32,000 nucleotides of DNA from Gemmata obscuriglobus (GCF_008065095.1 NZ_CP042911.1:8130001-8162000), one strand, 5' to 3'. Shown: positions 1 through 32,000, counted from the stretch's first letter. The notes: a model not told the origin generated them from the letters alone. Translations and numbers: made by a program.

Positions 1-135
1 CCAATCTCTTCTATGGCTTTGTCTTCCCAACGTCTCTTGCGCCCACCCCTCTTCTTGTGTTCTTCTTGAACGCCCCAGGTCCGCGAGCGAAGTACACTGT
101 GAGTAGAACGCACTTACTTCCTTCGGGGCAATCTC

Positions 136-1593
136 ATGTCTCGCCCTTTGGTCCCGGCTGACGCGGAACTGCTCGGGCGGCTCCTCGCGTTTGACATCGA
201 CGGCGGCGCGGTCGCGCTACCGTTTGCCGCCCGACTCGCCCGCGAGCACGGTTGGTCACGCTCCTATGCCGAGCGCGTCATCGAAGAGTACAAGCGGTAC
301 GTCTTTCTGGCCGCCACAACCGGCTTCAAAGTGTGCCCGTCCGAGGACGTTGACGCCGCGTGGCACCTGCACCTCACGTACACCAAGTCTTACTGGCAAA
401 GGCTCTGCGGCGAGTTGATCGGCCGCCCGCTGCACCACGAGCCCACGACGGGCGGACCGGCAGAGGGCGATAAGCACCTGGCGATGTACACCGCCACACT
501 CGACGCTTACGAGCGGGCGTTCGGGCGCACCCCGCCGGCGGACGTGTGGCCCGGCGCGGACGCGCGGTTCGGCGACGACACCCGGCACCGCGTCGTCAAC
601 ACCGCCCGGAACTGGGTCATCCCGAAGGCCCCCATCAAGCGGGCCGCAGGCCTGGCTGCAGGGTTCGCGCTGGTCGCGGTCCTGCTGCCGGGGTGCGACG
701 ACTCGTTCAACCCGTTCGCGCTAAAACGCGCCGACATTCTCTTCCCCCTCGTGCTGGCGCTCGTCGCAGCCGTGTGCGGCGGGCGGGTGATCCGGTCGGT
801 GCTGCGCACCCCGAACGCGACGCCCGGGGACGACGCCGTTGTGCTGAACTGGGCGCAGACCGCGTACCTCGGCGGCGGGACGGAGCGGCTGACGACCGCG
901 GCGCTCGCGCGGGTCGTCGGCCGCGGGCTGGCGGAAGTCGCTCCGGACGGCAAGACCCTCTGCGCGGTCGGCCCGGCGCCGGAGGACGCGAGCGCGGTGG
1001 AGCGCGCGGTCCTCGGTTCGCTGCCGGTGTCGAACGAGGTGACCGCCCTGAAGCCGGTGGAACTGGCCGTGGGGGCCGCGTTCGCTCAGGAAGCCGAGCG
1101 GCTCGCGCGCGACGGCGTCACCCTCCCGGTGGCGCGAAAGGTTCGCATCGCGCTGGCCTCGCTGCTCCCGTTCGCGCTGGTCTATTTGTGCCTCGTGCTC
1201 CCGCAGTTCGTTTTCGCGGCGTGGGCCGGCCGACCGACTTTTTACCTCCTGATCACGTCGGTTGTGGGCGGGGTGGCCGGACTGGCCGTCCTGCTGTCCG
1301 GCTCGCTCCGCCTCACCAACCGCGGCCGGGCAGTGCTTGCGACGCAGAAGGAGCGCCACGAAGCGCTGAAGGCCGCGGCGCGGTGGGAGAGCACTGGCGA
1401 CGCGGGGATGGCGGTGGCGCTGTTCGGAACGGCCGTGCTGGCGGGCACCGCGGTCGCGCCGCTCCAGGCGTGGTACCCGCGGCAAACCGGTGAGGCGTCG
1501 CCGAGCGGGTGCAGTTCCGGGTGCGGATCGGGATGTGGCGGGGGCGACGGCGGCGGTGGATGCGGCGGCGGGTGCGGCGGGGGCGGCGACTGA
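136..1593 (+). CDS. Multi-pass membrane protein with a GRDP-like (DUF1399-type) N-terminal domain, a TIGR04222-like body and a Cys/Gly-rich C-terminal tail
   Basis: 485-aa ORF with an ATG start. The N-terminal motif DVDAAWHLHLTYTKSYWQRLC fits the DxxWHxHxL signature of glycine-rich-domain-protein-like domains. There are several hydrophobic helices (AAGLAAGFALVAVLLPG, ILFPLVLALVAAVCGG, LASLLPFALVYLCLVLPQFVF, FYLLITSVVGGVAGLAVLL). The C-terminus is GCSSGCGSGCGGGDGGGGCGGGCGGGGD, as I recall being described for TIGR04222 membrane proteins. Family names are from memory of motifs, not a search. Confidence 0.8.
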   Translation: MSRPLVPADAELLGRLLAFDIDGGAVALPFAARLAREHGWSRSYAERVIEEYKRYVFLAATTGFKVCPSEDVDAAWHLHLTYTKSYWQRLCGELIGRPLHHEPTTGGPAEGDKHLAMYTATLDAYERAFGRTPPADVWPGADARFGDDTRHRVVNTARNWVIPKAPIKRAAGLAAGFALVAVLLPGCDDSFNPFALKRADILFPLVLALVAAVCGGRVIRSVLRTPNATPGDDAVVLNWAQTAYLGGGTERLTTAALARVVGRGLAEVAPDGKTLCAVGPAPEDASAVERAVLGSLPVSNEVTALKPVELAVGAAFAQEAERLARDGVTLPVARKVRIALASLLPFALVYLCLVLPQFVFAAWAGRPTFYLLITSVVGGVAGLAVLLSGSLRLTNRGRAVLATQKERHEALKAAARWESTGDAGMAVALFGTAVLAGTAVAPLQAWYPRQTGEASPSGCSSGCGSGCGGGDGGGGCGGGCGGGGD

Positions 1594-1799
1594 CCGCCGG
1601 CGGCGCACGCAGCGCGTTACGGACACGCTCACAGTGCCTTCCACTTTACGCACGTTCGACGTGCCGACTTGAGACAACTGGGTCTCCCGTGACTACCCGG
1701 ACGGTTCTCGAACGGGTACGATAGCGCAGCAACTGAACCTCCGGCGGCGTGCGGCGGTCCTTCCGGTCGCCCTGCCTTGCGCTCCACGGACGCCCGCGA

Positions 1800-3542
1800 A
1801 TGGACCCGGTCATCGGTATCGACCTCGGTACCACCAACTCCGCCGCCGCGTTCCTCACCGACGACGGCCCCGAGATCATCCCCAACGCGATCGGCGGCCG
1901 TCTCACGCCCTCCGTCGTCGGCGTGGACGAGCGCGGCGCGGTGCTGGTCGGCGCCGCGGCCAAAGAGCTGCAAGTGCTGAAGCCGGACCGCTGCGCGAGC
2001 CTGTTCAAGCGGTACATGGGCACCGACCGCAAGCTCACCGCCGGCGGGCGCGAGTTCACCCCCGAAGAGCTGTCGAGCCTGGTGCTGCGGGCGCTCAAGG
2101 CCGACGCCGAAGCGTACTTCAAGCGCCCGGTGTCGCGCGCGGTCATCACCGTGCCGGCGTACTTCAACGACCGGCAGCGCAAGGCGACCATCGCGGCGGG
2201 CCGGATCGCCGGCTGGGCCGTCGAGCGCATCCTGAACGAGCCGACGGCCGCGGCCATCGCCTACGGGTTCCACGACGCGGGGGCCGACAAGAAGCTGCTC
2301 GTGTTCGACCTGGGCGGGGGAACGTTCGACGTGTCGGTGGTGGAGCTGTTCGAGGGCACCCTCGAGGTGAAAGCGTCCAGCGGCGAGAGCGCGCTGGGAG
2401 GCGAGGACTTCACCCGGGCGCTGGCGGCGCGGCTCCTGGCCGCGCAGGGCGTGTCCTACGAGCAGGCGGAGGCCCGCACCCCGAAGCGCGTGTCGCGGCT
2501 GATCCAGCAGTGCGAGCGGGCGAAGTGCGCCCTCAGCCGCGAGGAAACCGTTACCGTTCGGGTGCCCGACGAGCACGGGGAGTTCGGCGCCGGGTGCGCG
2601 GAGGTGCCGGTCACGCGGGCGCAGCTCGACGCGTGGGTGTCGCCGACGCTGGCGCGGGCCGAGTTGCCCGTCCGGCGCGTGCTGGGCGACGCCCGGCTGA
2701 CCCGCGACCAGATCGACGAGGTCATCCTGGTCGGCGGCGCGACCCGGATGCCGCTGGTGGTGAGCCGCGTCACCGAGCTGCTCGGGAAGGAGCCGCGCCG
2801 GCGCCTCAACCCGGACGAGGTGGTCGCGCTCGGGGCGGCGGTCCAGGCCGGGCTGGTCGGCCGCGCCGCCGCGGTCGAGGAGCTGGTGGTCACCGACGTG
2901 GCCCCGTTCACCCTCGGCGTCGAGGTGAGCAAGGACCTCGGCCCGGAGAGCCGCAGCGGGTACTTCGACCCGGTGATCGACCGCAACACGACGATCCCGG
3001 TGAGCCGCGTGAAGCGGTACTCGACCGTACACCCCAATCAGACGGCGATCAGCGTGCGCGTGTACCAAGGGGAGTCGCGCCGCACCGACGACAACCTGCT
3101 GCTCGGGGAGTTCGAGGTGCGGGGCGTCCCGCCCGGCCCGGCGCACCAGCCGGTGGACATCCGGTTCACCTACGACCTGAACGGCGTGCTCGAGGTCGAG
3201 GCCACGGTGGTCGCCACCAAGAAGACGACCTCGCACGTGATCGCGCGGCACGCCCAGGGCATGACGGAGGCGCAGGTGCGGGCCGCCGTGGCCGCGATGG
3301 CCAAGCTCAAAACGCACCCGCGCGACGAGGAGGTGAACCGGTTCGTGCTGCTCCGCGCCGAGCGCGCGTTCAAGGAGCTGCCGGCCGAGCTGCGGGACGC
3401 CCTGGGCCTGCTCCTCGACGGGTTCGAGGCCGCGCTCGGGAGGCAGGACCCGGCCGTCATCGCCCAGCACCGCGAAGAGCTGGAACGGTTCCTCGCGCTG
3501 TACGACCCGCAGACCGATGGGCCGAACGGAGACGCCCCATGA
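1800..3542 (+). CDS. Hsp70 family chaperone, HscC-like (non-housekeeping paralog, 580 aa)
   Basis: The ATG at 1800 gives MDPVIGIDLGTTNSAAAF. Canonical nucleotide-binding-domain motifs are present: IDLGTTNS, ITVPAYFNDRQRKAT, NEPTAAAIAYG, DLGGGTFDVS, LVGGATRMP. The substrate-binding beta domain (VTDVAPFTLGVEV) is followed by a short atypical C-terminus without the DnaK lid/EEVD-type tail. The longer ORF from the GTG at 1749 adds a non-conserved leader. Confidence 0.92.
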   Translation: MDPVIGIDLGTTNSAAAFLTDDGPEIIPNAIGGRLTPSVVGVDERGAVLVGAAAKELQVLKPDRCASLFKRYMGTDRKLTAGGREFTPEELSSLVLRALKADAEAYFKRPVSRAVITVPAYFNDRQRKATIAAGRIAGWAVERILNEPTAAAIAYGFHDAGADKKLLVFDLGGGTFDVSVVELFEGTLEVKASSGESALGGEDFTRALAARLLAAQGVSYEQAEARTPKRVSRLIQQCERAKCALSREETVTVRVPDEHGEFGAGCAEVPVTRAQLDAWVSPTLARAELPVRRVLGDARLTRDQIDEVILVGGATRMPLVVSRVTELLGKEPRRRLNPDEVVALGAAVQAGLVGRAAAVEELVVTDVAPFTLGVEVSKDLGPESRSGYFDPVIDRNTTIPVSRVKRYSTVHPNQTAISVRVYQGESRRTDDNLLLGEFEVRGVPPGPAHQPVDIRFTYDLNGVLEVEATVVATKKTTSHVIARHAQGMTEAQVRAAVAAMAKLKTHPRDEEVNRFVLLRAERAFKELPAELRDALGLLLDGFEAALGRQDPAVIAQHREELERFLALYDPQTDGPNGDAP

Positions 3543-4852
3543 CCGCCGACCCCCGCGCCCGGTGGGCCGAGCAGTTCGGAATCCCCGCCGACGCGCCCCC
3601 GGACGAGGCGGCGGCGGCGTTTCTGCGCAGCCTGCCGGCGGACCTGGTGCCCGCGCCCGTGCAGGCACTGGCGGCCGGTGAACTCGCCGGTGCCGAACTC
3701 CCGACCGGGCTGGAGGACGGGCGCGAGACGGCGCTCGATGCGGAGGTGGAAGCGTTCGCGGGGCGGTTCTGGTCGTTGCCCCCCGCCGAGCGGCTCTTGG
3801 AGTGGGACCGCCTCTCGCACCGCGGCGCGAACCCGGTGCGGCTGCGCGAACTCGAACCGGGGCTGGACGCGGCCTCCGCCGCGCTCGGCGACCCCGTTGC
3901 GGAGGAACTGGCCGAACAGTTCCGCACGCTGTTCGTGCTGCCGCCGCGGGCGCGGGCGATCCAGCGGGCGCAGTGGCTCCTCGCCCGCGCCGACGACATT
4001 GACCGGTGGCGGTCGGCGCTGCCGGTGGTGCAGCGCGACGCGCCGGCCCTGGTCGCGCTCGAGCCCCGGCTGCGGACCGCCCTCGACCCGGCGTTCGGCC
4101 CCGCCGCGCTGGCCGCCGGCGCCCGCGCGCCCACGGTCCGGGCGGGAGGGCCGGCTGGTTTTCACCCGCACGCGCACCAGTTCGGCGCGCACGAGCCGGC
4201 CGCGTCGCACGGAAGCCGCGGGGCGAACTGGCGGCAGGTCGCCAGCCCTGCTATCGGGATCGGCGTCATCCTGCTGCTCAAAGCCCTGCTCACCGGACCC
4301 ACGGACGGCAAACGGCCGAGCGACGGCCCCTGGGTGCCGAACAGCTCGGTTCGAATGCCAACGTTTGAGAAGCCCCAGCGCCCGCTGTTTACCGTCGCCG
4401 AAGTGGCCGAGTTTCGCAGGTACGAACAGAGCCGTGGGTTCAAAGGGAACGACGCGCCGCCGCGTGACTATGCGGCCTGGATCGCCGCCGGCAAGCCGGA
4501 GCCGCTGCCGCCGATTGCCGACACCGGGCCGAAGCGTTCCGATGCGAAATTCACGGCGGAGGAGGTCGCCGCGTGCCAGTTATACGAGAGCGAGCACGCG
4601 CGTGACCGCTCCGCCGTCCGCCCGCCCATCTACGAAAGGTGGCTGAGCGCCGGCCGGCCGGAGGCGACCGACGGGCGCGAGCCCGGGCCGAACGAGGTCC
4701 GCGTGTACTTGGACGCGTTCCTGATCGCCGCATGTCAGCGGCACGAGCGCGTGAGCACCGCTCCCCCCTTTCGGTACGGCGACTGGGTCCGCGCCGGCCG
4801 GCCGACGAAACCAGGGTCCTACATCATCCCGCAGCAAACAACTTCACCGTAG
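3539..4852 (+). CDS. Hypothetical single-pass membrane protein with three C-terminal ~35-38-aa repeats
   Basis: The ATG at 3539 overlaps the Hsp70 stop (ATGA at 3539-3542). The product is 437 aa with one hydrophobic helix, VASPAIGIGVILLLKALLTG (about nt 4238-4294). Three related repeats are present: FTVAEVAEFRRYEQ...PPRDYAAWIAAGKPE, FTAEEVAACQLYES...RPPIYERWLSAGRPE and YLDAFLIAACQRHE...PPFRYGDWVRAGRPTK. High GC3. I recognise no family. Confidence 0.75.
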   Translation: MTADPRARWAEQFGIPADAPPDEAAAAFLRSLPADLVPAPVQALAAGELAGAELPTGLEDGRETALDAEVEAFAGRFWSLPPAERLLEWDRLSHRGANPVRLRELEPGLDAASAALGDPVAEELAEQFRTLFVLPPRARAIQRAQWLLARADDIDRWRSALPVVQRDAPALVALEPRLRTALDPAFGPAALAAGARAPTVRAGGPAGFHPHAHQFGAHEPAASHGSRGANWRQVASPAIGIGVILLLKALLTGPTDGKRPSDGPWVPNSSVRMPTFEKPQRPLFTVAEVAEFRRYEQSRGFKGNDAPPRDYAAWIAAGKPEPLPPIADTGPKRSDAKFTAEEVAACQLYESEHARDRSAVRPPIYERWLSAGRPEATDGREPGPNEVRVYLDAFLIAACQRHERVSTAPPFRYGDWVRAGRPTKPGSYIIPQQTTSP

Positions 4853-4861
4853 CCCGCCCCG

Positions 4862-6238
4862 ATGGACGCACCGCCGCTGCCCGACGACCCGCGCGACTGG
4901 CCCGCCGACCCGTTCGCCCTGCTCGGGGTGCCGCGGTCGGTGAGCGAGGCCGACCTCAAGCGCGCGTACACGCGGCTGATCCGCAAGTACAAACCGGACC
5001 ACGCGCCGGACGAGTTCCGCCGCATCCGCGAGGCCTACGAGGCGGCGATCGAAATGAGCCGCTGGTACCGGGACGCGCCGCCGCACGCCCCGGACGTGCC
5101 CCCACCGTTCCCGGCCGCCACGTTTTCGGCACCCGAGGGGGGCGCGTCTCCGGAACCGGTGCCCGGAACCCCGCGGCCGTTCGTCGATCCGGTCGCCGCG
5201 GCGTGGGCCGACGCCGGGCGGGGCGCTTTTGCGGACGCCTACGCGGCGCTGGCCGCCGTCGAGCGCGAGGGGGGCGACCGTCCCGACGTGCCGCTCCGAC
5301 TGTACTGGCTGCTCGCGCTGCGGCCCGCGCTCGACGCCGACCGCACCCGACACGATTGGCTGGCGCTGGCGCTGACGCGCGCCGGGCTGGGCGGCCCGGC
5401 GGTCGAACTGTACCGGCGCGAACTCGCGGCGGCCCCCGAGGCCCTCTACGGCCCGTACACGGCGCTGCTGGACCACCCGGAGGCACCGGGGGCCGCTCTC
5501 CTCGCCCTTGCGTCCCTCCGGCTGGACGCCGCCGCGGCGCACGAGTGCTGGCTGAAGATCGAACTCGACCTCGACGCGCTCGCCCGCCGGGTGCGCGAGC
5601 TGGACGAGGTGCTATGGTTGAACCACCTCGCGAACGTGATCGGCCGCATCGCGTGCCGGCAGCCGTCTGTCGCGCTGCAATGCACGCCCCACCTGGGCAA
5701 CCTCAAGCACCTCGAGCTGCGCCACCCGGAGGCGTTCGACCGGATCGACCGCGACTGGACGTTAGCCGAGCTGTGGAACCGCTCGCTGCTGGTTCCGGAG
5801 CCGATCCGGCGGGCGGTGGCGTTCGGCTGGGGGCCGGGCCGGCGCGGGGCGCTGCGGGCGGTCTCAGAGTGGGCGCGGGCGGCGCCGGCCGAGGCGCTGC
5901 GGAAGTGCGACCGGGTGAACGGCCCGCAAGCGGCTTTACTGGCCGCGTTCGCGCGGATGCTTGAGGCCCACCGGGACGAAGCGGGGCCGTGGGACGAGTT
6001 CCCGCCCGAACTGGTGCGGGGGCTGGTGCGGGCGCGGCTCGCGCCCGCGCTGCGGGTCCTGTACGCACAGGCCCGCCCCGAGGTGCTCCAGTTCCTGCTC
6101 GCCGAGCGCATCGATCCGAACGAGCTGGTCGCGGCGTGTGCGGTCGACGGCGAGCCGCTGGTCCGGACGTTCGCGGCGCGCGTGCGCGAGGACGGCGCGC
6201 TGGCCCTGGTGTACCGGGCCGCAACCGCCTTCGGGTGA
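4862..6238 (+). CDS. J-domain (DnaJ-like) protein with a KPD variant of the HPD motif and an uncharacterised ~390-aa C-terminal region
   Basis: ATG start 9 nt after the previous stop. The N-terminus DPFALLGVPRSVSEADLKRAYTRLIRKYKPDHAPDEFRRIREAYEAAIE aligns with J-domain helices I-III. The KPD codons aaa ccg gac are at 4991-4999. Confidence 0.85.
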   Translation: MDAPPLPDDPRDWPADPFALLGVPRSVSEADLKRAYTRLIRKYKPDHAPDEFRRIREAYEAAIEMSRWYRDAPPHAPDVPPPFPAATFSAPEGGASPEPVPGTPRPFVDPVAAAWADAGRGAFADAYAALAAVEREGGDRPDVPLRLYWLLALRPALDADRTRHDWLALALTRAGLGGPAVELYRRELAAAPEALYGPYTALLDHPEAPGAALLALASLRLDAAAAHECWLKIELDLDALARRVRELDEVLWLNHLANVIGRIACRQPSVALQCTPHLGNLKHLELRHPEAFDRIDRDWTLAELWNRSLLVPEPIRRAVAFGWGPGRRGALRAVSEWARAAPAEALRKCDRVNGPQAALLAAFARMLEAHRDEAGPWDEFPPELVRGLVRARLAPALRVLYAQARPEVLQFLLAERIDPNELVAACAVDGEPLVRTFAARVREDGALALVYRAATAFG

Positions 6239-6313
6239 GCGGCGGGGCGGGCCCGGTTTAGCGCTCGCCACTCGCCCCGAAAAGGGCTTGTTTGTCGGCA
6301 TTTCTGGTTTCGG

Positions 6314-6411
6314 TGTGGCCCGCTCGCTCCGCGAGCGGTGCTCTGCCCGTCAGACCGGCCGTGGCGCATCATCGGCGGCTTTGCAACCGCTCGCGGAGCG
6401 AGCGGGCCACA
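6314..6411. repeat. 26-bp perfect inverted repeat (arms 6314-6339 and 6386-6411) with a 46-nt spacer, between convergent genes; REP-like element or bidirectional terminator
   Basis: tgtggcccgctcgctccgcgagcggt is the exact reverse complement of accgctcgcggagcgagcgggccaca. Each arm also contains its own small palindrome (ccgctcgc tcc gcgagcgg). Confidence 0.7.
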
Positions 6412-6430
6412 ACGAAGATGGGGGCGGTTC

Positions 6431-8434
6431 TCACTTCTGCTTCGGGGCGGGCCAGCGGCGGAGCGTGCCCCCCTCGTCACCCGAGTACACCGCGTCACCC
6501 GTCGGGGCGAACGCGACCGTCCGCACCGGCCGGTCGTGGCCCACGAACGCGGCGAGCGGAAGCCCGTCCTCGGCGCGGTAGACGCGCACGGTCGCGTCCG
6601 CGCCGCCGCTCGCCAGTAGCTTGCCGTCCGGGCTGAGCGAGCAGCACACGACGGCGCCGTCGTGGCCGCTCAGCTTCGTGAACGTGCCCGAACTAGGCTG
6701 CCGCACGGCCAGCCCCTCGCGCCCGGCCACCGCCACCCGCTTCGCGGCGTACGACATCGCCCCGATCGCCCCAACCTGGGCCGGGAGCACCCCCTTCGAC
6801 TTGCCCGTCTTCAGGTCCCACTGCCGCACGGTGCCGTCGGCGCCGGCCGAGAGGAGCGAGTCGGCGGTCACGAACGCGACCGCGGTGACCGCCGACGTGT
6901 GGCCCTTGACGCACACCGCCGAGGTGGGCCGGCCGGCCTCGCGGAGCCACAGCCACACCATCTTGTCCGCGGACCCGGCCGCGATGCCTTGTCCGTCCGG
7001 CGACACGTCGACCCCGTGGATGTTGTCCGTCGGGCCGCGGAGCGGGCGCCCCTGGTTGCCGGTGCTCAGGTCCCACAACTGGACCCCCATGTCCGACGCG
7101 CTCAGCCGGATCGCGCACGTCGCCACCCACTTGCCGCTCGGCGCGATCGCCAGGTGCTCCACCGGCCCGAGGTCGCCCAGGATCGCCTTCTGCTCCTTCA
7201 GCGTCGCGGGGTGCCACAGCTTCAGCGCCCCGTCGGCCCCGGTGAGCAGGAACGCCCCGTCCGGGGCCGCGGCCATCGCGCCGATCGCGCCGTCGTGCCC
7301 CTTCGCGTACACCGACGCCACCACCGGGGCGGCCCGGGTCCCGGGTTTCGGCGGGGCCTCCTTCAGGATCGCGTCGAGCACGGCCGCCAGTTCCGCGGGC
7401 GTCTGGTACCGGTCCTTGGGGTCCAGGGACATCAGCTTGCGGATGACGGCGTCCACGGTGACGGGCACGTCGGACCGCTTGGCGGCGGCGGACGGCGGCG
7501 GCTCGGTGAGCTGCTTGCGGAGCTTCGCCGCCAGCGTCTTGCCCGGGAACGGCACCTCGCCGGTGAGGCAGAAGTACATGGCCCCGCCCAGCGAGTACAG
7601 GTCGCTGCGGCTGTCCGCGGCCCGCGGGTTCTCGGCCTGCTCGGGCGCGACGTAGTCCGGCGTGCCCACGAACACGCCCGGCTGCGTGAGGTCGTCGGTC
7701 TCGGGGTCGACGTGGTCCACGTCGGCGACCCGCGCGAGCCCCATGTCGAGGATCTTCACCTTCGGCAGCCGGCCGGTGCGGCCCTCGGCCGGCGCCAGCG
7801 GCGACGGGCTGATCATCAGGTTCGACGGCTTGATGTCGCGGTGGACCAGCTTCACCTCGTGGGCGTGCTGGAGCCCCTCGGCCACCTGGCGGGCGTAGTA
7901 CACCACGTCCACCACCGGGAGCGGCCCCGTCTGCTTCACCAGCCGCAGCAGGTCGATTCCGGGGACGTACTCCATCGCCACGAACGGGATCTCGCCGTCC
8001 AGTTCGGTCTGGAACACGGTGACGATGCACGGGTCGCTCAGGCGCCCGGAGGCGCGCACCTCGCGTTTGAACCGCGTGCGGGAGCCGGGCTGGTCGAGCT
8101 TCCCCGGGGAAATGACCTTGAGCGCCACCAGGCGGTTCACGCCCGGCTGTTTGGCCTTGTAGATGACCCCCATGCCGCCGCGGTTGATCTCTTCAATGAT
8201 CTCGTAGCCGGCGATGACCCGGCCCGGTCCGATCGCGGCCCCGCGGGCGGGCGCCGAACCGGCTTCCGGGGGCGGGGGCGAAATCGGTCCGGTCGCAGGG
8301 GGACGAGTGTTCTCGCGGGTGTTCTCGCTCGCCAACGCGCAGACCGGGCAGACGGTGCGCGGGTCGTCCGGGACCGGCTCACCGGTCGGGTGCTCCCAAA
8401 CGTTCCCGCAAGGGCAAGTGAGGCGCGTTGCCAT
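6431..8434 (-). CDS. Ser/Thr protein kinase with an N-terminal zinc-ribbon and a C-terminal WD40 beta-propeller
   Basis: The N-terminus MATRLTCPCGNVWEH...CPVC is zinc-ribbon-like. Hanks kinase motifs are present: GGMGVIYKAKQ, HRDIKPSNLM, DMGLAR, APEQ. The C-terminal half has repeated WD-type blades (GHDGAIGAMAAAPDG, LWD, VRQWD, VRVY). An alternative upstream in-frame start lies at 8473. Confidence 0.9.
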   Translation of the reverse strand: MATRLTCPCGNVWEHPTGEPVPDDPRTVCPVCALASENTRENTRPPATGPISPPPPEAGSAPARGAAIGPGRVIAGYEIIEEINRGGMGVIYKAKQPGVNRLVALKVISPGKLDQPGSRTRFKREVRASGRLSDPCIVTVFQTELDGEIPFVAMEYVPGIDLLRLVKQTGPLPVVDVVYYARQVAEGLQHAHEVKLVHRDIKPSNLMISPSPLAPAEGRTGRLPKVKILDMGLARVADVDHVDPETDDLTQPGVFVGTPDYVAPEQAENPRAADSRSDLYSLGGAMYFCLTGEVPFPGKTLAAKLRKQLTEPPPSAAAKRSDVPVTVDAVIRKLMSLDPKDRYQTPAELAAVLDAILKEAPPKPGTRAAPVVASVYAKGHDGAIGAMAAAPDGAFLLTGADGALKLWHPATLKEQKAILGDLGPVEHLAIAPSGKWVATCAIRLSASDMGVQLWDLSTGNQGRPLRGPTDNIHGVDVSPDGQGIAAGSADKMVWLWLREAGRPTSAVCVKGHTSAVTAVAFVTADSLLSAGADGTVRQWDLKTGKSKGVLPAQVGAIGAMSYAAKRVAVAGREGLAVRQPSSGTFTKLSGHDGAVVCCSLSPDGKLLASGGADATVRVYRAEDGLPLAAFVGHDRPVRTVAFAPTGDAVYSGDEGGTLRRWPAPKQK

Positions 8435-8740
8435 GCGCGGTTCCGAGCGACAGTGGGCGGAGAGTGCGGGCACCCTATTCTATCGCATTTCCGCGCGGCG
8501 CCCCCGCGCGGAATACGGTCCCTGCGGCGGTCCGCCGGTTGCAGCCCTCAATAACGAGCGCGGCGGAGGAACCGTTTCGTAGCGGCCCGCGTCGCGCGGG
8601 TGGGACGGTTCGGGCGCGGGAGGTGCTGCGAGTCGCAACAGCAGGGTGCGCCGAGGGCAGCGGTTCTCGGCACGGATATGATGCCCGTCCCGGAGCGAAC
8701 ATTTCACCCCAGACAGACCCGAGGATCAAGTTCTCCGGCG

Positions 8741-10186
8741 TCAGCCGACCAGGAGCCGGCCGAGGGTGAACAGCAGTCCGGCCAGCAACATGCACGCGGG
8801 CAGCGTCAGCGCCCACGCGAGTAAGATTTTCCGACACGTCCCGCCCTGCACCCCCGACCCGTTTGCGACCATCGTGCCCGCCACGCCGCTCGACAGCACT
8901 TGCGTCGTGCTCACAGGGAGTTTGACCATGTCCGCGGCCAGAATCGTCGCCGCCGCCACCGCCTCCGCCGCCGCACCCTGCCCGTAGGTGAGGTGCGTTT
9001 TGCCGATCTTCTCCGCCACCGTCACCACGATCCGCTTGTACCCGACGCACGTCCCGATCCCGAGCGCCAGTGCGGTGCCGACCACCACCCACACCGGCAC
9101 GAACTCGATCGTCGGCGCGATGCGGGTCTTCCTCACCCGTTCCAGTTCGGCCCGGAACTCCGCAGGGGTGCCGCGGTCGGCCCCCGCCCGCTTGATTTCG
9201 CGGTTCGTCCGGAACAGCGATTGGCGCACCTCCCACCGCACGTTCTTCGGCTGGCCGTTCTCGTCCTTCTCCTCGCGCGTCCGCAGGTCGTTGAGGCTGC
9301 CGAGCCCGTCGAGGTGTCCCGCAACGTACCGGAGGTCCCGGTCCAGCGCGTCCGGCAGCGGCACCTCGTACTTCGCGTACGCCGCACGCACCTCGTTTGT
9401 GGCGTGCAGGAGTTGCGGCACCTTCTCAGGGTCGTTGACGTTAAGCGCGTAGTGGACCGGCATGAACCCGATCAGCACCAGCAGCAACAGCCCCATCCCT
9501 TTTTGGCCGTCGTTCGAACCGTGGGCGAAGCTGACCCCGCCGCAGGTGCAAATGAGCACCACCCGCACCCACCGCGGCGGGCGGTCGCCGTCGTGCGGCG
9601 GTTCGTACAGCTTCGGCTCTTTCAGCGTGCGCCGCATGACCAGGAGCAGGGCCGCGGCCACAACGAACCCGAATAACGGCGACAGGAGCAGCCCCGCCCC
9701 GACCTCGCCGGCCTTGGCCCAATTCACCCCCCTGAGCCCCTCGCCCTTCCAGAGGCTGTTGGCCATCCCGACCCCGAGGATCGAACCGATGAGCGTGTGC
9801 GAACTCGACACCGGGAGCCCCAGGTACCACGTTCCGAGGTTCCACATCACCCCGGCGAAGAGCAGCGCCAGGACCATCACGAGGGCGGCGTTGGAGTTGG
9901 CGTCGATGAGCAAATCGACGGGCAGCAGGTTCACGATGCTAAACGCCACCGCCGCCCCGCCGGCCAGAACCGTGAGGAGCGCGCCGAGGAAGTTCATCAC
10001 CCCCGAGTACAGCACCGCGGGCGTGGCCGAGAGCGTGCGGGTGTAAATGACCGTGGTGACGGCGTTGGCGGTGTCGTGGAAGCCGTTGATGAACTCGAAC
10101 GCGAACGCCACCAGCAGAGCGACGAACAGGAAAACCAGCGGCCAGCCGCCCATTTCACCGACCGCGTTCCAAAAATCCATCACCAC
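8741..10186 (-). CDS. Inorganic phosphate transporter, PiT (PHO4) family
   Basis: 481 aa. The N-terminus FEFINGFHDTANAVTTVIYT and the later GSNDGQKGMGL are the duplicated PiT signature regions. The protein is multi-pass hydrophobic with a large central hydrophilic loop. Confidence 0.9.
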   Translation of the reverse strand: MVMDFWNAVGEMGGWPLVFLFVALLVAFAFEFINGFHDTANAVTTVIYTRTLSATPAVLYSGVMNFLGALLTVLAGGAAVAFSIVNLLPVDLLIDANSNAALVMVLALLFAGVMWNLGTWYLGLPVSSSHTLIGSILGVGMANSLWKGEGLRGVNWAKAGEVGAGLLLSPLFGFVVAAALLLVMRRTLKEPKLYEPPHDGDRPPRWVRVVLICTCGGVSFAHGSNDGQKGMGLLLLVLIGFMPVHYALNVNDPEKVPQLLHATNEVRAAYAKYEVPLPDALDRDLRYVAGHLDGLGSLNDLRTREEKDENGQPKNVRWEVRQSLFRTNREIKRAGADRGTPAEFRAELERVRKTRIAPTIEFVPVWVVVGTALALGIGTCVGYKRIVVTVAEKIGKTHLTYGQGAAAEAVAAATILAADMVKLPVSTTQVLSSGVAGTMVANGSGVQGGTCRKILLAWALTLPACMLLAGLLFTLGRLLVG

Positions 10187-10287
10187 GCCTCTGAGCGATT
10201 CACAAGTCCCTCACCACTAGGTAGTTCGACTTGGGGCTTTCAAAACAAGTGTCACTGCCGCTTCTTCGCGCAATCTTCACGATTGCG

Positions 10288-10389
10288 GTAGTTTCAAGTT
10301 CCAGGTTCCAGGTCGGAACTTGGCTCGTCAAAAAGCTCCGGTGCCTCGTGCCGTCGTGACTTCACTTGGAACCTGAAACTTGAAACTAC
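10288..10389. promoter_or_regulatory. Imperfect 23-bp inverted repeat (10288-10310 and 10367-10389, 1 mismatch) in the relatively AT-rich divergent region upstream of the PiT gene
   Basis: gtagtttcaagttccaggttcca compared with the reverse complement of ttggaacctgaaacttgaaactac. It lies about 100-200 nt upstream of the PiT start codon. The function is not demonstrable from sequence. Confidence 0.4.
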
Positions 10390-10503
10390 TGGATTGGGTC
10401 GGGCGCGGTTCCGGCACGAGTGTTGCATTAACACACACGGCCAGTCAGAGACGGCCGCCGGACTCGATCGCCTTTTCTCACCCTCCGTTGACGGAGTGCC
10501 GAT

Positions 10504-10629
10504 ATGACCCCGCACGAACAACCGACGAGCCGTTTGGGTAAGATCCGCTGGGGGCTTGCGGCCCTGCTGTTGGGCTTGCCGCTGCCGGTGGTGATAATCG
10601 CGTTCCTCGCGCCCGGTTGTGGTCGTTGA
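10504..10629 (+). CDS. Possible small (41-aa) membrane protein, below the size cutoff of the supplied ORF track
   Basis: ATG at 10504 preceded by GGAG (acggagtgccgatATG). The product is MTPHEQPTSRLGKIRWGLAALLLGLPLPVVIIAFLAPGCGR, with a charged N-terminus and one hydrophobic helix. The TGA is at 10627-10629. A strong + strand intrinsic terminator begins 23 nt downstream. Confidence 0.35.
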   Translation: MTPHEQPTSRLGKIRWGLAALLLGLPLPVVIIAFLAPGCGR

Positions 10630-10651
10630 TCGGGCGGTGGTACGTGGCATC

Positions 10652-10716
10652 AACGTTCGGCGCCGCGGCGGCGGGAAGGAACCTTCCCGCCGCCGCGCCC
10701 CGAACGTTTCTATTTT
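10652..10716 (+). terminator. Rho-independent terminator (about 27-bp GC-rich stem, 2-nt loop, T-rich tail)
   Basis: aacgttcggcgccgcggcggcgggaagg aa ccttcccgccgccgcgccccgaacgtt is followed by tctatttt. The T tract is on the + strand, so it fits the small + strand ORF. It could also stop the convergent kinase transcript. Confidence 0.7.
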
Positions 10717-10771
10717 GAACTCGCTTTGCGGCCCTGCTCGATGCCGGTCTTCGCGTTCGGCCCCGCACAGA

Positions 10772-13700
10772 TTACGAGCGCTTCACCTCGCGCGGCCGCG
10801 GAGCGGTGCGGTCCTTCTGTTTCAACGTGTCCGTGAGGTTCTGTTGTGCGGGGCCGTTGCTCGGGTTGATGCTCAGGGCCGCGCGGAACTCGGCGATCGC
10901 GCCGTCGAGGTCGCCCAGATCCCGAAGAGCGTTGCCCAGGCCGTTGTGCCCGGCGGAGTGGTTCGGGTCGAGCGCGAGCAGCTCCCGGTACGCTTTCACG
11001 GCCCCGGCGGGGTCCTTCGCGGCCCGCAGAGCGACGCCCAGGTTGTACCGCGCCCGCAGATGTTTCGGGTCGAGCCGGATCGCTTCCTTGTAGGCGGAGG
11101 CGGCGCCCCGCGGGTCGCCCGTCTGGCGCAACAGCATCCCGAGGTTGTTGTGCAGCCCGGGTTCCGCCGGGGCGTAACGAAGGGCGTCGCGGAACGCGCC
11201 GATCGCGCCGTCCAGGTCTTCCCGGTCCCACAGCAAGTGCCCCAGCGCCGAAGCGGCGCCCGGGTTCGCCGGGTTCAGCTTCAGCGACTCACGGTACGCG
11301 CGGATCGCACCGGTCGTGTCGCGCTTCAACTGTAGGGCGCGGCCGAGTTCGGCGTGGGCCACCGCGGACCGCGGGTCGCACTCGACGGCCGCGCGCAAGC
11401 TCTGCACCGCCGCGTCCAGTTCGCGGGTCCGCAGCAGCGCGTTCCCGAGGTTGGCGTGCGCGGCCGCGAACTTCGGGTTCATCTCCAGCGCCTGACGGAA
11501 CTTGACGATCGCCCCGCGCAGGTCGCCGGCGGTGGCGAGCGCGGAACCGTAGTTGTTGTGGAACTCCGGGTACGGGCAGTCCGGGTCGGCGCGCATGAGT
11601 TCCTCGTACACCCGAACCGCGCCGGGGCCGTCGCCCTTCGCCCGCAGCGCGATCGCCTTAATGTTCAGCGCGTTGAGGTCGCGCGGGTCGAGGCGGAGCG
11701 CCTCGCGGGCCGCGGCCAGCGCTTCGTCGTACTGCTCGCCGTCGCGCAGCGCGATCCCCAACTTGTTCCACGCCAGCACGCTCTGCGGGCGCAGCGCGAC
11801 GGCCGCCTGGAACCACCGCGCCCGCTCGGCCGCGCCCTCCTTGGAGTTCATCGGGTACGTGCCCCCGAGTTCCATCAGCACCCGCACGCTGCCCGGCGCC
11901 CGGTCCCACTCCGCCGCCAGCAGCGCCCGCCGCCGGGCGGGGGACAGCCCCGGGCGCACCGCCGCGGCCAGCGCGATCACGAACCGCGCCGGCTGGTCGC
12001 CGAGCCCCGCCGCGGTGAGCCGGGCCAGTCCCGCCCCGTCGCGCGCCTGAACCGCCGCGCGGACGGCGTCGCGGGTCGGGTCCGGGTCCGCCTCGTGCAA
12101 GAGGGCCGCGAGGTCGGCCGTGCCGGCGGCCCCGAGCCACAGGTCCAAGGTGAGCAGCACCCGGTCGCGGATCAGCGAGTCGTTCACGCGGCGCGCGGCC
12201 TCGGCCGGCGGGGCGTTCGGTACGATTCCCGCTTGCGCGAGCGCCGTCGCCCACCGGGTCTGGAGGTCGGCGGCCAGGGGCAGTTGCCCGTTCACCGGGG
12301 TCCAGGCGAAGGTCTCGACCTCGTCGAGGCGCGTGAGCAGCGCGTGGTCGGTGCGGCACCGGGCGATGCGCGCACCGAACTCCTCGCCGCCGGGCTGGCC
12401 CTCCCGGCGGGTGACATCCGCGAGCGCGAGCGCGGCGGTAGCAGCGTCGTCGTTGCGGAGCGCGGCCTCACACCGGTCGAGGTCGGCGGCCAGGGCGCGG
12501 CGGTTGTCGGCGGCGGCGCGGGCGTCCTTCTCGCTCTGGCGCAGGTCGGCGGCGGCGCGCTCGCGCTCGGCCCGCTCGGCCTCGATCCGCCGCTCGGCGG
12601 CCTTATGATCGAGCCACCAGCCGGTTCCGGCGGCGCCGAGGAGCATGAGCGCCACCGCCGCGAGTAGCGCCAGTTGCACCCGGCGGCGCTTGCGCTGCTC
12701 GGTCGCTTTCACCTCGGCCGCGGCGCGCTCCGACTCGGCGGCCCGGAGCCGGGTTTCCACCCCGGCGCGGTAACGCGCGACCGCGTCCGCGACCGCCTTG
12801 CCGTCCGCGGGGCGGTCCGCGGCCCAGGGGGCCAGACAGCGGCGGGCCAACTCCACCAGGTCCGCGGGCGCGCCGCTCGCGCCGAGCGCGGCGAGCGGTT
12901 CGTCGAGGATGCCCGCGGCGGTCGCTCCGATCACCTCGGTCGAGTGGCGCCCCGCGAACGGGCGCGAGCCGGTGAGCACCTCACACAGGACGGCGCCGAG
13001 GCTGAACACGTCGGCCCGCGGGTCCACGGGCTCGCCCCGGGCCTGCTCGGGCGCCATGTACGAGGGCGTCCCGAGCACCTGTCCCGCGGCCGTCACTTCG
13101 GTACTGTGGTCGGACGAGAACGCGTCCGACGACCCGGTGCGGTCGCCGAGCGTTTTCGGCTCGTCTCCGGTTCCCTGTGCTCGGGTCGGCGCGTCCGGCC
13201 CCCCGGCGGTTTTGGCGAGCCCCCAGTCCATGACCTGCACTTCGCCGAACTCGCCCACCATGATGTTCGCGGGCTTCAGGTCGCGGTGGACGACGCCGCG
13301 CGCGTGCGCGAACCCGACGGCCAGGCACACGTGCTCGAAGATCTGGACGAACCGGTTCAGCTCGTCGGCCGGGGAGGCGCGGTCGCGGAGCAGGGCTGTG
13401 AGGGTGCGCCCCTCGATCAGCTTCATTACGAGGAACGGCGTACCGTCGCCGAACCGCCCCAGGGCGTAAACCGGCGGAATGTTGGGGTGCGGGAGCTGGG
13501 CCGTGATTTCGGCTTCGATGACGAACCGCCGGGCGCCGTCGCGGCCGGCGCGCGGGAGCAGCACCTTGATCGCGACCGGGCGGTTGAGCGTGAGTTCGCG
13601 GGCGGCGAGGACGCGCCCCATGCCGCCGCGGGCGAGTTCGCGGGCGACCTCGTACCCGGGCACGGCGGGCACCTCTTCGCCCAGCATTTGCCGCCGCGCC

Positions 13701-13798
13701 GCGAGCGGATCGGTGAACCGGGCGACGGTCGCACTGGAATCGGGCGCGTGGGGCGAGTTCGGTCCCGACACGCGGGTCGCGGACAGATCGTCGGGCAT
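10772..13798 (-). CDS. Ser/Thr protein kinase with a transmembrane segment, coiled-coil region and C-terminal TPR array
   Basis: Kinase motifs are present: GGMGRVLAAREL, HRDLKPANIMV, DWGLAK, APEQARG. The TM helix is VQLALLAAVALMLLGAAGTGWWL. The C-terminal half has about 9 TPR-like 34-aa repeats (AHANLGNALL, AHAELGRALQ, LHNNLGMLLRQTGD and others). The ATG at 13798 has GAGG 9 nt upstream. There is an alternative GTG at 13852. Confidence 0.9.
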   Translation of the reverse strand: MPDDLSATRVSGPNSPHAPDSSATVARFTDPLAARRQMLGEEVPAVPGYEVARELARGGMGRVLAARELTLNRPVAIKVLLPRAGRDGARRFVIEAEITAQLPHPNIPPVYALGRFGDGTPFLVMKLIEGRTLTALLRDRASPADELNRFVQIFEHVCLAVGFAHARGVVHRDLKPANIMVGEFGEVQVMDWGLAKTAGGPDAPTRAQGTGDEPKTLGDRTGSSDAFSSDHSTEVTAAGQVLGTPSYMAPEQARGEPVDPRADVFSLGAVLCEVLTGSRPFAGRHSTEVIGATAAGILDEPLAALGASGAPADLVELARRCLAPWAADRPADGKAVADAVARYRAGVETRLRAAESERAAAEVKATEQRKRRRVQLALLAAVALMLLGAAGTGWWLDHKAAERRIEAERAERERAAADLRQSEKDARAAADNRRALAADLDRCEAALRNDDAATAALALADVTRREGQPGGEEFGARIARCRTDHALLTRLDEVETFAWTPVNGQLPLAADLQTRWATALAQAGIVPNAPPAEAARRVNDSLIRDRVLLTLDLWLGAAGTADLAALLHEADPDPTRDAVRAAVQARDGAGLARLTAAGLGDQPARFVIALAAAVRPGLSPARRRALLAAEWDRAPGSVRVLMELGGTYPMNSKEGAAERARWFQAAVALRPQSVLAWNKLGIALRDGEQYDEALAAAREALRLDPRDLNALNIKAIALRAKGDGPGAVRVYEELMRADPDCPYPEFHNNYGSALATAGDLRGAIVKFRQALEMNPKFAAAHANLGNALLRTRELDAAVQSLRAAVECDPRSAVAHAELGRALQLKRDTTGAIRAYRESLKLNPANPGAASALGHLLWDREDLDGAIGAFRDALRYAPAEPGLHNNLGMLLRQTGDPRGAASAYKEAIRLDPKHLRARYNLGVALRAAKDPAGAVKAYRELLALDPNHSAGHNGLGNALRDLGDLDGAIAEFRAALSINPSNGPAQQNLTDTLKQKDRTAPRPREVKRS

Positions 13799-14022
13799 CG
13801 TCGGGCCTCGGGAGGGTATCCCCAATGATAGCCCGTCGGCCGCGGCGGTCACGCGCCACTCTGTCGCTCGCCGGAAAAGACGAGTTTTGCGCCTTTACCA
13901 GTGACTACAAAGTTATGGTTCCATTCGTACCGCTCGCGCGGGCCGAACGGTGCTCTGTTAAGGTGATTAGCAAAATTCTAGGGCTGGGTTTGGGTTGGGG
14001 CGGCGGCCCGGATCAGACGGTT

Positions 14023-14990
14023 AGACTCGTTGCGCAATAGCGGTCGGTGGGCTATTCATAGGGCATGACGAATTACGAGAAGTTGTGTCGTAAGCCGTTG
14101 TTGTTCCGGATGTTCACGGGGTTGTCGGCCGCCGAGTTCGACCAGTTGGTGGCAGATCTCGAACCGGTGTGGCTCGCCCGCAAGGCCAAACGAGCCGCGG
14201 GCCGCCCGCGCCAACGCAAGCCCGGGGCCGGGCGCCCGGTGAAGCTGCTGTTCACCGAGCGGCTGCTGATGGTGTTGCTGTACGATCGGGTGTACGTCCC
14301 GCAGGAGTTCGTCGGGTTCTTGTTCGGGGTCGATAAGGGAACCGTGTCTCGTGGCGTTCAGGAACTGGGACTGTGCATGGCCGGGGTGTTCCGCATCCCC
14401 GAGCGCCAGGTGCGGATCGACCCGGACGATCTGGTCGCGGTGTTCGTGGACGCGACCGAGCAACCGGTCAACCGCCCGAGTCGGAGGCAGCGGCGCAGCT
14501 ACTCGGGGAAGAAGAAGCGTCACACGGTGAAGCACCAGGTGGTGGTGACGCGCAAGCGAAAGGAGCCGGGGGGCAAGCAGAAGGTGCGGATCAAGGCGGT
14601 GTCGAAGGCGGCCAAGGGTCGCGTTCACGACAAGAAGATGTACGACCAGTCGCGGCTGCGAATCGCCCCCGAAGTACCGAAGTCGGGTGACAGCGGGTAC
14701 CAGGGGAGCAACCTGCGGGTGCCCAGGAAGAAGCCGAGGAACGGTGCGCTGAGCGACGAGGAGAAGCGATCCAATCGGCGCTTGGCACGGGAGCGGATCG
14801 TGGCCGAGCACGGGATCGGGAAGATGAAGATCTGGCGGATCGCGGCGGACCGGTACCGCAACCCGCCGCGCCGGCACACGGTCATGATGAAGAATGTGGC
14901 CGGGCTCCACAACCGCATGTACGGCTAATGCACACACATAATGGTGAGCACGGGGGCCGCCTCAACTCACGCCTATTGCGCAACGAGTCT
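14023..14990 (+). mobile_element. IS5-like insertion sequence (968 bp) with a DDE_Tnp_4-type transposase
   Basis: Perfect 18-bp terminal inverted repeats: agactcgttgcgcaatag (14023-14040) and ctattgcgcaacgagtct (14973-14990). They are flanked by GTT on both sides (14020-14022 and 14991-14993), consistent with a 3-bp target duplication. Confidence 0.8.
14065..14928 (+). CDS. IS5-family (HTH_Tnp_4 + DDE_Tnp_4 type) transposase
   Basis: 287 aa. The N-terminus MTNYEKLCRKPLLFRMFTGLSAAEFDQLV is typical of this transposase group. It also has DATEQPVNRP, YSGKKKRHTVKHQVVV, GDSGYQG and RERIVAEHGIGKMKIW. GC3 is lower than in neighbouring genes. Confidence 0.9.
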   Translation: MTNYEKLCRKPLLFRMFTGLSAAEFDQLVADLEPVWLARKAKRAAGRPRQRKPGAGRPVKLLFTERLLMVLLYDRVYVPQEFVGFLFGVDKGTVSRGVQELGLCMAGVFRIPERQVRIDPDDLVAVFVDATEQPVNRPSRRQRRSYSGKKKRHTVKHQVVVTRKRKEPGGKQKVRIKAVSKAAKGRVHDKKMYDQSRLRIAPEVPKSGDSGYQGSNLRVPRKKPRNGALSDEEKRSNRRLARERIVAEHGIGKMKIWRIAADRYRNPPRRHTVMMKNVAGLHNRMYG

Positions 14991-15403
14991 GTTATACAGG
15001 AAGGTCCTCAGGTGTTCGCCGCGGTGGTTGTGCCGGAATCCATACTCGGCCAGGTACAGCGGCAAGTTCCCCGGCTCGACCCCGTGGACGTGCCGGTACA
15101 GCCGCTTCACGGAGCTCCAGAAGCCCTCGATCCCGTTGATATGCGCGGCCCCCACCCCGAACGTCTCCTGGTGGTTGATCGGGACGTGCTTGCCGTGGCT
15201 CTGGACATCGTTGTAGCCGGCGAACTCGTCCGTGTGGAACACGCTCCCCTTGACCGTTCCCACTCCGTCTTGCGCCGGTGAGAGCTCCACTCGGCCCGGC
15301 AACTGGGGCACTGCCGCTGCCGGGCCGAACTCTGGTGTGTGGCCTGGTGGCACCGCCAACAGAGTCGCTCGACCAAGTGCCGCTCATACTCTTCGAGGGT
15401 CAT
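14991..15403 (-). pseudogene. IS1595-family transposase remnant (frameshifted, internally deleted, 3' end split off by the IS5-like insertion)
   Basis: One frame gives an N-terminal Cys-rich zinc-ribbon-like segment (CWRCH...CPSCRAEWS). A second frame gives the C-terminal DDE end FHTDEFAGYNDV...HINGIEGFWSSVKRLYRHVHGV...LYLAEYGFRHNHRG. Removing the IS5-like element and one GTT restores ...FLYNRLIRAAAPTQTQP with a stop at 13978-13980 inside the IS1595 end. Confidence 0.7.
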
Positions 15404-15511
15404 CGGGACAGCCTACTTGCTGCCCGAGAATTTTGCTAATCACCAGTGAATTTCTCCTGCGCGTGGGCGCCACGCTCGGCATGCGTCGTTTTCCCACGCC
15501 GCAACTCCGCG

Positions 15512-16900
15512 TTATTTCTCCGGCACGACCGGCGCCATGGGGATCATTGGCGCGCTCGGGATGGGGCTCACCGGCGGGCCGAGGATGCCGGTTCCGGCAT
15601 TACGACCGGTGTCGGTAAGGGCCGTTCCGGAGCGGTACTTCGCGCCCTCGCCGGGCTCGTACCCGGGGGGCGTGATCCGCCAGTTCGGTCCCGACTGCGC
15701 CGACTGCGCCGACTGCGCCCACTGCGCGCCCGCACAGAACAGCCGCGACATCTCTTTCGGGTCGAACTTGGTGCTCTCGAGCGGCGAGTTGATCTCGGGC
15801 GGTATCACGGACACGTTGTACGTCATCCCGGTCATCGCGGTGAGCAGGAACAGCTTGTGCAGGTCACTGCGGGTCTGGTCGTAGATGACCGTCGACACCG
15901 CGTTGCTCGCGATCGCGAACGTGCGCGGCTTCACCGGGGACGGGTCCGGGTACAGCTTGCCCGCCACCAGGATGTACAGGTTCGAGCCGTGCAGCCAGCC
16001 CGGCGGCGGCTCGTGCCCGGGCGGCGCGTACGGCGGGGCGAAGAACATCGACGACGTGGTGCCGCCGTCGATGTGCCGCTCCACGTACCGCCGGCCGTCC
16101 ACGGTCATCGGGATGCGCACCGGCGGGAAGAACCCCGGGATCGCGGCCGAGGCGAGGAGCACCTTGCGGAACAGCTCGCGGCTCTCCGGCGTGTTGCGCG
16201 CCGCGATCGCCCCCATGTCCCACACGACCGCCCGGCGCGCGTCCAGGTCCGTGGTGCCGACGTAGTACCGCCGCCCCTTCGCGTGCTCCGCCGCGAACCG
16301 GGCGATCCGCTCGTCGTTCGCCGTTCGCTCGATGACCTGCGCCAGCGGGCCGCTGTCCGCCAGCGACTCGGACAGCAGCGACGGGATGATCCGGTTCCGC
16401 TTGTAGATGTCCCGGTCGCGGAGCGTAGTGTAGCACCGCTGCAACTCGGCGTCCTCGCCCGGCCCCAGGAACGCGAACGCGCCGAGCAGCGCGCCGGTGC
16501 TGATCCCGGTCACCACATCGAACTCGGGGCGGGTGCCGGTCGCGGTCCAGCCGACGAGCACGCCGGCCGGGTATGCGCCGTAGGAGCCGCCCCCGGTGAC
16601 GACGAGAATGTTCCGCTTCGGGGACGGGACCGCCGGCCGCGCCGCGGCGCGCGACTTTTCGGCGAACGCGAGCAGCTCCGCGGTGCTGATCGTGCTGCGC
16701 CCGGCCTCCTGGGCCGCGACGTCCAGCCACCCGACGGACGCCTTCAGTTCCTCTCTGGTGCGCTCGGCGCGCACGCCGTGCTTCCGGAACGGCGCGAGCC
16801 GGTCCCCGACGGTGCTCGGGCTGGAGCACCCGAGCGCGACGGCGAGCAGCGCCAGCGCAAGAGCGAGCGCCGGCCCCGGCCGCGTGAACGTGCGAACCAT
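15512..16900 (-). CDS. Patatin-like phospholipase, predicted lipoprotein
   Basis: The ATG at 16900 is preceded by GGGGGAAG. The signal peptide with lipobox is MVRTFTRPGPALALALALLAVALGC. Patatin motifs are present: VVTGGGSYGAYPAG (oxyanion Gly-rich), GISTG (GxSxG nucleophile) and HIDGG (catalytic Asp). The low-complexity C-terminal tail includes SAQ repeats. The ORF track extends to an upstream start at 16942. Confidence 0.88.
   Translation of the reverse strand: MVRTFTRPGPALALALALLAVALGCSSPSTVGDRLAPFRKHGVRAERTREELKASVGWLDVAAQEAGRSTISTAELLAFAEKSRAAARPAVPSPKRNILVVTGGGSYGAYPAGVLVGWTATGTRPEFDVVTGISTGALLGAFAFLGPGEDAELQRCYTTLRDRDIYKRNRIIPSLLSESLADSGPLAQVIERTANDERIARFAAEHAKGRRYYVGTTDLDARRAVVWDMGAIAARNTPESRELFRKVLLASAAIPGFFPPVRIPMTVDGRRYVERHIDGGTTSSMFFAPPYAPPGHEPPPGWLHGSNLYILVAGKLYPDPSPVKPRTFAIASNAVSTVIYDQTRSDLHKLFLLTAMTGMTYNVSVIPPEINSPLESTKFDPKEMSRLFCAGAQWAQSAQSAQSGPNWRITPPGYEPGEGAKYRSGTALTDTGRNAGTGILGPPVSPIPSAPMIPMAPVVPEK
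15692..15727. repeat. In-frame 9-bp tandem repeat, about 4 copies of cgactgcgc (last copy with 1 mismatch)
   Basis: It encodes AQSAQSAQSAQ in the C-terminal tail of the patatin-like protein on the minus strand. Confidence 0.85.
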
Positions 16901-16992
16901 TGTTGCTTCCCCCAAGAACGCGGGGGATAGCGTCGCCCGCACCGGACCGCAAGCGCCGAGTTGCGGTTTCCGGAACTCCCGACACGGCGGCC

Positions 16993-17541
16993 TTACGCTT
17001 TCGGCGGCTCGATGCCAAAGTCCCGGATGGTGAACAGCGGGCGGAAGTCGTACTTCGCGAGGGCTTCACGCGCGCCCTGGAGCCGGTCGCAAATGCACAC
17101 CACGCGGAGCACCGTTGCCCCCTTGGCCTCCACCGCCTCGATCGCTTGGACCACGCTGCCGCCGGTCGTCAGCACGTCGTCGATCACCACCACCTTGTCG
17201 CCGGCGTTGACCTGCCCCTCGACGAGTTCCTTGGCGCCGTGCTCTTTAGCCTTCTTGCGCACGAAGAACCCTTCGAGGTGCCGGCCGTTCCGGTGGAACG
17301 CCGTCAGCGCCGCCGCGGCCATCGGGATCGCCCCGACCTCCAGACCGCCCATCGCCTGGAACTCGAGGTCCTTGGTCGCGTCGTAGAGCAACTCGCCGAG
17401 CAAGGTCAGCGCCTCGGCGTGGAACAGCACCTTCTTCGAGTTCACGTAGTACGTGCTCTTCTTGCCGGACGCGAGCGTGAAGTCCCCGAACTGGAGTGCG
17501 CGGGCGCGGAACAGCTCTTTCAGTCGATCCTGTGCGGACAT
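16993..17541 (-). CDS. pyrE: Orotate phosphoribosyltransferase
   Basis: The 182-aa product from the ATG at 17541 is MSAQDRLKELFRARALQFGDFTLASGKKSTYYVNSKK..., with the PRPP-binding motif DKVVVIDDVLTTGGS. The upstream part of the 351-aa ORF is Arg/Gly-rich non-coding-like sequence. Confidence 0.9.
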   Translation of the reverse strand: MSAQDRLKELFRARALQFGDFTLASGKKSTYYVNSKKVLFHAEALTLLGELLYDATKDLEFQAMGGLEVGAIPMAAAALTAFHRNGRHLEGFFVRKKAKEHGAKELVEGQVNAGDKVVVIDDVLTTGGSVVQAIEAVEAKGATVLRVVCICDRLQGAREALAKYDFRPLFTIRDFGIEPPKA

Positions 17542-17558
17542 TCTTCTCCCCGTTTGTG

Positions 17559-17903
17559 TTAGCCCAGTGCGTCGATCTTGGCCGCCACGATGAAGTCGTT
17601 CGCCGACAGCCCGCCGATCGCGTGCGTGCTCAGCTCGACCGCGGCGTGCCGGTAGCCCGTCAGGTGCAGGTCCGGGTGGTGGTCCTCCGCCTCGGCGAGG
17701 TCGGCGACCCGGTTCAGGAACGCCATCGCGGACGCGAAGTCCGTGAACTTGTACTTCCGGCGGATCAGCTTGCCGTCGTCCGAGAGCGCCCATCCGGGGA
17801 CGGCCGCAAGGTGCGCGGCCACCTGGTCCGCGGCGAGCGGGGGCGTGCCGCCCTCGCACGCGGTACACTTCTTGGCGGTCAGTTCGGCGGCGGATACGCT
17901 CAT
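17559..17903 (-). CDS. 4a-hydroxytetrahydrobiopterin (pterin-4-alpha-carbinolamine) dehydratase
   Basis: 114 aa with W.L....L.R.Y.F..F..A..F, EAEDHHPDL and THAIGGLSANDF, characteristic of the PCD/DCoH family. Confidence 0.88.
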   Translation of the reverse strand: MSVSAAELTAKKCTACEGGTPPLAADQVAAHLAAVPGWALSDDGKLIRRKYKFTDFASAMAFLNRVADLAEAEDHHPDLHLTGYRHAAVELSTHAIGGLSANDFIVAAKIDALG

Positions 17904-17987
17904 GGGAAGCTCCCCTGAACGGGCGAGTTGGTGTCCATCTTACGCCGCGACCCGCGCCGCGCCGAACCCTTTCCCACAGAGCGACCC

Positions 17988-19187
17988 ATGACACGCACGC
18001 TGCCCGTACTTGCGCTGTTGCTCGCGACCCCGCTGATCGCACACGCACAGAAGGTCGAGGTGACCGGCGGTAAGGCCGATGCGGCCGACGCCGTCGTGGT
18101 CGCGCCGCTGCCGGCCGGCTCGAACGCCAACTCGGTTACGCTGCCCGACGGCCTGCACGTCCCGGCCCAGGCCACCGCCGACGGCAAGTCGCTGGTGTTC
18201 GTCCTGCCGAAGCTCAAGGGTGGCGAAACCGTCACCGCTACCCCGACGATGCTCAACTACGTCAAGGCGCCCCCGCAGTTCAAGTTCGCCACTGAGAAGG
18301 ACGGCACGACGGTCCTGTCGTTCGACGGCCGCAAGGTGCTCCAGTATTTCAACCTGCCGCGCGACCCGGCCAACCACTACTACACGTTCAAGCCGTTCCA
18401 CAACGTCTACGACCCGGCGAAGGGCGAGGTCCTGCTGACCAACACGAGTGCGAAAAGCGACAAGGACGGCCAGTTCCCGCACCACCGCGGGCTGTTCTTC
18501 GGGTTCAACCGGATCAGCTACGGCGAGAAGCAGACCGCCGACGTGTGGCACGGCACCAACGGCGTGTTCTCGCAGCACGACAAGATGCTCGCGACCGAAG
18601 CCGGTGAGGTGTTCGGCAAGCACGTCTCGCAGATCTCGTGGCACGGCAAGGACGGCGCCACCTTCGCGACCGAGGAGCGCGCGGTCACGGCCTACGCCGC
18701 CAAGAGCGGTACGCTGATCGACTGGTCCACGACGCTCTCCACCACGCTCGCGAAGGTGCGGTTGGACGGCGACCCGCAGCACGCCGGGTTCCACTTCCGG
18801 GCCAACCAGGAGGTGTCGAAGAACGGTAAGGAGAACACCTATTACCTGCGCCCGGACGGCAAGGGGAAGGTGGGCGAGACGCGGAACTGGGAGCCGAAGG
18901 CGAAGGAGCCGAATCCGAAGACGATCAACCTCCCCTGGAACGCGTGCAGCTTCGTGACCGGCGGGAAGCGGTACACGGTGGTCCGCATCAACCACCCGGA
19001 CAACCCGAAGGAGACGCGCGGCAGCGAGCGCGACTACGGCCGGTTCGGGGACTACTTCGAGTACGACCTCACCGCGGACAAGCCGCTGAAGCTCAAGTAC
19101 CGGGTGTGGGTGCAGGAAGGGGAAATGACCGTCGAGCAGTGCGCCGCGCTGGCCGAAGGGTTCGTTCACCCGCCCGTGGCAAAGTAA
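17988..19187 (+). CDS. Secreted PmoA-like (DUF6807-type) protein
   Basis: The ATG at 17988 gives the signal peptide MTRTLPVLALLLATPLIAHA. Later come DGQFPHHRGLFFGFNRISYG...ADVWHG and GDPQHAGFHFRA, which I recall from the Planctomycete PmoA/DUF6807 family. The family call is from memory. Confidence 0.7.
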   Translation: MTRTLPVLALLLATPLIAHAQKVEVTGGKADAADAVVVAPLPAGSNANSVTLPDGLHVPAQATADGKSLVFVLPKLKGGETVTATPTMLNYVKAPPQFKFATEKDGTTVLSFDGRKVLQYFNLPRDPANHYYTFKPFHNVYDPAKGEVLLTNTSAKSDKDGQFPHHRGLFFGFNRISYGEKQTADVWHGTNGVFSQHDKMLATEAGEVFGKHVSQISWHGKDGATFATEERAVTAYAAKSGTLIDWSTTLSTTLAKVRLDGDPQHAGFHFRANQEVSKNGKENTYYLRPDGKGKVGETRNWEPKAKEPNPKTINLPWNACSFVTGGKRYTVVRINHPDNPKETRGSERDYGRFGDYFEYDLTADKPLKLKYRVWVQEGEMTVEQCAALAEGFVHPPVAK

Positions 19188-19224
19188 AGGCAGATCGGCC
19201 ACAAAAAGCACAGAACAAAGGCAG

Positions 19225-19357
19225 ACTGGCCACAAAAAAGCACAAAGGGCACAAAAGGAAAGCGAAGACCAAGACAATAGACAAGTGCGTTTGAACTCAC
19301 TCTATTGTCTTGGTCTTCGCTTTCCTTTTGTGCCCTTTGTGCTTTTTTGTGGCCAGT
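19225..19357. terminator. 57-bp perfect inverted repeat (arms 19225-19281 and 19301-19357, 19-nt loop) between convergent genes; probable bidirectional terminator or palindromic repeat element
   Basis: actggccacaaaaaagcacaaagggcacaaaaggaaagcgaagaccaagacaataga is the exact reverse complement of tctattgtcttggtcttcgctttccttttgtgccctttgtgcttttttgtggccagt. A partial direct copy of the outer arm lies at 19197-19221. The region is AT-rich relative to its surroundings. Confidence 0.75.
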
Positions 19358-19394
19358 TTCTCTTCATGCCTTCGTTTTTGGTGACCGATTCGTG

Positions 19395-20570
19395 TCAGCT
19401 CTCGGTCTTCGCGGCAGCTTCGAGCAGCCGGATGATCTCTTCGAGCCGCAGTTGGATGTCGTGAAACCGCTCGCCGGCCGCTTCTCGCACCAGCGACATC
19501 ATCCCGTCGAGCAGCGCGTCCCGCTTCTTCGCCGGCGCAAACCCCATGTCGCGGTACATCCGCTTCGCGTGCTTCAGCGGGGTCGTCTTTTCGTCCGGGT
19601 TGGGCAGGTTCGGGTCCGCGCCGAACGCCAGCAACCGCCGCACCTCTTCCACCTCGATCTGGTCCACCGAGATCCACAGCGGCGGGTACTCGTCCTCGCC
19701 GAGGGCGTTGATGTCGGCGCCCCGCGCGACCAGCTCGCGCGCGAGGGGCTCGTCGCCCGTGAGGATCGCTTCGAGCAGCAGGTCGTGCGGCGACGGGACG
19801 TACTCCTCCTGTTCGGCCTCGCTCTCGGGCTCGTCCGATTCGAGCAGGTCGTACAGGCCCTCCCACGAGGTCCAGTGCGCCTCGCGCGTGTCGGGCGCGT
19901 AGGTCACCACCATCCCGTGCTCGTCCTGCCAGTCGGATTCGAGCAGGAACACGAGGTGCGCGAACCCGTTCCGGGCCTCGCGGGCGATGTCCACCCGCGT
20001 GACCGCGAACCGGCCGCTCAGGTCCGCGACGGTGGCCGCGGCTTTGATCCCGGCTACCTGGCGCCAGTGCTCCTGCTCGTACGCGCTCTGGAACGACTCC
20101 CACACCTGCGCGACCACGGCGTCGTACACCGCGGCTTCGTTGTCGCACAGGAACCGGTACGACTCCTGTTGAGCGGGCGAGGGCTCGGCCCCGCCGGGGG
20201 CGGCGACGCGCACCGGGAACCGCCCCTTCGCAAACAGCGCCGCGTTCTTCTCGCGCCGGGCGGCCCGGCGCTGCTCGCGCTCCTGGTCCTTGGGGTCGGA
20301 CTCGGCGGGCGCCGGTTCGGGCGCCTCGGCCGCGCGGTCGAGTTCGGCGAGCGCCTGGTCCACCCGTTCGCCGAACTGCGCCCGCATCTGTTCCTTCATC
20401 GCCTCCAGCGCCGCGCTCATGTCGGCGGCCATCCGGACGGCCTCTTCCTCCGTGAGCGGCGCGGGTTCGGGCATCTGACCCACGGCCGCGAACCGCGGCA
20501 GCCCGGCGGACCCGGCCCACGACTCGTCGGCTTCCTTGAACCGCAGTTTGCCGAACACCTCGTGCGTCAC
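19395..20570 (-). CDS. Ankyrin-repeat protein with an N-terminal/central domain resembling DUF6985-type immunity-like proteins
   Basis: The GTG at 20570 is preceded by GGAG (cgcggagtgagcccGTG). The product is 391 aa. The C-terminal ankyrin repeats are LLLEAILTGDEPLARELVARGADINALGE...PLWISVDQIEVEEVRRLLAFGADPNLPN...TPLKHA. The central segment LVFLLESDWQDEHGMVV resembles the WD.EHG signature I associate with DUF6985. There is an alternative ATG at 20474. The ORF upstream of 20570 overlaps the divergent WD40 gene and looks non-coding. Confidence 0.7.
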   Translation of the reverse strand: MTHEVFGKLRFKEADESWAGSAGLPRFAAVGQMPEPAPLTEEEAVRMAADMSAALEAMKEQMRAQFGERVDQALAELDRAAEAPEPAPAESDPKDQEREQRRAARREKNAALFAKGRFPVRVAAPGGAEPSPAQQESYRFLCDNEAAVYDAVVAQVWESFQSAYEQEHWRQVAGIKAAATVADLSGRFAVTRVDIAREARNGFAHLVFLLESDWQDEHGMVVTYAPDTREAHWTSWEGLYDLLESDEPESEAEQEEYVPSPHDLLLEAILTGDEPLARELVARGADINALGEDEYPPLWISVDQIEVEEVRRLLAFGADPNLPNPDEKTTPLKHAKRMYRDMGFAPAKKRDALLDGMMSLVREAAGERFHDIQLRLEEIIRLLEAAAKTES

Positions 20571-20726
20571 GGGCTCACTCCGCGGGCGATCGCGTTTCAG
20601 GCACCAGGGGCGACACGATTCAGGATAGCGATTTCGTTCGCCCGCGAACCGGTCCGCGCTGGCACGAGTTGTGTTGTAGAGTGCTGGTTGGGCACCGCCG
20701 CAGCGGGGACCGGACAGGGGGCAGCC

Positions 20727-21677
20727 GTGAACGCGCAACTCGAAACCGCAAAAACGATTGTGGCCCTGAAGGGGCACACGGCCGGAGTCCTCGCCCTCGC
20801 CTTCTCTCCCGACCGGTGCCTGCTCGCCTCGGCCGCCGCCGACGGGACCGCCCGCGTGTGGAACGTGTCCGGCTCGAAGGTCGGCGAGCGCTCCGTGTTG
20901 CGTAAAGCCGGGGACCTGTTCCATTCACTCGCGTTCGCGCCCAACAGCCGCACCCTGGCCGTCGGGTCCGGGGCGCTGAACGGCATGGTCTGGCTGTACG
21001 ACGTTACCGATCCGATCGCGGTCGAGGCGGGCGTGCTCCGCGGGGCGCGCGGGGCGGTCGACGGTTTGTGCTTTTCCGCGGACGGCAAGCAAGTGGCCGG
21101 AGCGGGCGCGGACCGGACGGTGCGCGTGTGGGAACCGCGGGCCGGTGCGAGCGCCGACCCGCGGGCGATGCTCGTCGGTCACGCACACGCGGTGAAGGCG
21201 GTCGCGTTCACACCCGACGGTACCGGGCTGGCGACGGCGGCGTGTGACGGCTCGGTGCGCGTGTGGTCGGTCGGGCGCATCCGTTCGACCGAGCGGGCGG
21301 TGCTATCGCACCCGAGCGAAGTGAACGCGGTCGCGTACTCGGCCGATGGCAAGACGCTCGCCACGGGCGCCCAGGACGGCGTCATCCGGTTGTGGGACGT
21401 GGCCGCACTCAAGCCGATCGTGCGGGCCGAGCTGAAAGGAACGGTTGGGGCGGTACGCGCGGTACTGCTTTTGGCTGATGGCGACACGCTGGTGAGCGCC
21501 GGCGACGACCTCCGGGTGCGCAACTGGAGCCTCCGCACCGGGAAACCGGTGCGCGAGTGGGAGGTGCCGGGCGAGTCGGCCACACGGTTCGCGTTCACCG
21601 CGGACGGCCGGTACATGGCGAAGGGCGAGGCCGGCGGGGCGGTCGAACTGTTCCGGGTCGCGGAGAAAAGGACGTAG
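20727..21677 (+). CDS. WD40 repeat protein (about 7 blades, 316 aa)
   Basis: Repeated GH....V..LAFSPDG....A.DGT.RVW units are present (GHTAGVLALAFSPD, ARVWN, VRVWE, GHAHAVKAVAFTPDG, VRVWS, IRLWD, VRNWS). GTG start at 20727, with an alternative in-frame TTG at 20688. The long upstream part of the 790-aa ORF is antisense to the ankyrin gene. Confidence 0.8.
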   Translation: MNAQLETAKTIVALKGHTAGVLALAFSPDRCLLASAAADGTARVWNVSGSKVGERSVLRKAGDLFHSLAFAPNSRTLAVGSGALNGMVWLYDVTDPIAVEAGVLRGARGAVDGLCFSADGKQVAGAGADRTVRVWEPRAGASADPRAMLVGHAHAVKAVAFTPDGTGLATAACDGSVRVWSVGRIRSTERAVLSHPSEVNAVAYSADGKTLATGAQDGVIRLWDVAALKPIVRAELKGTVGAVRAVLLLADGDTLVSAGDDLRVRNWSLRTGKPVREWEVPGESATRFAFTADGRYMAKGEAGGAVELFRVAEKRT

Positions 21678-21744
21678 CTTCCCGTTCGTGCGGAGAATGT
21701 TAAAATGGAGGCGCGTACAGAACTTTTCGGCGGAGGCGCGTACC

Positions 21745-22086
21745 GTGGCCAAAGACCCGCTCGACCCACAGCGCTGCGCGAAGCTGCTCTCCGCACTCGC
21801 GGCGCCGGAGCGGCTGAAGATCGTTCGGTTCCTCGCGGACGGCCCGCAGAACGTGACCGCGATCGCTGATATGCTGCGGCTCAAGAACGTGGTGAACGTG
21901 TCGCACCACCTCAGCGTACTGAGAAACGCGAACCTGATCCGCGGCAAGAAGATCGGCCGGTTCGTGCTGTACTCGCTCCGCCCCGGGGTGCTCGAAGACG
22001 CCGTCGAAGCCGGCGTCCCCAAGGACGCGCTCAACCTCGGCTGCTGCCGCATCGAGATGCCCAACTGCCGCACCGAGGTGGAGTAG
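21745..22086 (+). CDS. ArsR/SmtB family transcriptional regulator
   Basis: Winged-helix core: LSALAAPERLKIVRFLADGPQNVTAIADMLRLKNVVNVSHHLSVLRNANLIRGKKIGRFVLYSL. The C-terminal Cys cluster is LGCCRIEMPNC. The GTG at 21745 has GGAGG 8 nt upstream. Alternative in-frame starts are at 21688 and 21697. Confidence 0.8.
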   Translation: MAKDPLDPQRCAKLLSALAAPERLKIVRFLADGPQNVTAIADMLRLKNVVNVSHHLSVLRNANLIRGKKIGRFVLYSLRPGVLEDAVEAGVPKDALNLGCCRIEMPNCRTEVE

Positions 22087-22089
22087 AAG

Positions 22090-22190
22090 AAGAGTGTTCA
22101 CCGCAGAGGGCGCAGAGAGAAAACAGAGAACGATCATTTGTTCTTGTGTTCTCTCTGCGCCCTCTCGTGCCCTCTGCGGTGAACACTCTT
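22090..22190. terminator. Imperfect about 40-bp palindrome filling the gap between convergent genes; related in motif to the 19225-19357 element
   Basis: The left arm is aagagtgttcaccgcagagggcgcagagagaaaacagagaac. The right arm is gttcttgtgttctctctgcgccctct(cgtgccctct)gcggtgaacactctt, with a 10-nt internal duplication. Confidence 0.7.
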
Positions 22191-22194
22191 TACC

Positions 22195-23613
22195 TCACAC
22201 CGGCACCACGTCGCCACGCACGGGGATTTCGACGTCCGCAAACCCGACCCCTCTCAATCCCTCTGCGAGCTTGGCCGCCCGCTCGGGGTCGCCGTGGACC
22301 AGCCGCACGCGGGCGGTGGAACCGGCCAGCGGGCCGAGCATCCGCAGCAGGTCCGGGTGGTCGGCGTGGCTGGAGAGCCCGTTCAGCACGACGACCTCGG
22401 CCTTCAACGGGCACAGGCGGCCCAGGATGCGCACCTCCGGCCGCCTCTCGACGAGGCGGCGGCCGAGCGTGTCCGCGGCCTGGTAGCCCGCGATGAGGAC
22501 GGTGTTCCGCGCGTCGCCCAGCGCGTGCTTCAGGTGGTGCTGCACGCGCCCGGCCTCGCACATGCCGCTCGCGGAGATGATCACGCACGGGCGGTCGAAC
22601 CGGTTCAGCTTAACGCTCTCGTTGACCGTCTCGACGTAGCGGACGTGCTTCTCGCCGAACAGGTCCGGGTGGGCGCCGAGCAGCGCGAGCGTCTCGTCGT
22701 CGAAGCACTCGGTGTGTGCGCGGAACACCTCGGTCGCGCGCGACGCCATCGGGCTGTCCACGAAGATCGGCAGCGCGGGCAGCTTGCCGGCGGAAATAAG
22801 CTGGTGCAGGAAGTACACGACCGTTTGCGTGCGGCCCACCGCGAACGCCGGGATGACGACCCGCCCGCCGCGCTCGACCGTCTGCCGCACCACCGCGCCG
22901 AGCTTGTCCGCCGTCTCGTCGACGTGCTCGTGGGTGTGGCCGCCGTAGGTGCTCTCGGTGATGAGCAGGTCGCAGGGCGGGATCGGCTCCGGGTCGCGCA
23001 GGATGGGCAGCCCCGGGCGGCCGATGTCTCCGGTAAAGGTGACGCGGCGCTCACCGGCGGGGCCGCCGATCCGCAGGTGAACGGTGGCCGAGCCGAGCAG
23101 GTGACCGGCGTCGGCGAAGGTGACCTCAATGCCCTTGCCGATGTGGAACGGCTTCCCGTACGGAACCGCCTGCATCTTGGTGAGCGTGCGGTACACGTCC
23201 CGGGCGTCGTAGAGGGGTTGCACCTTCGCGTCGCCGCGGTCCCGCTTCTGGTTCAGGTAGTTGGCGTCCTCTTCCTGGATCTTGGCGGCGTCGCCGAGCA
23301 TGACCGCGGCCAGCGCGCGGGTGGCCGGGGTGCAGTAGATCGGACCGGCGAACCCCCTGCGCACGAGGTTCGGCAGGTTCCCGCAGTGGTCCACGTGCGC
23401 GTGGCTGAGTACGACGGCGTCGATGTCGCGGGTGCGGAACGGAAAGTCGCGGTTGCGGGCGTAGCTTTCGGCTCGCTTGCCCTGAAACAGCCCGCAGTCG
23501 AGCAGGAGCGTTTTGCCCGCGGCGTCGAGCCGGTGCATGGACCCGGTGACGGTCTGCGCGGCGCCCCAAAAGGTGACCTGCGGTTCCGGCTGCGGTTCTG
23601 TCACTTTGGCCAT
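22195..23613 (-). CDS. MBL-fold metallo-hydrolase with beta-CASP/RNA-specificity domain (RNase J/CPSF-like)
   Basis: The ATG at 23613 gives MAKVTEPQPEPQVTFWGAAQTVTGSMHRL...LLLDCGLFQG. It carries the HxHxDH motif LSHAHVDHCGNLP, then TESTYGGHTHE, and C-terminal LSSHADHPDL. Confidence 0.9.
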   Translation of the reverse strand: MAKVTEPQPEPQVTFWGAAQTVTGSMHRLDAAGKTLLLDCGLFQGKRAESYARNRDFPFRTRDIDAVVLSHAHVDHCGNLPNLVRRGFAGPIYCTPATRALAAVMLGDAAKIQEEDANYLNQKRDRGDAKVQPLYDARDVYRTLTKMQAVPYGKPFHIGKGIEVTFADAGHLLGSATVHLRIGGPAGERRVTFTGDIGRPGLPILRDPEPIPPCDLLITESTYGGHTHEHVDETADKLGAVVRQTVERGGRVVIPAFAVGRTQTVVYFLHQLISAGKLPALPIFVDSPMASRATEVFRAHTECFDDETLALLGAHPDLFGEKHVRYVETVNESVKLNRFDRPCVIISASGMCEAGRVQHHLKHALGDARNTVLIAGYQAADTLGRRLVERRPEVRILGRLCPLKAEVVVLNGLSSHADHPDLLRMLGPLAGSTARVRLVHGDPERAAKLAEGLRGVGFADVEIPVRGDVVPV

Positions 23614-23793
23614 GTCACCTTCGGACGGGTGCGACAAACGCGGGCGCCTGTGTGCAGCATACCCCGCGGCGGCCGGCTCCTGTAAGGGCAATCCAGCCGC
23701 CGGTGTGGTAATGTGCTGTCGGCCGAGGGGTGTTCACGCCGCGGCATGAGGCACGCGGCGCGTGCTGGAACCAACAGACGGCGAGAGGCGCGA

Positions 23794-24150
23794 ATGGTGT
23801 ACTTCCGGTTGCGACCGTCCACGATCCCCGGCGCGGGGGTCGGGGTGTTCGCGGTGACCGACATCCCGAAAGGGACCCTGATGCCGGAGTTGTTCGCGCC
23901 GGGCGACGTGCGGCGCCTGACCTGGGAAGAGTTTTCCGAACTCACCGTGCCGGACGAGGTGAAGAACAACTTCGCGACGCGGTACGAAACCGAGTGCTTC
24001 GTACCGGCCGACTTTAACCGGGTCAGCGCGGGGTGGTATCTGAACGATTCGGACGAGCCGAACCTCGCCCACGACGCCAACTACGACTACTTCACGCTGC
24101 GCGACGTCCGGGCCGGCGAAGAACTGTTCATCCGTTACGACGATCTGTGA
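23794..24150 (+). CDS. SET domain protein (small, 118 aa)
   Basis: The ATG at 23794 is preceded by GAGAGG. It has RPSTIPGAGVGVFAVTDIPKGT, YLNDSDEPNLAHD (NHSxxPN-like) and GEELFIRYD (ELxxxY-like). Confidence 0.75.
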   Translation: MVYFRLRPSTIPGAGVGVFAVTDIPKGTLMPELFAPGDVRRLTWEEFSELTVPDEVKNNFATRYETECFVPADFNRVSAGWYLNDSDEPNLAHDANYDYFTLRDVRAGEELFIRYDDL

Positions 24151-24180
24151 CGCCGGGTGCTGGAACTCGAAACGACCGGG

Positions 24181-26388
24181 TCACCGGTTGAACAGGAATT
24201 CCTTGCTGTTCACCAGCGCCCACAGCATGTCCTTGTACACGTCGTTCCGCGAAGCGTCCTTGAGTAACCCCCGCACCGTTTCGCGTTCCGTGGCGGTCGG
24301 GGTGCGGGCCAGCGCCCGCAGGAACAGCGCGTCCGTCACCTTGTCGTCGTCCTTTTCGGCCGCGAGCAACTCGGACACCCACCCGCCGGCGTTCAGCTTC
24401 TGGGTCACGGTTTCGCCGCCCAGTAGGTTCAGCACCGCCGGCAGGGACACCTCTCCGGTGCGCTCGCACGCGCACGCGGTTACGCGGTCGCTGCGGCCGA
24501 ACGCGCGCAGGAAGTACGAGTTCGCCCCCGGGTCCGGCACCTGCACCGCCCGGGTGCCCATCGGGTACCCGGCGAAGTGCTCCGGCACGCCGCTGAGGTC
24601 GCAGACGGCGTCGAGCAGCACCTCGGCGGGCAGGCGGCGCGCGTAGTAGTGCGAATAGAACCGTGGGTCCGTCTCGTTGCCCTTGCGGGTGGCGCTGGAT
24701 AGTTGGTACGCGCGGGAGTTCAGCACAACACGCATGAGCGCCCGCAGGTCCAACTTCTTGTCCACGAACTCCTTGTTGAGCGCGGCCCACAGCGCCGGGT
24801 TGGTGGGCGGGTTGGTGGCCCGCAGGTCGTCCACCGGCTCCACCAATCCTACGTTCATGTAGTGCTTCCACACCCGGTTCACCATCGCCCCAGTGAAGTA
24901 CTCGTTTTTCGGATCGGTGATCCAATTCGCCAGTTGTGCCCGCGGGTCGTCGGTGGGCTTCACGTCGGTGGGCGTGCGGTCGAGCGGCTGCGGCTTCATG
25001 AACGCGCCGGTGCGCGGCTGGCTCACGCCCACCGGGTTCTTGTTCTGGTTCTGATCCGGGTGGCTGACCCTCAACACGGTCGCCCCGTCCTTCGCCTCTT
25101 TACGGTCGAGCTTCACGCGGCTGAAGTACGCCGCGAAGTGGTAGAAGTCGTCCTGCGTGTAGCGTTCGAGCGGGTGGTTGTGGCACTTCGCGCAGCCGAT
25201 CCGGGTGCCCAGGAACGCTTGCGCGACCGACTCGGGCGCTTCCGAACTCTCGCCGTGCCGGTGCTCACCGACCGTCACGATGAAGTACCCCACCGCGGGG
25301 CTCCCGGTGCTCGGGCCGGTGGCCGTGAGCACGTCGCGGGCGATGGCGTCCCAGGGGCGGTTCGCGGCGACCTGCTTGCGGAGCCACGCGTGGAACTGCC
25401 GCACGCCTTTCACCCCGCGCACGTCGTGGTCCCGCTCCTTGCGGTTCTGGAACAGGTCGCTCAGTTGCAGCGCCCAATAATCGGTGAACTCCGGGCGCGC
25501 GAGCGCCGCGTCGATCAACTGTTCGCGCTTCTTGGGGTCCGGATCGGCAACGAACGCCTTCACCTCGTCAACAGTGGGCAGCACGCCGCAGGCGTCGAGT
25601 AACACGCGCCGGACGAACTCCGCGTCGGTACACAGGTCCGACGGCTCGACCCGCAGTTCCTTCAGCTTCGCGAACACATGGGTGTCGACGAAGTTGTTCG
25701 CGGCGGCGAACCGCGCGCCGTCCAACGGCCGGTCGAACGGAACGCCGATCACCGTGACCGCGACCTCCGTGAGGTACATCGCGCGAACGGCGCTGGCCCC
25801 GTGGCGCAGCGCCTTCGCCCGGCCGCCTGGTGTTACGGCGAGGTACGCGGGGTCGTTGGAATCGAACTTGGTGAGCCAGGTGACATCGCGCCGCGAGCCG
25901 TCGGCGAACGTGGCGGTCGCAACCAGTTGCACCTCTTCGCCGGGCTTGAGCACCTGTGACGCCGGCGCCAGTTCGAGCTTGCTGACCGGAACGTCTCCCT
26001 TGCTCGGCCCCGGGTGCCCGGCTTTCAGCCAGTCGAGGAGTAACCCGTACTCGCGGCTGGTGGCCGAGAACAGCCGGCCGCCCTCGTGCGGGGTCTGGCC
26101 GGTGGCTTTGCGGAGCAGCAGGCTCTCTTCGGGCCTCGTGCGGTCGATGCGGCGGCCGTCGAACTCGCGGGTGACCCACTTGTAATCTTGCTCGGGAGCG
26201 AACCCGCGGAGCGACAGCCGGAACCCGTTCTGGCCGGCACCCTTCCCGTGGCACGCGCCCTGGTTACATCCGGCTTTCGTGAACAGCGGGACGACATCCG
26301 CGGTGAACGACGGAACGTCGCCCGCACGGGCCGCTCCCGGCGCGCCCGCCACAACGGCTGCAGCGAGTAGGTACGAGAGCCTTGGCAT
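24181..26388 (-). CDS. DUF1549/DUF1553 (PSCyt2/PSD1) domain protein with an N-terminal CxxCH-like motif and an Ig-like insert
   Basis: The ATG at 26388 gives the signal peptide MPRLSYLLAAAVVAGAPGAARA. It has CNQGACHG near the N-terminus, CAKCHNHPLERYTQDDFYHFAAYF (DUF1549 signature), and C-terminal CACERTGEVSLPAVLNLLGG...LWALVNSKEFLFNR (DUF1553 signature). Confidence 0.9.
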   Translation of the reverse strand: MPRLSYLLAAAVVAGAPGAARAGDVPSFTADVVPLFTKAGCNQGACHGKGAGQNGFRLSLRGFAPEQDYKWVTREFDGRRIDRTRPEESLLLRKATGQTPHEGGRLFSATSREYGLLLDWLKAGHPGPSKGDVPVSKLELAPASQVLKPGEEVQLVATATFADGSRRDVTWLTKFDSNDPAYLAVTPGGRAKALRHGASAVRAMYLTEVAVTVIGVPFDRPLDGARFAAANNFVDTHVFAKLKELRVEPSDLCTDAEFVRRVLLDACGVLPTVDEVKAFVADPDPKKREQLIDAALARPEFTDYWALQLSDLFQNRKERDHDVRGVKGVRQFHAWLRKQVAANRPWDAIARDVLTATGPSTGSPAVGYFIVTVGEHRHGESSEAPESVAQAFLGTRIGCAKCHNHPLERYTQDDFYHFAAYFSRVKLDRKEAKDGATVLRVSHPDQNQNKNPVGVSQPRTGAFMKPQPLDRTPTDVKPTDDPRAQLANWITDPKNEYFTGAMVNRVWKHYMNVGLVEPVDDLRATNPPTNPALWAALNKEFVDKKLDLRALMRVVLNSRAYQLSSATRKGNETDPRFYSHYYARRLPAEVLLDAVCDLSGVPEHFAGYPMGTRAVQVPDPGANSYFLRAFGRSDRVTACACERTGEVSLPAVLNLLGGETVTQKLNAGGWVSELLAAEKDDDKVTDALFLRALARTPTATERETVRGLLKDASRNDVYKDMLWALVNSKEFLFNR

Positions 26389-26454
26389 GCGGGCACTCTG
26401 GGGAAAGGTGTTCGGCGGGTCGGGCACGGCGCCGGGTGCAGGTAGGGGGCGCTT

Positions 26455-26970
26455 TTAGGCTCCTCCTTGAGCTTAAGTCGCTTGCGGAGAGCGAGCAAGA
26501 CGTTGTTGTGGATCATACCGGTGGGCGGTTCGGTGCTCGCCGGTGACGCCATGCTCTGTCCGCGGGATCTGGCCCGACAGGTGATCGCGGGTGGGGGCCA
26601 TTCCCCACGCCCGAGCGAGCAACTGGGGCGCCCGGCCACGACGGTGGACCCGGGGCACGGGCGGATCGAGGCGCGGACCGTGCGCCCCCCCCGGCCCGAA
26701 CCGCCCACGACCGGTGGACCGGGCGGAAGCAAGGATGCCGGGTGACCCGCAAGCGGACGATCCGAGGTGTGACCACCGTGGAGTTGGTGCACGGGATCAC
26801 CAGCTTGCCGGCCGAGCGAGCCGACGCACGAGCACCTCTGGACGGGCTCCGGTCGCATCGGCTCATCCAGAACCAATGCCACGACGTGTGCGAAGTGACC
26901 CTGCGTGAGGATGCGCCGGGGTGCCGCGCCGCAGGTGCTGGCCGCGCTCCGTAACGCCGTGACCCACTGA
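26455..26970 (+). pseudogene. ISAs1-family transposase C-terminal remnant (5' truncated, multiple frameshifts)
   Basis: Fragments lie in at least two frames: VLAGDAML...VIAGGG (DAMxxQ...GGDY-like), DPGHGRIEARTV (GHGRIETR signature), and SHRLIQNQCHDVCEVTLREDAPGCRAAGA...LRNAVTH (HWxIENxLHWxLDVxFxEDxxR-like), with a stop at 26968-26970. Confidence 0.6.
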
Positions 26971-26997
26971 AGTTCCCCACGAATGGTGAACAGCGGG

Positions 26998-27157
26998 AAA
27001 GCGGTGTAAACTCCAAGTACAAGGTAGGCACCACAATGGCTGGTACGCGCAAGGTCTACACGCCGGAGTTCAAGCTCAAAGCGGTGTAAACTCCAAGTAC
27101 AAGGTAGGCACCACAATGGCTGGTACGCGCAAGGTCTACACGCCGGAGTTCAAGCTC
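26998..27157 (+). repeat. Perfect 80-bp tandem duplication (26998-27077 and 27078-27157) containing an IS3-type left end (TGTAAACTCC...) and the first 14 codons of orfA
   Basis: Both copies read aaagcggtgtaaactccaagtacaaggtaggcaccacaATGGCTGGTACGCGCAAGGTCTACACGCCGGAGTTCAAGCTC. I checked them base by base. Confidence 0.95.
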
Positions 27158-27298
27158 CAGGCGGTCCAGATGATCACCGAGCAGAAGCTCTCGGTGGCCG
27201 AGGTGGCGCGCCGCCTCGGCCACCGAGAACCGGCTCCACGGCGGGAAGAAGGCGGTCCTCAAGAAGGGTGCCGAGGCGTCACTGCTGCGCACATCTGA
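27116..27298 (+). pseudogene. IS3-family orfA (HTH transposase) fragment, frameshifted and truncated
   Basis: MAGTRKVYTPEFKLQAVQMITEQKLSVAEVARRLG is typical of IS3/IS911 OrfA. After RRLG the homologous reading (TENRLHGGKKAVLKKGAEA) is in another frame. Homology ends near 27280, where the IS4-like sequence begins. Confidence 0.65.
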
Positions 27299-28427
27299 TG
27301 CGTACCGTCGTGTTCGACCGTTTGGCGGTTTCGGCTGGAGCAGCTTGTGAACCGCGGTGTGTCCCCCGGACTTCCGCGGCGGGGGCTCCTCCGGTCGCGG
27401 CTTCTGGTTGTGCACCTTGACCCACTTCGATGACTCGCGCCCGGAGAGCCGCTCTCGTGCGCGCCCACGCGTCCGCGCATCGTCGCCCGGCACCGGGAGG
27501 GTGGTGGCCACCTCGTCGAGCGTCAGCACCTCGTGCAACCCGATCAGTTCGCGGGTCATGTCCGCGAACACCGGTTCGGCCGACACGTCCTCGACGGGCG
27601 TGTGCTCGGGGCGCCCGGCCGTGAGGTACGCCCGCACCAGTTGCAGCACGTTGAACAGGACCAGGCACAGGCCGCCTGGAACACGGTCGCCGGCGGGCGG
27701 CACCCGATCAGCCGCTGCAGGTGGAACACCTCGGTGATCTGTTGGAATACGTTCTCGATTTGCCAGCGCGTGAGGTACACCGCCAGCAGATCGGCGCCGG
27801 GGTGCAGCCGGTCGTCGAGACGGTCCGTGATCACCCCCACGTCCTCGTCGCCCGGGCGGATCAGGGGGGCCCGCCGCACGTACAAGCGGCGCTCCCCTTG
27901 TACCTCGGCCCCGAGCCACCCCCACTCCTGGCGAACGGTTCGGCCGTCGGCATCGGTGCCCGTGACCGCGGCCCGCGTCGGGCCCGGGTGGAAACCGGTG
28001 TTGTGCCCGTACCGGACGACGAAGTGGTCCCCGCCGTCGGCGAACCGGCGGGGCGGGATCCGGTCGCAGAACTGACGGTCGGCCACCCGCAGCCGCGGAC
28101 CCGTCACCACCTCGCGGACGGTCGGCAGCAGATGGGGTACGGACCGGATGTCATTGGCCTCCCCGTCCGCGTCGGCGGCCAGCCCGACCGCCACGCCCCC
28201 CGCCGGTAGGTACGCGACCAGCAGCTTCCCGCCGTACCGCTTGCCCGGCCGGTTCCGGGTCGGGAGCAGCCGCTTGGCCATCCGCTTGATCTTCTTCCCG
28301 TCGACCACCACGACCGACAGCCCGCTCCGGCTCGCCGGCACAGCGGCCGGACGGGCGTCCGCCGGGAGCAGCGGGCGGAGGCGCGGGGTGAGGGCGGTGG
28401 GGAAGGCCTCGGCCAGCGGCAGCGGGA
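27280..28427 (-). pseudogene. IS4-family (DDE_Tnp_1) transposase pseudogene, N-terminally truncated with an internal frameshift near 27660
   Basis: It has VVVDGKKIK, VADRQFC and the YLTRWQIENVFQQ motif (the YxxRxxxE signature of IS4-type transposases). The C-terminal part continues in another frame (LVLFNVLQLVRAYL...SKWVKV). An in-frame TGA at 28425-28427 lies only about 35 codons upstream of the first catalytic Asp region. The element ends are not identified. Confidence 0.6.
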
Positions 28428-28530
28428 ACCATCACAGTCTACGAGTACTCGGCAGCGGAGTAGTCGCTTCAATTCGGCCGCGGCTATGAGCCGCGGAGAA
28501 CTGGGGTTTTTCGTTTCCGCCCCCTAACTA

Positions 28531-29496
28531 GTGCTGTGTCAGGTTTTGATTTTAGGGTAGAGGGATTTGAGCCTGTTGCGAGCATCGTCGGTGCGGAACT
28601 GCCGATCGACGCTACGCTGCTTGTCGTTGGTGTAGTCCTGCCAGGCGGCCGTCTCTACCCTCAACTCCTCTATCGTTGCGAACCGCCTACCCTGCACGCA
28701 TTGCCGCGTCATCGCGCCCAGCTCACATTCCGCGACGTTCAACCAACTCCCGTGCTTGGGCGTGTGGCGGAACTCCGATCGCCTCACCAGCGCCCGCGCC
28801 GTTTCCGGGTCGAACGCCTCGTAGAACGCACCGATCGTGTGCGTGTTCCGGTTGTCGCACACCACGATCACCTTCACGGCATCCCGGTAGCGAGTCCGTA
28901 GTAACTCGGCCACCTCCAACGCCCAATCCACCTTCGTCCGCCGCTCCCGTACGCTCACCTGGCGCCACCCCACCAGCGCCTCACAGAACATGAAGATGCT
29001 CGCCGTGCCCGCCCGCTCGTACTCGTAGTCCACCCGGCGCGGATGATCCTTCGTCGCGGGAATCGGCGCCCGCGTCTCCTTGAGCAACGGGATCGGTTGC
29101 TCGTCCATGTTGAGTACCGGGTAGAGGCAATCGTAAGGCAAGGCATAGGTGTCCAGGACCAATTCCATGTGCGCCACGAACGCCGCGTCGGCGTCTGGCG
29201 GGATCACCCCGTACTCCAACTTCCGCGGCGTCATCGCGTTTTTTTGAGCGTCTGACGAATGGTCTCGTGGCTGATGGCGTCCACAACCTCCAACGCGACG
29301 ACCTGCTCGGCCAGTAACCGCAGGCTCCAGTTGGCGAAGCCCTTGGGCGGCGGACCCAATCGCATCGCGATGAGTGGCCCGTTCCGCATCCGAAAGACGA
29401 ACGATATACTTCTTCATCACGGCGGCACCTCACGGGGGGGCTGCCATCATACCAATGGACCCCGTGGCATCCTAATTCGTTAGCCTGACACAGCAC
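28531..29496 (-). mobile_element. IS630-family element, shortened copy (966 bp)
   Basis: The terminal inverted repeats are gtgctgtgtcagg (28531-28543) and cctgacacagcac (29484-29496), flanked by TA on both sides (28529-28530 and 29497-29498). This is the expected IS630/Tc1-mariner target duplication. Including the flanking cTA/TAg, the match is 16 bp. Confidence 0.75.
28539..29420 (-). CDS. IS630-family transposase, probably defective (HTH region largely missing, local frame disruption)
   Basis: This is a continuous 293-aa ORF. The DDE region is intact: NMDEQPIPL, VIVVCDNRNTHT, HTPKHGSWLNVAECELG. Between about 29340 and the A7 run at 29238-29244, however, the family-typical peptide GFANWSLRLLAEQVVALEVVDAISHETIRQTLKK is encoded in a different frame. 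The usual about 100-aa N-terminal HTH segment after MKKYIVRLSDAERA is absent. Confidence 0.75.
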   Translation of the reverse strand: MMKKYIVRLSDAERATHRDAIGSAAQGLRQLEPAVTGRAGRRVGGCGRHQPRDHSSDAQKNAMTPRKLEYGVIPPDADAAFVAHMELVLDTYALPYDCLYPVLNMDEQPIPLLKETRAPIPATKDHPRRVDYEYERAGTASIFMFCEALVGWRQVSVRERRTKVDWALEVAELLRTRYRDAVKVIVVCDNRNTHTIGAFYEAFDPETARALVRRSEFRHTPKHGSWLNVAECELGAMTRQCVQGRRFATIEELRVETAAWQDYTNDKQRSVDRQFRTDDARNRLKSLYPKIKT

Positions 29497-30249
29497 TAGG
29501 CTCTTGAGTGCAGCCAACTCCTTCACCCCCGCGTCCGTCACCCCCGTGGCAGCCAGTTCGAGGTGGGTGAGGTTCTTGAGCGCGGCCAACTCCTTCACAC
29601 CCGCGTCCGTCACCCCCGTAAAAGACATGCCGAGGGCGGTCAGGCCCGTGAGCCCGGACAGTTCCTTCGCACCCGCGTCCGTCACCCCCATGGAACCGAG
29701 GTCGAGGGCGGTCAGGCCCTTGAGCGCAGCCAACTCCTTCACACCCGCATCCGTCACACTCGTGCCGCCCAGACCGAGTGTATTTAGCGCCCCGAGCGCA
29801 GCCAACTCTTTCAGCCCCTCATCCGTCACCAGCGTGTGGCTCAAGTCGAGGGTGGTCAGGGCTTTGAGCGCGGCCAGCGCCTTCACCCCCGCGTCCGTCA
29901 CCCGCGTAAAGGTCAGGTCGAGGGTGGTGAGGCCCTTGAGCCCGAGGGCGGTCAGGGCTTTGAGCGCGGCCAGCGCCTTCACCCCCGCGTCCGTCACCTC
30001 CGTGTAGCTCAAGTCGAGGGTGGTCAGGCCCTTGAGTGCGGCCAACTCCTTCAGCCCCGTGTCCGTCACCCGCGTGAAGCTCAAGGAGACCTTGGTGACG
30101 GGCCGGCCGTCTGGCGTCGTGTTGCGAGTCACCTTCCCGCCGCGCTTCTCGACGAGCGCCACGGCCTTATCCTCGGCCTCGTCCGCACGCGCCGACGGGC
30201 ACACCCACAGGACCGCAAGGGCCAAGGCGAGAGCGCACACCCTGAGCAT
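29497..30249 (-). pseudogene. Leucine-rich repeat protein, 3' truncated at the IS630 junction
   Basis: The ATG at 30249 is preceded by GGAGACA. The signal peptide is MLRVCALALALAVLWVCPSARA. It has 24-residue repeats of the form LKELAALKGLTTLDLSYTEVTDAG. The repeat array ends abruptly at ...GVKELAALKS, exactly at the IS630 end. The conserved C-terminus seen in the neighbouring paralog (VKELNSALPKCKILN) is missing. Confidence 0.7.
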
Positions 30250-30563
30250 CGGTGTCTCCAGTTCTGAGGCAGTTCCGGACGGTCTTACGGCGCCGCGGGT
30301 CCCGGCGTGCGGAACCCCGCCCTTCGTACACAGACGGCTCCGGCCGCGCCCGGGTCTGGGAGCGCGAGCGGCATCAGCCGCGCGACCGCCCCGCCGATGC
30401 GGTCCACTGACTTCGTTTTCGCCGGCCGCACGTTCTTGTACCGGTCCCGATCGAGCCGCACCGCGTTGACGCACCCGCGCCGGCCCGCGGCCCACCAACG
30501 CGGATGCCACGCCCGACCTCTCCGGGGCGCCGCCCGTGGCGTGGTGCCGACCGCGGCCTTACG

Positions 30564-31667
30564 TCAATTCAAGATCTTGCACTTCGGTAGCGCCGAGTTC
30601 AACTCCTTCACACCCGCGTCCGTCACCTTCGTGCCGTACAACTCAAGGTTTGTTAGCCCCTTGAGCCCGGCCAGCGCCTTCACACCCGCGTCCGTCATCT
30701 CCGTGTAGCTCAAGTCAAGGGTGGTGAGGCCCTTGAGCCCGGACAGCTCCTTCACACCCGCGTCCGTCACCTTCGTGTTGTTCAGGTAGAGGGTGGTCAG
30801 GCCCTTGAGCCCGGACAGCTCCTTCAGCCCCACGCCAGTCACTTTCGTGCCAAACAGGTAGAGATGGGTGAGGTTCTTGAGCGCGGCCAACTCCTTCAGC
30901 CCTGCGTCCGTCACCGGCGTGCCGGCCAGGTGGAGGTCGGTGAGGTTGAGCCCGGCCAGCTCCTTCAGCCCCGCGTCCGTTACCTTCGTGCCAAGCAGTC
31001 CAAGGCAGGTGAGGCCCTTGAGCGCGGCCAGTTCCTTCAGCCCCGCGTCCGTTACCTTCGTTTGGCTCAAGTCGAGGTCGGCGAGCTTTTTGAGGGCGGC
31101 CAGCTCCTTCAGCCCCGCGTCCGTCACCTCCGTGTTGTTCAGGCGGATGGTGGTGAGGCCCTTGAGCGCGGCCAGCTCCTTCAGCCCCGCGTCCGTTACC
31201 TTCGTGTGGCTCAAGTCGAGGTTAGCGAGCTTTTTGAGGGCGGCCAACTCCTTCAGCCCCGCGTCCGTCACGCCCTTGCCGCTCAGCCTGAGCGTGGTGA
31301 GGTTGTTGAGCGCGGCCAGTTCCTTCATACCCGCGTCCGTCACCGACGTGCTGTTCAGATCGAGGGTGGTGAGGCCCTTGAGCCCGGCCAACTCCTTCAC
31401 GCCCGCGTCCGTTACCCACGTGCTAAACAGGTTGAGGTGGGTGAGGTTCTTAAGCCCGGCCAGCTCTTTCAGCCCCTTGTCCGTCACTCGTGTGAAGCTC
31501 AAGTAGACCTTGGTGACGGGCCGGCCGGCCGGCCTCGTGTCGCGAGTCACCCTCCCGCCGAGCTTCTCGACGAACGCCACGGCCCTATCCTCGGCCTCGT
31601 CCGCACGCGCCGACGGGCACACACACAGGACAGAAACGACCGCGGCGAGCGCCAACGTCCTGAACAT
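30564..31667 (-). CDS. Secreted leucine-rich repeat protein (about 13 repeats of 24 aa)
   Basis: 367 aa. The ATG at 31667 is preceded by AGGAGCA. The signal peptide is MFRTLALAAVVSVLCVCPSARA. The N-terminal cap DEAEDRAVAFVEKLGGRVTRDTRPAGRPVTKVYLSFTRVTD is nearly identical to the paralog at 29497-30249. It has regular xLKELAxLKxLTxLxLxxTxVTDAG units. Confidence 0.88.
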   Translation of the reverse strand: MFRTLALAAVVSVLCVCPSARADEAEDRAVAFVEKLGGRVTRDTRPAGRPVTKVYLSFTRVTDKGLKELAGLKNLTHLNLFSTWVTDAGVKELAGLKGLTTLDLNSTSVTDAGMKELAALNNLTTLRLSGKGVTDAGLKELAALKKLANLDLSHTKVTDAGLKELAALKGLTTIRLNNTEVTDAGLKELAALKKLADLDLSQTKVTDAGLKELAALKGLTCLGLLGTKVTDAGLKELAGLNLTDLHLAGTPVTDAGLKELAALKNLTHLYLFGTKVTGVGLKELSGLKGLTTLYLNNTKVTDAGVKELSGLKGLTTLDLSYTEMTDAGVKALAGLKGLTNLELYGTKVTDAGVKELNSALPKCKILN

Positions 31668-32000
31668 CAGTTGCTCCTGGTTCGGGGTAGCCGTTCAGTG
31701 GCGCATTGTACCGCGTACCGCGCCCGGGTCGGAGCGCGGGCGCCGCGGCGACCGCCAGTACGTCCGCAGTCGCCCTCCGGCTCAGAAAGCGGGGCCACCT
31801 CCGTGGGGCTCGGCGTCTGAGAGTCACTGAACGCGCGATTGCAGAACCGGCACCGCTGGGCGAACTCAGCGCGATCCAACCGGCGTTCCGAGTCGGCCGG
31901 AGCGGCGGGCCGCCAAGTCGTAGCCGGAATTCACCCTGGCAGAACATGCCGACGACTTGTCACAAGCGAAATTCCCACCCGGGCCACAAATCGTAGTATC

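Follow-up and report, generated by a model that had tools for sequence, protein, structure and literature searches.

Among described chaperone systems, the one closest to the locus analysed here is that of E. coli HscC (YbeW). HscC-type Hsp70s are recognised by a deletion in NBD lobe I (DnaK residues 76-101; Mayer 2021, PMC8215388) and by a 4-8 aa insertion in loop L1,2 of SBD-beta together with a deletion in lid helix B (PMC8215388), and they have been reasoned to need no nucleotide exchange factor (PMC8215388). A further defining trait of the subfamily is an ATPase that responds to its cognate Djl-type J-protein only and works without GrpE. Their known partner J-proteins use the triad HPE (PMC10410713; PMC13254874). 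The E. coli partners DjlB (YbeS) and DjlC (YbeV), of 475 and 483 aa, end in C-terminal transmembrane (TM) segments (449-467 and 458-476, respectively). The hscC gene is divergent from the djl genes, and the locus also holds small genes of the DUF1266 and Sel1-repeat types. With overlaps of 4 nt at ybeU-djlC and ybeR-djlB, these small genes are coupled in translation to the J genes.

The HscA/HscB/IscU system follows a logic shared with the locus described below, namely a specialised Hsp70 with one class-C J-protein whose helical C-domain binds one partner (PMC8215388), no GrpE and, as we propose for our locus, all genes in one operon. Unlike that system, the present cassette has no isc genes nearby, its membrane protein is unrelated to IscU, and its J-protein departs from the canonical HPD of HscB.

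Gene order and conservation of the cassette

The window, the whole stretch of 32,000 nucleotides of Gemmata obscuriglobus DNA that was analysed, holds the following features:

136-1593, plus strand: gene 1, multi-pass membrane protein (TIGR04222 domain, Cys/Gly-rich tail), 485 aa
1594-1799, plus strand: intergenic region before the Hsp70 gene, 206 nt
1800-3542, plus strand: gene 2, Hsp70, 580 aa counted from the ATG (with a GTG start, the ORF extends back to 1749)
3539-3542, plus strand: ATGA stop/start overlap of the Hsp70 gene and gene 3, read in the sequence
3539-4852, plus strand: gene 3, membrane protein, 437 aa
4853-4861, plus strand: 9-nt spacer between the gene 3 stop (TAG, 4850-4852) and the gene 4 start (ATG at 4862)
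4862-6238, plus strand: gene 4, J-protein, 458 aa

All four ORFs lie on the plus strand at the positions given in the preliminary description. The ATGA overlap and the 9-nt gap before the J-protein gene, from which translational coupling of the last three genes had been proposed, were both re-read in the sequence. Such junctions recur in related loci: an xTGA overlap in frame with the gene-3 homologue is found in 16 of 39, and spacings of -4 to about +13 nt are seen at the gene 3/gene 4 junction. The J-protein profile retrieved 70 genome loci. The surroundings of the cassette are housekeeping genes unrelated to it; in locus L075, for instance, dnaA is close by.

Nearly every Planctomycetota locus with upstream DNA carries an Hsp70, a protein with the gene-3 N-domain and a J-protein in this order on one strand. 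The order is the same on metagenome contigs whose genes were called independently: HSP70 (588 aa), then a 410-aa gene without annotation, then the J-protein. No further conserved neighbour emerged from all-against-all clustering of the flanking ORFs in the loci examined; across Planctomycetota, genes 2, 3 and 4 have no conserved neighbours but each other. The cassette occurs in at least four orders of the phylum, and its gene order is stable. Homologues of genes 3 and 4 do adjoin Hsp70 genes across the phylum, and profile-HMM searches placed neither gene in a characterised family of unrelated function. The proposal that the HscC-like Hsp70 is dedicated and non-housekeeping, with a variant J-protein of its own and a partner in the membrane, is supported by synteny, by profile searches and by the recurring tight junctions.

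Gene 1 was described correctly as a TIGR04222-like multi-pass membrane protein with a Cys/Gly tail. It matches TIGR04222 over residues 206-436 far above the cut-off (E 3.6e-42, 144.6 bits, cut-off 43), has five hydrophobic segments in a hydropathy scan and continues after the TIGR04222 part in a low-complexity Gly/Cys tail. Its N-terminus gave a sub-threshold match to PF07173 (GRDP-like/DUF1399; E 0.024, 15.8 bits, gathering cut-off 22.7), covering only the C-terminal part of the profile. A gene 1 homologue adjoins the cassette only in Gemmata algarum (L001), the closest relative; another in locus L028 lies 8 kb off on the opposite strand. Because adjacency was seen only in G. algarum, gene 1 falls outside the unit and is a mere neighbour of the conserved cassette. 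Of the two uncharacterised membrane partners originally proposed, gene 3 stands and gene 1 does not, which leaves one. The gap between gene 1 and the Hsp70 gene, earlier given as 207 nt, exists and measures 206 nt. It presumably holds the cassette promoter and 5' UTR; a search of 1594-1799 for a sigma-70-like consensus or a CIRCE element found neither. The region is nearly identical in G. algarum and unalignable in more distant relatives.

The gene neighbourhood also bears on a further reading, an anti-phage or conflict system with an Hsp70 at its core, of the kind that Kaur et al. 2020 described as Hsp70-containing and GTPase-centred. Some predicted conflict systems do contain Hsp70, GrpE and DnaJ-fused components (PMC7159879), and in a strain variant (L074) an IS1595 element and an OLD-like AAA_15/DUF4276 insertion lie directly upstream. 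However, the best PADLOC match is marginal (PDC-M61B, E 0.032), the neighbourhood has no conserved GTPase, tubulin, effector or effector-associated domain, and no relatives were found in viral contigs or plasmids. The setting among housekeeping genes and the stable order inherited across the Planctomycetota orders also speak against such a system, and we consider this reading highly improbable and largely refuted.

The Hsp70 and the J-protein

Gene 2 matches PF00012 with E 1.2e-141. It is 41.8% identical to E. coli HscC, 37.8% to DnaK and 34.3% to HscA, and BLASTP aligns it with E. coli HscC over the full length (5e-143, 42% identity). It scores under the DnaK and HscA equivalog cut-offs; an assignment to HscA was rejected on 403 bits against the subfamily cut-off of 620, 398 bits against the equivalog cut-off of 709, and 34% identity. 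Its parts are as follows:

1800-3542, plus strand: NBD, LVVTD linker (nt 2883-2897), SBD (loop L1,2 longer by 8 aa) and helical lid of reduced length

All three HscC hallmarks are present. The NBD lobe I gap covers 24 residues, corresponding to about 76-99 of DnaK in this alignment, and E. coli HscC has the same gap; the insertion in loop L1,2 of SBD-beta is 8 aa long, where that of E. coli HscC has 4 aa; and in lid helix B both proteins, which are of similar length, lack 11 residues. Identity and these three HscC-specific indels mark gene 2 as a true HscC-type Hsp70 paralogue of the same subfamily as E. coli HscC. The catalytic equivalents D8, K70, E171, D194, T199 and D201 are conserved, and the J-contact residues R167, Q378 and P419 are intact. 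In the family R167, Q378, P419, K70, E171 and T199 are kept in 40 to 43 of 43 aligned sequences, the exceptions being alignment gaps. Identity, indels and conserved residues thus agree with the original call of an HscC-like Hsp70 with intact ATPase motifs. The statement that it has no DnaK-type lid is right as worded; a lid is present, of the shortened HscC type. No GrpE was found in the cassette with Pfam and NCBIfam profiles or by clustering of flanking ORFs, and the profile searches likewise bear out the reported lack of a zinc-finger or DnaJ C-terminal domain.

Gene 4 has the following parts:

4907-5071, plus strand: J-domain, residues 16-70 (PF00226, AF2, Foldseek)
4991-4999, plus strand: triad K44-P45-D46 in place of HPD, in the loop between helices II and III
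residues 71-109, plus strand, between J-domain and solenoid: low-confidence Pro-rich linker (AF2)
5189-6223, plus strand: C-terminal all-alpha solenoid, residues 110-454 (AF2)

The sole family match of gene 4 is to PF00226 at residues 16-60 (E 1.1e-7, 32.2 bits, cut-off 27.8), and a hydropathy scan found no TM segment, as expected for the soluble-looking 458-aa protein first described, with an N-terminal J-domain as its only recognisable part. Judged from sequence, gene 4 is a soluble class-C J-domain protein. Databases hold 137 homologues, all from Planctomycetota where named. In the AF2 model (mean pLDDT 93) the J-domain helices span 29-42 and 49-70, and Foldseek returned J-domain matches at probability 1.0. 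A PDB profile search gave J-domains only, down to 2.5e-9, with no PDB relative outside the J-domain. The solenoid comprises about 20 helices with pLDDT above 95. Its top non-J Foldseek matches are all TPR or alpha-solenoid proteins, though weak (E 0.1-0.6, TM<=0.25), and no Pfam model, TPR and Sel1 included, matched the C-domain even at E<=10. Human P58IPK/DNAJC3, among these weak matches, also joins a J-domain to a helical-repeat solenoid as a module for binding clients or partners, but in the order TPR-then-J, whereas gene 4 is J-then-solenoid.

Gene 4 is close in length to DjlB and DjlC (458 aa, compared with 475 and 483). The J-domain is of the same short type as those of DjlB and DjlC and shares with them an acidic third triad residue. 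It aligns gaplessly to that of DjlC, with KPD facing HPE. Membership of gene 4 in the DjlB/DjlC family was rejected: BLASTP and hhalign cover residues 18-66 only, and gene 4 has no C-terminal TM segment. What had been called a variant J-domain is specifically a family-wide replacement of His by Lys. K44 and P45 are invariant in 92 aligned gene 4 sequences, and the triad is KP[DE] in all 117 database homologues (117/117), with His in none; most have KPE, and the window has KPD. Rare family members have R, N or L at triad position 1 (loci L010, L026, L043), and Firmicute relatives adjoining HscC-like genes have P (L057, L064).

A J-domain of this kind may be unable to stimulate the Hsp70 ATPase, because His-to-Gln in the triad abolishes function in every system tested and HPE alone is known to be tolerated (PMC8215388, PMC13254874). 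By this account the K-P-E domain would be J-like but non-stimulating, comparable to Pam16 or a 'type IV JDP', and gene 4 a scaffold or negative regulator, which would hold HscC at gene 3 while an unlinked HPD/HPE J-protein or the client activates it. Besides the uniform loss of His, the reported inactivity of QPD and HPN variants fits this account, and the R, N, L or P of the rare and Firmicute members indicate that position 1 is not chemically fixed in the wider group. However, the triad retains Pro and its acidic residue, and the Hsp70 residues that contact them, R167, Q378 and P419, are retained as well. DnaJ His33 hydrogen-bonds a backbone carbonyl of the Hsp70 interdomain linker (PMC8215388), a bond to which a Lys side chain could also donate. 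The cassettes contain no second J-protein other than a duplicated KPE copy in locus L040, and the strict, phylum-wide purifying selection on Lys points to a specific contact, not to decay. We therefore judge a non-stimulating gene 4 to be improbable. Because synteny is strict, gene 4 and the HscC-type Hsp70 are likely partners.

The membrane protein between them

Gene 3 has the following parts:

3539-4123, plus strand: conserved helical N-domain, residues 1-195
3755-3814, plus strand: N-domain signature 1, FAxx[FY]WxLxPxxRxxxWxxL (column conservation, 222 sequences)
3929-3982, plus strand: N-domain signature 2, L[FY]VLPPRxRAxRRxxWL (column conservation, 222 sequences)
4238-4294, plus strand: TM helix, residues 234-252 (hydropathy scan)
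4382-4828, plus strand: C-terminal tail of three ~44-aa repeats
4382-4513, 4544-4675 and 4697-4828, plus strand: the single repeats, residues 282-325, 336-379 and 387-430

One hydrophobic segment and three repeats are in line with the 437-aa single-pass membrane protein with a triple repeat of the preliminary description. Gene 3 gave no Pfam, NCBIfam or PADLOC match and, with 951 clusters at 50% identity (E<=1e-3), is the founding member of what its sequences define as an unannotated family. Foldseek found no PDB fold match for its AF2 model (mean pLDDT 81), and for the N-domain neither a structural nor a sequence relative was detected. A J-like N-terminus was considered and dropped, the alignment being non-significant (E 0.016, probability 2.8%) and unsupported by Foldseek; a relationship to DUF1266 (E. 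coli YbeR/YbeU) was likewise rejected (BLASTP E 4.5, hhalign probability 0.15%). Gene 3 is unrelated to DjlB/C as well.

Within the family the N-domain is conserved and the tail is variable. In almost all loci of Planctomycetota a gene for the N-domain, modelled with pLDDT above 90 over residues 60-190, separates the Hsp70 gene from the J gene. Residues 196-233 form a disordered linker (pLDDT below 50 over 203-236) ahead of the TM region, which is a helix at 238-251 in the model, and a hydrophobic segment follows the N-domain in 52 of 57 gene-3 family ORFs. Net charge summed over the 15-aa TM flanks comes to +80 (N-side) and +64 (C-side), values that do not settle the topology. By self-alignment the three repeats share nine invariant positions, with the motif F-T-x-x-E-V-A-x-F-x-x-Y-E ... 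P-P-x-x-Y-x-x-W-x-x-A-G-[KR]-P. Gemmatales homologues have one to three repeat copies; tails outside Gemmatales are unrelated, Pro-rich or charged. In loci L008, L010, L013, L016 and L048, two to six gene-3 paralogues stand in tandem, flanked by one Hsp70 gene and one J gene. Such tandem copies are no less compatible with gene 3 as a client or sensor than with gene 3 as an anchor only.

Gene 3 could instead be the dedicated client of the chaperone pair and not its anchor, by the logic of HscA, HscB and IscU. The gene 4 solenoid would then bind the folded N-domain and offer the LPPRxR-type motif to the SBD of HscC. ATP-driven clamping would remodel gene 3 and could switch a transmembrane signal, or control oligomeric state or turnover, and the tandem paralogues would be alternative clients or sensors of one chaperone pair. 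HscA recognises LPPVK in IscU, and the most conserved linear motif of the gene-3 family consists of a hydrophobic core, Pro-Pro and an Arg-rich flank. E. coli HscC binds chiefly positively charged peptides (PMC8215388). The presence of several paralogues per Hsp70/J pair also favours a client, as do the variable periplasmic tails, which are expected of sensor-like modules. However, the motif lies at a helix-turn-helix junction within a confidently folded domain (AF2) and may be inaccessible, and no output domain or partner (sigma factor, kinase, enzyme) is conserved nearby. The client and anchor models are computationally indistinguishable and mutually compatible, and we regard a dedicated client in place of an anchor as rather unlikely.

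A proposed machine at the inner membrane

The account that we favour, and hold to be fairly probable, makes genes 2-4 (1800-6238) a single operon whose products build a dedicated HscC-type machine, independent of GrpE, on the cytoplasmic side of the inner membrane. Since gene 3 lacks a signal peptide and its partners both reside in the cytoplasm, its N-domain would be cytoplasmic as well. The J-protein solenoid would dock on this domain, a role that is put forward as a conjecture because the N-domain has no detectable relative. Once docked, the J-domain would trigger ATP hydrolysis in HscC, with Lys44 assuming the role of DnaJ His33 in the hydrogen bond to the linker backbone carbonyl. HscC would then clamp on gene 3 itself, where candidate sites are the conserved motif L-[FY]-V-L-P-P-R-x-R-A-x-R-R and the juxtamembrane linker, which is disordered, or on a membrane-proximal client recruited by gene 3. 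The client may be envelope-associated, as the preliminary description supposed.

Two other systems resemble parts of this arrangement. In the mitochondrial PAM motor (mtHsp70, Pam18, Pam16, Tim44) an Hsp70 is tethered to the membrane by small single-pass or peripheral subunits, as proposed for the cassette, and one J-type domain has no HPD His, as in gene 4. This likeness is one of analogy, not homology, and no translocon component is linked to the cassette. The Firmicute locus L057 encodes GrpE, an HscC-like Hsp70 and a TPR protein together with a J-TPR-SEC-C protein whose triad is PPD; unlike the cassette, it has GrpE and no membrane subunit.

Both the E. coli HscC system and the cassette are membrane-associated and without grpE. 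They differ in the triad (HPE in DjlB/DjlC, KP[DE] in the gene 4 family), in gene orientation, the cassette having Hsp70, membrane protein and J genes co-directional, and in the place of the membrane helix. The hydropathy scan agrees with the contrast drawn earlier: the anchor is on the J-protein in E. coli and on a separate membrane protein here. In functional terms, the anchor that is fused to the J-protein in DjlB/DjlC would here be a separate, duplicable subunit. A multi-component HscC locus has precedent, since the hscC locus of E. coli also carries extra small genes. The cassette is best read as a membrane-tethered variant of the poorly understood HscC/DjlB/DjlC kind of system.

Gene order and inheritance of the cassette

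All four reading frames that the preliminary description had placed in a dedicated, non-housekeeping Hsp70 cluster are present in the window sequence:

136-1593, + strand, gene 1, TIGR04222 protein
1800-3542, + strand, gene 2, HscC-type Hsp70
3539-4852, + strand, gene 3, single-pass membrane protein
4862-6238, + strand, gene 4, J-protein

The two close junctions were also read as described, namely the ATGA at 3539-3542 in which the Hsp70 gene overlaps gene 3, and the 9-nt spacer between the gene 3 stop (TAG, 4850-4852) and the gene 4 start (ATG, 4862). A GTG at 1749 would lengthen gene 2, but it is the ATG at 1800 that lines up with the start of DnaK and HscC. The gap between gene 1 and the Hsp70 start is 206 nt. 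The window is from Gemmata obscuriglobus, and the gene 3 and gene 4 proteins are each 100% identical to database entries carrying this species name. The product of gene 1, the uncertain member of the proposed unit, has five hydrophobic segments and a Gly/Cys tail and matches TIGR04222 (E 3.6e-42, well over the cut-off); the GRDP-like Pfam model, which made up the other half of its earlier label, stayed below threshold at the N-terminus. A homologue adjoins the cassette solely in Gemmata algarum (locus L001), and gene 1 is therefore removed from the unit. Once it is dropped, the reading of genes 2-4 as a dedicated HscC-type Hsp70 cluster is supported. Neither a CIRCE element nor a sigma-70-like promoter was found upstream of these three genes, hence no heat-shock regulation was found; an alignment of the upstream regions was informative for sister species only.

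A profile made from 18 diverse homologues of the J-protein was scanned against one genome per GTDB species and gave 70 loci. In most of the Planctomycetota loci, six-frame ORFs searched with the four window proteins showed Hsp70, gene 3 and J-protein in this order and on a single strand, and an N-domain profile for gene 3 raised this to almost all of them, including Gemmataceae, an Isosphaera-labelled MAG, Pirellulales, Pirellula, Aureliella, Planctomicrobium, Planctomycetaceae and Zavarzinella. The check proposed earlier, whether homologues of genes 3 and 4 lie beside Hsp70 genes in other genomes, thus came out in favour of the cluster. The Hsp70 gene overlaps gene 3 by xTGA in 16/39 loci, and in related loci the J gene usually begins -4 to +13 nt from the end of gene 3. 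Metagenome contigs, on which genes were called independently, carry the same triad of genes beside housekeeping genes unrelated to it, for instance dnaA. When the flanks of the retrieved loci were clustered all against all, no further conserved neighbour emerged, for defence or otherwise, and no relatives were found in viral contigs or plasmids, nor any PADLOC match. Because synteny is phylum-wide, the flanks are unrelated and the viral, plasmid and PADLOC searches are empty, the cassette is a vertically inherited core module of Planctomycetota, neither a mobile nor a defence element. The same results reject the reading of the cassette as a conflict system, which is essentially excluded.

Several observations concern individual loci. 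L014, L039 and L047 are clearly Gemmataceae-like cassettes in MAGs labelled Alcaligenaceae, Gemmatimonadaceae and Myxococcota; these labels are probably binning or labelling errors, not horizontal transfer. Two metagenome contigs (L074, 1-5788, and L075, 4022-5788) are identical save upstream of the cassette, where one of them has further small genes in addition to an IS1595 transposase and an OLD-like AAA_15/DUF4276 pair. On that contig the Hsp70 gene is called at 494 aa vs 588, and the difference looks like an insertion that shortened its 5' end. Downstream in the window lie two large Ser/Thr protein kinase genes, 6431-8473 (- strand, convergent with the cassette) and 10772-13852 (- strand), one fused to WD40 repeats and the other to TPR repeats. 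Kinase ORFs of this kind are also present at some of the related loci, and the proximity is taken as chance because these families are very abundant in Planctomycetota. A PHO4/PiT-family phosphate transporter gene (8741-10186, - strand; PF01384, 3.7e-86) is unrelated to the cassette.

The HscC-type Hsp70 and its J-protein

The gene 2 product is an Hsp70 (PF00012, 1.2e-141) that scores under the equivalog cut-offs for both DnaK and HscA. Its identity to E. coli HscC, over an end-to-end alignment, is 42%, compared to 37.8% for DnaK and 34.3% for HscA, and it contains all three indels listed by Mayer as HscC hallmarks (PMC8215388): the lobe-I deletion, the insertion in loop L1,2 (8 aa) and a deletion within lid helix B. 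Its interdomain linker reads L-V-V-T-D. Its catalytic residues are retained, as are R167, Q378 and P419, which are known from the DnaK/J-domain structure to contact HPD. Catalytic and J-contact residues are kept in 40-43 of 43 aligned family sequences, and where one is missing the alignment has a gap. These data agree with the earlier view of an HscC-like Hsp70 with intact ATPase motifs.

The gene 4 product has no TM segment and the J-domain model is its only profile match, so the earlier description of a soluble variant J-protein holds and can be refined to a family-wide His-to-Lys change in the triad. In the AF2 model (pLDDT 93), a Pro-rich linker joins the J-domain to a solenoid of some 20 helices; every Foldseek match of the solenoid is a TPR or alpha-solenoid protein, and none is significant. 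The J-domain, the only part shared with E. coli DjlC, aligns without gaps to that of DjlC, a known HscC partner whose triad is HPE. The window protein has K44-P45-D46 in the helix II-III loop of the model, and most homologues have KPE. An alignment of 92 sequences has K44 and P45 without exception, and K-P-[DE] was found in 117/117 homologues covering the triad among the 120 database homologues listed (the other three are N-terminal truncations). The genome scan pattern favoured KP; a second pattern, which admitted other triads, recovered rare RPE, NPE and LPE family members, as well as PPD/PPE relatives that adjoin HscC-like genes in Firmicutes. H47-A-P-D, three residues downstream, was rejected as a substitute 'H-x-P-[DE]' triad: H47 is variable in the family and starts helix III in the model. 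The His-to-Lys change is clearly under purifying selection.

According to the literature, the QPD and HPN variants of the J-domain are inactive and HPE alone is tolerated, while the question whether other HPD deviations are selected has been termed 'enigmatic' (PMC13254874); a large J-domain survey left non-HPD sequences out of its main data set (PMC10410713). The KPE domain might be a J-like module without stimulating activity, a reading that we consider unlikely. Gene 4 is synteny-locked to an Hsp70 that retains the J-contact residues. In DnaJ, His33 forms its bond with a backbone carbonyl in the Hsp70 interdomain linker (PMC8215388), and Lys would therefore be a chemically plausible donor.

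The gene 3 membrane-protein family

The gene 3 product has no Pfam, NCBIfam or PADLOC match. Its AF2 model (pLDDT 81) consists of four parts:

Residues 1-195, N-domain, all-helical and confident
Linker between the N-domain and the TM helix, disordered
Residues 234-252, TM helix, one only
Tail, three repeats of about 44 aa each

Foldseek found no PDB relative (best E-value 5), a PDB profile search gave nothing under 0.018, and the repeats matched only noise and no known domain in Pfam at E<=10. The beta-alpha-alpha-beta topology of repeat 3 in the model may resemble that of LysM. The charges flanking the TM helix gave no clear direction of its topology. An exhaustive profile search returned 951 clusters at 50% identity with E<=1e-3 and 674 with E<=1e-10; most of the best 150 of the 951 measure 260-440 aa, and some are shorter fragments. 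A search from a wider N-domain alignment, restricted by its word prefilter to 16 matches, all unannotated, gained almost nothing.

A hydrophobic segment follows the N-domain in 52/57 family ORFs of the retrieved loci. The N-domain contains two motifs, both strongly conserved: FAxx[FY]WxLxPxxRxxxWxxL, with R85 conserved at 98%, and L[FY]VLPPRxRAxRRxxWL. The tail after the TM helix is variable: Gemmatales proteins have one to three copies of an F-T-x-x-E-V...P-x-x-Y-x-x-W-x-x-A-G-R-P repeat, in place of which proteins outside Gemmatales have Pro-rich or charged sequence. Some genomes of Gemmataceae and Zavarzinella have gene 3 as two to six tandem paralogues, each with N-domain and TM segment, flanked by one Hsp70 gene on one side and one J gene on the other:

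L008, about 2200-4350, tandem gene 3 array
L010, 7907-10004, tandem gene 3 array
L013, 5634-10001, tandem gene 3 array
L016, about 3300-8277, tandem gene 3 array
L048, 7154-9992, tandem gene 3 array

Residues 4-33 of gene 3 (window 3539-3640; DPRxxWAxxLGVPxDAxxxxxRxAFLxxL) bear a faint likeness to J-domain helices I-II of gene 4. A degenerate J-like domain at this N-terminus is not supported, as hhalign gave E 0.016 with a probability of 2.8% and Foldseek of the model found no J-domain.

Comparison with other HscC loci and a proposed mechanism

In MG1655, ybeQ (Sel1), ybeR (DUF1266), djlB, ybeT (Sel1), ybeU (DUF1266) and djlC follow in this order with hscC divergent, and the DUF1266/djl gene overlaps are 4 nt. 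This neighbourhood (K-12 674000-692000; 1571-9394 in locus L071) is a duplicated Sel1-DUF1266-djl module, whose DUF1266 and Sel1 partners are seldom mentioned in the HscC literature consulted. HscC systems are therefore multi-component elsewhere too. The phenotypes described for E. coli hscC are Cd2+ and UV sensitivity. Gene 3, however, resembles neither DUF1266 (YbeU) nor DjlB/DjlC outside their J-domains, and a relationship to these proteins, including one by fission or fusion, was rejected. Another variant of the theme occurs in Firmicutes:

L057, 3826-8057, Peptococcaceae MAG: GrpE, HscC-like Hsp70 (575 aa), 189-aa TPR protein and J-TPR-SEC-C protein

Its J-protein differs from that of the Gemmata cassette by a PPD triad and a C-terminal SEC-C zinc motif. 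In L064 (Limnochordia), a PPE J-protein gene adjoins the Hsp70 gene.

The Gemmata cassette belongs among the specialised HscC-type systems. Its ATPase is of the HscC type, its J-type co-chaperone carries a solenoid, and its third protein crosses the membrane once and has a conserved N-domain; the three genes are co-inherited and tightly spaced without an exchange factor. With somewhat better than even confidence, we propose an operon for a membrane-tethered, GrpE-independent HscC machine. The N-domain of gene 3 would be cytoplasmic, the solenoid of gene 4 would dock onto it, the J-domain would trigger HscC, and HscC might then clamp gene 3 or a client recruited by gene 3. Such a machine would correspond to HscC-DjlB/C of E. 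coli, except that the anchor is now a separate subunit.

Overlapping with this model, gene 3 may be the dedicated client itself, following the logic of HscA/HscB/IscU. Such a role is attractive since the gene 3 motif is hydrophobic, Pro-Pro and Arg-rich and HscC prefers basic peptides, the E. coli protein binding mainly positively charged ones (PMC8215388); we regard it as possible, if on the unlikely side. Also unlikely is a K-P-E domain that is a fully active J-domain and co-evolved with HscC, with gene 3 proteins as dedicated transmembrane couplers; HscC, recruited by the J-solenoid protein, would clamp these proteins at the cytoplasmic domain or the juxtamembrane linker and use ATP hydrolysis to exert force, by pulling or remodelling, across the inner membrane. 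If active, the KPE domain would be the first case in nature of an Hsp70 activated without the His. The couplers would make the cassette a cytoplasm-side bacterial analogue of membrane-tethered Hsp70 motors, e.g. PAM or Sec63-BiP, which could serve envelope or endomembrane biology specific to Planctomycetota, and tandem gene 3 paralogues would provide different periplasmic specificities.

A literature search found no published description of an Hsp70-gene 3-J cassette. What is new in it is the phylum-wide His-to-Lys J-domain triad and a sizeable unannotated membrane-protein family as obligatory third component. Lys in place of His throughout, with the J-contacts of the Hsp70 intact, is a natural experiment on the dispensability of the HPD His. 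HscC, which is less well understood than the other two bacterial types of Hsp70, is now tied to a defined, formerly unannotated membrane-protein family of about 950 clusters, which is a concrete candidate for its long-suspected membrane-protein clientele or anchor.
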